IMG/VR virus record: IMGVR_UViG_3300023174_006147
Coordinates: 1 to 64,000 of that record
Direction: 5' to 3' (one strand)
Source of the DNA: a virus
Length of the DNA: 64,000 nucleotides
The notes under the pieces are model-generated. The model searched no databases, was not told where the DNA came from, and saw only the letters and a program-made list of their open reading frames with translations. This document shows positions 1 through 64,000 of the stretch, piece after piece (position 1 is the first letter of the stretch; every line of letters starts with the position of its first letter). A program made the position numbers and the translations under genes.

Positions 1-21
1 AAGAATTCTAGTAATTTCATA

Positions 22-411
22 TTACTTGCCTAAGTCGTATTCGTCTCCGACTACATCCTTGTGAAAGTGTTCAGCCAACCGTTTGCATAAATCAATTCGA
101 AATTTTTTATTAAATATTTCTTTTGGATTTCCCGGAATATCATTTTCTTCGTAATATTTGATACATCCAGAGTTTACCATAGGTTTCCAAACTTTGTAAT
201 CGTGAAGATCGTGCTCATCATCAAGTGTTTTTTTAAGCTCTCTGGCGATTGGCATAAAGTATTTTTTATACAAGTCGTCGTCATCGATAATAAACCAAAA
301 TATCTCATCGGATAGTCGGTTTTCTTCTTCTTTATCCATTTTATTAGGATCTTTTTTTGTTTCTTTATTGGCATCATGAGAGATATTGCCAAAAAATTCA
401 CAGAGTTTCAT
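22..411 (-). CDS. hypothetical phage protein
   Basis: 129-aa ORF with ATAAATA motif upstream (436-442). Confidence 0.6.
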   Translation of the reverse strand: MKLCEFFGNISHDANKETKKDPNKMDKEEENRLSDEIFWFIIDDDDLYKKYFMPIARELKKTLDDEHDLHDYKVWKPMVNSGCIKYYEENDIPGNPKEIFNKKFRIDLCKRLAEHFHKDVVGDEYDLGK

Positions 412-447
412 AAAATTAACCTCGATTGATTTATATATTTATGTGAA

Positions 448-915
448 TTAATAATTCAATCGTGCCGATTGTAATGTGCCCTGTCGTATATCAAGACGTA
501 CTCTGCACCATGCATAGTCTCCTGTAAAAATAACAGCAGAAGTATAAGTTGGACGGCTAACTGCGCCACTAAATCCGCCACTAACTCCAGCACTGCCAGT
601 TGTTTCCAGACCAGTGTAAGTGATTCTGGTAGCCGTTAAATCAGTCCAGTCGTTTTCTCCTGGATTAGGAGTTGTCGTAACTTGGATCATACATGAACCT
701 TTGAATGATCCTTCAATGGTATAGGCAACATTATGCAATCTGCTGCCTAACCGAAAATATCCAGTGCCACGAATGGGAGTACTGAATAGAGTGAGTGTGG
801 TAGGAGGTCTTTGTCCATTTACCATTTGCGGCATGGTTATACTGCATTGGGTATTGTGACTATTTCTAGTCAACCATGGATTATAAAACTCAAATGCTTG
901 ACTTATTGATGGCAT
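448..915 (-). CDS. hypothetical protein (beta-rich, possibly virion)
   Basis: 155-aa ORF co-oriented with neighbours. Confidence 0.5.
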   Translation of the reverse strand: MPSISQAFEFYNPWLTRNSHNTQCSITMPQMVNGQRPPTTLTLFSTPIRGTGYFRLGSRLHNVAYTIEGSFKGSCMIQVTTTPNPGENDWTDLTATRITYTGLETTGSAGVSGGFSGAVSRPTYTSAVIFTGDYAWCRVRLDIRQGTLQSARLNY

Positions 916-1610
916 ATATCGTCCTCAGATACACTATTTATTAGTGTACTTCGGACAATATAGTGCTCTGTCTTTAATAAATTTTTACCTAAGTATAGTT
1001 GAATAAATGCCAAGGATTTATCATTTTCTATATCAAATGTTATGTAAGTTCGCCATCTCTTGATTCCTTGAAACCACTCTTTTGTGTAATAAGGAATATC
1101 TATGCTATCTTCATAGTTGATTAACCAGTTGTACATTTTCAATCTGTCATCCACTGGCATTAATTGATTTAGATAAACTCTATACTGAAATTTACCACCT
1201 GGAAGTTTATTGCATAATTTAATATGCTTTTTTTCAAATAACTTGATCAATTCTTCATTGCCGGTAGGCTCGGTAATCTCTGTTATCCAATATGATATAG
1301 CCGTGATGATTTTTTGATGAGTGTCATTATCTGCCGAATAAAACATGATATAACTGCCCTCACATCGTACTTTAATTGATTTATCGTTGAGAATATCTTC
1401 ACTGTTATTGATAAACTTTAGTAGTTCCGCACGAGCATCTACACTGATATCATAACGTTTGCGAATCTCCATTACACTGGTTGGATCACAGTATTTTTTT
1501 GTCGATGCCAATCCAAGTACTCTAATCAAGTATATATTTTTAACTAATGCTTCTACTTTATACGGATATTTTCCGTAATACAGCTTTTTAGTCTTCTGAT
1601 ACTTCATCAA
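903..1610 (-). CDS. hypothetical protein
   Basis: 235-aa ORF overlapping the clpA end. Confidence 0.6.
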   Translation of the reverse strand: MMKYQKTKKLYYGKYPYKVEALVKNIYLIRVLGLASTKKYCDPTSVMEIRKRYDISVDARAELLKFINNSEDILNDKSIKVRCEGSYIMFYSADNDTHQKIITAISYWITEITEPTGNEELIKLFEKKHIKLCNKLPGGKFQYRVYLNQLMPVDDRLKMYNWLINYEDSIDIPYYTKEWFQGIKRWRTYITFDIENDKSLAFIQLYLGKNLLKTEHYIVRSTLINSVSEDDICHQ

Positions 1611-3867
1611 TTTGTTCCTTTACTTTAGGAGTTTTTTTCGCGAGTACATCAATAAAATTAAATTCAAAGTCGTCATCTTTTGCAGTGATTTCCACTACTC
1701 CACCGTTTACTAGTTTACCAAACAGTATTTCTTTGCTCAGTGGCTTTTTGATAAACTCATCAATTGTACGACCAAGTGGTCTTGCGCCCATTTTGCTATT
1801 GAATCCCTTTTTGATGAGCAATTCTACAGCATCCGGAGTTGGCTTGACAAACACATTCTTGTCCTTGATCTGTGCATTTAGGCTGTCAATAAATTTCTTG
1901 ACAATTTTGATCATGACTACATGATCTAACTTGCCAAATTCAACAATGCCATCTAGGCGATTGCGGAATTCTGGTTTAAAGAAGCTGTTAACTGCGTTTG
2001 TTATTTCTCCAGTTCGATCTTGATTGCCAAATCCTACACCATTTTTCTCGGCATCACTTGCTCCTAGATTTGAGGTAAGAATAATTGTACAATTTCTACC
2101 GTCTGCCTTTTTGCCATTAGATCCTGTTACGATGCCACTGTCCATTAGGCCAAGTAATATATTACTTACACTAGGATGTGCCTTCTCAATTTCATCAAAC
2201 AGTAGTACGCAGTTAGGATGCTCCTGTAGTTTGGTTATCAATTGTCCAGCATTATCTTCAAATCCTACATATCCTGGAGGAGCGCCGATAAACTTAGCAA
2301 CGGAGTGTGATTCTTGAAACTCACTCATATCAAACCGTATAAGTTGTACATTCAACGATTCCGCAAGTGCTTTTGCAGTTTCAGTTTTGCCGCATCCAGT
2401 TGGACCAACAAACAAAAAGCTACCTATTGGCTTATCATGTGCTTTTAATCCAGCTCGTGCAATAAAAATCTTATCTAATAGAATATCAATTGCATTGTCT
2501 TGTCCATACACTCTTGTGCGCATGTTCTTCTCAAGATTCTTGAGATTCTTGTTTTCTTTGGCAGCAATTTGTTCAACTGGCAAATTTGCCTGCTTTGCAA
2601 CTTCAAAAACAATTTCATCGTGATCGACTATTCCACCAGTCTCGTCTCTGATTTTAAATCTAGCACATGCACTATCAATCAAGTCAATTGCCTTGTCTGG
2701 AAGATGCCGATCAGTTAGATATTTGGAACTATATGTCACAGCATCGGTGATTGCTTGATTTGTGATTTTAACGTCATGATGCTTTTCATAAAATTTCTTA
2801 AGTCCTTTGATGATTTTAATTGCCATTGCTTCGGATGGCTCATCAATAATGACTCGTTGAAATCTACGCATTAATGCACGATCTTTTTCAAAGTGCTTTC
2901 GGAATTCTTCCCATGTAGTTGATGCAATTACTTTGAGTGTTCCCTTACTCAGTGCTGGCTTAATCATGTTACTCATATCATTGGGACCACCACCAACTGC
3001 ACCCGCTCCGCTCATCATGTGTGCCTCATCAATGAACACAATGCAGTTCTTTCGCTTTTCCAGTGCATTAATAACTGCCTTGAGACGCTCTTCAAAGTCA
3101 CCTCGATATTTTGAACCTGCAAGCATTGCACTGATATCTAGGTTATAAATTGTATGATTTTTTATATAGTTTGGAACAGTGCCTTCGACGATTTTACGAG
3201 CCAATCCTTCGGCGATTGCAGTTTTACCAACACCGGGTTCACCAATCATCATGACACTGGACTTTTGACGCCTTGCCAGTACAAGTAGAATGTCATCGAT
3301 TTCTTTTTCTCGACCAATTACTGGATCAATTTGCTTTTCAAGTACTTTGGCATTAAGATTTGTGCAAAACTGTACCAGAACTTTTTCAATTTGACTTAGA
3401 CTTGAATCCTCGTCAGTTTCGTTTGGTGTATCAAATGAGCTTTTATTCAGATAGCTGATAAATGCATCTTGATCTATATTTGCCAGTTTGATGAAATGTA
3501 CGGCATGACTTTTCTTTTCTGAAAATATTGCAAGAAAACAATCTCTTGGCTCAATTACCGTCCGACCAGCAAACAAAACTTGAGTGAATGCACGATTAAG
3601 AACACGTTCAACACTATTGGTCTTTCGTGGTCTTCCTTCAAGCTTTTCGACCTTGATGTCTCCAAGGTCGTTTTTAATATACTCATTCAAATTGTTTTTT
3701 AGAGAATTCGTATCTACGCCAAAATCAATCAACAACTCATTAAATTTATTGTCGGTTACTATACTATGAAGCAAATGTTCTAACGTGACGTATTCGTGTT
3801 TATTTTTGGTTGCAATTTTAATTGCTCGTTCAAAAATTGCAGCCAGATCTGGCGTTGGTTCTAACAT
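1588..3867 (-). CDS. clpA: ATP-dependent Clp protease ATP-binding subunit (ClpA-type)
   Basis: Clp N-domain, two AAA+ modules ([16 protein letters not shown]), [23 protein letters not shown]. Confidence 0.93.
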
Positions 3868-3878
3868 TTAAACTCCTT

Positions 3879-4718
3879 TTAGTTTATGTTCATGGTTTTT
3901 AGAAGATTCTTTTGATCTTCGGTCAATTTGGGTATGGTAATTTTTACTTTTACTAACAGTCTTCCTCTTTGAGAGGGATTATTAAAATTAGGCATACCGT
4001 GTCCTGATATTCCTAGAATAGTTTCATTTTGTACGCCGGAGGGAATAGTTGTTTCAAGGATCTTATTATCGATTCCTTCGACAGTTATGGTGCATCCAGT
4101 CATTGCATCAATGCAGTTAATCTCAACTTCTTGAATAAGATCATCGCCAGACCGTTTAAACTTTGCATGATTTTCAATATGCACAGTTAGGAGTATATCT
4201 CCCCTAGGCGCATTAGGAACTCGATCATCTCCTATTCCTGAAAGTTTGAGAGTTAATCCCTCATGAACTCCTCTTGGAATTTTTACATTAATTTCCTGCT
4301 CTTTGCCACTTGGCAAGGTCACATTTGCAAATAATTCTTTGCCGTTAAACGCATCTTCCAGTGAAATTGAAGTTTGTAATTGAATATTTTGATTAGTTGG
4401 ACCACGTCTGTGAAAACCAAACATATCGCCGAATGGATTTCCATTTCCAAAAAACTGCTCAAACCCACCTGGTCCACCAAACTCAAAGTGAAATCCTCCA
4501 GGTCCTTGATGAAACTGTGATTGGGGAGAGTCATATTCTGTTCTTTTTTGAGGATCTCCTAGAACAGAATATGCTTCTTGAATTTTTTGAAATTGTTCAG
4601 CATCGCCGCCTCGATCTGGATGATGCTTCATTGCCAGTGAGCGAAAAGATTGTTTAATTTCTTGCTCACTGGCATTTTTACTTACGCCTAAAATTTCATA
4701 ATAATTGTTCATAAACAT
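3879..4718 (-). CDS. dnaJ: DnaJ/CbpA-type co-chaperone (class B, no Zn finger)
   Basis: J-domain with HPD, G/F-rich linker, DnaJ C-terminal domain. Confidence 0.9.
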   Translation of the reverse strand: MFMNNYYEILGVSKNASEQEIKQSFRSLAMKHHPDRGGDAEQFQKIQEAYSVLGDPQKRTEYDSPQSQFHQGPGGFHFEFGGPGGFEQFFGNGNPFGDMFGFHRRGPTNQNIQLQTSISLEDAFNGKELFANVTLPSGKEQEINVKIPRGVHEGLTLKLSGIGDDRVPNAPRGDILLTVHIENHAKFKRSGDDLIQEVEINCIDAMTGCTITVEGIDNKILETTIPSGVQNETILGISGHGMPNFNNPSQRGRLLVKVKITIPKLTEDQKNLLKTMNIN

Positions 4719-4763
4719 AATCCGTTATAATTTTTCTTATTATAATTGATTTTGTCATCGTTG

Positions 4764-5168
4764 TCAAGTGGATAGTATAGGATGAATTCTTCCAGTATCA
4801 AGGAGTTCCAGTTCATTTTCTCTATCAATGTATTTGTATTCTACTTTAGTAGGTTCAAATGGCTCAATTGCTGCAAATACATCCTGAATGTTTAAAGCAC
4901 TACATGTATATACATCTAGCTGCATCATTGCAGGCTCGCATTCGTCCCATACATGCATTGCAATATGGCTAGTTTCAATAATAGTCACGGCGGTCAGTCC
5001 GCGATTACCGACCATGTCAGAATATACAGCGTAGGGGCCCATTAAAATTTTCATATCGATTTGACCTACTAGATTTTTCATCCAGTCTTGAATCGCTTCG
5101 GCACATTGTGGTGGATTATTTAACTCTGCTCTGACGATAAGATGCTTGTGTTCAAGTACTTTACCCAT
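4764..5168 (-). CDS. speD: S-adenosylmethionine decarboxylase proenzyme
   Basis: HLIV...IETSHIAMHVW...LDVYTC motifs; start moved to MGKVLEH behind GGAAGG. Confidence 0.8.
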   Translation of the reverse strand: MGKVLEHKHLIVRAELNNPPQCAEAIQDWMKNLVGQIDMKILMGPYAVYSDMVGNRGLTAVTIIETSHIAMHVWDECEPAMMQLDVYTCSALNIQDVFAAIEPFEPTKVEYKYIDRENELELLDTGRIHPILST

Positions 5169-5258
5169 TTCATACCTTCCCTGTTTAAATGGTGATATCC
5201 GCATGGATAGAAATCGTCCGCGGTGTTTTATTTATTCTTTTTTATAGATAAATTTAAT

Positions 5259-6110
5259 TTACCAAGTGTTTTTTGTAATTATAACAGCTTTTTCACCATT
5301 TCTGATCAAGAAATGGTCTTCTATTTTATGAATTTCATAGTTGCCTAAATACTTATTCAGGTATAATACTTGATTTTGACTCTGTTCGTCAAGTTGAATA
5401 GCACCTGAAAGTTCATTTTTTAATATGGCATATTCTCCAATTGCAACTACGTTTGCTGTCAATCGTCCAGCATATGGCTTGTTAAAAGAGATATTCCTAT
5501 TTTCGTCGATTTCAACGGAATCAATTGCTCCTTGGTTAAAAAACTCGCCAATTTCAGAAACATCCGAATTTTTAGTTGCGGTGTTATATTTTTCCGGTGT
5601 TAACGGTACATATTTGGCAAATGTTTCCCTGTCAAAATCGTGACCAACTGCGTCCTTGTACCAACGAAATCGCCAGTTATCAATATCACATAGTTCTGAT
5701 ATTCCATTTAGTAATTCTGATACATGCTTGTCAGCATCATCATTTCTTTCTATTTCTACAAAAACACTATATGCACCATTTTTCTCTTCTCCTGAGCTTA
5801 TGTCAGAATCCAATACAAATGCATATCCCTTTTCAATGAACTCCATCAAATCAATTGCAGGTTCTTTGTTAAATGCGTGAAACTTTAAAACAATAGTGTC
5901 TTCGTCGTTTCCCATTTTACTCTGATATTGATCTACCGTAAAAATTCGATTGATCGCATCGCTGAGGTCTCCTGCATGAAGGCCTTCGGATAAATTAGGA
6001 ACTTTGTGCTGGGAGTTCATTTGAGACTGGTTCATTGGGTAGAGCTTCCTGTGCTGCTTCATTTGGATTGATTGCTTCATTTTTGTCAATGTCGATATGA
6101 TCTTTGACAT
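5259..6110 (-). CDS. hypothetical phage protein
   Basis: long ORF; real start probably downstream of the annotated one. Confidence 0.55.
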   Translation of the reverse strand: MSKIISTLTKMKQSIQMKQHRKLYPMNQSQMNSQHKVPNLSEGLHAGDLSDAINRIFTVDQYQSKMGNDEDTIVLKFHAFNKEPAIDLMEFIEKGYAFVLDSDISSGEEKNGAYSVFVEIERNDDADKHVSELLNGISELCDIDNWRFRWYKDAVGHDFDRETFAKYVPLTPEKYNTATKNSDVSEIGEFFNQGAIDSVEIDENRNISFNKPYAGRLTANVVAIGEYAILKNELSGAIQLDEQSQNQVLYLNKYLGNYEIHKIEDHFLIRNGEKAVIITKNTW

Positions 6111-6540
6111 ACTCGCTTTGTTGGCGTTTTTGGCCCTGGTATATGTCTTGCATTAATTTCTTTGGTATAGTTAATTTTACTAACCATATAGGCTGAGTGT
6201 CTATTTTGCCTTTTTTTGTTCCCGGACGAAAATCGTTGGGTGTATATATTTTTCTGGGAACCATAAGATTAGATTTTTGATAAGAGATTTTACATCCATA
6301 ATCTAGGAGTCGTTCTCCTCCAACTGGATCTGGCATATTTTTTTCTGGCCACATGAAAGTGCATGACACTGTATGCCTATGCACCTCTGGTCCCATCATC
6401 AATTCACCATCTTCCCAGTTTTTAAAAACATATATATCAAGATCGTCCAAGACTCTTTCAAAGTCCTTTAGGATCTTGAACGCATTGTCATTTGTGGTCA
6501 ATGCTTCGATTGTTTTGATAATATCTACTATGTCATGCAT
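5995..6540 (-). CDS. hypothetical phage protein
   Basis: 181-aa ORF, TATAAATA upstream. Confidence 0.65.
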   Translation of the reverse strand: MHDIVDIIKTIEALTTNDNAFKILKDFERVLDDLDIYVFKNWEDGELMMGPEVHRHTVSCTFMWPEKNMPDPVGGERLLDYGCKISYQKSNLMVPRKIYTPNDFRPGTKKGKIDTQPIWLVKLTIPKKLMQDIYQGQKRQQSEYVKDHIDIDKNEAINPNEAAQEALPNEPVSNELPAQSS

Positions 6541-6656
6541 GGTGTTTCTCTTTTTTGTATCAATATTTATATAATTTCAAAAAAATGGTGTTTGGTTAGG
6601 TTTTTTAGAAATTCAGATAATTAAGTGTGCAGGTCGAAAACTTTAGGAGATACAAT

Positions 6657-7409
6657 TTGTCTAGACTAAAGAAACGCAATGGTACTTATAATAACCAGAC
6701 AAATTCGCAGCGCGATGAGTCACCTAATCTCATCGAAATTAAAAACTATATTAAGAAAAAACAGAATGTTCAAATTATTCCTCGCAACACTAGTCAGGAA
6801 AATTATTTAGAACTTTTGAGAAATCCCCGAAAATATATTATCTTTGCTATCGGTCCTGCCGGTACGGGTAAAACTATGCTCGGGGTACAGCATGCCATCA
6901 AGCAATTCAAAGAGGGGGTGGTTGACAAAATAGTCATTACACGGCCTGCTGTATCAGTTGACGAAGAACATGGATTCTTGCCAGGAACATTAGAACAAAA
7001 AATGGAACCTTGGACAAGGCCTATATTTGACGTTTTTAAGGAATACTATCATCCAAAAGAAATTACTGCCATGTTAGAAAGTGGAGTGGTGGAAATAAGT
7101 CCACTTGCTTATATGCGCGGTAGAACATTTAAGGATGCATACATAGTAGCGGATGAAATGCAGAATGCTACTCCTAGCCAAATGAAAATGTTACTTACTC
7201 GTATTGGCGAAAACAGTCGAATGATTGTTACTGGAGATTTGCAGCAGGCGGACAGGCCCACTACTAATGGTCTTTTAGATTTTATCGAAAGAATCAAAGG
7301 ACATTCCGGTCATAAAATGATCGATATCGCAAGATTTGAAACTAAAGATATTGAACGTCATCCTGCGGTAAAAGAAATATTATCAATCTATAAGGAGCTT
7401 GATGACTGA
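6657..7409 (+). CDS. phoH: PhoH-like ATPase
   Basis: GPAGTGKT, ITRPAV, GFLPG, YMRGRT, DEMQN, GDLQQ; TTG start after AGGAG. Confidence 0.93.
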   Translation: MSRLKKRNGTYNNQTNSQRDESPNLIEIKNYIKKKQNVQIIPRNTSQENYLELLRNPRKYIIFAIGPAGTGKTMLGVQHAIKQFKEGVVDKIVITRPAVSVDEEHGFLPGTLEQKMEPWTRPIFDVFKEYYHPKEITAMLESGVVEISPLAYMRGRTFKDAYIVADEMQNATPSQMKMLLTRIGENSRMIVTGDLQQADRPTTNGLLDFIERIKGHSGHKMIDIARFETKDIERHPAVKEILSIYKELDD

Positions 7410-7436
7410 TAAATTATAACCCCTAGCCGATATATG

Positions 7437-7482
7437 AAACCCGCGTAACAATCGACCTGCAAATCAAGTTACGCGGGTTTTC
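7437..7482. terminator. hairpin between convergent phoH and clamp-loader genes
   Basis: aaacccgcgtaac...gttacgcgggttt inverted repeat. Confidence 0.6.
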
Positions 7483-7483
7483 A

Positions 7484-8404
7484 TTATTGAAGTCTGGCTA
7501 GTTTTACTAAAGTTGCTGCTAGATTCAATTCTGGATCGGCAATAATTGTATGATCTACTAGTCCCTGTTTAATAATTAACAGAGCCTGATCTTTAGTTTC
7601 ATCGTCTTTGCCAAAAAGATCAAGATTATCATACATCCATCTGTAGATTTCTCCCATCTCTTCTGGTCGAACCGCTCCACATAGTAGTTTTCGTGCTGCC
7701 TGAATTTTTCCAGCTTTGAATAATTCAACCATTTCAATTTTATAATCGCTAATACCGCTATCTTCGGCTTTTGGATTAATTAGAATTTTTTCAAAACTGT
7801 TCTGCTGTAGTAGATTGATGCACTTTCGAAGGTCAGGATAAGTTGCCTTGACATATGTATCTAATGTATCAAGATTAAACTCAATGCCTTCATTTACAAG
7901 AATCGTTGCAGCACGAGCAGTGAATTCAACTTGATCAATGCTAGCAAAGTGCATTTGTTGACATCTACTGTGTAATGCAGGTATAATTCTACTAGGCGTA
8001 TTACAAGTTAAAATGAATCTACACGTTGAAGAATATTCCTCAATAATACCTTTCAGTGAATCTTGTGCTTGAATACTCAATCGATCGGCTTCGTCTAGTA
8101 ATACTGTTTTAAATGGTCCAAATGGAATCATACTTACAAAAGGTACAATTTTATTTCGAATGAAGTCGATGCCAGTTTCTCTACTAGCATTAACTTCTAG
8201 AATATCATATACTTCGATTCCGATTTGATTGAGTAACAATTTTGCCAATGTAGTCTTGCCAATGCCTGGACTGCCACTGAGAAGTAGATGCGGAATAGAT
8301 CCTTCTTTGATCCATGCTAGAATCTGTTTCTTCTGATTTTCGTCTCGGAAAACATATCCATCTACTGTATTTGGCCTATATTTTTCTACCCATAATTCGT
8401 TCAT
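7484..8404 (-). CDS. sliding-clamp loader AAA+ subunit (T4 gp44/RFC-like)
   Basis: LWVEKYRP, GSPGIGKT, NAS, DEAD, SRC motifs. Confidence 0.92.
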   Translation of the reverse strand: MNELWVEKYRPNTVDGYVFRDENQKKQILAWIKEGSIPHLLLSGSPGIGKTTLAKLLLNQIGIEVYDILEVNASRETGIDFIRNKIVPFVSMIPFGPFKTVLLDEADRLSIQAQDSLKGIIEEYSSTCRFILTCNTPSRIIPALHSRCQQMHFASIDQVEFTARAATILVNEGIEFNLDTLDTYVKATYPDLRKCINLLQQNSFEKILINPKAEDSGISDYKIEMVELFKAGKIQAARKLLCGAVRPEEMGEIYRWMYDNLDLFGKDDETKDQALLIIKQGLVDHTIIADPELNLAATLVKLARLQ

Positions 8405-8829
8405 GTGTGATCCTTCTTTAATGCTTCAAAAGTTTTAAATTTTTCAATAAGTTTATCATATTCATCATATGTTAGGGCAGCTAATTCTGGAAATTTCTTT
8501 TCTAAGTATTGATTCCTGTGATCTAATTTATATCTAATTGCTTGTGATTCACATAAATGTGGATCACCTTCAAAATCGGTATATGGAATCCTTGTTGTTC
8601 TTTCATTTATACTAAAGCTTAAATATTCTTTTTGAATAACAATTCTTCCATCACCTTTACACTGATTACAAGTATGTCGTTGTGTATAGTATTCACGCTT
8701 ATGATAATCACCAAGTTCTTCCGTAGTATATGTGCCAATGCCCTTGCATCGATCACACGCAGTGACTTCATTTTTGCAATTAAAATATCCTGAAATAGAC
8801 TGTGGCAACTTGTCGATAGGCATTGACAT
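8401..8829 (-). CDS. hypothetical protein with DnaJ-type CxxCxGxG zinc finger
   Basis: CDRCKGIG and CNQCKGDG. Confidence 0.6.
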   Translation of the reverse strand: MSMPIDKLPQSISGYFNCKNEVTACDRCKGIGTYTTEELGDYHKREYYTQRHTCNQCKGDGRIVIQKEYLSFSINERTTRIPYTDFEGDPHLCESQAIRYKLDHRNQYLEKKFPELAALTYDEYDKLIEKFKTFEALKKDHT

Positions 8830-9119
8830 TAAAAAATCTCAACATGTGTTGAATGATCAGGTTTATTTCTACCTTCTCTGTATCTCTTAATAGTAGTGGT
8901 AATTTTAATGCTACCATTTTCAAGACGCTCATATGTCTTTGATTCTTCTTGTAGCAGTGTAGTAGGTTGACTATGCGCGCCATGTGTGGGCCTCGCGGTT
9001 ATAATAAGAGGCGGTGCGTCCGAAATATTGTTAGATGAAATGTGGTAATTGAAATCGTCGTCTAGTGGTTTATTCATAAAAAACTCCTTGATTTTTTGCA
9101 ATTGTACATTAGAATACAA
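8829..9119 (-). CDS. hypothetical protein
   Basis: ORF abutting its neighbour. Confidence 0.45.
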   Translation of the reverse strand: MYSNVQLQKIKEFFMNKPLDDDFNYHISSNNISDAPPLIITARPTHGAHSQPTTLLQEESKTYERLENGSIKITTTIKRYREGRNKPDHSTHVEIF

Positions 9120-9137
9120 AAAAAATCAAGGAGTTTA

Positions 9138-9335
9138 TTAAGGGTTTAGTACAAAATTAAAAAATTTGGTGTTATTTAATATTTCACTTCGTTCTGATTC
9201 GGATACCAGAAGCAAATGAGATTCTTCATGATATTCATTAAATGGACAAGTCCAAGTTCCTTGTCTTTGAGGATTTTCATTAGGAGTATACTTGTGAAGT
9301 ATTTTGCATTTAGTGCAAAAACTTGGACCTAACAT
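9138..9335 (-). CDS. small hypothetical protein
   Basis: 65 aa, directly after the MazG-like gene. Confidence 0.45.
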   Translation of the reverse strand: MLGPSFCTKCKILHKYTPNENPQRQGTWTCPFNEYHEESHLLLVSESERSEILNNTKFFNFVLNP

Positions 9336-9773
9336 TTAGAGATCGCCGTCTTTTCGATTCTCCGAATAATGTGCATCAAATTTGCCACCAGGATAACGAG
9401 CTTCTAGTTTACGAACATTTTCGGCAATAACATCATTAGGATCTAATCCTAATGCATTACAAGCATTTGTCCAATACCAGATTACATCGCCTAATTCACG
9501 CTTCATATGAAACAATGCGTCTTCGTCCAATTGCTTGCCTTGAAAGAAAATCTTCTTTGGAATTTCACAGAATTCACCTGTTTCGGCAGCCATTCCAATT
9601 GCGGAAGTTAGTAGTAACGGTACATTAACATCCGGACCGTAACTCTGTGTCTTTGGATCAAATCCTTCATCAACTAAGTCAAGTCTATCCGTAAATGTAG
9701 TAAGGTCTTTACTCGCGTCACTGCATACAGCGAGGACAAATTCTTTATACTTGTTTAAATCAATTTTACTCAA
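9336..9773 (-). CDS. MazG-like NTP pyrophosphohydrolase
   Basis: AETGEFCE...KK...ELGDVIWY, NxxKLxxRYP. Confidence 0.85.
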   Translation of the reverse strand: MSKIDLNKYKEFVLAVCSDASKDLTTFTDRLDLVDEGFDPKTQSYGPDVNVPLLLTSAIGMAAETGEFCEIPKKIFFQGKQLDEDALFHMKRELGDVIWYWTNACNALGLDPNDVIAENVRKLEARYPGGKFDAHYSENRKDGDL

Positions 9774-9782
9774 TGTTGCCTC

Positions 9783-10169
9783 TTATATAAAATCTTCTGG
9801 ACGATGTTGTACGCCAGGTGATGTGTCAATTTCGTCGCCAAATATAACATCAGAGTTTGGTTTCTCAGATTGCCATCCTAAAATACTTTCTGCTTCTACC
9901 ATTCGAATCTCAACGACTCCGTTGCCTTCGTTTAGTTTAAATCCTCGTGTCCAGCGACCATGTTCTACTAGAATCCAGTCGCCGATTTTATATTCATCTT
10001 CATTCATGCGTCCTTTTGCGTGAACTTTTGCCCAACGGGGATAAATTCCTCGAGTTGATCCATCATCATCTTTGATGATAATACCACCTTTGGATTTCTG
10101 TTCACCAAAATACATGTCTGTGACAATTACACGATCAAGAACAGGAGTGAGTTTTCCATTAACTATCAT
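9783..10169 (-). CDS. groES: GroES-like co-chaperonin
   Basis: LTPVLDRVIV...KSKGGII...GDWILV. Confidence 0.8.
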   Translation of the reverse strand: MIVNGKLTPVLDRVIVTDMYFGEQKSKGGIIIKDDDGSTRGIYPRWAKVHAKGRMNEDEYKIGDWILVEHGRWTRGFKLNEGNGVVEIRMVEAESILGWQSEKPNSDVIFGDEIDTSPGVQHRPEDFI

Positions 10170-10177
10170 TGGTAACC

Positions 10178-10381
10178 TTACTGTTTTGGAGTTTGTTGAT
10201 TATAGTGATCGTTGACAATATCTTCACGTTTGCGAATAATAGTACCACCTGGTCCCAATTCATCTCCGCGTGCGTTCATTCTGACATTTCCAACCGCTGG
10301 CATAGTTTCATTTCTTGCAGCCAATGATTCCATGTCAACTGTTTTACCTTGCATTGTTTTATAAATTTTGCGTTCGGCCAT
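10178..10381 (-). CDS. small hypothetical phage protein
   Basis: 67 aa with SD, NARGDELGPGG. Confidence 0.55.
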   Translation of the reverse strand: MAERKIYKTMQGKTVDMESLAARNETMPAVGNVRMNARGDELGPGGTIIRKREDIVNDHYNQQTPKQ

Positions 10382-10393
10382 TTCATCTTTTCC

Positions 10394-10915
10394 TTATTTT
10401 AAAAATTCTTTGATGTCTAAATCATATTTTAAACTATCAATTTTGTGTACGCCTAAAAGATATAGACAGTAGCTTGCAACACTACTTCCTCTTCCTACGC
10501 CCCATACCACATTGTTGGAGCGCATTGTGTCTACTAAGTATTTAAGATATTTCAAAACATCAATGAGATTATGATGAATGAACATAGATAGTTCCATCTC
10601 AACACGGTCAATTTCTGTTTTAGTTTTGCATTTTGATATTAGAAAATTTTGAATATCAAATGACTTGTATTTCTCTGGCATGAACCAATTTTGCTGTTTA
10701 CTGGCGTCAAACTCTGTTATGTCAACATCGGATGTTGTGAATACCTTCAAATGGGAAAATCTATCAGCATTGCTTTTACATGCTGAATTGAATTGATTTA
10801 CTAGGCAGGGATCTTCAATGTTTAATTGTGACAAATCATTGATGGTATCGGTATAAAGTCCTTTTAGGATGTCAGTATCGTCAACAATAATTTCGCCAAA
10901 TTTATTTGATTTCAT
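10394..10915 (-). CDS. stand-alone DNA polymerase III alpha (DnaE)-like fragment
   Basis: RVEMEL...GVGRGSSVASYCLYLLGVHKID matches the DnaE GRGS segment. Confidence 0.7.
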   Translation of the reverse strand: MKSNKFGEIIVDDTDILKGLYTDTINDLSQLNIEDPCLVNQFNSACKSNADRFSHLKVFTTSDVDITEFDASKQQNWFMPEKYKSFDIQNFLISKCKTKTEIDRVEMELSMFIHHNLIDVLKYLKYLVDTMRSNNVVWGVGRGSSVASYCLYLLGVHKIDSLKYDLDIKEFLK

Positions 10916-10946
10916 TAGTTAATCATAGCAGAAAACACTACTCATG

Positions 10947-11189
10947 TCAACCAACATTGATTAATCCGTCTAAGTCTTTATTTTGCTTTTCAAATAATCG
11001 CTTATTTGCATCAGCTTGTCTTTTTGTGATTTCTGCTCTAATTGCCTCGATAATGACAACTATTTGGCGAGCAGCTCCGCTATTGCCCATTCTCATTGCA
11101 ATTGTATATTTTTTGTTAAGATCGGTGAGCTTGTTATCTAGCTCGGTGTCTTTTAATGGCGAAAGGTCTTCTAATAAAGGATTAAACAT
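10947..11189 (-). CDS. hypothetical protein
   Basis: 80-aa helical ORF. Confidence 0.55.
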   Translation of the reverse strand: MFNPLLEDLSPLKDTELDNKLTDLNKKYTIAMRMGNSGAARQIVVIIEAIRAEITKRQADANKRLFEKQNKDLDGLINVG

Positions 11190-11681
11190 TTAGATATTTC
11201 CAACGAAATACCACTTAGAGGTATCGTATATAAGAGGAGAATACCTAGATGATATTATCGTGCCTGTGCTTGAAATATTTCCACTTGTAGTTATTGAAAA
11301 CACTTGATTTTCACTTAGTGCCCTGATATATATTAGTTGGCCATTGGTTCCGTTTGTAATAGTTGATATTGAATCGGTGGGATTTAGAGAATAAACAGCG
11401 TATAGTGAGTTAGTATTATTTACAGCTATGGTATTATTTGTGATTAGTATTGATGTTGAACTACTTTGTATATTTCCTATTACCAAATTAGTTAATGTTG
11501 ACAGTGTGACTTGAGTATTAGATTGTATACTTTGAATATTTGTGATTTCAGTTGCTGCTACATTAAGTGCTGATCGTATTAGACTATAATTATCACGAAA
11601 TCCCTGTGTGTCATTATCTTGGCCCTGAATAGGAAAGACAATGTTTATACTTGTGCTATAAGTTGTGATTGTTGAAGACAT
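11190..11681 (-). CDS. putative virion structural protein
   Basis: N-terminal FPIQGQDNDTQGFRDNY shared with 13371-14318; S/T-rich; ATAAATA upstream. Confidence 0.6.
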   Translation of the reverse strand: MSSTITTYSTSINIVFPIQGQDNDTQGFRDNYSLIRSALNVAATEITNIQSIQSNTQVTLSTLTNLVIGNIQSSSTSILITNNTIAVNNTNSLYAVYSLNPTDSISTITNGTNGQLIYIRALSENQVFSITTSGNISSTGTIISSRYSPLIYDTSKWYFVGNI

Positions 11682-11708
11682 GATGTTATTTATCTCAATT
11701 TTTAACAG

Positions 11709-13367
11709 TTATCGTTTTATTTTAGAACGGGGATACATTACACCTGTGCTAGGTCTAGTTTTTCTGTTTGTTGAAGGATAAACATTTCCTGAACTGGGCC
11801 TTTCAATGTAGTAATAGAGATATCGATTATTTGATGCATCTCCTAGACTAAAATATGGCGAAGTATTAATTGTGCCCGTTGAATCTATTTGTGATTTTTT
11901 AGAATATTGAACAACATAGTCAAGTGCTTCTGATTGTGTTATTCTTGGATAAATTTCAGCTAAACACGCAATATATCCAGATACCTGTGGCGAAGACATA
12001 CTAGTTCCACTGACAGCTCCTAACCTATAACTTGAATTTCTGGGATCGTTAGCTAATGTTATACCAAATTCAGTTGCTGCGGCAGAATTGTAAACTGAGC
12101 TGATGATGTTGACTCCTGGTGCCCAAATATCAACACGGCTTCCGTAATTACTAAAATTGCCTTTAAATTCTTGTTTTTCTACCCCAATTGCACCTACACA
12201 GATTACTCCTTCGGAAGATCCAGGGCTGGATCCTCTAGAATGATAAATTGTTGTTGTTCCGCTTGGAAATATTGCGACTATATTATTATTGTAGTTTGAA
12301 TCAGATGGTGTTACTATATTCCAATAACTATTCCCGGCAGACGCAACTACAATTACACCATCATTAATTGCGTCGATTACATCAGCATTTAGCGCAGGAT
12401 AGTAAGATGGAGTTCGATACAAAGATGTTCCTAGTGGAACTGGCACGCCATTTGCTTCTAAAATTGATTTTCTGTTAAAGTCGATTCCGGTAACTGATGT
12501 GGTTGTTCCAAGATAAGTGACTGAGGTCACGCTAGTAAGTGGTATACTATTAAACACATATCCCCAGCTATGATTGGTCACGGTTGGATTACGAAGGCCG
12601 GTAACAGGATTAATTGGTTTATTTTTATGAAATGCTCTTAAATAATCAAAAATATACAGTTGCCAATTTGTTGGACTATTGGCTGCGGTATAATTAAATT
12701 CTATGTTGTAAATATTTGCATCTCTGGCCCATCCTTGAGTATTACCGGCAACTGTTCCAGCAACATGTGTTCCATGATTATTTAAAATAATGCTATAGCT
12801 GTAGCTGCCAGTTGTAACGATGCCTACAATGTTACTAAGAGAAAACCAATTATATTGAATTACCCTAGATCCTCCAGTGCCGTTAATATTAACTGCAAAT
12901 TCCGGATGATTTACATTAATGTGTGCATCTACAATAACAACATCAACATTTTTTCCACTATATGGAACAGATATAGTTGCAGTGGTCTGTGTAAAAGTGC
13001 CATTAGTGCCCCAGTCTGAAATTGAATTACCAGATGCCACCCTGAGTAATCCCCAGTTTTTGTCATTAGAGTCAATAACAGCTGATTTTTCAAAATTTCC
13101 AGTTTGAGTCCAATGTGGAACAACTTCTATGCCTAGTTCGGACGGCAATAGCTCTACTGCAAGTACTCTAGGATCTTGTCGTATAGATTCAGCTTCCTCA
13201 CCGGTTAATAAGTAGTGTGTATTTCTACTCAATGGCCTGCGTTGAACCAAATCCACTTCTCTATCTGGTATAAACTCAGGTCCGCCAATAGTTTCCATGT
13301 CATTGTAAAATTCTTCAGAATCTGAAAAATTCTTTAATGTTACAATGTATTCTTTTAATTCTGACAT
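11709..13367 (-). CDS. subtilisin-like S8 serine protease (probably virion-associated)
   Basis: VVIVD, HGTHVAG, ASAGN, GTSMSSP; I9-like propeptide. Confidence 0.9.
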   Translation of the reverse strand: MSELKEYIVTLKNFSDSEEFYNDMETIGGPEFIPDREVDLVQRRPLSRNTHYLLTGEEAESIRQDPRVLAVELLPSELGIEVVPHWTQTGNFEKSAVIDSNDKNWGLLRVASGNSISDWGTNGTFTQTTATISVPYSGKNVDVVIVDAHINVNHPEFAVNINGTGGSRVIQYNWFSLSNIVGIVTTGSYSYSIILNNHGTHVAGTVAGNTQGWARDANIYNIEFNYTAANSPTNWQLYIFDYLRAFHKNKPINPVTGLRNPTVTNHSWGYVFNSIPLTSVTSVTYLGTTTSVTGIDFNRKSILEANGVPVPLGTSLYRTPSYYPALNADVIDAINDGVIVVASAGNSYWNIVTPSDSNYNNNIVAIFPSGTTTIYHSRGSSPGSSEGVICVGAIGVEKQEFKGNFSNYGSRVDIWAPGVNIISSVYNSAAATEFGITLANDPRNSSYRLGAVSGTSMSSPQVSGYIACLAEIYPRITQSEALDYVVQYSKKSQIDSTGTINTSPYFSLGDASNNRYLYYYIERPSSGNVYPSTNRKTRPSTGVMYPRSKIKR

Positions 13368-13370
13368 AAA

Positions 13371-14318
13371 TTATGCTTCTAGTTGCACGATGACTAACGA
13401 CACTGTAACAGCAACGGTGGAATTACTTTGGTTAGTTACTGAAATTGGTATGGACGTAGTTGGCGATGTCTCATCATTAAATCCAAATACTCCTGGAGAT
13501 ACGAGTATTGGAGCAGTTGATGTTGTTATAAATTCTGCAATAACTCCGCTACTCGGCAATGGGTCGGTATTTATTGATCTTGTGGAGTCTGATGATCTTG
13601 CAGCATCACTGGAATATAATCTAATCCAACTTGAAGTAGACGCAGTTATTTTATAAAGTATGTATCCTTTTTCACCTGCTATAAAGGTGGTTGCAGTAGA
13701 ACCCGGTGATAACACTGAAGTAGCGGTTGATACTGTCTTTCTACTAGTTAATCCTAATCCTCCGCCGCCAGCCGCACTGATGGTTCCGTCTGCTGTTATA
13801 GAGATGCCTGTCCCTATTTTTACTCCGCCTAGGGAGTTTGATGTTGCAGTAGTAAGTATATAATTTCCAGGAGGAACACTGATCATTCCTTCTGCATCTA
13901 CTGATATTCCTGATCCTATTTTGACACCTCCTAGAACACTAGCAGTTGCACGAGGCAGATTGTAGACATATGTTGCACTGAGAGTTCCGTTTCCGGTAAT
14001 TGATAATCCTGAACCGATTCTAACTCCACCTAGAGAGTTTGATGTTGCAGTAGTAAGTGTGTAATTTCCAGGAGAAACACTAATTACACCGTTGTTAGTT
14101 ACATTAATTCCTGAACCAATTCTTACAATACCAGCTGTTATTGTAGACGCAACTGATATTCCAGCCGGAAAACTTTGTAAATTTGTTATCTCATTGGCGG
14201 CAATGTTTAGTGCCTGTGCTATGTATCCAAAATTGTCTCTAAATCCTTGGCTAGGATTGTCTTTTCCCTGTACAGGAAAATTGGTATTAATATTCACAGT
14301 GCTTATATTGCTGGCCAT
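13371..14318 (-). CDS. putative fibre/structural protein with ATxxxLGGVKIGSG repeats
   Basis: four LGGV(K/R)IG-type repeats; FPVQGKDNPSQGFRDNF N-terminus. Confidence 0.7.
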   Translation of the reverse strand: MASNISTVNINTNFPVQGKDNPSQGFRDNFGYIAQALNIAANEITNLQSFPAGISVASTITAGIVRIGSGINVTNNGVISVSPGNYTLTTATSNSLGGVRIGSGLSITGNGTLSATYVYNLPRATASVLGGVKIGSGISVDAEGMISVPPGNYILTTATSNSLGGVKIGTGISITADGTISAAGGGGLGLTSRKTVSTATSVLSPGSTATTFIAGEKGYILYKITASTSSWIRLYSSDAARSSDSTRSINTDPLPSSGVIAEFITTSTAPILVSPGVFGFNDETSPTTSIPISVTNQSNSTVAVTVSLVIVQLEA

Positions 14319-14347
14319 AGTTTAAACCCTTATTTATATGATATTTA

Positions 14348-16702
14348 TTATCTTTCAGTTGGATAAAATAGCCAACCACTTTGATCGGAATCCAACGGAG
14401 TCTCTACAATTATTCTGTCTGTGTCAAAATTGAATTGTAGAAAGTCAAATTTACTACTTTTTATTCTGGAAATTATTTTTGCCGAATTTCCTGGTAATGC
14501 ATAGCATAACACCACTGCCTTGATAAAACCTAGAGGCACACCGTTAGATTTAAGGGTATTCATATACCTAGGTCTAAGGCCCTCGTCAGTCGATATATTT
14601 TCGTCAGAAATCATAATTGATTCTAATTGAAATTGTATGTTTCCAAGAGAATTCACGGTCGATGGGCTGTATGTTCCTATCATTTGGTCATCAATTATGT
14701 CAATATATACTAGTTCATAAATGATATTGCCTAGGTCATCGGTTGCATTAACACTTTTAACCTCTCCAAAGTAAAACTTTTTTCTATAGAAATAAGAATT
14801 TAAGGCAGAAGAATAATCATCCAGACTAAGTTTCTGTATGCCAGTTTCAAGTAACATTTTTATTTCTCTTTGTGATCCAAATTCTAAATCGTTTGGTCTA
14901 TAAAGAAGAGACGAATCAAATATAGTAGAATCATTTATAAATTCTTCATAAATTACTCTTTTATTAACTGGCATAAATGGTTTTACAAACATTCTAGTGT
15001 ATTCAGTTCTTGAATTTTCTAAAATAGTTATACTAAACTCTTGATCAATTAGATTAGATCGGTAAACATCAGATGCTCGGACAGTAAACTTCCAATTTTT
15101 ATCAACGGTAGTAGTGCCTCCATCCATCATTAGGGATGATAGTGAATTGGTAGAACTAAAGTCAAATATAGTTTGAGAATTGTAATTAATTTTGCCTTGA
15201 ATATTACCATCTGGCAACAGTGTTAGACCAGAAGGCAAATTACCTCCAATTAATGAATATTGAACTGAATACTCTGAATTGACATTTTTGGCAATAACCG
15301 ATAACTCGCTTATCTGGCCAGGCATTAAAGTGCCTAGTGATCCAGTACTAACAAATTGAATATAACTATCAATGTCTCCTTTTATTCTTAGTAAAAATAT
15401 CTGAGGAGTGACACTAGATGACGACGATGCGGTATCAGTTTTATTGAGGTCTACCGTAAACTTGTAATCTATACTGTATGATGGCTGATATGGTATTTGT
15501 CCATATAGAACGCCACTGTTAGTGTCAAGTGATATGCCTGGAGGATGAACGCTCAGTGAACCTACAAAAATCATTAGATTATTGGGAATAGTTCCAAAAA
15601 GAGGTTTATCAATATTGATAAATCCTTCTGTGTCTCCTGTTTTAACAACTCCAGTTATTTGATAAGTTGTTGAATTAAATCCATCAACATACAAATTTAG
15701 TTGAACAGCCATTCCCACAATGGGAAAGATTACAGTGTTATTAAAATATATAGAAGTTGATCCCTGGAGATTTTTAGTAGAATTTTTACTATCTGTAATC
15801 AATCTGATTTCTGGATTGACTGTTCTTTCCCAATTCCAGACAAGTGGACCAGAATATGGATAAGGATCATACTCATTTAATTCTATCACAAGTGGTCTAT
15901 TTGCTCGTACAGTTCCTAAATTTGCAGTTTTTGACAATCTTCCGCCATATGGATCAAGCCATATTGGCTGAGGAATCAGTCCTTCGCCTAGATTAGCAGG
16001 ATCTACTACTTCAATACCGAATAGTCTATCTATTCCTTGAACTCCGTCGGTCACCGTTACTTGAAATTGATACAGTCTATTGACAGCTTTTGGAATAAAT
16101 GCAGTAGTAACATTGCTTACCATTGCATGATCATAGGGATATTGATCGTATCGCTCGTCATCATACCCACCGGATTCACTTACTTCCCAGTCTAATTGAA
16201 GTTGATCTGCAACAATTCCGTATATTCTTCCCGATGGTGTTAATGTCAGGCCAGGAGGCAATGTTCCTTTGCCATCTGCTATGTAATATTTTAAAGAATT
16301 TCCGCCAGTGAGTAATATATTTTCTGCACGAAGTTGAAAATCCACATATTCTAAGTTTATCGTGTAATATTCGCCGTTAAGGCCTACTGGCAATAGTCCA
16401 TTAGATGTTATCCAATTTGGTAAATTTGATCCAGTAACTAATAAGGAGAACGATCGGTCTTTTATTCCATGTGTATTTGAGGCACGGGTCACAAATGTTG
16501 ATAATGTTTCAACAGAAACAGAAACGGGTGTACCTGATATGATTCCAGTGGATGAATTTAGATATATACCTGGCGGTACTTCTCCAGAAATTATTGAATA
16601 TGAAATACCCGTCCCAGTTGCAAAGACAGCAGTGGACGTACTCCTTAGTTGAGTAAGTGTGCCTAAAAACCCTGACGGGGTGATCCATACTGGAGAGGTC
16701 AT
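14348..16702 (-). CDS. large structural protein with He_PIG-like Ig repeats (baseplate/tail region)
   Basis: repeated LPPGL.L...G.I.G motifs; ATAAATA upstream. Confidence 0.7.
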   Translation of the reverse strand: MTSPVWITPSGFLGTLTQLRSTSTAVFATGTGISYSIISGEVPPGIYLNSSTGIISGTPVSVSVETLSTFVTRASNTHGIKDRSFSLLVTGSNLPNWITSNGLLPVGLNGEYYTINLEYVDFQLRAENILLTGGNSLKYYIADGKGTLPPGLTLTPSGRIYGIVADQLQLDWEVSESGGYDDERYDQYPYDHAMVSNVTTAFIPKAVNRLYQFQVTVTDGVQGIDRLFGIEVVDPANLGEGLIPQPIWLDPYGGRLSKTANLGTVRANRPLVIELNEYDPYPYSGPLVWNWERTVNPEIRLITDSKNSTKNLQGSTSIYFNNTVIFPIVGMAVQLNLYVDGFNSTTYQITGVVKTGDTEGFINIDKPLFGTIPNNLMIFVGSLSVHPPGISLDTNSGVLYGQIPYQPSYSIDYKFTVDLNKTDTASSSSSVTPQIFLLRIKGDIDSYIQFVSTGSLGTLMPGQISELSVIAKNVNSEYSVQYSLIGGNLPSGLTLLPDGNIQGKINYNSQTIFDFSSTNSLSSLMMDGGTTTVDKNWKFTVRASDVYRSNLIDQEFSITILENSRTEYTRMFVKPFMPVNKRVIYEEFINDSTIFDSSLLYRPNDLEFGSQREIKMLLETGIQKLSLDDYSSALNSYFYRKKFYFGEVKSVNATDDLGNIIYELVYIDIIDDQMIGTYSPSTVNSLGNIQFQLESIMISDENISTDEGLRPRYMNTLKSNGVPLGFIKAVVLCYALPGNSAKIISRIKSSKFDFLQFNFDTDRIIVETPLDSDQSGWLFYPTER

Positions 16703-16739
16703 TCATGTTTCCTATAGCTGTGTGCTATTTATTCAAATT

Positions 16740-17561
16740 TTAATCAAAAAGCTGTTCAATTTCCTGTACTAAATCAGGATCACTTGTAGATCCTATTATT
16801 TTGCCACGGTGTTTGCCAATTAACATTTCTCTAGCAGCAATCTCACTCATGCCGCGTGTCTGTAAATAATAGATTTTTTCTGCGTCTAAGTAATCGGTAC
16901 TTGTTATGCAATTTATTCTGGCAGATTCGGTTACATTATATGATTCAGGAATACTATGACATTTGCCGCCTGGTTCAGTAATTAAATTTGCCAAGTCCAT
17001 GCTGATTTGTGTGTGTCTTGAATGTTCCGCGACACTCGACATGCAATGAACAACTGTTTGGCTTTTTGATCCAGCTTCACATGAAATCATTTGATTACTT
17101 GCACTATAGCTACCTTGATGATCTATCTTGGTAATTATTTCACAATCTCCTCCAGATCTACTCATGATGTATCCATAGGAATTAAAGGTAGCCAAATCAT
17201 CTAGCGTGACTTCAAAAATATGCTTATTAAGCTTTCCACCTTTGATAAACATTCCCATATTTAATGTTGCGCCATCCCTCAGAATGATATCATATATAAA
17301 GACCTGTTGAAGTTTATCAAAAGCATCATTTATAATAGTAAGATCCAATGAAGCACCTTCTCTGACATCAATTTTGATATGTTTTGCCAACAATTCACGT
17401 TCATTAGGAGATTGGCGCAATACCATATATTCTGTCTTGTTCGGTCCAAGTTCTAATAAACTTGCATCTACTATTTTAAATTCTTTATCAAAATACTGAT
17501 CTGGAGTAAACGCCCAATCAGGATCGCCTTTTTTTGCCTTAAGAAAGCTCTGAATACCCAT
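16740..17561 (-). CDS. SufB/SufD-like beta-helix protein
   Basis: C-terminal YYLQTRGMSEIAAREMLI; follows the SufC-like gene. Confidence 0.75.
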   Translation of the reverse strand: MGIQSFLKAKKGDPDWAFTPDQYFDKEFKIVDASLLELGPNKTEYMVLRQSPNERELLAKHIKIDVREGASLDLTIINDAFDKLQQVFIYDIILRDGATLNMGMFIKGGKLNKHIFEVTLDDLATFNSYGYIMSRSGGDCEIITKIDHQGSYSASNQMISCEAGSKSQTVVHCMSSVAEHSRHTQISMDLANLITEPGGKCHSIPESYNVTESARINCITSTDYLDAEKIYYLQTRGMSEIAAREMLIGKHRGKIIGSTSDPDLVQEIEQLFD

Positions 17562-18261
17562 TTTCTACGATCCTCTTACATAATTCGCCATCGCCAGACA
17601 TGGTAATTTTTCCCGAGGTCATTACATGAATATGCGTGGGGTTTATTAAACTTAAAAATAATTGATTTCTTGTAATGATCAATGCACTGCATTTATTAAT
17701 TGCGATTGCTTCGTTGACTACATTTGCAAATAATTTGACCTCATTTTCTGAAAGGCCGTCATCAATTTCGTCTAAAATGATTAATTTTGGATCTGACATT
17801 AACATATGAACTATTTCATTGTATTTGAAATGAGATAATAACATTGGACCATCGATGTTAATTTTATCACCATGTGATTCCGTTAATCCCATCATCTGGC
17901 AACATGCTAAATATCCAGCTTGCATCTTGTCTATGTCTTGTAAAGATGCCTTGATAAAATTTTCAAATAGTTCCCAGTTGGTAAAATTCTCAAAGTCTGG
18001 TGGATTTTGAAAACCGATAAAAATTCCACGCTTGCTTCGTTCTTGTGCTGAAAGTTTATTGATTTTTTTTCTGTCAAATGTGATATTGCCACTTTCAATG
18101 ACCAGACTTGGATGTCCAGTAATAATGTGTGCCAATGCTGATTTTCCGCTATGAACTGGTCCAGTTACTACATGGATTTCTCCAGAATTTATAGATAAAT
18201 TTATATCAGTTAATAATGGCTGATTTTCTGCAACTACAAATAAGTTGTTAATTTTTAACAT
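17539..18261 (-). CDS. sufC: SufC-like ABC ATPase (degenerate)
   Basis: LKINNL, GEIHVVTGPVHSGKS, ERSKRGIFIGFQNP, ILDEIDDGL. Confidence 0.75.
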   Translation of the reverse strand: MLKINNLFVVAENQPLLTDINLSINSGEIHVVTGPVHSGKSALAHIITGHPSLVIESGNITFDRKKINKLSAQERSKRGIFIGFQNPPDFENFTNWELFENFIKASLQDIDKMQAGYLACCQMMGLTESHGDKINIDGPMLLSHFKYNEIVHMLMSDPKLIILDEIDDGLSENEVKLFANVVNEAIAINKCSALIITRNQLFLSLINPTHIHVMTSGKITMSGDGELCKRIVENGYSELS

Positions 18262-18264
18262 AAT

Positions 18265-18843
18265 TTATCTTGAAATCCCTAACTCTGGCATCCTTTGCTC
18301 AATTGATTCCCAGTTAATTATCTTCCAAATATTTTTTAAATATCTTGCCTTATCTGATTGATAATCCAATGCCCATGCATGTTCCCACCAATCTATCAAA
18401 ATTACTATATCTGACCTAATTTCATGATTTTTAATTGTTTTTATTTTTCCAGTTGTGGACAAATATACCCATCCTGACCCCTGAATAGGCATTGCTGCTT
18501 CCTCAAACGCCTTTTTTAGTTCATCAAAATCAGAAAAATGTTTATTAATGAAATTTGAAATTTTCTCTGTAGGCTTATTTGATCCTGAAGGTGCATGAAA
18601 TTGACCAAAATATATGTTATGTAAAAACGCACCCGCCTTGTTAAACTTCAAATCGCCTTCACTTTTGTTATACCGTTCGACATAAGATTTGTAAAGTTTG
18701 CCGTAATGATAGTCCATGGTGCTTTCTGACATTATTGGATCTAATTCATCTCGGGAATATGATAATTTTAATTGCGTTAAAATTTCACCATCTGATGATT
18801 TTGATTCTTGTAAAATAAAATCTTTTATGAAGTTTTGAGTCAT
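18265..18843 (-). CDS. sod: Fe/Mn superoxide dismutase
   Basis: YHYGK, FLHN, QGSGW, DWWEHAW. Confidence 0.88.
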   Translation of the reverse strand: MTQNFIKDFILQESKSSDGEILTQLKLSYSRDELDPIMSESTMDYHYGKLYKSYVERYNKSEGDLKFNKAGAFLHNIYFGQFHAPSGSNKPTEKISNFINKHFSDFDELKKAFEEAAMPIQGSGWVYLSTTGKIKTIKNHEIRSDIVILIDWWEHAWALDYQSDKARYLKNIWKIINWESIEQRMPELGISR

Positions 18844-18905
18844 GCATATATTTATGGGATTAAATACATGAGCGCAGTATTTTAGCGCATAAAAGGAGAT
18901 TATTA

Positions 18906-19166
18906 ATGTTTGAATTTTTAAAAAAATTGTTTGGATTTAATAAATCGGCACCTCTGTCAGAAGCAGTTGCACCGATTATTAAAGATATTGAAGATAAGTT
19001 TGCTGATAAGATCGAAGAACTAGTTGTACCTGCTCGCGAACGAGTTATTGAAAAAGTTGTAGAAGCTGTTGACGCCGTGGAAACTGCTGTTCCTGCACTT
19101 GAGCCGGTCATTCAGGAAGTGGCTAAGAAAGTTCGTAAGCCACGTAAGCCAAAGACTCCTAAGTAA
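18906..19166 (+). CDS. small hypothetical protein with basic tail
   Basis: AAGGAG SD, 86 aa. Confidence 0.6.
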   Translation: MFEFLKKLFGFNKSAPLSEAVAPIIKDIEDKFADKIEELVVPARERVIEKVVEAVDAVETAVPALEPVIQEVAKKVRKPRKPKTPK

Positions 19167-20172
19167 CTAGGTTGGCTAGAGCAAAACTAGCCAAGTTCTT
19201 CCCCTTGCTTTCGCACATGATATCATGTGTGTCTAGAAAACTCAGTGCCCATTGATTTACGGAATTATTCCAGAAAAAATCAGAATGGGCCCTGAGTTTA
19301 CCTTTTTTAAAGCCAGTTTCTAACAGTGAGTTAAGATCGGGTCTAGTGTCCCTGCAGTGGTCAACGAGCAAGTCTTCTCTGGAAACTGAGTAATGACAAA
19401 CAGGACGCACACCGCGCCAGCTATCAATAATCCTTTTAACACGATCATCAGTATTTTCAATGTATTCTCCTGTGGCTACCCAATGATGATGTATGTCTAG
19501 GACTAATGCACAATCATTGACTAATTCAAGACTGTGATCTACTCCCCACGTCATTTCATCATTCTCAATCGTAATCATGTTACGTGCCTCTGCCGAGAGC
19601 CTTGACAAAGCAGCACGAATTCCGTCCGGACCTAAGCGACCAGAAACATGAACATTAATTTTGAAGTCTTGAAAAGTTTTGCCATATCCCATCCACCTGG
19701 CAACATCTGTGTGATATTCAAACTCTTCAATACTGCTATCTACAATTCTAGGATTATCGGATGCCAAAACTGTAAACTGCCCTGGATGCATCGATAGACG
19801 CACATCATGTTTTCTTGCAATTTCTCCAATTAATGCAAGATTTTTTTCACAATAGTCTATGACATCAGGTCTTTTATAGAACCATGACCAGTCAGCGTGT
19901 GTATAAACTGGAAAAACATCACTTGTAAGACGAACCATGCGCAAGTTTGGATCTAGCGTGGCAACCTTGCTAACAAGATTCTTGATTGAGTCAATGTTTT
20001 GTACCATTATGTCCCAAAGACGTTCTTCGGCAATATCACGGGATTGCCTACTAAGCCATGCGACAGTGGTTGTACCACTGTTATACTTTTTGCATTCATC
20101 GGTAGATTTAATTCCATTAACCTGCTCTGGAAAATCAATATACTTACAAGCAAATCCGACACGTTTAATCAT
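19159..20172 (-). CDS. uvsE: UV-damage endonuclease
   Basis: RVGFAC, RLSMHPGQF, IENDE, LDIHHH, RAHSD, MCESKGK. Confidence 0.92.
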   Translation of the reverse strand: MIKRVGFACKYIDFPEQVNGIKSTDECKKYNSGTTTVAWLSRQSRDIAEERLWDIMVQNIDSIKNLVSKVATLDPNLRMVRLTSDVFPVYTHADWSWFYKRPDVIDYCEKNLALIGEIARKHDVRLSMHPGQFTVLASDNPRIVDSSIEEFEYHTDVARWMGYGKTFQDFKINVHVSGRLGPDGIRAALSRLSAEARNMITIENDEMTWGVDHSLELVNDCALVLDIHHHWVATGEYIENTDDRVKRIIDSWRGVRPVCHYSVSREDLLVDHCRDTRPDLNSLLETGFKKGKLRAHSDFFWNNSVNQWALSFLDTHDIMCESKGKNLASFALANLVT

Positions 20173-20384
20173 GAGTTTTTAATAATCCTAAAAATGTGAT
20201 GATAGCTATTTTGTGTTTGTTGTAATGCCCAGTTTAACTGTTTTGCAGGCATTTTGTCAACTACTAAATTGATATCTTTGTCCAAATCAAAAGGAGAGTA
20301 CATTCGCATAAAGATATTGCGATTACCATCAGTCAACTTGGGAAGGATGCGTTTAATTTCAGTCCGCTTCTGCTTCGGGGTCAT
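20169..20384 (-). CDS. hypothetical protein
   Basis: 71 aa, coupled to uvsE. Confidence 0.5.
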   Translation of the reverse strand: MTPKQKRTEIKRILPKLTDGNRNIFMRMYSPFDLDKDINLVVDKMPAKQLNWALQQTQNSYHHIFRIIKNS

Positions 20385-20420
20385 CTTTGAGTTACTTGCT
20401 TCTGCATAGTAAAGTAATCT

Positions 20421-20597
20421 TTAAGCAGTTTCATCGTCAGCCTTTCTTAGTGTCCAAGAGCCATCTTCATTGTCGAGCCATTCAAGAGTATCTCCCTCTT
20501 GCCAGCCTACGCTTTCGAGTAAGCCGTCAGGAAAGGGAAGAACAATATCTTCTCCATCTTCTATTACTGTTACTGTCCATGTTGTAGTATTTGTCAT
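20421..20597 (-). CDS. small AbrB/MazE-like protein (not in the ORF track)
   Basis: hand translation MTNTTTWTVTVIEDGEDIVLPFPDGLLESVGWQEGDTLEW..., 58 aa, sigma70-like promoter upstream. Confidence 0.65.
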   Translation of the reverse strand: MTNTTTWTVTVIEDGEDIVLPFPDGLLESVGWQEGDTLEWLDNEDGSWTLRKADDETA

Positions 20598-20628
20598 GTT
20601 GCAATTATAGCAACATTATTGTAGTGTG

Positions 20629-20838
20629 TCAAGTGAACCTGGCTACGACGATTACGCCATAGCGATACATTTCGGTTATACATCCGATTCTTTGTGTGAC
20701 CAAATTTACCAATGAGATCATTTTAGGGCTATTACCGCATATAATTGTAAGTGGAAAACTTCCCTGGTTTAATAGGATGAAGTTTTCCACTATCATATCT
20801 ACATCTTGGTGTTTAACGCCATGAAGGTCAAGCTTCAT
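20629..20838 (-). CDS. Smr-like small domain protein
   Basis: LDLHG...IICG. Confidence 0.6.
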   Translation of the reverse strand: MKLDLHGVKHQDVDMIVENFILLNQGSFPLTIICGNSPKMISLVNLVTQRIGCITEMYRYGVIVVARFT

Positions 20839-20840
20839 TT

Positions 20841-21152
20841 TTATAGCTTGTTGAAATCATTTTTAATGTCATTAATAGCCTTGCCAGCTTCTATTAATTG
20901 TTCTATTTCCGTCTGACGATATGTCAGCATTAATTTAACAGTGCGCATTACCCAAAACCACCATGCACTGGTTAGTAAGATTCCCAAACTCGCAACAATC
21001 CATTCGGAATTATAATATGAAATATCATTCCATTTATAGATAATAATTAAAATTATTAATGAGACAATTCCACTTGATCTGATCCAAAACTGATACTCGC
21101 TGTTCAGTTTTTTAAGAGTGAGGAGTATGTATTCTGGTGACATTTTTTTCAT
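20841..21152 (-). CDS. membrane protein
   Basis: two hydrophobic segments. Confidence 0.55.
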   Translation of the reverse strand: MKKMSPEYILLTLKKLNSEYQFWIRSSGIVSLIILIIIYKWNDISYYNSEWIVASLGILLTSAWWFWVMRTVKLMLTYRQTEIEQLIEAGKAINDIKNDFNKL

Positions 21153-21221
21153 ATCGCACCTCCTACTAGTTTCTCAATAGTAATTATCTTGAGTTTATAT
21201 ATTATTAACTTGATATAGATT

Positions 21222-21824
21222 TTAAGACCTTTTATTGACAACCTGGTCAATCAATCCATAATCAAGCGCCTCTTGGGAATTCATAAAGGTGTCACGATCC
21301 ATATCTCGCTCAAATTCTTCGTATGTTTTTCCCTTTGAATTGTGATTAACATAAATTTGAGTAAGCTCTTGCTTCATTTTAGTGATTTCTTTGTATTGTA
21401 TCTCAATATCACTCTGCATGCCACTTGCACCTCCTGATGGTTGGTGGATCATGTGCCGTGCATAAGGCAACATAAATCTTTTGCCAGGAGCTCCGGCTTG
21501 TGCAAGTAGGGATCCCATTGAACATGCTTGGCCCATGACATATGTTGCAACATCTGGTCCAATAAATTGCATAGTGTCATAAATGCTCATTCCCGCAGTG
21601 ACAACGCCACCCGGTGAGTTAATATAAAAGTTAATATCTCTACTACTGTCCTCGCTCTCGAGGTGAAGTAACTGTGCAACAATTAGGTTTGCGCTATAAT
21701 CATCTACGGGCCCATTAAGGAATATAATTCTGTTATTGAGAAGCCTGCTATAAATGTCAAATGCACGTTCGCCTGTGCTGGTCTTTTCAATAACCATTGG
21801 TACTAGACTGTTATTCATATTCAT
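21222..21824 (-). CDS. clpP: ATP-dependent Clp protease proteolytic subunit
   Basis: DIYSRLL, YINSPGG, ACSMG, MIHQP, DRD. Confidence 0.95.
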
Positions 21825-21827
21825 TCC

Positions 21828-22202
21828 TTATACTAGATTTGCTAACATTTTATATTGTTCCCACGCTTTTTTGACAGCAGGATTCTCATCTTTTACTTCA
21901 TTGGTAAGAATTAAATCATACCAAATTTCTCTTGACCTGCTTGCGTATGCACCAAACTGTCGAGGCTGATGTATTTGGCCATTGTCATACATTCGTTTAG
22001 TTAACTCATGAAATTCCTGTTCACGATCTACATATCCTGACCATTCTCGCATTGTAGTATATCCGAGCCAGATTCCTTGCCATTGCTTGTCATCATGTGG
22101 GTTAAAATCAGTTCGTGTAACGATTACCATTACATCTTCTTCGTCAACTTTGCCATCGATGATATCGAGAATGCAACGGCTATATGACGTTCCAATTTTC
22201 AT
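21828..22202 (-). CDS. hypothetical phage protein
   Basis: 124-aa ORF in operon. Confidence 0.6.
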   Translation of the reverse strand: MKIGTSYSRCILDIIDGKVDEEDVMVIVTRTDFNPHDDKQWQGIWLGYTTMREWSGYVDREQEFHELTKRMYDNGQIHQPRQFGAYASRSREIWYDLILTNEVKDENPAVKKAWEQYKMLANLV

Positions 22203-23440
22203 TTGTATGCCTTTAAAATCATAACTTCGGAGTTGATGCGTCCGTTCATTGTTGTGCCGATTGTTTTAATACCGTCAAACCAGGTCTGTGTTCGTTTTTG
22301 TGTACCAATCGCTTTCAATTCTTTAATTTGAATTTCTGGCTTACGCAATGTCTTTTGAATACTCGTCCTTTCATCAAATCCGATAATGGTTGATCCTTTG
22401 ACCGCCAGTACCTGTGCTCCTTTATCTGCATAGTACACGCCGATTTTTCGAGTTTTCGTGTTAAGTACTACTACAGTAGATGCGCCAATAATCTGAGAAG
22501 GAGGAACACTAGCAACACCGTACCGATCATCAGTTGCTTTAAACTTGATATTCTTAGTTTGATCTTCTGGACTTTTTACCTTGATTTTACGAGGCAATCG
22601 TGTGATTTTAGCCTCGCCTGCAATTTGATCACATGCGTTAGTAATTTGTGTCAGAAAGTCGTGAAACTTCTTGATGTTCTTCTTGCCATAAACTGTATAG
22701 CCTTCCATCAAATCCTTGGGACAATCTGAACTTATAAGTTGTGTATATTCTTCTAGATCCTTGGTGTAAAGACTTTTAATCAACCGTGCATGGCCTGCTT
22801 TGGTTTGTTTACCTCGTAATGTTGCCGCAATCTTGTAAGATGCAGGATCAAATGCCTCGGGATCAATAATGTATGAATCAATTGCTTCTTCGATAAACTC
22901 GGACATTTCATGCGCGACTTCTCTCATACGTTCTTGAATTGAAGGAACATACACGTTCTTTTTCTTTTCAGTACTGGATTCTTTGATTACCATGCTATTG
23001 CCTCGTTCGATTGAATGAGCAATGTGCAATTTAATAAATTCTGAATGAGGCTTTACAATGCCAGATGTGCCAGGCAAAGATTCCCAATATGCAGCATATG
23101 CAGCATTGTAGTCAGGCATTCCGTCTCGAAGAAGCTTGCAAGTAATTCCTACAGACATGCTAATACCATACGCCTTAGCAGCTTTGATATCGTTCGTAGT
23201 ATATTCTTGAGTCCTCATCCATTCCCATACATCCGGTTCAAGATCGGCAGGTTGATAGTTTTCATAATAAAAATCACGCGCCTTCTGTTGATTTTTCATG
23301 TAATCACTAGGAGACCAGGATTCCCATCCATCAAAGCTAGGTCCAATCTTTTTACCATTGCGGCGAGCAACTGGTAATTTTGCAGTTTTCTTTTTGCGTA
23401 CAGTAAGGCCTTTTGGTGCTGATTTGGCTCTGAGTGCCAT
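22199..23440 (-). CDS. hypothetical phage protein
   Basis: 413-aa ORF with SD. Confidence 0.7.
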   Translation of the reverse strand: MALRAKSAPKGLTVRKKKTAKLPVARRNGKKIGPSFDGWESWSPSDYMKNQQKARDFYYENYQPADLEPDVWEWMRTQEYTTNDIKAAKAYGISMSVGITCKLLRDGMPDYNAAYAAYWESLPGTSGIVKPHSEFIKLHIAHSIERGNSMVIKESSTEKKKNVYVPSIQERMREVAHEMSEFIEEAIDSYIIDPEAFDPASYKIAATLRGKQTKAGHARLIKSLYTKDLEEYTQLISSDCPKDLMEGYTVYGKKNIKKFHDFLTQITNACDQIAGEAKITRLPRKIKVKSPEDQTKNIKFKATDDRYGVASVPPSQIIGASTVVVLNTKTRKIGVYYADKGAQVLAVKGSTIIGFDERTSIQKTLRKPEIQIKELKAIGTQKRTQTWFDGIKTIGTTMNGRINSEVMILKAYK

Positions 23441-23481
23441 GATTTATCCTTTAAATTAAATGATTTTCTATTATATTACAA

Positions 23482-24159
23482 TCAATCTGTGATGTCAATA
23501 GTTGCAATTGTCCAACCTAGTTGCTTAAAGTCTTCTTTGATTTCGCCTGTTACTATACCTTCGTCGCCTGTACAATACCAATCAATATAGTCACCTTCTT
23601 GGCGCATGTGCGCAATAATGCCACCTGCATATCTCCAACTACATGACCATTTTCTTTCTTTAAGAATAGACCATAGATCTAATTTTATAAAATCATTGTT
23701 GCATAATGCGGCATACAAATCTTTTGCATAACTATCAGAATTGCGAACTTTTTCTAAAATCCACTGAGTAGAACGGAGATCATATTCTAAACTATATTCT
23801 CTCCATTCCGATGTGCTTTCTTTAATAATTTGCCTAGTATGAATGTCTTTATACATTTGAATAATAGAATCGTCTACTGGTAAATCCCGTTCTTGTTGAT
23901 TTTTAATGTAACAATCTAATTGAAATGTATCTCTGTCCGGACTAGTACTGATATCCAGGTTCTTCGTCATAATCTTCTGGACCTTCGTAAATTTCAGTTT
24001 CATTATCTTTGAGAACTTTGATAAACGTGAATATAACATCTTCACTCTCGACATAAAACCCACCATCGTCTTCAAGGTCATCTCCGTTATAAGAAATTCC
24101 GGAAAATAGATACCATCCTTCGATCTCACTATACATAATAGAAAGTTTTGATGGATCAA
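23482..24159 (-). CDS. hypothetical phage protein
   Basis: LYAALCNN...WSCSWRYAGG...YIDWYC; real start probably MTKNLD (~23970). Confidence 0.55.
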   Translation of the reverse strand: MIHQNFLLCIVRSKDGIYFPEFLITEMTLKTMVGFMSRVKMLYSRLSKFSKIMKLKFTKVQKIMTKNLDISTSPDRDTFQLDCYIKNQQERDLPVDDSIIQMYKDIHTRQIIKESTSEWREYSLEYDLRSTQWILEKVRNSDSYAKDLYAALCNNDFIKLDLWSILKERKWSCSWRYAGGIIAHMRQEGDYIDWYCTGDEGIVTGEIKEDFKQLGWTIATIDITD

Positions 24160-24622
24160 ACGGCGCTTTAAGGTCTATCTCCTTTTCAAAGAATGTGCCC
24201 TTCATGTCACTTTGACCGTAAAATACCGTTGTTTCTGGAGAAAGGTCCTCAACCATGCACTCATTGACACAGTCAACATTGCATCCAGCTTCTTCAAGGA
24301 CATCTGGAGACATCGTGCTTGACCAAATAGTTTCACCTTCAGAATTTCTAACTTCTATAAATGATTTTTCATCCATTTCTGCACCGTGCTCGTGTGCAAT
24401 GTCATTGCATTCAAGCCAATTGTGTGGAGCATACGGCTGAAACTCAGTAGGAACGCTTACTGCGTGAATATCATATGAATACTCAAAAATATCAATTGAG
24501 TTGTTCTTGAAGTGTTCATATGTTCCAGGTGAAATAGTTCCTATAACTACTTCGCCTCCGTTTCCATGTATAGTAATAGTATGAATTTTAGAAGATTCTA
24601 CTTGTGCTTCATGAGTTGTCAT
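23942..24622 (-). CDS. acidic hypothetical protein
   Basis: 226-aa D/E-rich ORF. Confidence 0.6.
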   Translation of the reverse strand: MTTHEAQVESSKIHTITIHGNGGEVVIGTISPGTYEHFKNNSIDIFEYSYDIHAVSVPTEFQPYAPHNWLECNDIAHEHGAEMDEKSFIEVRNSEGETIWSSTMSPDVLEEAGCNVDCVNECMVEDLSPETTVFYGQSDMKGTFFEKEIDLKAPFDPSKLSIMYSEIEGWYLFSGISYNGDDLEDDGGFYVESEDVIFTFIKVLKDNETEIYEGPEDYDEEPGYQY

Positions 24623-24626
24623 TTCT

Positions 24627-24986
24627 TTACCTTTCGTTACGGTGCAAAATTAATGTCTTTAATTCTTCAAATGGAACAATTTTCCAATCGGTATTGGATG
24701 CAATTCCGCCCCTATCTGTTACCAGAAATACATGATCTGGAAATCTAGACTTTATTACGGAAATAACTTCATCGTCATTTTTACCCTGTGCTAAAAACAA
24801 TGACTTATCAATATCAAACCAATAATCAATACCATCAATTTTTTCTATGCTCACTGAATGAACAATGTTGTTAAGATAATCAATTAATTGAGTTTTTCTA
24901 GTACTATTGGCCGTATGATACAAGTGCCTGATATAAAATACTATGAGAACTATAATAGCGCAAGTTATAAATGTCATCAAGTCCAT
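24627..24986 (-). CDS. membrane-anchored hypothetical protein
   Basis: N-terminal TM helix. Confidence 0.5.
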   Translation of the reverse strand: MDLMTFITCAIIVLIVFYIRHLYHTANSTRKTQLIDYLNNIVHSVSIEKIDGIDYWFDIDKSLFLAQGKNDDEVISVIKSRFPDHVFLVTDRGGIASNTDWKIVPFEELKTLILHRNER

Positions 24987-25792
24987 AGGCCATTCCTCAC
25001 TTTGATTAATCTGATCATCATTTCTTCGTCTTCTGCTTCATATTTTGCTTCAAGGTCATGCAGTGTATTTAAAAGCCTGCGAGATTCTTCCTTATTCTCC
25101 AGCGGATCGGTTTCGAGAACGTCAATACCGCGCTTACGCTTTTCATCGCAGTATGCACTCCAACCGCTTACATCGTAGGGATCCGGACGGTTAGGATAGA
25201 CTTCAGTCCACCAAAGGTAAAGCGCCTTGATTTCCATTGCCTGCAAGGCTTGACGTGTAGGCTTACCGTAGTTAGGATCGTCTTCGCTGACCCATTCTTC
25301 GTTGTGGGTAAGGCTAGCAGCCCAATCAAGGTGTGCGAGTCCTGCTTCACGACTGCGCCATGTACGCCAGCCCTGACGACGGAGCCATGAAGTTTTGTAT
25401 TTTTTACTGGCTTTCTCGTCCCAAACAACATTCATCCAGGCGGTTTCGATTTCAACAAAGTCAACCAACTCATTAAATAGGCAAGGAAGGAATCTATCCC
25501 CCACATCACGCCAACTACCAGGACAAATATCCCGGCGATGAGCAGTAAGAGCATGGCTCCTAGTAATAAACCGATTGTTAATATAATATCGAACACTGCG
25601 AATTTTATCCGGGACATACATGTAAACATCTTGTAAATAATCTAACCCCTCTTCTGCAATCCACCATCGAATAGGATGTGCTGCCTTAGCCTTGATTTTC
25701 CATTCTTTCCAATCGTCGCCTGTGCCCCATTTAGGCTTGGCGGTGCCACGAAGCCAGTCAGCAAACGGACCACATGTCCAATAATTTCTCAT
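24977..25792 (-). CDS. Trp-rich hypothetical phage protein
   Basis: 271-aa ORF coupled to neighbours. Confidence 0.65.
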   Translation of the reverse strand: MRNYWTCGPFADWLRGTAKPKWGTGDDWKEWKIKAKAAHPIRWWIAEEGLDYLQDVYMYVPDKIRSVRYYINNRFITRSHALTAHRRDICPGSWRDVGDRFLPCLFNELVDFVEIETAWMNVVWDEKASKKYKTSWLRRQGWRTWRSREAGLAHLDWAASLTHNEEWVSEDDPNYGKPTRQALQAMEIKALYLWWTEVYPNRPDPYDVSGWSAYCDEKRKRGIDVLETDPLENKEESRRLLNTLHDLEAKYEAEDEEMMIRLIKVRNGLWT

Positions 25793-26214
25793 CGTTTAAA
25801 CTCCTTGATATCGGTGATTGCTCGTTTAAGTGCCTCTGCGTAATTCAGTGCCTGCTGCTCACGCATAATGAGTGCAACATTATATTTAATAGTACCTTTT
25901 GTTAAAAGTTGCCAAATCAACTTCCAACGAGAAATTCTCCACGAGGGAGTTTCCGCAGTTGTCCAAATTTCTACAGTAACTCCAAAATCTTCGTCAGCTG
26001 ATACATCTACGGTATGTGCATGGTTAGGATCAGTGCATTCACATTCAACGTGGTAGGTTTTAGCATTACCCCAATCTCGTTGGAGTAAAATACCTTCTGC
26101 CGGTAATTGCGAGTTCATCGTGGATTCCTTAATTGATTGTTTTAGGAGACTTGTTAAAAATTTCTCTAATCTCTTCTGCCTCGTCATCTTCAATGATTTC
26201 GACATTATCATCAT
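25789..26214 (-). CDS. hypothetical protein
   Basis: real start probably MNSQLP (~26118). Confidence 0.5.
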   Translation of the reverse strand: MMIMSKSLKMTRQKRLEKFLTSLLKQSIKESTMNSQLPAEGILLQRDWGNAKTYHVECECTDPNHAHTVDVSADEDFGVTVEIWTTAETPSWRISRWKLIWQLLTKGTIKYNVALIMREQQALNYAEALKRAITDIKEFKR

Positions 26215-26338
26215 TCAATTTGCTCAAAAAGCCATCACTACTGAGCAATTCTGTGATCTTGGCAACAAATGCATCCAGTTCCGACTGGGTACCTTCAAAA
26301 TCATCAAATGATCCTGGCTCAAATATAATTTTAGTCAT
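26129..26338 (-). CDS. small acidic protein
   Basis: 69 aa. Confidence 0.5.
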   Translation of the reverse strand: MTKIIFEPGSFDDFEGTQSELDAFVAKITELLSSDGFLSKLNDDNVEIIEDDEAEEIREIFNKSPKTIN

Positions 26339-26340
26339 TA

Positions 26341-26880
26341 TTAAAAACTCCCACTACGCATTAAGTATAACATATGATTATATATCCTAAAAGTATTTTC
26401 TGCATCCGTTTGTGCATCGTGTGCTTCACCTTGGAATTTTAGACCAAATCGTTTCATGGTAGTACTAAGTCCGCCACTGAGTACTCGATCCTCGCGAACG
26501 ATCATTCTGGTCACTGCAACAGTTTTTGCATCAATCCACCTACGCCCAAAACACCAATCAGTGCGAACAGTAGGATCAAGTTGATCAAATAACTCTTGAC
26601 TATCAGCACCACCCCATGTCACTGGATTAATAAAGTCCGCATTTTTGTGAAAATCTTTTAATTGAATGTATGCTTCTTCTAAACTTAGACCATTATCAAC
26701 TTGCTCTTGTGAGATTTTACACAAATTTATAATATCTGGATTAAGGAGCTCATTGGGATTTACATAAATTCGAAGTCGCCCAGAAATAACTCCAGAACTG
26801 GTGTCGCCAATAACTGCACCAATTTGAATTATCTTGCCACTTGGCTGATTCATTTCAAGGTCTAGACAGGTTAGTTTCAT
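26341..26880 (-). CDS. DEDDh 3'-5' exonuclease (DnaQ-like)
   Basis: LDLE, D, HDAQTDA. Confidence 0.85.
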   Translation of the reverse strand: MKLTCLDLEMNQPSGKIIQIGAVIGDTSSGVISGRLRIYVNPNELLNPDIINLCKISQEQVDNGLSLEEAYIQLKDFHKNADFINPVTWGGADSQELFDQLDPTVRTDWCFGRRWIDAKTVAVTRMIVREDRVLSGGLSTTMKRFGLKFQGEAHDAQTDAENTFRIYNHMLYLMRSGSF

Positions 26881-26916
26881 CTAGGTATTTTAACAACTAA
26901 TGTATTGTAAGTCAAG

Positions 26917-27246
26917 CTATTTCCATTTAAGATAATACATGGTCTTTGTAGGTTCAGCAAACGTTGCTACGATTTTGAATTGTTCTCCATTGCGATCATA
27001 TTCTTTATAGCTATTGTACCATAGGTCATTATATGAGTTTTCTAGAACCCATTTACCTTTGTCAGAATTTAGAAACATGTTAAACATTTCTGCAATATGA
27101 TTGAGAGAATTAAAATTTCTAATATCATCAGGAACAAAGAACTGGTAGACAACGCATTGACTTAATTTAATTAGTCGGTTGTCTACCAGTTTATATTCTT
27201 TGAATTCACTTGCATTACGCCAATGTATTAGCGATTTTTCTTCCAT
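26917..27246 (-). CDS. hypothetical protein
   Basis: 109 aa. Confidence 0.5.
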   Translation of the reverse strand: MEEKSLIHWRNASEFKEYKLVDNRLIKLSQCVVYQFFVPDDIRNFNSLNHIAEMFNMFLNSDKGKWVLENSYNDLWYNSYKEYDRNGEQFKIVATFAEPTKTMYYLKWK

Positions 27247-27659
27247 TAAGATGATTTTTTCTTCTTACGATAATAGTGTTTTTTATTATTTTTAGGAAGA
27301 ACTGTAGTCGAAGTGTTTGCAGATTTGGTAGTATTTGAATCATGCCATTCCTCAAATTGAGGAATTGGCAATCCTACTTTTCGCAGAAAACGATTAGCGC
27401 CTACTAATCCCTCTCTACGAAAAAGTGCAATTGGTCCCTGAGAATCTGGACTAATTTGCGCAAATTCTCTGACTTCATATACTGGATCGATTCCAGTTTG
27501 TACTTGAATTACATAAAATTCGTTGTCTGGACTATGCCCCTCATTGAGGTGTTCAAAGTCGATAATCTCAACAATACGACCTTTGGTGAGTTTTTTCTCT
27601 CCCATATGAATCCAGACTGTGTCTTTAATGTTATATTCTTTTTTTATAATATCAGGCAT
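27246..27659 (-). CDS. hypothetical protein
   Basis: 137 aa. Confidence 0.5.
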   Translation of the reverse strand: MPDIIKKEYNIKDTVWIHMGEKKLTKGRIVEIIDFEHLNEGHSPDNEFYVIQVQTGIDPVYEVREFAQISPDSQGPIALFRREGLVGANRFLRKVGLPIPQFEEWHDSNTTKSANTSTTVLPKNNKKHYYRKKKKSS

Positions 27660-27819
27660 CGTCTAATACTTTCCCTTCGAGTAAATCTTTGACAAATTTT
27701 AGTGCTTTTTTTGTAGTATCAAACACGTATTCATCGTCCTCGTCGATGGTGCGCAAAGCAATAACGACGCCATTTTTGACTTTACGCAACTCGACTGATT
27801 CAAACTCCATATAGGATCC

Positions 27820-28542
27820 TTATTGTGGAACTGATAAATTATAATTAAAGTGAAAAATTCCAATATGTGAAATTTCTTTGCTTAACTCGTGGTCACACCA
27901 CACTTGGAATCCATTTTCTCTGGCTTTCCTGCAGAAATAAATGTCTTCTCCAATTTCAAGATTCATATCTGGTACAAAGTCCTGAATATAATGAGGCTGT
28001 GGAATTTTTTCATATACTGAGCGATGCACCAAAACACATCCGTGTGGAAGCACATCAACGTCTTGCATTGCGGGGCTATTGTCGTCGGTAATCAGTTCTT
28101 GGAAGTTGCCAGGCTGACCCATCATTCCAGTAAATCCTGGATTTGGAAATCTACGGCGACGATAATTAGCTCCAACTAGTGGAACATTACGATTTAATAG
28201 ACGAATTGGCGCGTCGATTGGAAACTTCATGTCTGAGTCTACCCACCATGCATAGTCAAAATCACTTTTCATAAAAATGTCAGTGAGGTTTCGTCTTGCA
28301 ATTGTAATCACACTTCCGATATTAAATGCACAATTAATTTTAATTCCGTTTGCAACTAGATTGGCACATGCCATGGCAAGATGCTGTGCAAACTCTGCGT
28401 TTACCATTTCCATTGCAGGAACCAGTATCATCACGCTAGGTTGTTTGTTATTCTGCGGTTGCATTACGGGATTAGGAGTGGCCGCTTGCGGAACTGGTGA
28501 AGCTTTGCGAGCGGGAATTTGTAGTTTGCCTTTGTTTTTCAT
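27820..28542 (-). CDS. GT-A/GT2-like glycosyltransferase
   Basis: ARRNL, WVDSDM (DxD), GEDIYFC, IGIF. Confidence 0.7.
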   Translation of the reverse strand: MKNKGKLQIPARKASPVPQAATPNPVMQPQNNKQPSVMILVPAMEMVNAEFAQHLAMACANLVANGIKINCAFNIGSVITIARRNLTDIFMKSDFDYAWWVDSDMKFPIDAPIRLLNRNVPLVGANYRRRRFPNPGFTGMMGQPGNFQELITDDNSPAMQDVDVLPHGCVLVHRSVYEKIPQPHYIQDFVPDMNLEIGEDIYFCRKARENGFQVWCDHELSKEISHIGIFHFNYNLSVPQ

Positions 28543-28585
28543 GTTAGTCCTTTTTTAACATTCTATTATCTTAAACCAAATCTGT

Positions 28586-29263
28586 CTATTTGTCAAGCTT
28601 TTTGTATACTTTTTTGAGTAATCGTCGTAAAATTGGCTGTGTTAAATCACTTCCAAACACATTAAAATATACCCAGAGATTTATGCTTTCTTTAATGGTT
28701 ATTTTTGACGGTTGATTTAATTTTTCTAAAATTATTGCACTGTCATTCAATTCGGTTGCAATATTATGTGCATATGCGTCAATTTCATCTGGATTTGCTA
28801 GATATTCAAATCCTTCATCGGAATAATATTGGCATCGATGATCTATTTCAATAAAATCTCTTGTTCTTGCCTGTTTCATATGAATCAGTTCATGAGCAAG
28901 TGCGTCTGATAAATTATTGACAAATCGTTTATAACAATCTTTGTCAAAAATTATACATGTTTCTCTGGGATGTGTTATCAAAACAATATCTATAGAAATT
29001 TTACATGCTTCATCTTCTTCAGAGTCATAGTATGCGTTTAAATTAACATCTCCTGGATCAACTTCTGGAGATGTGGCACAAAAAACGTTTACACTAAACC
29101 TGTTGGCAATAAATTCACCAATTTCTTTGACAAAATCATCGACCGCAAAAACTCGATTTATTGCCAGATCTTTGATATCATTGAATACGTTATGTATAAT
29201 TTCTCTTGTGGGAATTTTTACACGCTCATCAAATTTTGGTGCACAATTAAATCTAGTCGCCAT
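28586..29263 (-). CDS. HEXXH zinc-metallopeptidase-like protein
   Basis: AHELIH...EIDAYA. Confidence 0.6.
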   Translation of the reverse strand: MATRFNCAPKFDERVKIPTREIIHNVFNDIKDLAINRVFAVDDFVKEIGEFIANRFSVNVFCATSPEVDPGDVNLNAYYDSEEDEACKISIDIVLITHPRETCIIFDKDCYKRFVNNLSDALAHELIHMKQARTRDFIEIDHRCQYYSDEGFEYLANPDEIDAYAHNIATELNDSAIILEKLNQPSKITIKESINLWVYFNVFGSDLTQPILRRLLKKVYKKLDK

Positions 29264-29683
29264 TTAAAGTTTCTCTACAGATACATTAGACTTTTTTAAG
29301 AATTGAATTCCGGAGTCGTCTCTATATACCGTTTTATAATAAACGCTTTTGATACCAGATTGAAGAATCAATTTTGCACAATCAAGGCAAGGACTTAGCG
29401 TAATATAAAGATCCGCGTTCTCGCCTGATTCAGTGGATTTTGCTAATTTTGCAATACAGTTGCTTTCTGCGTGAAGTACTTCTGGTCGTGTTAGTAAAGA
29501 ACCATCATCTAATTCAATTTCGCAGTTGTTATCCCATCCACTGGGCATTCCGTTCCACCCAGTTGATATAATTCTACCATTTTTGACAATAATAGATCCT
29601 ACTTTACGCCTACGTGCATGACTTTCTTGTGCAACTCGTTCCGCAATATCAATATACAGAGAGTGCCGAGGTCTGTCGGTCAT
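29264..29683 (-). CDS. dCMP deaminase
   Basis: GWNG, HAESN, PCLDC; start moved to MTDRP because the ORF-track start lies in the tRNA-like gene. Confidence 0.9.
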   Translation of the reverse strand: MTDRPRHSLYIDIAERVAQESHARRRKVGSIIVKNGRIISTGWNGMPSGWDNNCEIELDDGSLLTRPEVLHAESNCIAKLAKSTESGENADLYITLSPCLDCAKLILQSGIKSVYYKTVYRDDSGIQFLKKSNVSVEKL

Positions 29684-29698
29684 TTTATACCTTTGTAA

Positions 29699-29802
29699 TG
29701 GTGCGGCCGGGAGGGCTTGAACCTCCAAGGACTGTGTCTAAGACGTTGTCCCATCCTCGTCCAGAAGGATCGAGAGCTTTGCCATAATTTGCTCACGGCC
29801 GC
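29699..29802 (-). ncRNA. atypical Leu-like tRNA-like RNA (104 nt)
   Basis: GCGGCCG/CGGCCGC acceptor + ACCA, T arm GGTTCAAGCC, aberrant 8-nt anticodon loop, long arm. Confidence 0.6.
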
Positions 29803-29832
29803 ATATAATATATAATTATACAAAATTTTACT

Positions 29833-30204
29833 TTAATCCGCAACTGATTTTTGACTATCGCCTGGCATTACGCGATAATTGTCTTCGACACTATCTGGAG
29901 TACTTACTTCAATGATTGTTCCTGCTTCGATACAAGTAACTCGGTGTGGAACTAATGGAGGAATGTGTTGTGTATTGCCTTCGATCAGCGTAATTTTTCT
30001 TATACTAGCATCTTTTGTATCAATCATTTCGACTTCAAATACGCCACTTAGTACAAACCAAGTTTCATCTTTTTCACAGTGAAAGTGCATGGAAAATTTT
30101 GAACCTTTATTAAATTCCATCATTTTTCCGCAATACTTGTCGTTAGTTGCCCATATTAATTCATGGCCCCAACCTTTTTTTACAAAACCTTCTAACCGAG
30201 TCAT
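29833..30204 (-). CDS. cupin (sugar isomerase-like)
   Basis: SMHFHCEKDETW...PHR. Confidence 0.75.
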   Translation of the reverse strand: MTRLEGFVKKGWGHELIWATNDKYCGKMMEFNKGSKFSMHFHCEKDETWFVLSGVFEVEMIDTKDASIRKITLIEGNTQHIPPLVPHRVTCIEAGTIIEVSTPDSVEDNYRVMPGDSQKSVAD

Positions 30205-31004
30205 TTTATTTCCTTTAATCTAGGTGCATATACTCCGGGATGTTGTACTGTGAGAGCACTAGCACGATTTGCAAAATCCATGGAGTCTGCTATGCTATTA
30301 GTATTTAAATAGCTGTAAACTATGGCAGCTAAAAATGTATCACCAGCACCGCACACGTCAACTACTTCGGTAGGAGCAGCAGCATAAATCTTTCCTTGGT
30401 ATTCAGAACCACGATCTCCTAGTGTAGTGATAATATTACTACATATACTTGTAGCCGCTGCTCGTTCTTTTTCATTTATTTTAACGTAGCAACCTTCAAA
30501 ATATTCCAAATCTGTTTTTTTAGTGTCAACAAAAATAGGACCGGTGAATGTATCTCGTAAATCTCGTATTGAAGTATACCCTATAAATCCTTTGTTATAA
30601 TCACTGATAACTATGGCATCAAAGTCATGTATATTACTGATTTTAGATTCAATGTATTCAATAGTCACCGGATCACTGGCAACATCATCGTCTAATCTTA
30701 ATAAATGTTGTCCTGACCTACTGTCGATCATTCTAGTTTTTTTACTGGAGTTTCCAGTAATACAAACAACATTGCAATTTAAATTTAATAGATTAATTTC
30801 TACATTACTTGCCATTCCTGGCAAAGTATATTCATGTGTAAATTTAAATACAGGAACAGGTGCTTCTGGACTAATTCTGTCCACAACTCCGTACTTGTAT
30901 ACGTCTAAACACGTATCACCTAGAAGTAATATCCTGAATTTTTTTGGTTGTTGAAAAATGCTTAAGTCGCTCATAAAAATAAATTTCTTTACAGTATTCT
31001 GCAC
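30201..31004 (-). CDS. hldA: HldE/RfaE kinase domain (HldA-like, PfkB family)
   Basis: RISPEAPVP, SDYNKG, DVCGAGDTF. Confidence 0.85.
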   Translation of the reverse strand: MQNTVKKFIFMSDLSIFQQPKKFRILLLGDTCLDVYKYGVVDRISPEAPVPVFKFTHEYTLPGMASNVEINLLNLNCNVVCITGNSSKKTRMIDSRSGQHLLRLDDDVASDPVTIEYIESKISNIHDFDAIVISDYNKGFIGYTSIRDLRDTFTGPIFVDTKKTDLEYFEGCYVKINEKERAAATSICSNIITTLGDRGSEYQGKIYAAAPTEVVDVCGAGDTFLAAIVYSYLNTNSIADSMDFANRASALTVQHPGVYAPRLKEIK

Positions 31005-31320
31005 CTAAAATCATGGTGCCACGATAATCACTGCCTTTGACCATTACGTCTGGATCAAATGCACGAATATTAGCAACGAGTTCTTCGTCACTGTCAAAAG
31101 TATTTACATAGTCAACATACCTTAGTGCCAATAACATGATTTTACGTTCTTCGGCAGTATTGATTGGTCTGCTCGGACCCTTGAGTTCGCTGACTCTTCT
31201 ATCTGAATCAATTAAAACCAATACTCCTGAATTGGGATATGCAGTTTTTGCATGTCGGAGCAATTCAAGATGTCCGACATGCAAAATATCAAAGGTACCG
31301 TTTACTACAACTCTAGTCAT
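30916..31320 (-). CDS. hldC: HldE nucleotidyltransferase domain (HldC-like)
   Basis: NGTFDILHVGH, LKGPSRP, KGSDY, STT. Confidence 0.85.
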   Translation of the reverse strand: MTRVVVNGTFDILHVGHLELLRHAKTAYPNSGVLVLIDSDRRVSELKGPSRPINTAEERKIMLLALRYVDYVNTFDSDEELVANIRAFDPDVMVKGSDYRGTMILGAEYCKEIYFYERLKHFSTTKKIQDITSR

Positions 31321-31810
31321 TGCCTAGTACTAGGCCCTTAAGGATATCTAAGGTTTCTAGCAGGTTGCCTGTGTGCAAGATGCCATTGCCGCCAACTTCA
31401 GTCCATTCGACGATATTGCTGGGCTTGTCGTCGATAAGAATATCGCCCGGCTTACAGTGATCCTTCTTGTTCTTGGCAAACGGGCCAAAGTGAACAGGAA
31501 TATCCGGATAATGCTTCTGTCCCCAGAGCACCTTATCGTAAAACGCCCAATGAACATCGTTGCCCTTGGGAACAGCAGTTAAGAACAACAGTTCATAATT
31601 GCGGGTGTCTCGTAAATACCGACAGTATTCGACCAACGCATCTGCTTCCTTTGTTTTTTCAAGAAGAAAGTAGATGCGAGGATCGCGGATAATGCTGCTC
31701 CAGACTTCATCAGGCCAGCGCCCATCAGGAGCAGGTTGTCCAAGTACCTTGCTGGCGTAGCCGTCAAAATCGGCAACTACACCATCCATGTCCAGAAAAA
31801 TTGTGGTCAT
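31313..31810 (-). CDS. 5'(3')-deoxyribonucleotidase (NT5C-type HAD)
   Basis: FLDMDGVVADF...LIDD. Confidence 0.8.
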   Translation of the reverse strand: MTTIFLDMDGVVADFDGYASKVLGQPAPDGRWPDEVWSSIIRDPRIYFLLEKTKEADALVEYCRYLRDTRNYELLFLTAVPKGNDVHWAFYDKVLWGQKHYPDIPVHFGPFAKNKKDHCKPGDILIDDKPSNIVEWTEVGGNGILHTGNLLETLDILKGLVLGND

Positions 31811-31814
31811 AATT

Positions 31815-32324
31815 TTAATTCCCTTCTAAAACTTCCACGTCTGCAAAAGAATTCACTACCGTAATTTCACGAAATCCTTCATCATGCGTAGGAAACTGAA
31901 ACGATGCAAGCATGGACTGAATCACGTTTCCAGGAATCGTCTTACCCGGACGCGAGTTTAGGCGACGATTCCATTCCGAGCGATCTTCAGGAACATCAAA
32001 CACCACAGCGTTGAAAGTGTATCCATACTTTGCAAGAAAATCAATAAACTTACGACGGCTCTTTCTGCTCATGTTAGTACGATCAATGATAATCGGATCA
32101 CCGTCCTCGGCGGTCATCTTAAGATCATTCCACATGACCTTGTCAGCGAAACCAACAAGTTCTTTGAACCCGTCATCGTAGGTCATGCCATATTCATGAG
32201 CAATATCTTCGATGATTGAATCAGTGGATGCAACATAGGTATTTTCAATCCACGGCAAATTATCGACCCAGGTGCTTTTACCCGAGCAAGGAGCGCCGAC
32301 GAGAATAGTACAAATCTTAGTCAT
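31815..32324 (-). CDS. polynucleotide kinase-like P-loop protein (AAA_33)
   Basis: GAPCSGKSTW, STD, IIDRTN. Confidence 0.75.
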   Translation of the reverse strand: MTKICTILVGAPCSGKSTWVDNLPWIENTYVASTDSIIEDIAHEYGMTYDDGFKELVGFADKVMWNDLKMTAEDGDPIIIDRTNMSRKSRRKFIDFLAKYGYTFNAVVFDVPEDRSEWNRRLNSRPGKTIPGNVIQSMLASFQFPTHDEGFREITVVNSFADVEVLEGN

Positions 32325-32708
32325 CTTACATCCTTTCTGTTGGTTGTTAGTGTATTATACACACTTTCTATTGAGAATACAAATAATTTATCGAGACTCG
32401 CCTATTTCCTTCATGAGAATTTGCAAGGCAGTTTCTCTGCGCTTTAAGGCAAATTCATAAGTGGGTCCCCAACTGAAGTCTTCTTCATCAGGCCCACACT
32501 CAAGCAGTGAATCGTAGACACGCTGTAGGTCTTCCTTGGTCATTGTCAAACTTCTTTTTTGGTGCTAATCACAAAAACTGCCTTATTCTTGACAGGATCA
32601 ACATAGTGATCAATTCCAACGATTTCGGACCCATCCTGCATTGTGAATTCCTTGCCCCAAGCCCATAGAATCTCGTCCAGTGATACAACAGAAGTATGTT
32701 GCTTATAT

Positions 32709-33002
32709 TCAGTCGTCATCTTCGTCCCAATCCCAGCTATTGCTGCCCCATTCTTCCTCCATTTGCTGACGAAACGCCTCTTCACGTTCGCGTTCCTCTG
32801 CGGCCCACTTTTGTCTACACATTTCGTCATAGACTGCGTTAGAACCATTACCCCAATAGTTGCATTCCATGCCACAGTCGGGACAGTATTCACGGCTCAC
32901 AGTTTCGCGAAAGTTTTCGCTCCCACAATTGGGACAAGGATTGTTATGCAGCTTCTTGCCGTTATCTACCCAGCCGTTGTGTTCATTGTAATAACTAGTC
33001 AT
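32709..33002 (-). CDS. zinc-ribbon hypothetical protein
   Basis: CPNC...CPDC. Confidence 0.55.
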   Translation of the reverse strand: MTSYYNEHNGWVDNGKKLHNNPCPNCGSENFRETVSREYCPDCGMECNYWGNGSNAVYDEMCRQKWAAEEREREEAFRQQMEEEWGSNSWDWDEDDD

Positions 33003-33635
33003 CTAACCTATCCAAATAATCTTGCCATTCGACTTCTGCCGAACCACCGGCTTGGTATCCGGCATCCCATGCTGCCTTTGCTACTTGAGAATAGCTGTCA
33101 TTTTCCAAATCGGGCTTACTGCCATACTCTTTCTCAAACCAACGTTCAAAAGTCATATCAAATATCCTCTACAGTTAGATTTTCACGAGAGGCTTCCCAA
33201 GCAGATTTACAAATCTCATAGCATTGGATCCGATCCTTGGCAGATTCATCGTCATAATCTTGAGGAAACTGTTCGTTGAACCATTGATCAAAGGTCATGT
33301 CTTGTCCCTTTCGTCTTGCCAGATTAGTTGACATTCACGAGCAGGGCAAATGTTCTTTGCGGACTCATACCCTTGATCGTATCCAGTTTCCTATGCTGCA
33401 CGAGCAATGTTGATCCAAAAGCGATATGCGCTGGTAAGACTACTCCGGTCAGCAGGATGACATTTATCCTGAGTTGCGATCCATTCATCAAAAGTCATTG
33501 TTCGTCCTTAAAGTTAGAGGAGAATAATTTTCTGTATAAATAAGTATAGCATAAAACAAGATGCAGTCAAGAAAAAAGTCCTTCGCGGTTCGGCAAAACC
33601 CAAGGACACTAACAGTTGTAAAGGAACTATCAGCA

Positions 33636-34334
33636 ATGTATTTATTCATATATAAAACAACCCATAAAAATGGCAAATATTATATTGGTCGTCATGAAAC
33701 TGAAAATTTAAATGACGGATATTTAGGTTCTGGAAATTGGATTAAAAATATAAAAGATAAATCTACACTTTCTAGAGAAATCATAGCAGAAGCATCAACA
33801 TTTGATGAGTTGTGTAAACTAGAAGAGTATTTCATTTCTCAACACTATGACGATCCAAACTGCATGAATTATAAAAGAGGAAGTATAGGCTGGACGTCTA
33901 AAGACGCGAGAGAGCAATTAGAAAAAGGAATACATCCTTTTTCTAAAGGAAGAAATCCAGGACCCGCAGCAACTAGTCGAAGAATGAAAAATGGGTCTCA
34001 TAATTTTATTGGTGAATCTAATCCGGTGCATAAACAATTAGAAAAAGGAATACATCCTTTTGTAGGAGGCGAATTTCAGAGATCAAGAGTTGCTGATGGC
34101 ACACATAATTTCTTAGGTGAAAATAATCCTAATTACGAAAGACTGATTAATGGAACACATAATTTCTTGGGCGAAAAGAATCCCGGCGGCGAGGCCAGCA
34201 GACGAAGAGTTGCCGATGGCACACATAATTTTCAAAAAATGTGGACTTGTCCACATTGTGGGAAAACCGGCCAAGGGACAAGTAATTTTGCCCGTTGGCA
34301 CGGCGATAATTGTAAATTAATTATTAAGAAATGA
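33636..34334 (+). mobile_element. GIY-YIG (Seg-like) homing endonuclease with GxHNF/GxHPF repeats
   Basis: FIYKTT...YYIG...YLGSG; six GxH(N/P)F repeats; opposite strand to the operon, TATAAATA upstream. Confidence 0.75.
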
Positions 34335-35192
34335 CCGAATATATTCCAATCTGGATTGTTCGTCCATTTCGTTAAACTGGTCCTTTATCTCGGACAGATG
34401 AGTAACAAGTGGATAAAATTCTTCATTTACTAAAGTTTTGTTTAGATTCATGATATCTTTTTTCCTTGACAATGCCTTCTTAACCAAATAATACGGCGAC
34501 TTGATCTTGAATGCATCACCTGATTCAGTGTATGCAACGAATCCTTCGTGGCGGACGGTCTTCACAGCCTTACGCAGGTCACCTACTGTAGTACGGAAAC
34601 CTTCTACCGGCAAGCAGCCGAACTGAATACCAAATACCGCAAGAGCATGAGAATCAACCTTTACAGGACTATCCCATTCCTTCAAACGGTAACCGATCAA
34701 GTACATGCCTTCCTCTTCAGGAATGATGTGCGGATCATTACGATGCACACATTCAAACATAAAAGTCAGGCGCGGATTTGCACGACAAATCTCACGATAT
34801 GCGCCCACGTCAATAAGCTCACGAGCCATTGCACAGAAGTCGCTGTCCAGGCTACCGGTAGTGCTCACAAGGATATCTCCATCGTGCCAGGTAACCGAAA
34901 CCATGAAGCCGTTGATCTTGCGATAAGCATCAACAACAGTATCGTCACTGAGCTTAGGAGCCTGCTTCTCAATACCGTAGTTGTACACTTTCGTAAATGG
35001 CCGCGAAATGAGGTTGAAGTCCTTGTCAATCACAGTGCCGCGACATTCCTCAAGGAAACGATTCCACAAATTTTTATAAAATACGGTTTTGGAATACTTG
35101 AGCACAAACAAGCCTGGATAGTTCACACTTTCGCGCATCTTAACCAGCTTGGGATTCTTTTCAACCCAATTCTTAAGTTCGATCTTGTTCAT
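34317..35192 (-). CDS. RNA ligase 1 (T4 Rnl1-like)
   Basis: ECRG, RPFTK, motif I KING, FE, EGFV, KIKS. Confidence 0.85.
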   Translation of the reverse strand: MNKIELKNWVEKNPKLVKMRESVNYPGLFVLKYSKTVFYKNLWNRFLEECRGTVIDKDFNLISRPFTKVYNYGIEKQAPKLSDDTVVDAYRKINGFMVSVTWHDGDILVSTTGSLDSDFCAMARELIDVGAYREICRANPRLTFMFECVHRNDPHIIPEEEGMYLIGYRLKEWDSPVKVDSHALAVFGIQFGCLPVEGFRTTVGDLRKAVKTVRHEGFVAYTESGDAFKIKSPYYLVKKALSRKKDIMNLNKTLVNEEFYPLVTHLSEIKDQFNEMDEQSRLEYIRSFLNN

Positions 35193-35467
35193 GTCTGTGT
35201 CCTTGTGTGTTTAACTTACTTGCACAGTATACTGATTTTACCAGAGGGCGTCAAGCTATGTTTTAATTAAACCATCCCATCCAATCGCAGAACAAAAATA
35301 CAGGAAAGACAGGTACCCACCAAAACATGATGATCATGAAATCAGTAGCTCGTTCATCACCTGGTGCCTCATACGACTCAGACCATTCAAGATAATCTTG
35401 ATAGTCTGCTTCCCATTCTTTCTGTATCGCTATCCACCTTTCCTTATAATCATCCATTGCGGATCCT

Positions 35468-35866
35468 TTAGTTGTTCTTGGGGAAAATAATGTGACAAGG
35501 TTTGCTTTTTTTAACAGCATAATCATTGGTATACCAGGTGCCGCCTTGACTCTGGTGACTGTCCTGATAGGGTACAACAAGCAGCACATCAGTCTCGTCT
35601 ACAATGTTGCGATTTCTAGCAAAATAGGACTTAGGTTCACGAATCTCATCTGACTTGTGATAAGCACGAAGCTCATCTTTAACAGGAGGATGACACACTG
35701 TACGCCAGCCCAACTTTTCAGCAATCTTAGCTGCCTCAACATCAACACCGACGCAATCCCCGTGATGGAATTCGCCGGTGCCGAGTTCGGTTAAGAGTTC
35801 AGTAAACTCTTGTTTTTGACGCTTGTTCATTCCTGAACGTGTGCCAGTTACGCCGACTTTGACCAT
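35468..35866 (-). CDS. SLOG/DprA-like Rossmann protein
   Basis: GVTGTR, HGDCVGVD, RNRNIVD, GGTW. Confidence 0.65.
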   Translation of the reverse strand: MVKVGVTGTRSGMNKRQKQEFTELLTELGTGEFHHGDCVGVDVEAAKIAEKLGWRTVCHPPVKDELRAYHKSDEIREPKSYFARNRNIVDETDVLLVVPYQDSHQSQGGTWYTNDYAVKKSKPCHIIFPKNN

Positions 35867-36408
35867 TAGTGATGTCCCTTAATCGCACCCTTGGCAGCAT
35901 CGGCACAGATGTCGTCCAGCAGTGTAACAACATTGCCAGTAGCATCCATGCCCACATCCCGGGCACGATATGCTTCTAAGCCGCTAACACCACCATGAAC
36001 GTGTCCGAACAGGTGGATAGCACCGTGATGCATACGATCCCACTCGGCGATTGGGTAATGAAACATGATCACAGGCTTCTTGTCGTAGCGCACGGTGTCC
36101 AAGTAAACATGAACTTCTTTAAAGCAACGACGGAATACAGGATCCTTGAGCAGCTTCCGATCGTGATTGCCTTCAATCAGGATCTTATCACCATTCAGCT
36201 GATTCAAGATTGCCACAGCTTTGTTTGAAGGCAGGAACGCAAAGTCGCCCAGGATGTAGACAGTGTCCTCTGGAGCAACCTTGGCATTCCACTCGCGAAT
36301 CATGCTCTGATTCATATCTTCAACGTCCTTGTACTTTCGAGTCTCAGGACAAAATTTCATGATGTTAGTGTGACCAAAGTGCAGATCACTTGATACCCAA
36401 GTTTTCAT
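35866..36408 (-). CDS. calcineurin-like metallophosphoesterase
   Basis: SDLHFGH, LGD, GNHD, GHVH. Confidence 0.9.
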   Translation of the reverse strand: MKTWVSSDLHFGHTNIMKFCPETRKYKDVEDMNQSMIREWNAKVAPEDTVYILGDFAFLPSNKAVAILNQLNGDKILIEGNHDRKLLKDPVFRRCFKEVHVYLDTVRYDKKPVIMFHYPIAEWDRMHHGAIHLFGHVHGGVSGLEAYRARDVGMDATGNVVTLLDDICADAAKGAIKGHH

Positions 36409-36419
36409 TATCTAATTCC

Positions 36420-36641
36420 TTAATCTACGATCTTGCAGTAGCGAACCTGAAAGCCGAATGCATCCTTACGCATTTTGCCAAACTTTGATTCGTGCCACAC
36501 ATAATCTTCGTTAATTTCTACGATAGTAACTTCGTAGTCGCTACCATCCGCTGGCGCCCAACGCTGACCAACCTTAACCTCACTAGCAGGAAAAATGTGT
36601 CCGCATACGAGCTTTCGTTCATTTACAACTTCAATACGCAT
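36420..36641 (-). CDS. small hypothetical protein
   Basis: SD and sigma70-like promoter upstream. Confidence 0.55.
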   Translation of the reverse strand: MRIEVVNERKLVCGHIFPASEVKVGQRWAPADGSDYEVTIVEINEDYVWHESKFGKMRKDAFGFQVRYCKIVD

Positions 36642-36701
36642 AACAATCTCCTGTGCGTTGTTTACTTACATATTATATTAGGTTTAAACACACCAGTCAA
36701 C

Positions 36702-36736
36702 AAAAAAGCCCTGCTAAATTAATAGCAGGGCCTTTT
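36702..36736 (-). terminator. intrinsic terminator
   Basis: gccctgcta/tagcagggc stem with U-tract on the minus strand. Confidence 0.7.
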
Positions 36737-36870
36737 AAATTAGTTAGTTGTAGTATTCTTCTTACGGTTCTTGAACATGTAACGTAAAAACAACACCGAA
36801 GTTAGTACAACACCTGCAATAAAACTAAAAAAGTTATATTCAAGTACACTTGAGAATGCAGTACAAAGCA

Positions 36871-37527
36871 TTATCGATTGTTCCTGATGTAGTTACGAAT
36901 CTTAACAAAGATCCAAACAAGTGCAGCAATAAATGCAATCAGTGTAAGCAGGTTAACAAAACCCCAAAAGATCATTCCAAAGAATCCAGGACCACTGTTG
37001 ACTACAGGAGCACCGCCTACATAACCTCCTTCGTTATACATAGGAGGCTGTGCATAACCACCGCCGTTAACAACGACCGGAGCAGCGTGGTGACCATCTC
37101 CAAAAATCATGTTACCAAGAATAGACCCGGTAAAAGCGCCGCCAAACGAACTGGCAAATCCACCGCCGCCGAATCCACCGCCGCCAAATCCGCCACCATT
37201 GTTGTTATAGTTGTTATAGGTATTACCGCCGCGATTGTAACCATTGTATGGACGCTGAACTACACGAGTCTGCGCAGGTCGCGAAGTATTGTAGGAAGGT
37301 CCCGAACTAAAGCGCGGCTGGGTTGCGGCAGGCCGTGAATACGAAGAGCTAGGACGATAGCTGCTCTGATAGCTTCTACTGGGACGATAGCTTGAGCCCG
37401 AACTATAGCTGCGCGAGCTAGAATACGAACTTCGGCTACTGGAAGAACTACTACCATACTTTCCGGCAAGTGCAGGCTGAGCAATCATAAGAGCGGCCAT
37501 AAAGCCAATAACAAACTTCTTAAACAT
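36871..37527 (-). CDS. Ser/Gly-rich membrane protein with signal peptide
   Basis: signal peptide (ALA), low-complexity S/G/Y, C-terminal TM. Confidence 0.7.
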   Translation of the reverse strand: MFKKFVIGFMAALMIAQPALAGKYGSSSSSSRSSYSSSRSYSSGSSYRPSRSYQSSYRPSSSYSRPAATQPRFSSGPSYNTSRPAQTRVVQRPYNGYNRGGNTYNNYNNNGGGFGGGGFGGGGFASSFGGAFTGSILGNMIFGDGHHAAPVVVNGGGYAQPPMYNEGGYVGGAPVVNSGPGFFGMIFWGFVNLLTLIAFIAALVWIFVKIRNYIRNNR

Positions 37528-37538
37528 AATAAAATTCC

Positions 37539-37766
37539 TTATTCAGGGGGGAGGATAGTGAGGATCTTGCCTAAGATGTCTGACTTAGACTCAAAACCAT
37601 TGGATTCATCAAGTTGGTTAAAATAATCAACTAGCTGGTTGAGAGTATTTTCCTTACCCTCGAGGTACTCAATATAATTCTGCGCTTCATCGATGACCTT
37701 GCCAACTGCATAGGGCTGTGTTGAGCGAATGTTATTAAAGTCTTCAAACAAACCTTCGTAATTCAT
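37539..37766 (-). CDS. hypothetical protein
   Basis: 75 aa with SD. Confidence 0.5.
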   Translation of the reverse strand: MNYEGLFEDFNNIRSTQPYAVGKVIDEAQNYIEYLEGKENTLNQLVDYFNQLDESNGFESKSDILGKILTILPPE

Positions 37767-37778
37767 CTTAATTTCCTT

Positions 37779-38129
37779 TTACCAAGAGCCACTATCACAA
37801 CTAGAACTGCTGTCAGAACTACAGCTGGAATCATAACTGGAACCGCTGTCATAACTTGAACTTGAAAGCATATTAGATATTGCTACAGAAGTAAGTATAT
37901 CGGTTGTGCTATCATTATATGATGGCGAAGAATAATTTTCACGACTTGCGGGATGAACAATTCCTTTTGACTTTACATCTGATCTGAATTTGTTTGCTTC
38001 TTTTTCAGTTAATGGCTTCATATGAGGAGCCACAGTGGGTTCTATAACAGAAACTAGTTCTTTTTTCTTCTTACGCTTAAAAAATGAAAACATAAATGTT
38101 CCTTTATTGTTTACACATATAGTATACAA
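37779..38129 (-). CDS. hypothetical protein with Ser/Asp tail
   Basis: real start probably MFSFF. Confidence 0.5.
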   Translation of the reverse strand: MYTICVNNKGTFMFSFFKRKKKKELVSVIEPTVAPHMKPLTEKEANKFRSDVKSKGIVHPASRENYSSPSYNDSTTDILTSVAISNMLSSSSYDSGSSYDSSCSSDSSSSCDSGSW

Positions 38130-38152
38130 AACTTATTACATGGAGTCAAGAC

Positions 38153-38188
38153 AAAAAAATAGCTCTGGCAAATTAATGCCAGAGCTAT
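38153..38188 (-). terminator. intrinsic terminator after the Ro-like gene
   Basis: aatagctctggca/tgccagagctatt + U-tract. Confidence 0.75.
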
Positions 38189-38198
38189 TAGGGAAGGA

Positions 38199-39617
38199 TT
38201 AGATATCGTAACGAGGATTCATGATGGCCTTCATCATAATTCCAGTAGGAGTAAACTCCTGCATATCAGCAGCAAGCAGTGCCTTGACAATGCTTGGGCT
38301 GAAACCGCTCACGAGTGCAGCACCCGACTTGTCTGCTTTCACCGGAACGTTATCACTAGCGTTCAGGTTCCAGAAGACAACCTGCGGAACAGTATAACCT
38401 GCTTCTGCGTACTTACGTTCGATCATCTGAATTGCAGTGTCGTCGTAGTTACTGCAACAATTAAACTGCATGTCCGAGAGGATAAGCAGCATTTCAGGCA
38501 TTTCACCCTGAGGTACACCGTTCTTGACTGCAACATCAAGGATCTTGTTGAATGCAGCGTGTAGGTTAGTACTCATGCCCCATTCGCTCTTGGCCATCTG
38601 TGCAGCCTTTTCAACAACATTGCCCTTGAGAGTAACTAGTTGAGGACTGGAACTGAAAGTAAGGAAAGTGTCCTTGAACTTGCCAGTGTTCTTGTCCGCA
38701 AGATAGAGACCCAGTGAAACTGCAACGTCAAGGCAAGTAACCTCACTCTTAGAAGAGCTACCACCTGCACGACAAGTCATAGAACCCGAAACATCAACAA
38801 GTGGAAGAATGTTTGCATCCCCAACATAGTTAGGAAGTGCATTCCACTGTGCCACAACGTGATCAAGCTCAGTCTTACCCAGCGAAGGACCATAGTGACG
38901 AATGACGCCCTTAAGAACATCATACGGATATACTGCACCAGCGTTGACCTTGGCAGTAGGATCACCCTTTACCAGCTTGGCAACGTACTCAGCAAACTTA
39001 GGAGTATTGCGAGTAAATGCCTTCTTGTAGCGCGAAGCTGCAAGACTAGGAACATGGTTAAAGTTGATGTTGTCCCAATCCTTAGCACACATCTGAGTTT
39101 CAACAACCTTGGTCAGGTTAACCAGAGTCTTACGATACTGCTTAGGGCTCATACCAAGTGCAGATCGAAGTTCTGCTGCCACTGCGCCCTTGCGAGGCAT
39201 CCACTTGGCGCAAAGACCATTGCCACTGGCAAGTGCTTCTGCGATCAGTGCGTATGCTTCGGTCTTGAGATCGATGGTTTCAAAGACGAGTAGATCGTCC
39301 CATCGGCCAATTTCTGGTACCTTTGCAAGAAGTGCCTTTGCTGCATCGGGGTCAGTCTTTTCCAGCTGAACAAGGATGTCACGGAAAATCTTACGTTCGC
39401 CTGCACCGCCACGAGCGTCACGCGCCCACTGTGCAACGCGCAGTGCAATTTCTCGATTTTCCACGAATGCACCAGTAAAGGCAGGGACGATATTCTTGCC
39501 ACGGCTCGCGCCAATTGCAAAGAAAAGGTCAACGTTCTTGGACGCTGACGACTTAAGAGCCCGCATGCCGTTAGTGGTACGAGCTTCCTGGTTTGCTACT
39601 GCTTCTACAAAATTCAT
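38199..39617 (-). CDS. Ro60/TROVE-like DUF2828 protein with C-terminal vWA domain
   Basis: TTNG, RDARGGAGER, GRWDDL, AKWMPR, MIDAS DVSGSM, SDMQF, VFWNL, SGFS. Confidence 0.8.
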   Translation of the reverse strand: MNFVEAVANQEARTTNGMRALKSSASKNVDLFFAIGASRGKNIVPAFTGAFVENREIALRVAQWARDARGGAGERKIFRDILVQLEKTDPDAAKALLAKVPEIGRWDDLLVFETIDLKTEAYALIAEALASGNGLCAKWMPRKGAVAAELRSALGMSPKQYRKTLVNLTKVVETQMCAKDWDNINFNHVPSLAASRYKKAFTRNTPKFAEYVAKLVKGDPTAKVNAGAVYPYDVLKGVIRHYGPSLGKTELDHVVAQWNALPNYVGDANILPLVDVSGSMTCRAGGSSSKSEVTCLDVAVSLGLYLADKNTGKFKDTFLTFSSSPQLVTLKGNVVEKAAQMAKSEWGMSTNLHAAFNKILDVAVKNGVPQGEMPEMLLILSDMQFNCCSNYDDTAIQMIERKYAEAGYTVPQVVFWNLNASDNVPVKADKSGAALVSGFSPSIVKALLAADMQEFTPTGIMMKAIMNPRYDI

Positions 39618-39630
39618 GTTTATTTCCTTT

Positions 39631-39683
39631 CAGGTTAATTTGGTTTGCTTTATGAATGCAAGTTTCTGTGCTGTTTTTAACCT
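39631..39683 (-). ncRNA. scaffold RNA A1 (payload: CAU anticodon-like hairpin), in the leader of the Ro-like gene
   Basis: AGGTTAA-AAA-CAGCA...TTGCA TTCATAA AGCAA...TTAACCTG. Confidence 0.65.
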
Positions 39684-39710
39684 ATTAAACAATGTGCTTA
39701 ATATGTGTGT

Positions 39711-39739
39711 ATTATAGTGTATTGTGTTGACTGCGTCAA
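39711..39739 (-). promoter_or_regulatory. sigma70-type promoter for A1 and the Ro-like gene
   Basis: TTGACG-N17-TATAAT. Confidence 0.75.
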
Positions 39740-39750
39740 CATATATTTTA

Positions 39751-39856
39751 CAGGATGTTGTGACATTAAAAGACCGGGAGTCGAACCCATTGTCACTGTC
39801 CCCACTGGACTGGCCCGCTAGTTTTGAGAGCGAATAATGATTGCGGTAATCATCCT
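39751..39856 (-). ncRNA. scaffold RNA A2 (payload includes a T arm)
   Basis: AGGATGA-TTA-CCGCA...GGGTTCGACTCCC...CATCCTG. Confidence 0.65.
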
Positions 39857-39876
39857 AAAATATGATTTGAATTAAA

Positions 39877-39940
39877 CAGGATGCCTTTTTTGCTTTTTTG
39901 ATTACAAGTCAAGTGCATAAAGGTTTGCTGCAGGCATCCT
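39877..39940 (-). ncRNA. scaffold RNA A3 (payload: Thr-UGU anticodon arm)
   Basis: AGGATGC-CTG-CAGCA...TTGA CTTGTAA TCAA...GCATCCTG. Confidence 0.7.
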
Positions 39941-39948
39941 TAAACTTA

Positions 39949-40347
39949 TTAGGTAAACGTCTTTAACGCTTTGATATCGTCACCAACATTGTCTTCCAAA
40001 ATTGGTCCAAGACCTAAGCAAGTAGTTGTTGGTTCATCGAATACTGTGAAACCAGCATCAGTCACAAGACTAGTACCACAGATATCCTTGTACTTTTCTT
40101 GTAGAGCCTTAAGCTCTTCGACGGTATCGACAATTAAGGTAATTTTATAAGCACGATCACCATTCTGGTACTTTTCTGCATCACTAGGTTCGTCAATGGC
40201 AAATCCATGTTCACCAGGAAATCTTTTTACAGAATCCCAAAAACTGTGAAGATAGGCGTGTCCTGCCTGAGTACACATCTTACCACGAATACCGTTCATT
40301 TTCTTTACCGATTCAAGGGCAAAGATACAGTACATTTTAACTTTCAT
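39949..40347 (-). CDS. pth2: peptidyl-tRNA hydrolase, Pth2 type
   Basis: GKMCTQAGHA, KITL, DAGFT, TCLGLGP; start moved to MKVKMY. Confidence 0.85.
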   Translation of the reverse strand: MKVKMYCIFALESVKKMNGIRGKMCTQAGHAYLHSFWDSVKRFPGEHGFAIDEPSDAEKYQNGDRAYKITLIVDTVEELKALQEKYKDICGTSLVTDAGFTVFDEPTTTCLGLGPILEDNVGDDIKALKTFT

Positions 40348-40365
40348 ATCTCTACCTTTCAAAAT

Positions 40366-40443
40366 TGGAGCGCCGGGCGTGATTCGAACACGCGGTGTTA
40401 CTGCTTTGCAGGCAGTTGCATTGGGCCTCTCTGCCACCGACGC
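40366..40443 (-). tRNA. tRNA-Cys(GCA)
   Basis: cloverleaf, U73, CCA. Confidence 0.9.
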
Positions 40444-40456
40444 ATTATTTAAATTC

Positions 40457-40544
40457 TGGCGGAGCGTGTGGGAATCGAACCCACTCTACCCATTTAGGTA
40501 GTACAGATTAGCAGTCTGCTGCATTACCGGCCTGCCCACGCTCC
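40457..40544 (-). tRNA. tRNA-Ser(GCT)
   Basis: long variable arm, CCA. Confidence 0.9.
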
Positions 40545-40596
40545 GTATTTGTTGTTGCAATTATAGTACTATTTATTAGTAGTGTCAACGCTAAAT

Positions 40597-41013
40597 TTAC
40601 AATCCTGCCTTTTTTACTAACTCTTTATATCCAGCCCAGCTAGGATGAATATGATCAGGTTGTACACGCTTAGTTGCAATAATCTGATCGCCATATTCGT
40701 GTGCTAGTTTCTCAACAATTGCATTTACATTTGCTTTACAAAACTTTTCATTGCAGGGCGGCATAATCCATACAACACGATTCGAGTGGACACGATTTCG
40801 CATCTTACGAAGTTCTGCTTCAGTATGAATGAACTGATGATCATTAGTGCCAAGACTAATGACAACTAGCTTAGAATCAAGAGCAGTATTGCCCCACTTC
40901 TTGTTCCACTGCCACGTGTTATATCCACCTTTAGCATATGAAACACATTGCTTAGGTGCAAACATTTCAGTACCAACGGCGATACTATCGCCGATAATTA
41001 AACATTCCAACAT
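40597..41013 (-). CDS. SGNH/GDSL hydrolase
   Basis: IGDSI, LGTND, DHIHP. Confidence 0.8.
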   Translation of the reverse strand: MLECLIIGDSIAVGTEMFAPKQCVSYAKGGYNTWQWNKKWGNTALDSKLVVISLGTNDHQFIHTEAELRKMRNRVHSNRVVWIMPPCNEKFCKANVNAIVEKLAHEYGDQIIATKRVQPDHIHPSWAGYKELVKKAGL

Positions 41014-41247
41014 TAATCATCCTTTACTGTTTTTGCTTTGCCGTCTTTTACTAGCTTGTGCCTAGCTTTGTTGACCTTTGGTGTAGGCGCATCGCCACCG
41101 GCAAATTCATGCTTGGTAAGCAATAGGTCTTTATGTTGAATAAATTCTTCCATTATTTTAAAATCGCAATCAGCAGCAATATAAATGCCATTATGGGATG
41201 TGAAGGAAAAATTACAAATGCAATAATTAACAACAAACAGCCCACTA

Positions 41248-41655
41248 TTACCTCCGCATCTTTGCAATTTCTTCCGCGTCACTTTGTTCAAAAATTGGCA
41301 CCATATTTGATTTATGCATCGTGCCAATTCCAATTAGTTTGCGCGCACCGGAATATTGCATTGGCGCCTTGGCAAATCCATTACCCACGCCGTTGCCGCT
41401 GGGGATAACAGGACTTGATCGACGGTATGTTTCTGTTTTGAATGGATCTTTGACGATCTTAGGTGTATACTTACTCTTGCCCTGCTTGTAGGCAATGTAC
41501 TCATCAACCGTCTTTTCCTTGAGACCAAGTCTGCGCATCTGCTTGTTATAAGTGCGAAACTCTTCTGCAAGTTTTGCAGTTATTGTAACAGGCTTAGACT
41601 TTTTACGCTTAGTAGAAGTAGTTGATAATCCTGGTCCACAAAGATGCATACTCAT
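41248..41655 (-). CDS. hypothetical phage protein
   Basis: basic, ends GIGTMHKSNMVPIF...AKMRR. Confidence 0.6.
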   Translation of the reverse strand: MSMHLCGPGLSTTSTKRKKSKPVTITAKLAEEFRTYNKQMRRLGLKEKTVDEYIAYKQGKSKYTPKIVKDPFKTETYRRSSPVIPSGNGVGNGFAKAPMQYSGARKLIGIGTMHKSNMVPIFEQSDAEEIAKMRR

Positions 41656-41664
41656 AAAAATTCC

Positions 41665-42384
41665 TTATATACTAAATTCTTTGCATTGTTGCAAGGTAGT
41701 TATTATAACAATATTGTTATACTGGGTCAATAGTATATCTAATTTTTCTTTCTGAACTTTAAATGCATGTGGATTTTTCGGATCTAAATATAAATTATGT
41801 TCTGGTAAATAAAAATCCGGAAAGTAATGATGCTCGATTCCACTATTATCAATCCATTTTAGTGGAGCAGGCCTCGTCCATTTTACATTAATACTGTCTA
41901 AACGTCTTGCAAGTTCTAATTCCCAAGTGGAATCTAACAATACGCCATTATACATTACTGTATGTTTCTTTAACCTTCTATGAGGTGAAGAAAGTGCTTT
42001 ATCACGTAGTATCTTTTTTGTTTTATCTGTATGTGTTTTTCCAAGAAATGTTTTGCGATCAATATGGTCATATTTTCCTTCTGCATGGGCCAGTGATATG
42101 GAAATAGAACATTTCTTTTTAGATTCCTCAGTTATTCCAGCTCTCATTTTTTCAGTATTTTTATTATACTGATCACGCATTGGATTTTTTTTACACCATC
42201 TTGAATGATTTGCCATCCATCCTAGTGACTTGGTGGTCAAATCAAAGAATTCATTACAATGAATGCAAATTCCTTTAGATTCTGGATTTTTATAATTTCC
42301 TGAACATGCATCATAATGCCGTAAAAAATTGCCGCCTCTGTTTGAGAATTCAAATCCACATTTATCACATTTAATCTTTTTCAT
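41665..42384 (-). mobile_element. putative PD-(D/E)xK homing endonuclease with Zn fingers and NUMOD3
   Basis: GKTHTDKTK, STWE, YFPDFYL...LDPK; next to tRNA-Arg. Confidence 0.7.
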
Positions 42385-42400
42385 AGTATCTCTGTAAAAT

Positions 42401-42476
42401 TGGTGCCCTTACCAGGACTCGAACCTGGAACACAAGTTTAGAAGACTAGGATGATCTCCGGTTTCACCATAAGGGC
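42401..42476 (-). tRNA. tRNA-Arg(TCT)
   Basis: cloverleaf + CCA. Confidence 0.88.
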
Positions 42477-42527
42477 GGTAATCTTATTTATATAAATTAA
42501 GCCTGATACTATATCCAAATAAGCTAA

Positions 42528-42716
42528 CTATGCCTGACCGTTTTTCCAGTCATCTTCGGTGATTTCAAAATCGGCATTTTTAACAGACTTAATGGCTCTA
42601 AACACGGTTACTGCACCTAAACACACAGCACCGGTTACACCAAATACTGCAAGAAATGCAATCTTTGGACCCAGAGTCCTTGCCTGTTCATATACTAAAT
42701 GTTTGATCTGTTTCAT
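42528..42716 (-). CDS. small membrane protein
   Basis: MKQIKHLVYEQARTLGPK + TM. Confidence 0.55.
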   Translation of the reverse strand: MKQIKHLVYEQARTLGPKIAFLAVFGVTGAVCLGAVTVFRAIKSVKNADFEITEDDWKNGQA

Positions 42717-42830
42717 TGCGATAACCTTATTTACTCATCAAGTAAAACACACCAAATACTGCAAGAACTGCAATCTTTGGACCTAGAATTCTTGCTTGTT
42801 CATATACTGCATGTTTGATCTGTTTCATTG
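42640..42830. repeat. ~80-bp tandem duplication (two paralogous small ORFs; second at 42727-42828)
   Basis: caccaaatactgcaagaa...gtttgatctgtttcattg occurs twice. Confidence 0.8.
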
Positions 42831-42937
42831 TGGTAGCCTTTGTAATTGCTATTTACTTGACAAGTATAAAACACCATGATGGTATTGTCAATATTAAAAT
42901 TAATAAATAGTATGATTACATTGGAGAAATGTGTACC

Positions 42938-43414
42938 ATGAATATTAAAGAACTTCTTAACATTTCCGAAGGAGAAATTGTTGATTTTGATACCGCAAAA
43001 CAAGACAAAGAATTGCGCGGATTTCATAAAGATTTCATGGGAAAAGTTCAACAACGTGCCGGTGGCATGAATGCAGTAATGTCAGTGATGAAAGAAAAAG
43101 GAATCTTTGATGATCTTCCTGTTGGAACTAGAATTCGTCTACCAAAAGGCGGAAGTTACAAAGTTATCCGACATGGCGTAACACGATCAAAAACTGGCAT
43201 GGAAAACTCATTCTCAGCAAATTTTCGAAAAGAGCATGGATTCGGACCAGCTTATTTTTTGCCTACAGAAGACGGATTCTATACACCACTAGTGTATCTT
43301 AGGAAAGAAGAATCAAACGGCGATTATGAAGAAGGTGGTTTTAATCTTGATAGACTTGTGAATTTTGAAACTGGTGAAAAACGTTACACTAAGTTTACCG
43401 GTCCGCAACGGTAA
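42938..43414 (+). CDS. late protein with MNIKELL leader (candidate internal head protein)
   Basis: ATAAATA at 42903, leader motif. Confidence 0.6.
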   Translation: MNIKELLNISEGEIVDFDTAKQDKELRGFHKDFMGKVQQRAGGMNAVMSVMKEKGIFDDLPVGTRIRLPKGGSYKVIRHGVTRSKTGMENSFSANFRKEHGFGPAYFLPTEDGFYTPLVYLRKEESNGDYEEGGFNLDRLVNFETGEKRYTKFTGPQR

Positions 43415-43415
43415 T

Positions 43416-43492
43416 TGGTGCTCCTAACAGGATTCGAACCTGTGGCCTCAAGATTAGGAATCGTGCGCTCTATCCTGCTGAGCTATAGGAGC
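43416..43492 (-). tRNA. tRNA-Arg(CCT)
   Basis: cloverleaf + CCA. Confidence 0.88.
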
Positions 43493-43494
43493 AT

Positions 43495-43568
43495 TGGTGC
43501 CTCATGACAGGATCGAACTGCCGTACTCTGATTACGAAACAGATGTAATACCACTATACGAATGAGGC
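43495..43568 (-). tRNA. tRNA-Thr(CGT)
   Basis: cloverleaf + CCA. Confidence 0.88.
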
Positions 43569-43569
43569 G

Positions 43570-43654
43570 TGGTGCGCCCGGCCGGACTCGAACCGGCACT
43601 CCCGAAAGAACGAGATTTTAAGTCTCGCGTGGCTACCTATTTCACCACGAGCGC
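43570..43654 (-). tRNA. tRNA-Leu(TAA)
   Basis: long arm + CCA. Confidence 0.9.
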
Positions 43655-43671
43655 ATGTACTACTATTTAAC

Positions 43672-43757
43672 TGGAGGAAGATGATGGCATCGAACCATTG
43701 ACCTTTCAGTCACTACTGCTTTCGAAACAGTGTGGGGAGCCAACCCCAGCATCTTCC
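43672..43757 (-). tRNA. tRNA-Ser(CGA), atypical D arm
   Basis: loop TTCGAAA, long arm, 5-bp D stem TGGGG/CCCCA. Confidence 0.75.
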
Positions 43758-43764
43758 ATTAATT

Positions 43765-43847
43765 TGGTGCCCAGGAAGGGGATCGAACCCTCAAACATAT
43801 CACTTGACTCTCGACCAAGCCGCTTTACCAGAATTGCGTACCTAGGC
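43765..43847 (-). tRNA. tRNA-Leu(GAG), C33
   Basis: loop TCGAGAG, CCA. Confidence 0.8.
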
Positions 43848-43854
43848 ATTTTAT

Positions 43855-43942
43855 TGGAGGAGTCGGAGGGATTCGAACCCTCGGTACCTTTCGGTACGCT
43901 ACCTTTCCAAGGTAGTTCAATCGGCCGCTCTGACACGACTCC
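43855..43942 (-). tRNA. tRNA-Ser(GGA)
   Basis: long arm + CCA. Confidence 0.9.
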
Positions 43943-43951
43943 AAAATTTCT

Positions 43952-44692
43952 TTATTTTGTAATAACAGGCTGTCCTGCGGCACCTACCGCTTGAGTAGTT
44001 GCAGTCTTTCCGACATTAGCTCCAAATGATAGTTTTCCTTTAACATAAGTTAAAATGTCTAAGAAATACTTTTTCACAGTTGCCATATGATCGAAAAATC
44101 CCATAAATCCTGGCATAGTAACATTTGTAATGATTCCTGCAAATTCTTTAACTTTGTCTACTATAACATCGGTGGCTGTTGAAATTGCAGTTTGAGTCAT
44201 AGTTGCTGCTTTTAATAGCATATCTTTAAGATAGCTTAAGAAGCCATATAGTCCCAATTTTGCCAAAAATCCTTTCCATCCAGTAGTTTGCATAAAACTA
44301 TTAATAGAAGGTTGTAACATATTCCATAATTTTTCAACAACAGGCGAAATTGCAGGAATTTTTGTTTTAATTTCAGTAATTAATGCAACTACTGTTTTTT
44401 GTACATTACGGCACTGTTTGCCTAATTGCGCTACTGTACTGTCCATCATTGCTTGATCGGAAACAACGTCTTTGATCAAAATTGCCGCAGTTTTAACATC
44501 CGTTATAGCACCCTTGATATCATTGACGGTTTTCGTATACTGATTGCCCAAGTATTGTTTGGCCGAATCTAAAAATCCCTCATAGATTATTTGCTCGGTT
44601 AATATACTTTTACTGTAGTAAACACCTTCGCAAAGGTATAGATTTTTTAATACAGTATTCTGATTTTCGTAAAGGATTTCATTTATACGCAT
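43952..44692 (-). CDS. late helical protein with MRINEIL leader
   Basis: ATAAATA 4 nt before ATG. Confidence 0.65.
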   Translation of the reverse strand: MRINEILYENQNTVLKNLYLCEGVYYSKSILTEQIIYEGFLDSAKQYLGNQYTKTVNDIKGAITDVKTAAILIKDVVSDQAMMDSTVAQLGKQCRNVQKTVVALITEIKTKIPAISPVVEKLWNMLQPSINSFMQTTGWKGFLAKLGLYGFLSYLKDMLLKAATMTQTAISTATDVIVDKVKEFAGIITNVTMPGFMGFFDHMATVKKYFLDILTYVKGKLSFGANVGKTATTQAVGAAGQPVITK

Positions 44693-44702
44693 CAACTATT
44701 TA

Positions 44703-44882
44703 TTAATCAATATCAATGTTGCGGTTCAGCAAGTGGCGAGCTACGCGATGTTCAAGTTTCTTATCGCGGCTACGAGCCTTCTTTGAACGACGATTGTTAT
44801 AAGTTTCAGTGGGGAAAGTATCATGTCCAGGGCAGCAACGACCGATGCTACCGGGCTTGGCAAAATGGATATCACGCTTCAT
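44703..44882 (-). CDS. small basic protein (MKRDIHF...CCPGHD)
   Basis: AGGAG SD; ORF-track start lies inside tRNA-Val. Confidence 0.55.
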   Translation of the reverse strand: MKRDIHFAKPGSIGRCCPGHDTFPTETYNNRRSKKARSRDKKLEHRVARHLLNRNIDID

Positions 44883-44898
44883 TTTACTTCTCCTATAA

Positions 44899-44973
44899 TG
44901 GTGTGCGATGAGGGATTTGAACCCCCGACTTTCACCGTGTCGAGGTGACACTCTACCGCTGAGTTAATCGCAC
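44899..44973 (-). tRNA. tRNA-Val(GAC), C33
   Basis: loop TCGACAC, CCA. Confidence 0.85.
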
Positions 44974-44980
44974 ATTAAAT

Positions 44981-45105
44981 TGGTGGACCCGACTGGATTT
45001 TCACCAGTATCTCTGTTGTTCATCGGCACTAAGTTTATCCGGAAATCTCAATGTCGGTATCTGGTGCTTTGATTACTTCCGTCGAAGGTTTTAAGCTACA
45101 GGCCC
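44981..45105 (-). ncRNA. expanded tRNA-like RNA (125 nt)
   Basis: GGGCCTG/CGGGTCC + ACCA, TAGC D-start, T arm ACTGG-TGAAAAT-CCAGT, no standard anticodon arm. Confidence 0.6.
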
Positions 45106-45111
45106 ATAATT

Positions 45112-45196
45112 TGGTAGGGGTAGAGGGACTTGAACCCCCACGCCTTGCGGCAAAGCATTTTGAGTGCTCCGAGTCTACCGATTTCACCATACCCCC
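45112..45196 (-). tRNA. tRNA-Leu(CAA)
   Basis: long arm + CCA. Confidence 0.9.
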
Positions 45197-45232
45197 ATTT
45201 ATTCTTTAAAATCTATTAGTGTTCTTTGACAA

Positions 45233-45320
45233 TGGAGGAAGCGCAGGGATTCGAACCCTGGGTACCTTGCGGTACTTCTGATTTCAAGTCAGACGCAATC
45301 GGCCTCTCTGCCACGCTTCC
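45233..45320 (-). tRNA. tRNA-Ser(TGA)
   Basis: long arm + CCA. Confidence 0.9.
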
Positions 45321-45360
45321 GGTTAATATGTTATTATTATAATACAGACATTGTCGTCTG

Positions 45361-46092
45361 TCAAGAATTTTTGTTTAAAATTCCAAGAATATGTAATGTT
45401 GCCAAGTATTTGCCATGGCGATCACCTAGGCCCCGTAATGCACTGTTGATAGACCGTGTTGCGGCCTGTGTATTGTCAAAATTGTCAATTTTAGGACTGA
45501 CCCGATTTTTCCAATACCAAACCGAAACTTTTGCGGCAACTTCTGGTTTTTCAAGAAGTTCAGGATGTTGCTCAAGTGGCAATCCCAGTGCATTGCCTGC
45601 TTTGCGATAATTCTCTCTGCCAGTTAATTGAATATATCCTCTACCTATATACCGTTGACCGTCTCCTGGCCGAGTATTGCCTAATCTTTTTGCTTTTTCA
45701 GGATTATGTTTTATATCGTATTTTTTAAAATATGCACTATTGCCTATTTCTCGCAATTTCGAAAAATTTAAAGATTCATGTGCGCATTGTGCTAAAAATT
45801 GTGCAAGTTCTCTGCCCTTTAATCCGGCACCTCGCGCAGCACTGACTAAGGTCTTTCCAGCAACGGTATTAAAAGCAGCTAACAACTCACTGACCTTTTC
45901 AGGATTAGCTTTAATTTTTGGTATTTCCAATTTAACGGAGCTAGATTTTTCCGATGCAGGAGTTGGATTATTTTGCATTGCTGCATATCCTCCAAGTGCA
46001 GCAGTGCCTAATGCTCCTGCTGCAACTGCACCCTTGGCCCATTTAGACAGAGCTTCGTCAATTTGCTCTTCTATGAGTTCTGAAATTCGCAC
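45361..46092 (-). CDS. GH19 lysozyme/chitinase-like muralytic enzyme with MRISELIE leader and Ala/Gly hydrophobic segment
   Basis: [12 protein letters not shown]...[20 protein letters not shown]. Confidence 0.85.
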
Positions 46093-46095
46093 TAA

Positions 46096-46653
46096 TTATC
46101 TGGAGTTTGCTATACTGGTCAACAGTGCTTTTACTCTTCCAAATGGCATTTTGTCAATATTCTGAATGAATTTTGGATCAAATGGCAACTTTGTTAGTGT
46201 TTGTTGCACAGATTGCAGTGATGCCAGTGTTTTCTTTGCTGTTGCACGTTGTTCGCCTGCTTGATATGTATTAGCAATTCCTTGTGCTGCTCCAGTTGCT
46301 GCTCCGCCAATTGCTTTTCCTGCCTGCTGTGCTGCTCCAGATGCTGCCTGACCTGCTTGCTGTGCTGCGCCGCCAATTGCCTGTCCTGCTTGCTTCAATG
46401 CACCACCAACTGCTTGACCAGCGCCTGCAGCTGCCTGACCGACACGGCTTGCCGCGCCGCCCACTGCTCTTGAAGCTGCTCCACCAAGCGCACTAAGGCC
46501 ACCCAATAATTCACTCAATTCAGCTTCTGATAATTCACCGGATTCGATCATCTGGGTGATTCTGTTGGACTCTGAAAGTGCTTGTGTTTTTACATCAGGC
46601 GCAACATCTTCCATTGTTTCAATAAATTTAACTAAATCTCTCATGGAATCCAT
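46096..46653 (-). CDS. Ala/Gly/Gln-rich late protein
   Basis: ATAAATA + AGGAG; 11-aa-like repeats. Confidence 0.6.
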   Translation of the reverse strand: MDSMRDLVKFIETMEDVAPDVKTQALSESNRITQMIESGELSEAELSELLGGLSALGGAASRAVGGAASRVGQAAAGAGQAVGGALKQAGQAIGGAAQQAGQAASGAAQQAGKAIGGAATGAAQGIANTYQAGEQRATAKKTLASLQSVQQTLTKLPFDPKFIQNIDKMPFGRVKALLTSIANSR

Positions 46654-46713
46654 GACAATATCTCCTTTTATTTTATTTATGCGATTAAACACATAATATA
46701 AAATTAGAAGAAA

Positions 46714-46785
46714 TGGTAGCTCGTGCAGGTACTGCCCCTGCCTAGACTCCCGTATGAGAGGAATCCGTCCACTTAGACCCGAGCC
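46714..46785 (-). tRNA. non-canonical tRNA(CAT)
   Basis: loop CTCATAC, T loop GGCAGTA, short D arm, CCA. Confidence 0.6.
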
Positions 46786-46813
46786 ATGGTTTTAAGAATT
46801 AGTTCACTGATTT

Positions 46814-48172
46814 TTATGACCAGTCGTCTTTGGGAACTTCTTTTTTATAGCTTTGAAGATGCTTGACAATCTTTTTCAAATATAGCTTCCAAACTTTTAA
46901 AAATTGAAGTTCTCTAGCAGATGGATTTGAATTTTGCATTGCCTGCTTTGCTGTAGGAGCAATTATTGATGGATAAGTATTATTTGGAAAATATCCCCAC
47001 TTGACATCCTCAATCGCCGAATCAACGAATTCATTGACCTGACGCTGTTTATCATTTGTGGAATATGAATATCGAAAAGGCTCATTAGAGATGAAGTCCG
47101 AGTACAACTGGGTGGCAGCGTGTGAAGCATGTGCTTCAATTTCGTTGACAGAACCTAAATATGCTGCCCAGCGATCTACATTGTATCCAAAATTGTCAGC
47201 ATCATATGCATTTTGACCTCTCCTACCACCACGATATTTTCGGCGCCAGTCGTCCTTTTGACTGTCTTTTCCTCGCTGATCATTCTTGTCAGAAGCATAA
47301 AGTTTCGGCCTAGGAACACTTGGATCAGGAATCTTGGTGTAATCGCCTTTTCCAAATCCACGGTCAGATGACTGCATCTTGATATTAGCACGAGCATTCT
47401 GATCCATGTGAACAACTTCGTGTACGTAAGTACTGACTAATTCTTTAAGAAATGCAGGGACAGGATTATCAACGCCACTATCTCCATAACGATTTACGGA
47501 ATCCCTTTCCAATAATCTGTGGGTTAATACAGTCCATAATTTTTCTTTAGAAGTATATATATTGATGTGCTGCGCAAGATCGTTCTGCCAATCAATTTGC
47601 TGTGATGATCTGCTATGTAAAGTGGATTTTTGTGGATGACGCTGAAAATACCCGCCACCAGTCTTTGGTTCGCCAGTGTGTTTATTTTTGCCAGTTGTAT
47701 CAAGTTGAACAATGATGTGCTGAAGCCAATACAGGTTCTTCTTTCTGTTTTCTTCCCATGGCTCATCATTTTTATATTGTTCAATCTTACCAAACTGTGC
47801 TTCCATGTAATCACGAGCCAAATCCTGTAGATGAAGTTCCATTACATCAATGAATTCATCTACAATATCAGTATTCGGCTCACTTTTGTATAGTTTTGAT
47901 TGCACGATGCCACTGAGATCTTGTGACTTATATTGAAGATTGGATACAAGTTTATCTTCCTCACGCCAATCTAATCCACGGCCACGAATTTCTTCAACTC
48001 TATTTTCAAGAGAACTCATCTTTTTTAAGTAATCGCCTTCTCCTACTGAATCAAAAATAGATTCAGCATTCCACCTAATAAATTGATCGATTTCTCGGGT
48101 AAGAAGATCATATGTAGCCTGAGTTAAGCCTGCTGTTTGATCGATTGCTTCTATGAGTTCTGTAATACGCAT
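46814..48172 (-). CDS. HEXXH metallopeptidase-like late protein with MRITELIE leader
   Basis: HEVVH...NEIEAHA; ATAAATA 4 nt before ATG. Confidence 0.65.
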   Translation of the reverse strand: MRITELIEAIDQTAGLTQATYDLLTREIDQFIRWNAESIFDSVGEGDYLKKMSSLENRVEEIRGRGLDWREEDKLVSNLQYKSQDLSGIVQSKLYKSEPNTDIVDEFIDVMELHLQDLARDYMEAQFGKIEQYKNDEPWEENRKKNLYWLQHIIVQLDTTGKNKHTGEPKTGGGYFQRHPQKSTLHSRSSQQIDWQNDLAQHINIYTSKEKLWTVLTHRLLERDSVNRYGDSGVDNPVPAFLKELVSTYVHEVVHMDQNARANIKMQSSDRGFGKGDYTKIPDPSVPRPKLYASDKNDQRGKDSQKDDWRRKYRGGRRGQNAYDADNFGYNVDRWAAYLGSVNEIEAHASHAATQLYSDFISNEPFRYSYSTNDKQRQVNEFVDSAIEDVKWGYFPNNTYPSIIAPTAKQAMQNSNPSARELQFLKVWKLYLKKIVKHLQSYKKEVPKDDWS

Positions 48173-48185
48173 GTTGTATTTATCA

Positions 48186-48261
48186 TGGTGCTGTATGACG
48201 GAATCGAACCGCCGACATCCTGATTACTAAACAGGTACTCTACCAACTGAGTTAATACAGC
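48186..48261 (-). tRNA. tRNA-Thr(AGT)
   Basis: CCTGT-TTAGTAA-TCAGG, CCA. Confidence 0.85.
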
Positions 48262-48269
48262 ATTAATTT

Positions 48270-48346
48270 TGGTGGGCCCGGAGAGATTCGAACTCCCGAC
48301 ATCCTGGTTCGAAGCCAGGCGCTCTATCCAGCTGAACTACGAGCCC
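48270..48346 (-). tRNA. tRNA-Arg(TCG)
   Basis: cloverleaf + CCA. Confidence 0.9.
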
Positions 48347-48363
48347 ATTTTTTATATGATAAT

Positions 48364-48552
48364 TTATCGAAAAGTTTTTCGACGAGGACCTTTGTCCCTA
48401 TTAGGAATGGCATGATGTCTGGCCCAGGCCTCGTCTGTAAAACCAGGACCGTACTTTGCCAGAAGAACTTCTGCTTCACCTGAACTTACCAGAGACATCC
48501 ATTCCTGATGATCATATCGTACTCCTGACTTTGATAATGTAATAGCTGGCAT
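48364..48552 (-). CDS. small hypothetical protein
   Basis: SD AAGGAAG. Confidence 0.5.
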   Translation of the reverse strand: MPAITLSKSGVRYDHQEWMSLVSSGEAEVLLAKYGPGFTDEAWARHHAIPNRDKGPRRKTFR

Positions 48553-48571
48553 TCTTTCTTCCTTTATTTGA

Positions 48572-48647
48572 TGGTGCGCATGGCAAGAGTTGAACTTGCG
48601 ACCTACGAGTTATCAGCTCGTTGCTACTACCACTGAGCTACACGCGC
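48572..48647 (-). tRNA. tRNA-Ile(GAT)
   Basis: cloverleaf + CCA. Confidence 0.9.
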
Positions 48648-48653
48648 ATTTAA

Positions 48654-48851
48654 TTAGTTTTCAATTATTCCTGTTACCCAATTTTCAGCAGTATCTTCTG
48701 CGTACCGCATTGAATGTTCAGAAACATCGATAAGTTTAACTGGATATTGTTGAACATAACATTCAACTTTTAATCCCGCTTCGTCTTTGAAAATAATGGC
48801 ACTGCGATCACTGTTATCAGAATCGCCATTATACTTTGAAATAATTTCCAT
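48654..48851 (-). CDS. small hypothetical phage protein
   Basis: ends YAEDTAENWV. Confidence 0.55.
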   Translation of the reverse strand: MEIISKYNGDSDNSDRSAIIFKDEAGLKVECYVQQYPVKLIDVSEHSMRYAEDTAENWVTGIIEN

Positions 48852-48869
48852 TACTTAACTTTCATATTT

Positions 48870-48945
48870 TGGATCGGCCACTAGGGTTCGAACCTAGAGT
48901 CTCCAGAATCAAAATCTGGCGTGTTGCCAATTACACTATGGCCGA
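48870..48945 (-). tRNA. tRNA-Gln(TTG)
   Basis: cloverleaf + CCA. Confidence 0.9.
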
Positions 48946-49000
48946 ATGAATCTTTAATTGCTTGTATATTATATACTGTTGACCAAGTTGTCAACTGATA

Positions 49001-49666
49001 TTATTCAAATTTTTTTATAATTCTTCCTTTATTCCAGCCAGGTGGAATAATATCTGTTTTTTTAATTTTTTTATTTACGTGACCATTCGTGATCCAAATA
49101 GATCCAAATTGAGAATTGTTTTTGCCCTTATTTTTTGATTTTCGAAGTTTTGCTAAAGTTTCTTCTGAATGCTTTTTACCAAAAAATGGATTACCACTTC
49201 CTGCATTTCTTTTCTTTGCAGCCAAGGAACGAGCTTCGCGATTTCTTTTTGCCCATTCTCCGTTTTCTTCTTTAAGTTTTTTTTGAGTATCTCTGCCTCT
49301 TTTTAGAGCATCTATAAAAATGAGCCGATATTCTGTAATTTTCATAGTGTTTTCGGTTCCGTTTCTGATATCCGACTTGTTTATATGACCAAATCCTCCT
49401 TGACCTCCAACACATAAGTTATATGTGTCGTCCCGATCACAAAATTCCTCCGTCACTAATTCTTTCTCTTTAACATTCATCTCGAATTCAGAATCAAATA
49501 TATATAATAGCTCTTTTTTAAAATTTTCTATTCCGTACTTTTTAATCGCAGCTTTTAATAATTTCCCGGATCCCATATACTCGTCATCTAGGTTCATAGT
49601 CTGATGCTTGCCTATGTAAATTTTATTATTGATTATATTTGTTATTTGATATATCGTGTAAAACAT
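49001..49666 (-). mobile_element. GIY-YIG Seg-like homing endonuclease with NUMOD3
   Basis: IYQITN..NKIYIG..YMGSG, NPFFGKKHSEET; between the two tRNA-Gln genes. Confidence 0.85.
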
Positions 49667-49704
49667 TTTTATTCCTCACGATATTTATCATTGTAAAGTT
49701 AGTG

Positions 49705-49777
49705 ATGCTCTCCCAGGGGTCGAACCTGGAACCTTCTGAGTCAGAGTCAGACGTGCTGCCAATTGCACCAGAGAGCA
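49705..49777 (-). tRNA. tRNA-Gln(CTG), CCA not encoded
   Basis: loop CTCTGAC. Confidence 0.85.
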
Positions 49778-49782
49778 ATAAA

Positions 49783-50262
49783 TTATTTTTCTTGCCTTGA
49801 GGAAAAAACTTCTATTGCGGCTAGAATGTGTTCATCCCGCAGGCCTTCACCGTCTTCAATATACACTAGCCGTTTAGATTCAGTAAACTTTCTGTCATCA
49901 AAGCAAACCCAATCGCATTCACCATTGTCAGCGATCCACTGATTAATGGCAATTAATCTACCAATACCACGAACAGTGCTTGTCACATCTGTATAATCAA
50001 TGTTTGGAAAAATTGTTCTCCAATCATTGTGAAAATGTGTTGGATCAATCCCCCAATGTATTAAATCTTCTTTTAAAGTTTTTCCATAGGGCAAGTGATA
50101 ATTGTGCATTGAGTTGGTTACAATTTTTGCACCAGACTCAATGCACAGATCATTGAGCAATTGAATTGAAACTTTATTACAAGCTAACCGCAGTTCAGAT
50201 ACCATGACTGGAGAACTTACATTAATTATTGGACCATCAATATCTAAAAATATTATTCTCAT
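49783..50262 (-). CDS. HAD phosphatase, Swiss-army-knife RNA-repair type (HAD_SAK_2-like)
   Basis: IFLDIDG...VCFDD...GL. Confidence 0.7.
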   Translation of the reverse strand: MRIIFLDIDGPIINVSSPVMVSELRLACNKVSIQLLNDLCIESGAKIVTNSMHNYHLPYGKTLKEDLIHWGIDPTHFHNDWRTIFPNIDYTDVTSTVRGIGRLIAINQWIADNGECDWVCFDDRKFTESKRLVYIEDGEGLRDEHILAAIEVFSSRQEK

Positions 50263-51140
50263 CTTTTAATTAATTCTTCTGTTAAGTCTATAAAACGAGA
50301 AAAGTCATGTAGCTTGTTCTTCCAATCATCAGGAATTCCAGTCAGTCCATAAAATGCACCAGCAATTTGTCCTGTGACAGCGCCAACAGTATCAGCATCG
50401 TCCCCGAGGTTAACTGCCTGCAAGATAGCATCCTTAAAGTTATCCGTGTGATACACGCACCATAGGGCAGCATGAAGAGTATGGATAACATATCCAGACG
50501 AAGAAACATATTCGCGGCTAACTTCAAGTGAAGTGAGAATGTTCTTTACATCTTCTACCCAATGATCTTTAGCAGTTACATTAAAAATCCGACTCTTTTC
50601 AGTGGTGTAGATTGCATTAAGTAACACTTCCGCCATAAGTTCACATGAATGCAAACAAGCAGGTGAAGCATGAGTTGTCTCACTCTGCACGAGTGCAGTT
50701 GCCTTTGCCTTTTCTTCGTCATCGTAATGCGCAAGTACTGCTGGACTAAGTCGCATAATTGAACCATTGCCTGCGCCGAAGAAATCTGGATTATTTTTAG
50801 TTTCACCGGTTTTTTTAAAGTTAGAAATTGCAGTGCGAGTAGTGTTGCCAATATCAAAGCACCGGCCAGTAGACGAGTTTGCACCGTTATAATACCAGTC
50901 TGCAAAGCGATTAAGAAGATCGGTTTTATCAAGGTCTCGATTAGAAACTAGACTATCTGCAAGGCAAAGTGCCATACTAGTATCGTCAGTCCAATAACCT
51001 ACAGGAAGATTGAACGGTCCACCACCAAGCATGTCAGTAACCGGTTCAAAAGTATCACGATCTCTAAATTCTACAGTGGTACCAATGGCATCACCCACAG
51101 CAAGCCCAATAAATGCTCCAGCTAATTTGTCTTTTAACAT
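50259..51140 (-). CDS. ADP-ribosylglycohydrolase (DraG/ARH family)
   Basis: GDAIG, WTDDT, GNGSIMR, GDDADT. Confidence 0.92.
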   Translation of the reverse strand: MLKDKLAGAFIGLAVGDAIGTTVEFRDRDTFEPVTDMLGGGPFNLPVGYWTDDTSMALCLADSLVSNRDLDKTDLLNRFADWYYNGANSSTGRCFDIGNTTRTAISNFKKTGETKNNPDFFGAGNGSIMRLSPAVLAHYDDEEKAKATALVQSETTHASPACLHSCELMAEVLLNAIYTTEKSRIFNVTAKDHWVEDVKNILTSLEVSREYVSSSGYVIHTLHAALWCVYHTDNFKDAILQAVNLGDDADTVGAVTGQIAGAFYGLTGIPDDWKNKLHDFSRFIDLTEELIKR

Positions 51141-51172
51141 GATAACTCCTAGTGTAAAAAAATATTATAACA

Positions 51173-53728
51173 CTAGAATGAATTGCTGTCAACTATCTCC
51201 ATGCCAAGATTTGCTATATAAGCCATTAACTCTTCAATCTCTTGACTGGTTGGATTTAATGTGCCAATAGCTTGATCTAATTGATCAACAGTTATTTTAT
51301 TTGACCGTGCTGCACTCTTAATCAATTGTTGAACAGCAGGTAAATCTCCCAATGGTGTTTTTTTCTTAGCAATATCCTGTATTGGAAAATCTAAAAGTTG
51401 CAATTGTTTGAACCCAATATACTTGGTAGAGCCATCTGAAAAGGTTACATCTGCGATTTTCATTATATTGCCTACATTAGCTATCTTACCAGTTTTGCCG
51501 GCAGCAGGCCCATCAATAACTTTAACAGAATCGCCTTGTTTAAACGAATGGACAGGTATTACTTCAGGTTCAGAAGTTTTAATTTTTTCAATTTCATTAG
51601 GATAAAGAAATGTCTTATCATCAGAATCGTCTAATTTTACTATAACATTGCCACTTTTTTGAATCTGAGTTATTGTGCCAGTTTTTCCTGTATTGTGCGT
51701 TCCTATGATTTTTACCTTATCGCCCTCTGAATATTGTTTAGGTGTTTTTACTTCTGGCTCTGGTTCCCACTTGAGATTGTCTAAGTTCAAATCTGGATCA
51801 TTTTTATCGGGGTTATCAAGTTTTTTAACAGTGAATGTATCATCACCGTATTCGTCTATAGCCTGATCATATTCATTCTGAGTGAGGAATTGTCCCTGAT
51901 AAAGCGGTGTAAGTCCTGGCATAGTAACTTCATAAGCAGCATCTATTAAATTAGGATTTTCAGCTTCGGCTTTAATCTTTTCAATATTTTTTAAGGGAAC
52001 ATCGATGGCAACCTTATTATCAAATTCTACATCAACTAGTGGCTTTGTAGAATAAGCGTATGATACTTCACCAGTTTTACCGGTGTATTTATGATTACCG
52101 ATGATCATAACCTTATCACCGTTTTTAACATCACCAATTTCTAGAGACTTTGGAGCAGCGCCGACTTTTTCAAGACTTGCCAAAGGAACATCATACAATT
52201 TTTTACCGTTGTCCAATTCTAATGTAGTATCTTTAAAAGAATCATGTACATCGGTAACAGTAGCGATATCACCTGCGTTAGAATGCTTGCCAATAATTTT
52301 TACTTTATCGCCTTTTTTAATTTTATCATTGTCAGTTTTTGTATCTAGTATTTTAACTTGGTGTGGCTTAAGAAGACCGTACTCGCCACCCTTGAAGAAT
52401 ATCTCGATGTTACCAGAAGTATACATGTGGGATATAGTTCCAGATTGACCATAGTATGCACTTTTAGTGTCAATAACTTCAACTAAATCACCATATTTAG
52501 GATCAGGAGTTTCTGAATCAGCTTCACTTTCGTGTTTAATATCTTTAATCTTGAAGTCGTTGGTCCAATTTTCACCATCCAACTTCACTGATACTTCGTC
52601 ATAATTGGTGTAAACATACTGTACTTCACCGGACAGCCCGTAATAGTGATTACCCTTGGATTTAACAGTAACACGGTCACCAATTTCATATTTTCCAGGT
52701 GTAATGATTTTAGGCTTGCCTTCGGGATAAACTTGTAGTTCTAGAAACTTCATGATATTTTTCATGAGACTTTCTTGAACAGCATAATATGCACCACGAA
52801 TAAAGACTTCATTTCCAGAAGCAATAGCCCCCGTCAGATCTTCTTGATCTAAATCAAATCCTTTGACTATTCCTTCAGGAGTCATGATGTTTTCAAGCTC
52901 AGTTAAAGGCATGAATTCTTTTGGGATGTCACCTGCTTCAATAGCTTTTTTAATTGAGTTAAGATTGTATTCTAGATTATATTCCCCAAAGAGATTATTA
53001 AAGATAAAATCATATTTTGCTCCTAGTTTTTCTCGATTGGTTAACACGAAATCTTTTAAAGGAGCAAGTAGTTCGTAGTCCAACATTTTTGGATAGGATC
53101 CTCTATCTAAAATTAAATCCTTGGTGTTTCGACTCCAGCTAAATGAAAATCCATCTTTGGGAAACATTACATATACTTTGCCATATCCCGAAGCCTGACT
53201 TTTATCACCTGATACGAATGATGAATTATCTCTTCTTGCTTCGAATCCAGCTGCTTCCATGCCTTTGTTAAAAATATCACTAAGGCGTGAACTACTGCTC
53301 ATTACACGGCGCTCATCAAATGGTTTACCATAGAGAGCATCTTCAGTGGACTTGATGCCGCGATAAAATACTTTGGCTTCAGAAGTTTTAAAATCTGGAT
53401 TTAAATCAGTATAAACTTTGACGATTTCTGTACAATTTTTTGCAATCCTCGTCATTAAATTATAAAATTGGATTGGAAGATTATTCTTTTCACTTTTAAG
53501 ATTTGACTTCTGTTGTTTTAGGGAATCAATTTCTGCATAGAGTCCCTGCTTCATTTTTTCATATTCAGCAGCAACTGAATCAGGCACTTTCATATTATTT
53601 GCAAGGGCCGCGCTTTCTTCATAATCAGTGATTTTCTTCAGCAGTTTTTCTAGTTTTGGCAAGTTAAGGGACATTCCCTTGCGCTCACCCGGCTTCAGTT
53701 CGGATTTAAAGATTTCTATAATTCTCAT
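51173..53728 (-). CDS. putative ADP-ribosyltransferase with KOW repeats, RpoC-like insert and C-terminal sigma70 region 1.1-like domain
   Basis: FYRG / SFVS / NEV triad; about 7 GDxV.I.G...G..G KOW repeats; MRIIEIF leader. Confidence 0.6.
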   Translation of the reverse strand: MRIIEIFKSELKPGERKGMSLNLPKLEKLLKKITDYEESAALANNMKVPDSVAAEYEKMKQGLYAEIDSLKQQKSNLKSEKNNLPIQFYNLMTRIAKNCTEIVKVYTDLNPDFKTSEAKVFYRGIKSTEDALYGKPFDERRVMSSSSRLSDIFNKGMEAAGFEARRDNSSFVSGDKSQASGYGKVYVMFPKDGFSFSWSRNTKDLILDRGSYPKMLDYELLAPLKDFVLTNREKLGAKYDFIFNNLFGEYNLEYNLNSIKKAIEAGDIPKEFMPLTELENIMTPEGIVKGFDLDQEDLTGAIASGNEVFIRGAYYAVQESLMKNIMKFLELQVYPEGKPKIITPGKYEIGDRVTVKSKGNHYYGLSGEVQYVYTNYDEVSVKLDGENWTNDFKIKDIKHESEADSETPDPKYGDLVEVIDTKSAYYGQSGTISHMYTSGNIEIFFKGGEYGLLKPHQVKILDTKTDNDKIKKGDKVKIIGKHSNAGDIATVTDVHDSFKDTTLELDNGKKLYDVPLASLEKVGAAPKSLEIGDVKNGDKVMIIGNHKYTGKTGEVSYAYSTKPLVDVEFDNKVAIDVPLKNIEKIKAEAENPNLIDAAYEVTMPGLTPLYQGQFLTQNEYDQAIDEYGDDTFTVKKLDNPDKNDPDLNLDNLKWEPEPEVKTPKQYSEGDKVKIIGTHNTGKTGTITQIQKSGNVIVKLDDSDDKTFLYPNEIEKIKTSEPEVIPVHSFKQGDSVKVIDGPAAGKTGKIANVGNIMKIADVTFSDGSTKYIGFKQLQLLDFPIQDIAKKKTPLGDLPAVQQLIKSAARSNKITVDQLDQAIGTLNPTSQEIEELMAYIANLGMEIVDSNSF

Positions 53729-53731
53729 AAA

Positions 53732-53745
53732 CATATTTATAAATA
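53732..53745. promoter_or_regulatory. palindromic bidirectional late promoter
   Basis: atatttataaatat gives TATAAATA on both strands, 5-6 nt before two divergent ATGs. Confidence 0.7.
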
Positions 53746-53751
53746 TATATT

Positions 53752-54507
53752 ATGAAAATAAAAGATCTTTTAAATGAAACCGCCATACAAGAGGGTCCGT
53801 ATGATCCTCACATTTTTAAAGCAGTTTTTATGGCCGGAGCACCAGGTGCTGGTAAAACAACTACCGCTAAAAAGCTACTCTCTGGTACAGGTCTAAGACA
53901 CCTCAATGTTGATGATTTTTATAATCTTATGAGACATAAAGGACGCGCTAGTGGCGATCAAAACAAGGATTACGAAGCATCTTGGAAAACGTATCGCGGC
54001 CTAGAAGAATTACTTCGTCAAGGTCGAATTGGTTTAATCATTGATGGTACTGCGAAGAATCCAGAAAAGATGGCTGATGTTAAAGCAGACCTAGAAGAAA
54101 TGGGTTATGAGACTGCAATGATTTTCGTTAACTCATCATTAGAAACAAGTCTCAAAAGAGCTACTGAACGTTCACAACGTCCTGGTCCAGACTTTGGAAG
54201 AGTAACTTCACCAAAACATATTGAAGATACCTGGAATAAGGTGCAAAAGGGAATAGGTTCATTACAGAACTTATTTGGAGCAAGGTTCTTTGTTATCGAT
54301 GCTGAACGTCCCGATGCCAACATTAACTATGTTGACAAGAGTATTAGATCTTGGCTTAACACGCCAGTTAAAACACAGGCAGCACGACAGTGGTTATCTG
54401 ATCCTAAAGCTGCACAAAAGCAAACAAGCACAAAGCCAGCAAAAGATGAACCTGCACAAACAACAGGTCAACGCCCTGCTGAACCGGAAACTCCCAAAGA
54501 AGTATAA
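53752..54507 (+). CDS. P-loop kinase (zeta-toxin/AAA_33-like) with MKIKDLL leader
   Basis: GAPGAGKT, NVDD, IIDGT. Confidence 0.7.
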   Translation: MKIKDLLNETAIQEGPYDPHIFKAVFMAGAPGAGKTTTAKKLLSGTGLRHLNVDDFYNLMRHKGRASGDQNKDYEASWKTYRGLEELLRQGRIGLIIDGTAKNPEKMADVKADLEEMGYETAMIFVNSSLETSLKRATERSQRPGPDFGRVTSPKHIEDTWNKVQKGIGSLQNLFGARFFVIDAERPDANINYVDKSIRSWLNTPVKTQAARQWLSDPKAAQKQTSTKPAKDEPAQTTGQRPAEPETPKEV

Positions 54508-54510
54508 AAA

Positions 54511-54612
54511 CAGGATTGTGTTTTTTGGACGGGATTTGAACCCGCTCAGTTTGCGTTGAAAGCAAATGCTCTACCATTGAGCTACCATAAGGTTTTTTGC
54601 TGAAACAATCCT
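54511..54612 (-). ncRNA. scaffold RNA A4 (D + anticodon UCA + T arms, no acceptor stem)
   Basis: AGGATTG-TTT-CAGCA...TAGCTCAATGGTAGAGC-TTTGC TTTCAAC GCAAA-CGGGTTCAAATCCCG...CAATCCTG. Confidence 0.75.
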
Positions 54613-54627
54613 AGAACTTAAATTAAA

Positions 54628-54752
54628 CAGAGTGTATTGTTCTTTACGTGCTCTACCAGCTGAGCTACCTCCCCGCAGTTGGTGGGGAGAGTTGGACTCG
54701 AACCAACGACACCGTCCTTTTCATGGATAGAATTTTATGCTGAAAACACTCT
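54628..54752 (-). ncRNA. scaffold RNA A5 (circularly permuted, YrlA-like tRNA domain)
   Basis: AGAGTGT-TTT-CAGCA...T arm-TCTCCCC ACCA ACTGC GGGGAGG-D arm...ACACTCTG. Confidence 0.8.
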
Positions 54753-55256
54753 AAAACTTTTTACATCATCTTCTGCGACATAAGATCCTAAACTTAGTAC
54801 AATTCTAGGTTTTTCGCCCTGTACAGGAGTTGATTGATGTTGCCATTCACTGGCTAAATTTAGCCAACATTGATCTTCGACAACCGTGTACTCTTGACCT
54901 TCAATAACAGGCTGACCACCACTGTGAGGTAAACTTAGTATAAAGTTTAATCTTACATGCAGCATGCCTTGATTGCTTCTAGGATCACGGTGAGGATGCA
55001 CAAAAGCACCTCGTGTGTTTACTCCTATGAAATTACCAAACATTGGTTCTTCAACTACTGAAATGCCGTAATTGCCATAGCAGTAGTTGGAAAATTCTCG
55101 TACTTTTTGAGATAATTGGGAATCTATTCTATTGAGATTACAAAATCTGCGACCTTGTCCATTGTTGACAAAATAATCAACACCACTGTTTAAGGCAAAA
55201 TCAATTATTTGCTGTTTTAAACTTTCAGGAATGGATAAGTTGGGACTTATAAACAC
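54735..55256 (-). CDS. 2OG-Fe(II) oxygenase
   Basis: HPHRD, WQH, PRIVLS; GTG start; ORF-track start lies within tRNA-Gly. Confidence 0.7.
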   Translation of the reverse strand: MFISPNLSIPESLKQQIIDFALNSGVDYFVNNGQGRRFCNLNRIDSQLSQKVREFSNYCYGNYGISVVEEPMFGNFIGVNTRGAFVHPHRDPRSNQGMLHVRLNFILSLPHSGGQPVIEGQEYTVVEDQCWLNLASEWQHQSTPVQGEKPRIVLSLGSYVAEDDVKSFRVFSA

Positions 55257-55270
55257 AGTAAATCCTAAAA

Positions 55271-55345
55271 TGGAGCGGACGAAGGGGGTCGAACCCTCGA
55301 CATCGACCTTGGCAAGGTCGCGCTCTACCACTGAGCTACGTCCGC
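55271..55345 (-). tRNA. tRNA-Gly(GCC)
   Basis: cloverleaf + CCA. Confidence 0.92.
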
Positions 55346-55509
55346 ATTAATAATATTTAGTTTACTCTCTAAGGCAATGTCTCTTATTTGAAGAGAACGG
55401 TTTTTACATACTTCACATACCCTATTATAAGACGCTAACGCAACTTAATCGTGCCTCTTCTTATAAGTCAAAGGGTCGATATGCCGGACTTCACCGAAAA
55501 CCGGTAAAT

Positions 55510-55586
55510 TGGAGGACCCGCTCGGACTTGAACCGAGAACTTACCGCTTAAAAGGCGGTTACTCTGACCTATTGAGTTACGGGTCC
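55510..55586 (-). tRNA. tRNA-Lys(TTT)
   Basis: cloverleaf + CCA. Confidence 0.9.
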
Positions 55587-55643
55587 ATAAGACTCTCAAT
55601 ATCGGCTGCAACCTTGGCCTAAACCAAGGATTTTATCTAAAAT

Positions 55644-56294
55644 TTATAGTTCAACAGTTTTTGAAATACCAGTTTGAATTGACTTATAAACATTTGTTCT
55701 TGTTGCCATCAACGGCAACAACGTATGGCGAACAAAGTTTCTGTCATACTTCTCAACGATATTAGTACTATCTTCGTTCCATATCAACTTAAAATGCAAT
55801 GCTTGATTGACAATAGTTTCTTTATCAACTTCTAAAAATGGCTTATAACGATAAAAACCATTTACCATAGTTAAAGGTCGCATTGTTAGACTATGATGCG
55901 GATCACCACGCATAAGCCTAATGAGTACATTTTCAACTTGATCATCTGCGTGATGTGCAGTCATGATATAGGTGAATCCGCGATTCCTTGCAATTTCTTC
56001 AATAAACTGCCATCTTGCCGTTCTAGCATCGACTTCATTTGAGTCTTTGGTAAGAGGACTAGTTTTATTTGTCCATAGAACTAGATTATGTTTTTGCGCA
56101 TATTCTGAAATCAAGTAGAAGTCTTTACACGAGTCTTCTCTCATATTGTGATCATAATGAACAATTTCAATGTAAACAGCACTTTTTACCAAAAAGTCTA
56201 ACAAGAAAATTGAATCAACTCCGCCTGAAACGCAGACAAGATATTTGTCGGCAGTAAACTCAATTTGTTTACGAATCTTACGCCAAGCGGTCAT
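55644..56294 (-). CDS. tilS: tRNA(Ile)-lysidine synthetase, minimal form
   Basis: SGGVDS, DHNMR, TAHHADDQ.E, EDSTN, RNFVR. Confidence 0.88.
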   Translation of the reverse strand: MTAWRKIRKQIEFTADKYLVCVSGGVDSIFLLDFLVKSAVYIEIVHYDHNMREDSCKDFYLISEYAQKHNLVLWTNKTSPLTKDSNEVDARTARWQFIEEIARNRGFTYIMTAHHADDQVENVLIRLMRGDPHHSLTMRPLTMVNGFYRYKPFLEVDKETIVNQALHFKLIWNEDSTNIVEKYDRNFVRHTLLPLMATRTNVYKSIQTGISKTVEL

Positions 56295-56312
56295 ATATAT
56301 GATCCTTAATGT

Positions 56313-56388
56313 TGGTGCTCCCGCAGGGATTTGAACCCCGAACCTATCGCTTATGAGGCGACTGCTCTCACCATTGAGCTACAGGAGC
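56313..56388 (-). tRNA. tRNA-Ile2(CAT)
   Basis: CAT anticodon, directly upstream of tilS. Confidence 0.8.
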
Positions 56389-56446
56389 ATAATGCTTTCT
56401 ATGTGCTAATTGTAGCGTAGTAAGCATGTTGTGTCAATAAAATAAA

Positions 56447-56582
56447 CGGGATGCTTTTGGTTTTGGACGGCCGCGTCTACCATTCCGCCATAGTCGCAAC
56501 AAGTACGACTAGTGGGACTCGAACCCACACATCCATTACAGATAGCTGTTTATCATTCCTAAAGTATGCAGAATGCATCCCT
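56447..56582 (-). ncRNA. scaffold RNA A6 (permuted tRNA domain, Leu-type D arm)
   Basis: GGGATGC-ATT-CTGCA...GTGGGTTCGAGTCCCAC-TAGTCG..CGACTA-TGGCGGAATGGTAGACGC...GCATCCCG. Confidence 0.75.
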
Positions 56583-56586
56583 AAAC

Positions 56587-56772
56587 TTATTGTGTAATCA
56601 TTTCTCGCATTTTGTCGGCGGATATTGTATCCGGTCGCCGATACCACAAATACTTGTGGTTATGATGATTGTAAGTTGCTATGCCTTCAATCAAGCAATA
56701 TATTGCGAACTTGCCGCCCTCAAATTCGCGAGTGCTTAGTGCATTCTGTTGAAGATATTCTAAATGCGTCAT
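56587..56772 (-). CDS. small hypothetical protein
   Basis: 61 aa. Confidence 0.4.
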   Translation of the reverse strand: MTHLEYLQQNALSTREFEGGKFAIYCLIEGIATYNHHNHKYLWYRRPDTISADKMREMITQ

Positions 56773-56924
56773 AGTTTTTTCATTTCATCTTTTGAGAGAC
56801 AATCAAGAATAAACTTCTTGACTTTGCCACGAAATCCACGTTCAGACTTCATTTTCTTACGAGCCTTCTCGTATCGCCGATGAAGCTCTTTGCTTGTGGG
56901 ATACATGATATCTCCTAAATTAAA

Positions 56925-57012
56925 CAGGATTACAGTTTTGAAGGGTTTGAACCTTCTCGTTTTTGAGTTGAAGTCAAAAATTTATCCATAAGATAAGTGC
57001 TGAAATAATCCT
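56925..57012 (-). ncRNA. scaffold RNA A7 (mini D, anticodon UCA, T arm)
   Basis: AGGATTA-TTT-CAGCA...TTTTTGA CTTCAAC TCAAAAA..GAAGGTTCAAACCCTTC...TAATCCTG. Confidence 0.7.
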
Positions 57013-57025
57013 TAAACTTAAAAAT

Positions 57026-57101
57026 TGGTACCCGGTGCAGGTTCTGCCCCCGCCGCCTCCTGCGTGTAAAGCAGGCGCTCTCCTGAATGAGCTAACCGGG
57101 C
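57026..57101 (-). tRNA. tRNA-Val(TAC), non-canonical T loop
   Basis: loop TTTACAC, T loop GGCAGAA. Confidence 0.85.
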
Positions 57102-57110
57102 ATATTAAAA

Positions 57111-57188
57111 TGGTCGGGCATGTAGGATTCGAACCTACGATCTCCTGGTCCCAAACCAGGCGCCTTAGCCAGACTAGGCCAATGCCCG
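57111..57188 (-). tRNA. tRNA-Pro(TGG)
   Basis: cloverleaf + CCA. Confidence 0.9.
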
Positions 57189-57190
57189 TT

Positions 57191-57313
57191 AAACTATTTA
57201 GAAGAACATTCCTGAACAGGATCTATTCGTTTTACAACACTCGTCTATGGGTGCAACCGTATCTATGCATTGCTAGCTTAATGCAAGACCTCGAATGTTC
57301 ATCTAAACAGTCT
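57191..57313 (-). ncRNA. family-B helix RNA B1
   Basis: AGACTGTTTAGA-T-GAACATTC...GAATGTTC-T-TCTAAATAGTTT. Confidence 0.6.
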
Positions 57314-57316
57314 AAT

Positions 57317-57380
57317 AATATTATAAGAACACACTAGTCTTTAACTACCGGCGACAGAACCAATGTGTTCGTATAATACT
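57317..57380 (-). ncRNA. family-B helix RNA B2
   Basis: AGTATTATA-C-GAACACATT...AGTGTGTTC-T-TATAATATT. Confidence 0.6.
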
Positions 57381-57384
57381 ACAA

Positions 57385-57454
57385 TTTCAAAGAACTAACA
57401 AAGCATTGCTGCTTTGTATGTGCTTATTATAATGTACTTATCAACATGTGTCAA
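57385..57454 (-). promoter_or_regulatory. consensus sigma70 promoter + boxB-like hairpin + boxA-like element
   Basis: TTGACA-N17-TATAAT, ACAAAGCA-GCAA-TGCTTTGT, GTTCTTTGAAA. Confidence 0.75.
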
Positions 57455-57706
57455 CAACTAATTTCAGAGTGGCAGTAGTTTGTTACTAGTCTCTCTGACG
57501 ATATCAACTCCAGGTTTACTAGTGTTTGTCACTGCACGAAGCTTAATCCTCTGAAGATTAGCTTGCCGATATCGTTGTTTATAACAAATCCACCGACCCA
57601 GTTGTAATTTTGAAACTCTGTAAGTTTCTGCTAGAACATCTTAGAGTGTACAAGACTCTCCGTTCCTGATGCTTGCTTGTACTGCCGGTGAACTATGTTC
57701 ACTAAA

Positions 57707-57783
57707 TGGTGGCCCCATCGGGACTCGAACCCGGTTCTCCAGCTTGAGAGGCTAGTGTCCTAACCATGTCAGACGCTGGGGCC
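57707..57783 (-). tRNA. tRNA-Glu(CTC)
   Basis: cloverleaf + CCA. Confidence 0.85.
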
Positions 57784-57790
57784 ATTAAAA

Positions 57791-57897
57791 TGGTGGACGC
57801 AACTGGATTCGAACCAGTAAGGCTGCGCGGGCCCGTCCCAATTACATCTCGACACCCATTCGATACGTTGGCTTCGACCCAACCCAATGCTACGCCC
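57791..57897 (-). ncRNA. tRNA-like RNA (acceptor + T arm + CCA, non-tRNA core)
   Basis: GGGCGTA/TGCGTCC ACCA; ACTGGTTCGAATCCAGT. Confidence 0.65.
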
Positions 57898-57906
57898 ATT
57901 TAAATT

Positions 57907-57967
57907 TGGAGGTCTATGTGGGAGTCTAACCCACTTTCAACTATGTTGATTAACAACACGTAAGACC
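57907..57967 (-). ncRNA. minimal tRNA-like RNA
   Basis: GGTCT/AGACC TCCA; T-like arm GTGGGTTAGACTCCCAC. Confidence 0.5.
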
Positions 57968-57971
57968 CATA

Positions 57972-58047
57972 TGGTGGAGCCTATCGGTATCGAACCGATC
58001 GCCTACACAATGCCATTGTGTCGCTCTCCCATCTGAGCTAATGCCCC
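57972..58047 (-). tRNA. tRNA-Ala(GGC)
   Basis: G3:U70, CCA. Confidence 0.85.
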
Positions 58048-58143
58048 AGTGTAGGATTCACACTTGCCAGAACATTTCGTTCTACCCTCCATTACATGAC
58101 CGGGCTGTGTTGATACGCTGTGCGTTCCTACTTCATCAATAAT

Positions 58144-58259
58144 TGGTGTGCAGCACTGGAGTCGAACCAGCCAATAACAAAACCATTAACATAGCGTATT
58201 TGTTTATATAACGCTACTGTGGATTTATCTGCTTCCCTTCCCAGAGGATTTCACTACAC
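58144..58259 (-). ncRNA. tRNA-like RNA (acceptor + T arm + CCA)
   Basis: GTGTAGT/GCTGCAC ACCA; CTGGTTCGACTCCAG. Confidence 0.6.
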
Positions 58260-58266
58260 ATAAAAA

Positions 58267-58360
58267 TGGCGGGACTTTTGGAATCGAACCATAACATGAT
58301 ACATGTTGCTGAAAACATTCGTTGGACGGAATGCTCCTACACCCAAGTAGGTTGAGTCCC
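58267..58360 (-). ncRNA. CCA-ending tRNA-like RNA with internal permuted family-A module
   Basis: GGGACT/AGTCCC GCCA; GCATTC..GAATGT-TTT-CAGCA. Confidence 0.7.
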
Positions 58361-58368
58361 ATTAAAAT

Positions 58369-58461
58369 TGGTGGAGGGAATTGGAGTCGAACCAATTAAT
58401 TTTGTGATGCGGTAGATATTCACTGGACTGAATACATTCTGCGCCATGCAGGATTCCCTCC
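58369..58461 (-). ncRNA. CCA-ending tRNA-like RNA with internal permuted family-A module
   Basis: GGAGGGA/TCCCTCC ACCA; GTATTCA-GTCCAG-TGAATAT-CTA-CCGCA. Confidence 0.7.
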
Positions 58462-58466
58462 GAAAC

Positions 58467-58544
58467 TGGTCTAGAAGGCAGGATTTGAACCTGCGACCCC
58501 CTCATTCCAAATGAGGTACGCTACCCTGGCTGCGCTACTCCTAG
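58467..58544 (-). tRNA. tRNA-Pro(TGG), second copy (A37)
   Basis: loop TTTGGAA, CCA. Confidence 0.85.
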
Positions 58545-58552
58545 ATAAAAAT

Positions 58553-58642
58553 TGGTGTCAGTGTGGGAATTGAACCCACTCGGACTCTACCCTCTCGACG
58601 CCTGAGAAAGAAGGGAGCCGGTTAAGCCTAACCAATACTGAC
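58553..58642 (-). ncRNA. tRNA-like RNA (acceptor + T arm + CCA)
   Basis: GTCAGT/ACTGAC ACCA; GTGGGTTCAATTCCCAC. Confidence 0.6.
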
Positions 58643-58648
58643 ATAAAA

Positions 58649-58779
58649 TGGTGGCAGCATCACCGTTTCAGCATTATTGTAGAGACTTCAAAGTTTTAGA
58701 TGTATGCCTACACCAAACTCTACTGCTTTCACCCGATGGCTTGTTCAATGTTAACTAGTATAGAACAAGTTACGCTGCC
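58649..58779 (-). ncRNA. structured RNA with acceptor-like stem and CCA
   Basis: GGCAGCG/TGCTGCC ACCA; internal CTTGTTC/GAACAAG and GTAGAG/CTCTAC helices. Confidence 0.55.
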
Positions 58780-58791
58780 GTTTTCTTAAAA

Positions 58792-58866
58792 TGGTGGAGA
58801 CGGAGGGAATCGAACCCTCAATTGAAGCTTGCAAAGCTACCGTGTTCCCGTTAGCACTACGCCCCC
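58792..58866 (-). tRNA. tRNA-Ala(TGC)
   Basis: G3:U70, CCA. Confidence 0.9.
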
Positions 58867-58868
58867 AT

Positions 58869-58947
58869 TGGTTGCAGAGGTTGGATTTGAACCAACGATT
58901 TCCGGCTTATGAGACCAGCGAGGACGACCTGACTCCTCTACTCCGCG
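58869..58947 (-). tRNA. tRNA-fMet(CAT)
   Basis: C1:A72 mismatch, CAT. Confidence 0.8.
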
Positions 58948-58963
58948 ATAAAACTTTAAAAAC

Positions 58964-59037
58964 TGGAGCGGGTGAAGGGAATCGAACCCTCATATTCAGC
59001 TTGGAAGGCTGCTGCATTACCACTATGCTACACCCGC
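58964..59037 (-). tRNA. tRNA-Gly(TCC)
   Basis: cloverleaf + CCA. Confidence 0.9.
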
Positions 59038-59041
59038 ATTA

Positions 59042-59127
59042 AAACTTTTTAGAAGAACACACTGCCCGCAGCGTCCCTGGTTCATATCTTGTCAATTCAA
59101 GACCACGGTGTATTCATCTAAAAAGTC
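59042..59127 (-). ncRNA. family-B helix RNA B3
   Basis: AGACTTTTTAGA-T-GAATACAC...GTGTGTTC-T-TCTAAAAAGTTT. Confidence 0.6.
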
Positions 59128-59203
59128 TGGTGCCCGCACGAGGATTCGAACCCCGGACCTACTGATTACAAATCAGTTGCGCTACCAACTGTGCCATACG
59201 GGC
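59128..59203 (-). tRNA. tRNA-Thr(TGT)
   Basis: cloverleaf + CCA. Confidence 0.92.
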
Positions 59204-59222
59204 GTATCAGACTTTATTAAAA

Positions 59223-59279
59223 CAGGATCCGCTTGTTTTTCACCAAAAGAAAAATTTAATTGTTTGCGGTATGGATCCT
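59223..59279 (-). ncRNA. scaffold RNA A8 (payload: Gln-UUG-like anticodon arm)
   Basis: AGGATCC-ATA-CCGCA...TTTTTC TTTTGGT GAAAAA...GGATCCTG. Confidence 0.65.
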
Positions 59280-59359
59280 TAAACTTTATAAAAATCATTA
59301 TATACTAACTTATTTATTATGTCAATATCTTTGTTTACTTAAACAGAATAAATATCTAC

Positions 59360-59959
59360 ATGAAAATTCACGAATTATTTACTGAGTCCGATTTACAAGA
59401 AGTTACTCGGCCATCACTAACACAAGCACATCGAAGGCTTCATCAAGCTGGATATTTCAAACTTGGCGAAGGATATTTTGCATCAGTCTTTTATCGTGAA
59501 GGCGAATCATCCGTTCTAAAACTATTCAGCAACAGGGATCTAGGATATATAGATTTTATTCGTTTAGTGGGTGAGAATCCCAATGTGCATTTTCCAAAAT
59601 TCTCAAGACGTGCAAAAGCTATTAAAATCACAGATGGATATTCTGCAATTCGCATGGAATTTTTAAAACCTCTTCCAGAATCAACTATATATGGCTCAAG
59701 TAGACAACTTGGTGATATTGTTTATCAATATATCTTGAAACTTAAACATGGAAAGATAGGTCCAGGTGATGAGGTGGAAATTGATCCTAAAATCGACATT
59801 GAACAATTCATGTTGAAGCTTGAACGAAAGCAACCTGGATTTATTCAGGCTTGTAAACTTATTGCAAACTCCACCCGCAGTGATAGTAACATTGACATTA
59901 GTGAAGAAAATATCATGCTTCGTGGTGGCACTCTTGTTATCACAGATCCACTTTCTTGA
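59360..59959 (+). CDS. protein kinase-like late protein with MKIHELF leader
   Basis: LGEGYFASV, VLK, ME, DISEENIM, ITDP; ATAAATA 5 nt before ATG. Confidence 0.7.
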   Translation: MKIHELFTESDLQEVTRPSLTQAHRRLHQAGYFKLGEGYFASVFYREGESSVLKLFSNRDLGYIDFIRLVGENPNVHFPKFSRRAKAIKITDGYSAIRMEFLKPLPESTIYGSSRQLGDIVYQYILKLKHGKIGPGDEVEIDPKIDIEQFMLKLERKQPGFIQACKLIANSTRSDSNIDISEENIMLRGGTLVITDPLS

Positions 59960-59969
59960 TAATTTAAAA

Positions 59970-60091
59970 CAGGATATACATTTTTTCGTTGCTCTACCAG
60001 ACTGAGCTACTTCCCCATAGGTGGCGGGGAAGGCAGGATTTGAACCTACGACCAACGGCTTGACATGCTAAAATAATGCTGTAGATATCCT
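59970..60091 (-). ncRNA. scaffold RNA A9 (circularly permuted, YrlA-like tRNA domain)
   Basis: AGGATAT-CTA-CAGCA...CGTTG-T arm-CTTCCCC GCCA CCTAT GGGGAAG-D arm-CAACG...ATATCCTG. Confidence 0.8.
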
Positions 60092-60096
60092 AAATC

Positions 60097-60195
60097 TGGA
60101 GCCGAGACACGGAATCGAACCGTATGTGGATTATACCTGGACTCCAAGTATAATTCCTATTGATTCGTACCAGCAACCTACTGGACTTACTCGGC
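60097..60195 (-). ncRNA. tRNA-like RNA (acceptor + T arm + CCA)
   Basis: GCCGAG/CTCGGC TCCA; ACGGTTCGATTCCGT. Confidence 0.6.
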
Positions 60196-60298
60196 ATTAA
60201 TAATTCATTTGTTAGCTTTGCACTAACTCGGTGGTCCTTGCATTCCGTTTCTTCTAACCAGTTGCCCGGCTATTTGAAGAAATACCACTAAACGAATC

Positions 60299-60375
60299 TG
60301 GCGACCTCGAACGGACTCGAACCGTCAACATCCTCCTGGACAGGGAGGCGCTCTAACCAATTGAACTACGAGGCC
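60299..60375 (-). tRNA. tRNA-Asp(GTC)
   Basis: cloverleaf, G73, CCA. Confidence 0.88.
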
Positions 60376-60378
60376 ATT

Positions 60379-60483
60379 AAACTACTTGAAAGAACACACT
60401 CTCTTTAACATGAGTCCTACGAGTGCAAAAATTGAGTTAACAAACTCACTCCCCAATCTTTCATGTGTTCATCAAAATAGTCT
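60379..60483 (-). ncRNA. family-B helix RNA B4
   Basis: AGACTATTTTGA-T-GAACACAT...GTGTGTTC-TTTCAAGTAGTTT. Confidence 0.6.
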
Positions 60484-60596
60484 AATATAATGTTGTTAAT
60501 AATTAATTTGATAATATTTTAAATTAATAAATAAGAGTGTCCATCGCGATACTGGTAATATCCATGGACTCTAATGCGATAGAGGAGCATCAGTGC

Positions 60597-61451
60597 ATGA
60601 ATATTTATATCTGTAAGGTTTGTGGAAAACAATTTCAATCCGTTTATGCAGAGGTTGGTCACCGTCATACTCATTCTCAAAAATGGATTGAAAAACGAAA
60701 AACAAAAGATATTTTGCAAACTAAACCAAAAAAATTACCTATAACTACATTTTTGGATAACAAGTACACTAAGTGGTACTTAAATATTATTCAAAATGCA
60801 ACAATCAATCAAAGAAATAAACCATATGAAACTCATCATATTTTGCCCCGTTGTATGGGAGGAAATAATGATTTAAGTAATCTCATTAGGCTTACTCCCA
60901 GAGAACATCTAATTTGTCATATTCTTTTAACAAAAATGGTTCCAACAGGAACAACCGAGTCATATAAGCTTCATAAAGCCATAATGAGTATGAATAGACA
61001 ATCCGAAAGTCAAAGCAGAATACTCAATACAAAACTGATTGCAAACGCAAAAATAAGATATTTACAACAACATTCAAAAAACATGTCAGGTAAAGGTAAT
61101 CCTATGTTTGGAATGATATGGATCAGCAATCCAGAGAAGCAAGTGTGCCTTCGTATTCAAAAATCCGAACTATCTAAATTTTTAGATGATGGATATATTC
61201 AGAAAAGAATATTAAACTTTGATCTTTATAAAAAGAAAAAGAAGTTATCTCATAAAAATCTAAAGAAAAATACTATCAAGAAAAATATATCTTTTACAGA
61301 AACTAAAGATTTTTATGAAATTCTACATTTAAAATATATTGAATCGGATTTATCTTTACGAGATTTTGCAAAAATACATTATTCAAAATCTCATGTTAGT
61401 TTATATAAATGGTTTGTTAAATTAGGTTTAGAAATTAAAAATAAGAAATAA
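60597..61451 (+). mobile_element. HNH homing endonuclease with Zn finger and NUMOD-like motif
   Basis: ETHHILPRCMGG..N..LTPREH..CH; NPMFG; start after AGGAG. Confidence 0.8.
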
Positions 61452-61455
61452 AAAC

Positions 61456-61544
61456 TGGCTCCTAGGGTGGGGCACGATCCCACAAACCCGACCAAGGGTG
61501 CTCGATTAACAGTCGAGTGCGTCTACCAGTTCCGCCACCTAGGA
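61456..61544 (-). tRNA. tRNA-Asn(GTT) with long variable arm
   Basis: loop CTGTTAA, U1-A72, G73, Leu-type D arm, 89 nt. Confidence 0.75.
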
Positions 61545-61612
61545 ACACAAACAAACAGCTATTCATTTTAGCAATTGTAATCCTGCGATTGTTGTTTGTT
61601 TTTAAAATATTC

Positions 61613-61697
61613 TGGTGCGGATGAAGGGACTCGAACCCCCACATCTTGCGATACTGGTACCTAAAACCAGGGCGTCTACCAATTCCGCCACATCCGC
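61613..61697 (-). tRNA. tRNA-Leu(TAG)
   Basis: long arm + CCA. Confidence 0.92.
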
Positions 61698-61700
61698 ATT

Positions 61701-61763
61701 AAATTTATTATAAGAACACACTAGCTGACTCGTTGCAGAACAATGTGTTCATATAATAAATCT
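61701..61763 (-). ncRNA. family-B helix RNA B5
   Basis: AGATTTATTATA-T-GAACACATT...AGTGTGTTC-T-TATAATAAATTT. Confidence 0.6.
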
Positions 61764-61767
61764 ACAA

Positions 61768-61829
61768 TTTCAAAGAACTAACTTACTTTGTTATGAACTC
61801 ATTATAAGACAAGCAGAAGACACTGTCAA
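61768..61829 (-). promoter_or_regulatory. consensus sigma70 promoter + boxA-like element
   Basis: TTGACA-N17-TATAAT then GTTAGTTCTTTGAAATTGTAG. Confidence 0.75.
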
Positions 61830-61840
61830 CCGCTAATAAC

Positions 61841-61920
61841 GACTTATTTGAAAAACACACTGACTGGAGACTATGTCTAGGGTCCAGTACGGCATTGCAA
61901 TGTGCTTATCGAATAAGTCT
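61841..61920 (-). ncRNA. family-B helix RNA B6
   Basis: AGACTTATTCGA-T-AAGCACATT...AGTGTGTTT-T-TCAAATAAGTC. Confidence 0.55.
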
Positions 61921-61921
61921 A

Positions 61922-62161
61922 TCATAGTGATAAACTCTTTAGAAATTCGTATACTTCATCTTCCGAATCGTATATTCTGTGACAGGATACAGGATGAGTT
62001 AACGCCACTTGTATTTTATCACCAAACTTCCTAATTATTCCAAATCCTGGAAATCTACCGTGACCTGCGGAACGATTGTTCCACCGAGTGCGATAGGCAT
62101 AAGGAAATGAAACGCAGTTATATTCGGTGCCTAGCAATTCAGCACACCTTTCATAGAACAT
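61922..62161 (-). CDS. hypothetical phage protein
   Basis: MFYERCAELLG...RTRWNNR; start after AAGGGA. Confidence 0.5.
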   Translation of the reverse strand: MFYERCAELLGTEYNCVSFPYAYRTRWNNRSAGHGRFPGFGIIRKFGDKIQVALTHPVSCHRIYDSEDEVYEFLKSLSL

Positions 62162-62424
62162 CGATTTCCCTTTATTTAACGGAGGGTTACTCCAACAACT
62201 ATCAAATATAGTTGTCGCCCACCCACAATGCATTTTGGAATTTAAAACTATCGACCTGTTTCGAGAATCATCGTAGGTCCAATACTCCACGTATCCGCCA
62301 CACAGGCTCGTCCACGATTCGCCGCCTGTAGCTAAGATAGTTTAAGGATAAAGCCACTTTCGACTGTGTCAATACCCTGGGTCGCTGTCTTTGTTCTAGA
62401 ATTTATTACACAGTGACCGTAACT

Positions 62425-62501
62425 TGGTGACCCCAACGGGATTCGAACCCGTGTCGTCGCCGTGAAAGGGCGGTGTCCTGGGCCAACTAGACGATGGGGC
62501 C
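62425..62501 (-). tRNA. tRNA-Glu(TTC)
   Basis: cloverleaf + CCA. Confidence 0.9.
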
Positions 62502-62658
62502 GTTTAATAATATATCAGATGTCCCTTTGGGCAAAAGTCCATAGCCTCCATCCATTCTTTTCGCCTCTTTTTCAAGGCACTGGCTATTTTACGGACTACT
62601 CCTTAGATGATGCACTTTACTCTGGATGCGAGTTGTAGCAACATTTCCGATATTATAT

Positions 62659-62738
62659 TGGTGCCTCCGGACAGGTTCGAACTGCCGACACCTGTGGCTT
62701 CAACACAGTGCTCTACCTAAATACTGAGCTACGGAGGC
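62659..62738 (-). tRNA. tRNA-Phe(GAA)
   Basis: loop TTGAAGC, enlarged D loop. Confidence 0.85.
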
Positions 62739-62745
62739 ATTAAAA

Positions 62746-62821
62746 TGGGGTGATCGACGGGTATCGAGCCCGCAACTCCGGATTCACAATCCAGCATGTA
62801 TCCATTAACACCTCGACCACC
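62746..62821 (-). tRNA. tRNA-His(GTG)
   Basis: G-1:C73, CCA. Confidence 0.88.
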
Positions 62822-62924
62822 ATAATCTGTCAGGAGACTTCGGATTTGTACCGCACCGTTTGAGAGTGGCCCCTGCGCACTCAAGGTATTTTCTCTAGGC
62901 TTATATGTGCAGCCTAGTTTAAAA

Positions 62925-63002
62925 TGGTGAAGCATGAGGGACTCGAACCCTCTTTATTCTGGACTGAAAACCCAGTGACCCAACCCGTTAGCCGTATGCT
63001 CC
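62925..63002 (-). tRNA. divergent second tRNA-Glu(TTC)
   Basis: loop TTTTCAG, CCA. Confidence 0.7.
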
Positions 63003-63006
63003 ATTT

Positions 63007-63132
63007 AAACTACTTAGAAGAACGCTGTGATCCCAAACCTCAACGCAGGATTCGAACCTGACCGCGGGCCGTTAATTCCCTATTGATTACGAGCCTTTGG
63101 GTGGCTCAACACAGCATTCATCAAAATAGTCT
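63007..63132 (-). ncRNA. family-B helix RNA B7 carrying a T arm
   Basis: AGACTATTTTGA-T-GAATGCTGTG...CAGGTTCGAATCCTG...CACAGCGTTC-T-TCTAAGTAGTTT. Confidence 0.6.
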
Positions 63133-63201
63133 ACCCTCGTACAGGATTCGAACCCGCGTTACTCCAATCTTAGGAGCGTCCTGCCGCTAGACGAACGAAG
63201 C
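63132..63201 (-). pseudogene. Glu-bodied tRNA-like sequence with aberrant loop and no CCA
   Basis: D arm CGTCTAGCGGCAGGACG, loop TAAGATT, T arm intact. Confidence 0.55.
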
Positions 63202-63296
63202 AAGGCGTAAAATAAGTATACCGTGATCAAATCGGTCTACTTGCGCCTTGGACTACTCTGCCAGTGTGATCAGCACCAGCAAAAACTATATAAAAT

Positions 63297-63372
63297 TGGC
63301 ACAGGTACTAGGACTCGAACCCAGACGAACGGTTTTGGAGACCGTCATGCTAGCCATTAACATCATACCTGC
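63297..63372 (-). tRNA. tRNA-Trp(CCA)
   Basis: cloverleaf, G73, CCA. Confidence 0.9.
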
Positions 63373-63380
63373 ATTTAAAT

Positions 63381-63456
63381 TGGTGCTCTTACCCCGACTT
63401 GAACAGGGAACTCAAGTTTCGTAGACTTGTATGATATCCAGTTCCACCATAAGAGC
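63381..63456 (-). tRNA. tRNA-Arg(ACG)
   Basis: cloverleaf + CCA. Confidence 0.88.
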
Positions 63457-63607
63457 ATTAAAATTGTATTGCACCCTGATCACTTTAGCTGCACAGCCTG
63501 AGAAGGCATTTATCGGTTTTACCAGCAGCGTTCGGTACTCTATGAATACTTCGGATTCATTAACGGGAGGTCTCGGTTACAGTCCCGAAAGGTGCAAAAT
63601 CAGTTAC

Positions 63608-63790
63608 TTACTGGTGGTTTTCTACATGTTCCTGGCACTTTGGACCACAATCCACAGTGGCATCAGCCTTAACGCTGCCATCTGCATTCAATTCAGGAGC
63701 AGCAGTTGCATTGTCAACAGGAGCAGACTCCGAGCAAGCAGCAAGAGTAGCAAGTGCTGCAATAGCAGCAATAGTAAAGAGATTCTTCAT
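63608..63790 (-). CDS. small lipoprotein
   Basis: signal peptide with LAAC lipobox. Confidence 0.7.
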   Translation of the reverse strand: MKNLFTIAAIAALATLAACSESAPVDNATAAPELNADGSVKADATVDCGPKCQEHVENHQ

Positions 63791-63870
63791 TTAAAATATC
63801 CTTTGTTTGAGTTGAAATAATTCAACTTTTTAATAATAAAGCATTTCATGCCCAATGTCAATCGAAATAT

Positions 63871-63955
63871 TGGAGGACCTGGTCGGGGTCGAACCGACAT
63901 TGCACTAAGCGGCGGAGTAAGAATCCGCTGGGTTTACCTATTCTCCTACAGGTCC
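63871..63955 (-). tRNA. tRNA-Lys(CTT) with long variable arm
   Basis: GCGGA-TTCTTAC-TCCGC, extra arm, 85 nt, CCA. Confidence 0.72.
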
Positions 63956-63965
63956 ATGTATATAT

Positions 63966-64000
63966 TGGTGGGTGTGGATGGATTCGAACCAACTCACCCG
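63966..64000 (-). tRNA. 3' part of a tRNA (truncated by window edge)
   Basis: T arm + ACACCCACCA. Confidence 0.7.

What the first reader, a model, noticed from the sequence alone, without database searches (positions are those of the whole stretch)
58267..58461. Inside-out versions: CCA-ending tRNA-like RNAs with the family-A module in place of the anticodon arm
Two adjacent RNAs have normal acceptor stems, T arms and CCA. Internally they carry the same helix-NNN-CNGCA with strand order swapped and closed by a GTCCAR loop: GCATTC-C-GTCCAA-C-GAATGT-TTT-CAGCA and GTATTCA-GTCCAG-TGAATAT-CTA-CCGCA. These are circular permutations of A5/A9. They give independent evidence that the module is a structural protein-binding site rather than a DNA repeat or a terminator.
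Basis: seen in the sequence. Interest (0 to 1): 0.8.

Follow-up and report, generated by a model that had tools for sequence, protein, structure and literature searches.

The report
tRNA-shaped RNAs carrying a Ro-type handle
Two odd "tRNA genes" in a giant phage are conserved tRNA-shaped small RNAs with no anticodon arm; in its place sits the short docking motif found on the small RNAs encoded beside the phage's Ro60-shaped protein, so they are probably a back-to-front, undescribed form of tRNA-mimicking Y RNA.

Summary
On the minus strand, RNA1 (58461-58369, 93 nt) and RNA2 (58360-58267, 94 nt) each have an acceptor stem, a D-like arm with GG, a T arm and an encoded CCA. Instead of an anticodon arm each has a 6-7 bp hairpin followed by N3-CNGCA. 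ARAGORN calls neither a tRNA, and neither reaches significance against any Rfam family.

This hairpin is the "handle" of the nine family-A RNAs with its far end closed. Both forms share an ATYC/GRAT box, an N-G(U) right after the ATYC strand, and exactly 5 nt between GRAT and CNGCA.

I found 15 closed handles in related phages, including two cultured ones. They show 96% pairing and four covarying pairs. The GTCCAR loop is not conserved.

Rfam's YrlA model hits A5 and A9 over the tRNA-like core only. After RNase P cutting they would be nicked equivalents of RNA1 and RNA2.

The DUF2828 protein folds like Ro60, and 70 of 72 related loci carry a handle just upstream of its gene. Binding is inferred, not shown.

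Verdict: a new variant of the Ro60/Y-RNA kind. This scan has noted the same design on other phage DNA; I found no paper describing it.

The parts
58369..58461 (-). RNA1, a 93-nt tRNA-shaped handle RNA: acceptor 58455-58461 with 58373-58379; D-like arm 58439-58451; T arm 58380-58396; A-CCA 58369-58372
   Evidence: orthologue in L125:7304-7396
58408..58435 (-). Closed handle of RNA1: helix 58429-58435 with 58416-58422, loop GTCCAG 58423-58428, CTA 58413-58415, CCGCA 58408-58412
58267..58360 (-). RNA2, a 94-nt tRNA-shaped handle RNA: acceptor 58355-58360 with 58271-58276; D-like arm 58336-58351; extra hairpin 58294-58306; T arm 58277-58293; G-CCA 58267-58270
   Evidence: no orthologue in L125
58307..58334 (-). 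Closed handle of RNA2: helix 58329-58334 with 58315-58320, loop CGTCCAAC 58321-58328, TTT 58312-58314, CAGCA 58307-58311
59969..60091 (-). A9: open handle carrying a circularly permuted tRNA-like domain (T arm, acceptor 3' strand, G-CCA, 5-nt spacer, acceptor 5' strand, D arm)
   Evidence: Rfam YrlA 43.8 bits, E 1.8e-7, model positions 23-87 of 114; permuted alignment to RNA1 z 4.4 against -0.2 unpermuted
54627..54752 (-). A5: open handle carrying a circularly permuted tRNA-like domain with an internal A-CCA
   Evidence: Rfam YrlA 35.2 bits, E 5.5e-5
38199..39617 (-). DUF2828 + DUF7788 protein (472 aa), Ro60-fold, the candidate handle-binding partner
   Evidence: Pfam; PHROG 850 'RNA-binding protein'; AF2 model pLDDT 92.5; the top 13 Foldseek PDB hits are all Ro60/TROVE at full length
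39631..39683 (-). A1: open handle in the 5' leader of the DUF2828 gene, directly before its ribosome-binding site
   Evidence: 70 of 72 related loci have a handle motif within 450 nt upstream, usually about 80 nt
59297..59325 (-). Consensus sigma-70-type promoter (TTGACA-17-TATAAT) heading the tRNA operon that contains RNA1 and RNA2

Best explanation
RNA1 and RNA2 are transcribed inside a tRNA operon. They are probably cut out and stabilised like tRNAs (RNase P at the 5' end, 3' trimming to the encoded CCA) and fold into a tRNA-like top half: acceptor/T-arm stack plus a D-like arm at the elbow.

Where the anticodon arm should be they carry a hairpin-closed copy of the 'handle'. The handle is a 7-bp helix with an ATYC/GRAT box, an N-G(U) after the ATYC strand, and a single-stranded CNGCA exactly 5 nt after GRAT.

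The handle is most likely the docking site of the phage's Ro60-fold DUF2828/vWA protein. If so, the particle would be a Y-RNA-like RNP in which the protein sits at the 'anticodon' end and a free acceptor-CCA/elbow is displayed to tRNA-recognising enzymes, as a tether or as a bait.

A5 and A9 would give the same object in two pieces after RNase P cleavage, as M. smegmatis YrlA does.

Shown: the anatomy, conservation, covariation, permutation relation, operon context, protein fold and synteny.
Inferred: processing, protein binding and the adaptor or bait role.
For: - Anatomy and folds.
- Operon: the RNAs lie 5-8 nt from neighbouring tRNAs, downstream of a consensus promoter.
- Conservation: 15 closed handles in related phages, 96.2% of cells paired, 4 pairs with changes on both sides, 0 of 500 shuffles as good, and slid controls at 35-54%.
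- Invariant positions: the loop G and the C-GCA of CNGCA.
- Same spacing and box as the nine open handles.
- RNA1 orthologue: handle unchanged, one compensatory T-stem pair.
- YrlA model hits A5/A9 over the tRNA-like core only.
- DUF2828 model matches Ro60/TROVE at full length: 1yvr E 7e-8, TM 0.64; also phage phiLo Ro60 and Rsr.
- Handle density is 4.4 per kb in the 450 nt before DUF2828 genes against 0.21 per kb elsewhere; 70 of 72 loci have one.
- Closed forms sit right beside DUF2828 in Synechococcus phage BUCT-ZZ01 and Citrobacter phage Ci1.
- Precedents: YrlA is cut by RNase P and receives CCA (PMC4201824); phage Ro60 binds phage Y-like RNAs (PMC12135203).
Against: - There are no binding, expression or processing data.
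- The handle lacks the GNCGAA/CGAA Ro motif of known Y RNAs, and Pfam TROVE does not hit the protein.
- RNA1 and RNA2 lie 18.7 kb from the DUF2828 gene.
- Several complete DUF2828 phages gave no closed-handle hit with my short models.
- Six of the 15 aligned handles were found with a pattern that fixed the helix sequence, so they add no covariation.
- RNA2 has no orthologue in the one syntenic relative available.
- The mini forms in relatives lack D and T arms, so the tRNA shape may not be essential.
Confidence: 0.55

Rival explanations
1. The RNAs are real and functional, but the handle is not the ligand of DUF2828. It could be bound by another phage or host factor (an RNA-processing or modifying enzyme, a ligase, PNPase), or it could be a self-contained tertiary or processing signal.
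For: No binding data exist. The handle differs from every known Ro-binding motif (PMC4201824, PMC12135203). A8 resembles Dictyostelium Class I RNA (28.8 bits), whose only shown direct binder is an RRM protein (PMC7919456). RNA1 and RNA2 are far from the DUF2828 gene.
Against: The handle sits in the leader of DUF2828 in 70 of 72 loci. The protein has the Ro60 fold. Closed forms are directly adjacent to DUF2828 in two cultured phages.
Confidence: 0.2
2. The tRNA frame is only a natural expression and stability scaffold (RNase P/CCA processing, nuclease resistance). The closed handles then act as extra copies that buffer or regulate the free pool of the Ro-like protein, for example relieving its binding to its own mRNA leader, without displaying anything to tRNA enzymes.
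For: Mini forms in relatives keep only a 6-bp acceptor stem, the handle and G-CCA (L006:388-447, L088, L098). A1 sits in the DUF2828 leader. D arms, linkers and extra hairpins vary freely.
Against: D-loop GG and canonical T loops are kept in all the full-length forms I examined. Some relatives add anticodon-like 7-nt loops, which suggests the tRNA likeness is used.
Confidence: 0.15
3. They are working tRNAs: decoders with odd loops (for example CCA inside GTCCAR), suppressors, or intron-bearing tRNAs whose handle is spliced out.
For: Acceptor, T arm and CCA are intact. ARAGORN calls the L125 orthologue 'tRNA-SeC(tca)'. Some relatives do carry an anticodon-like hairpin after the handle.
Against: RNA1 has no hairpin other than the handle. 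RNA2's extra hairpin has a 3-nt loop. The handle helix is 6-7 bp with 6-8-nt loops, replaced by tetraloops in relatives. The tRNA model does not reach E 10. No splice-motif geometry is visible.
Confidence: 0.04
4. They are decaying tRNA pseudogenes or chance look-alikes with no function.
For: Phage tRNA arrays do hold degenerate copies. RNA2 has mismatches in its acceptor and T stems and no orthologue in L125.
Against: The handle recurs with covariation in unrelated tRNA frames across phages whose DUF2828 proteins are only 48-73% identical. Compensatory changes keep the acceptor and T stems. The motif is about fourfold enriched over chance.
Confidence: 0.04

Closest known systems
YrlA-type bacterial and phage Y RNAs with Ro60/Rsr (Rfam RF02553; Chen et al. 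2014, PMC4201824)
   Same: A small RNA that combines a protein-docking helix with a tRNA-like T arm, D arm and acceptor stem, in a genome that encodes a Ro60-fold protein. M. smegmatis YrlA is cut by RNase P and gains CCA, giving a free acceptor end as here.
   Different: In YrlA the RNA ends form the Ro-binding stem and the acceptor is closed. Here the ends form the acceptor-CCA and the docking helix is closed by a loop. The handle has CNGCA rather than GNCGAA. The protein is Pfam DUF2828/DUF7788, not TROVE. The YrlA model does not hit RNA1 or RNA2.
Thermus phage phiLo Ro60 with Yrl1/Yrl2 (PMC12135203; PDB 9KOP, 9L5Y)
   Same: A phage-encoded Ro60-fold protein with phage-encoded partner RNAs. 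It is among the best structural matches of the DUF2828 model.
   Different: The phiLo RNAs are stem-bulge-stem Y RNAs with a CGAA motif, located next to the gene. No tRNA-shaped, CCA-ended form has been described there.
Family-A 'handle' RNAs of this phage (A1-A9), especially A5 and A9
   Same: The same handle (ATYC/GRAT box, N-G(U), 5-nt spacing, CNGCA), the same strand and the same operons. A5 and A9 carry the same tRNA parts.
   Different: The open handle is formed by the RNA termini and the acceptor is closed by a spacer. RNA1 and RNA2 have the reverse connectivity.
Dictyostelium Class I RNAs (Rfam RF01414; PMC7919456)
   Same: A short terminal stem, a conserved motif containing CAGCA right after the 5' strand, and a 3' CUGU. 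The N-G-U that opens the closed loops matches that tail. A8 scores 28.8 bits.
   Different: These are eukaryotic, about 60 nt, with no tRNA parts. The stem joins the termini. RNA1 and RNA2 are not hit, and A8 is below the gathering score of 41.5.
Engineered tRNA scaffolds for RNA expression (own knowledge: Ponchon and Dardel, 2007)
   Same: A tRNA body whose anticodon arm is replaced by a foreign hairpin, so that the chimera is processed and stabilised like a tRNA.
   Different: Those are man-made. Here the design is natural and conserved.

Membership tests
Canonical tRNA (Rfam RF00005) | Cloverleaf with a 5-bp anticodon stem and a 7-nt loop (U33, purine 37), detected by tRNA models | tested here: not met
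   Not called by ARAGORN. Rfam tRNA did not reach the gathering score or E 10. The helix is 6-7 bp with 6-8-nt loops.
Canonical tRNA (Rfam RF00005) | 7-bp acceptor stem, discriminator base, CCA, and a T arm with a TTCRANY loop | tested here: met
   RNA2 has one mismatch in each stem.
YrlA Y RNA (Rfam RF02553) | The 5' and 3' ends pair to form the Ro-binding stem, and the acceptor-like stem is closed | tested here: not met
   The ends form the acceptor stem with CCA and the docking helix is capped by a loop.
YrlA Y RNA (Rfam RF02553) | A conserved GNCGAAN0-1G / CGAA motif in the Ro-binding region | tested here: not met
   Read from alignment A5. CGAA occurs in only 3 of 15 closed handles, by overlap of loop and box. 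The conserved single strand is CNGCA.
YrlA Y RNA (Rfam RF02553) | A match to the family covariance model | tested here: not met
   No YrlA hit on RNA1 or RNA2 at E up to 10 and up to 5. A9 and A5 hit at 43.8 and 35.2 bits, below the gathering score of 69, over the tRNA-like core only.
YrlA Y RNA (Rfam RF02553) | Encoded beside, and bound by, a Ro60 orthologue | tested here: inconclusive
   A Ro60-fold gene lies 18.7 kb away in the same contig. Closed forms are adjacent to it in BUCT-ZZ01 and Ci1. Binding cannot be tested here.
DUF2828-associated handle RNAs (family A; undescribed) | A 7-bp helix with an ATYC/GRAT box and variable, covarying outer pairs | tested here: met
DUF2828-associated handle RNAs (family A; undescribed) | Single-stranded CNGCA exactly 5 nt after GRAT, and N-G(U) after the ATYC strand | tested here: met
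   In candidate open handles of relatives, G follows the helix in 174 of 296 (this set includes false positives).
DUF2828-associated handle RNAs (family A; undescribed) | Occurs in phages that encode DUF2828 | tested here: met
   The own contig, G001, G002, G023, G051 and G055, plus two cultured phages, hold both. Absence in phages without DUF2828 was not surveyed.
Dictyostelium Class I RNA (Rfam RF01414) | A terminal stem joining the 5' and 3' ends, an 11-nt motif, and a model match | tested here: not met
   No hit on RNA1 or RNA2. Only A8 hits, at 28.8 bits against a gathering score of 41.5.

The most novel reading that the evidence does not exclude
The DUF2828 protein and its handle RNAs form a second, undescribed kind of Ro60/Y-RNA particle. 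RNA1 and RNA2 are its single-chain, CCA-ended (possibly chargeable) tRNA-shaped members. Such a particle would present tRNA top halves to intercept host tRNA-targeting defence nucleases or to recruit repair or degradation enzymes during infection. The same handle grammar would also explain what Dictyostelium Class I RNAs bind.
Probability: 0.2. Interest if true: 0.85.

Novelty: new variant of a known kind. Interest (0 to 1): 0.64.

Why it matters
Ro60/Y-RNA particles are conserved from bacteria to humans, yet it is still unclear what the tRNA-like part of bacterial Y RNAs is for. Here the same docking handle appears in both connectivities: termini in the handle, or termini in a CCA-ended acceptor stem.

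That makes two things testable. One is whether the protein reads the helix, the G and CNGCA rather than RNA ends. The other is whether the displayed object is a tRNA top half with a free acceptor end.

DUF2828 homologues occur in about 700 sequenced cultured phages of E. coli, Salmonella, Listeria, Staphylococcus, Mycobacterium and others. Closed-handle RNAs lie next to the gene in a cyanophage of S. elongatus PCC 7942 and in a T4-like Citrobacter phage, so direct experiments are possible.

There is also a practical point: these genes are currently annotated as 'tRNA-OTHER', 'tRNA-Pseudo' or 'tRNA-SeC'.

Tried and rejected
- blastn of the region against 50,697 phage records found only ordinary tRNAs.
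- blastn of the two RNAs in five large related phage records found nothing.
I therefore could not reach the 97%, 93% and 85% relatives seen in protein searches. A TilS-based search gave one syntenic relative, L125.
- Model R1 hits below about 23 bits were mostly coding-sequence false positives. The exceptions at 19-23 bits were L098, L031/L034/L037, L040-L044 and L107. L090 and most of the 36 pattern hits were chance matches in genes.
- A Trp-like reading (CCA inside GTCCAR plus G73) is rejected because the loop is not conserved.
- A terminator reading is rejected. There is no call at the hairpins, the stems are AU-rich, and RNA1 has no U tract.
- No parent tRNA could be identified among the phage's 40 tRNAs.
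- Pairing of CNGCA with the loop, the D arm or the 3' end: I could find no consistent partner by eye.
- DUF2828 has no sequence match to any PDB chain; only the fold comparison shows Ro60.
- Literature searches for DUF2828 and for permuted tRNA in phages turned up no description of this system.

Full report
**What the window is.** It is the first 64 kb of an 84.5-kb IMG/VR viral contig that CheckV estimates at 22% complete, so the phage is a jumbo phage. About 42 tRNA genes lie on the minus strand between 40 and 64 kb, nearly all with an encoded CCA.

**Observation.** Read on the minus strand, the finding's coordinates hold two adjacent RNAs separated by 8 nt.
- RNA1 (58461-58369, 93 nt): a 7-bp acceptor stem, a D-like arm (4 bp, loop ATGGC), a 7-bp hairpin with loop GTCCAG, then CTA-CCGCA, an 11-nt linker, a canonical T arm and A-CCA.
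- RNA2 (58360-58267, 94 nt): a 6-bp acceptor stem plus a C.A mismatch, a D-like arm (5 bp, loop TTGGGT), a 6-bp hairpin with loop CGTCCAAC, then TTT-CAGCA, a short extra hairpin, a T arm with one A.A mismatch and G-CCA.

Minimum-energy folds reproduce these shapes. ARAGORN does not call either RNA. The Rfam tRNA model does not reach even E = 10 on them, and no other Rfam family matches. The quoted strings and coordinates are exact.

**The module.** Their termini pair as (A)GGATnn...nnATCC-TG-TTT, and the 5' strand is followed by N3-CNGCA. Comparing them with RNA1 and RNA2 shows one grammar in both connectivities:
- a helix with an ATYC/GRAT box and 2-3 variable outer pairs;
- an N-G(U) immediately after the ATYC strand;
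- exactly 5 nt between GRAT and CNGCA.

GRAT-N5-CNGCA occurs 14 times in the window against 3.3 expected, with 0 of 100 shuffles reaching 14. Nine of the 14 are on the minus strand in the RNA region, and two of those are RNA1 and RNA2. In the closed forms the loop begins with the same N-G-U that forms the 3' tail of the open forms. The closed handle therefore looks like an open handle whose tail has been joined to its 5' end by one to three nucleotides.

**Permutation.** A5 and A9 carry T arm, acceptor 3' strand, N-CCA, a 5-nt spacer, acceptor 5' strand and D arm inside the open handle. They are circularly permuted tRNA-like domains.
- Rfam's YrlA model hits A9 (43.8 bits, E 1.8e-7) and A5 (35.2 bits, E 5.5e-5), but only over model positions 23-87 or 23-89 of 114. 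That is the tRNA-like core without the Ro-binding stem.
- When A9 is permuted at its acceptor loop inside a script, it aligns to RNA1 with z 4.4, against -0.2 unpermuted. A5 aligned to RNA2 gives 4.6 against 1.4.
- M. smegmatis YrlA is cut by RNase P in its acceptor loop and receives CCA (PMC4201824). By analogy, processed A5 and A9 would be nicked two-piece equivalents of RNA1 and RNA2. That last step is inference.

**Relatives.** DUF2828 homologues mark 336 stretches in IMG/VR. Using two covariance models, two DNA patterns and whole-record searches, I found closed handles inside CCA-ended acceptor stems in many of these phages.
- An RNA1 orthologue in the syntenic contig L125. Its first 46 nt are identical; N3, the N of CNGCA and the linker have changed; the T stem has one compensatory pair; and the 3' end is ACC without the last A. 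L125 has no RNA2 orthologue.
- Full tRNA-shaped forms in L131/L031, L132, L146, L154, L160, L155, L175, L176 and L168.
- Mini forms of about 60 nt that keep only a 6-bp acceptor stem, the handle and G-CCA: L006 in a complete 354-kb genome, L088/L089 and L098.
- Two cultured phages. Synechococcus phage BUCT-ZZ01 has two adjacent copies just downstream of its DUF2828 gene. Citrobacter phage Ci1 has one beside the gene.

On the alignment of 15 closed handles, 96.2% of cells pair, four pairs change on both sides, no shuffle of 500 does as well, and slid controls pair at 35-54%. Three box pairs, the first loop G and the C, G, C and A of CNGCA are invariant. The G.U pairs would be A.C on the other strand, so the constraint acts on RNA made from the tRNA strand.

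Two caveats apply. Six of the 15 sequences came from a pattern that fixed the helix, so the covariation rests on the other nine. The loop is GTCCAR only in RNA1, RNA2, the L125 orthologue and two minis; elsewhere it is a GNNA-like tetraloop or another loop, so it is not part of the module. Some relatives add a 4-bp hairpin with a 7-nt anticodon-like loop after the handle (loop triplets UGA, GUC, GUA, CAU). RNA1 has none, and RNA2's extra hairpin has a 3-nt loop.

**Expression context.** A perfect TTGACA-17-TATAAT promoter lies at 59325-59297 on the minus strand. No terminator-like site is called at the handle hairpins. RNA1 and RNA2 are spaced 5-8 nt from their neighbours, like the tRNAs around them. 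Co-transcription and tRNA-type processing are therefore plausible but not shown.

**The protein.** The 472-aa product of 38199-39617 (minus strand) matches Pfam DUF2828 and DUF7788 and PHROG 850 'RNA-binding protein'. It has no sequence match to any PDB chain. An AlphaFold2 model built from 100 diverse homologues (pLDDT 92.5, pTM 0.91) has as its top 13 Foldseek matches only Ro60/TROVE proteins aligned at full length. These are Xenopus Ro (E 7e-8, TM 0.64), Thermus phage phiLo Ro60, Deinococcus Rsr and human Ro60.

In 70 of 72 related loci a handle motif lies within 450 nt upstream of this gene, usually about 80 nt before it. The density is 4.4 per kb there against 0.21 per kb elsewhere on the same strand. 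In this window A1 sits directly before the ribosome-binding site. This resembles the Ro60/Y-RNA gene arrangement described for bacteria and phages (PMC4201824, PMC12135203) and suggests autoregulation. It is still synteny, not binding.

**Best explanation and rivals.**
- Best (0.55): RNA1 and RNA2 are tRNA-processed, tRNA-shaped partner RNAs of the Ro60-fold protein. The protein docks at the 'anticodon' end, and a free acceptor-CCA and elbow are displayed.
- Rival (0.2): the handle serves another ligand or a structural role.
- Rival (0.15): the tRNA frame is only a stability scaffold, and the closed handles buffer the protein.
- Rival (0.04): they are working or intron-bearing tRNAs.
- Rival (0.04): they are decaying pseudogenes.

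The last two are disfavoured by the missing anticodon loop, the variable loops, the covariation and the recurrence of the handle in unrelated tRNA frames.

**Comparison with what is known.** The closest family is YrlA, but RNA1 and RNA2 fail its defining features: ends in the Ro stem, the GNCGAA motif and a model match. They may work like YrlA without being members.

A8 gives a sub-threshold match to Dictyostelium Class I RNA (28.8 bits). That consensus also has a terminal stem, a CAGCA-containing motif and a 3' CUGU (PMC7919456). This lead was raised by earlier notes of this scan, and I tested it only to that extent.

I found no paper on DUF2828 as an RNA-binding partner or on such RNAs. Earlier notes of this scan describe non-permuted, CCA-ended handle tRNAs in other phage genomes, so the design was seen before on other DNA.
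- the shared N-G(U) and fixed spacing;
- the mini forms;
- the RNA1 orthologue;
- the cultured-phage examples.

**Limits.** My handle models are short and probably miss divergent copies.

Noticed in passing
L006:388-447(+); L088:7341-7400(+) (same as L089); L098:1491-1547(-): Mini handle RNAs of about 60 nt in related phages. They have only a 6-bp acceptor stem, an A-rich linker, the closed handle and G-CCA, with no D or T arm. Each lies right after a tRNA and before an open-handle RNA.
   Followed up: partly
window 54520-54591 and 56932-57002 (-): The two ARAGORN 'tRNA-SeC(tca)' calls are the cargo of open-handle RNAs A4 and A7. These are acceptor-less tRNA look-alikes held in the handle, not free-standing suppressor tRNAs.
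   Followed up: partly
window 57791-57897, 57907-57967, 58144-58259, 58553-58642, 58649-58779 (-): Further CCA-ended RNAs with acceptor stems and mostly T arms but unrelated cores. Four of the five (all but 58649-58779) have recognisable orthologues in the syntenic contig L125 (6700-8000), some nearly identical, so they are conserved too.
   Followed up: partly
window 39631-39683 (-); L002-L081 upstream of the DUF2828 match: An open handle sits about 80 nt before the DUF2828 coding sequence in 70 of 72 related loci, directly before the ribosome-binding site here. This suggests the protein may regulate its own mRNA.
   Followed up: partly
L132, L168, L176, L186 (Synechococcus phage BUCT-ZZ01): In some relatives the closed handle is followed by a 4-bp hairpin with a 7-nt anticodon-like loop (AUUGAAA, AUGUCAA, CUGUAAA, AUCAUAA). 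In these the handle is a side arm on an otherwise nearly complete tRNA.
   Followed up: no
L125:7304-7396(+): The RNA1 orthologue ends ACC-T, lacking the terminal A of CCA, so it would need a CCA-adding enzyme. ARAGORN labels it tRNA-SeC(tca).
   Followed up: no
L181 (Serratia phage BF, KY630187.1 99795-103003): In this 357-kb cultured phage the DUF2828 gene lies two genes downstream of an annotated RNA ligase. This fits a link to RNA repair.
   Followed up: no
L178 and L179 (Citrobacter phage Ci1, Cronobacter phage S13): GenBank annotates 113-121-nt 'tRNA-OTHER', 'tRNA-Pseudo' and a 121-nt 'tRNA-Ser' just downstream of the DUF2828 gene. These are probably handle-bearing tRNA-shaped RNAs that have been mis-annotated.
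   Followed up: partly
window 59297-59325, 57426-57454, 56409-56437 (-): Two perfect sigma-70 consensus promoters (12 of 12) and one 11-of-12 match head successive blocks of the tRNA/small-RNA region. This implies transcription by host RNA polymerase.
   Followed up: no
window 51173-53734 (-): An 853-aa protein with several weak KOW-like repeats and a C-terminal stretch resembling sigma-70 region 1.1. All matches are below the Pfam cut-offs, and the function is unknown.
   Followed up: no
window 39949-40437 (-): The PTH2-type peptidyl-tRNA hydrolase ORF, as listed from a GTG start, overlaps tRNA-Cys (40366-40443). The real start is probably an internal Met about 30 codons in.
   Followed up: no
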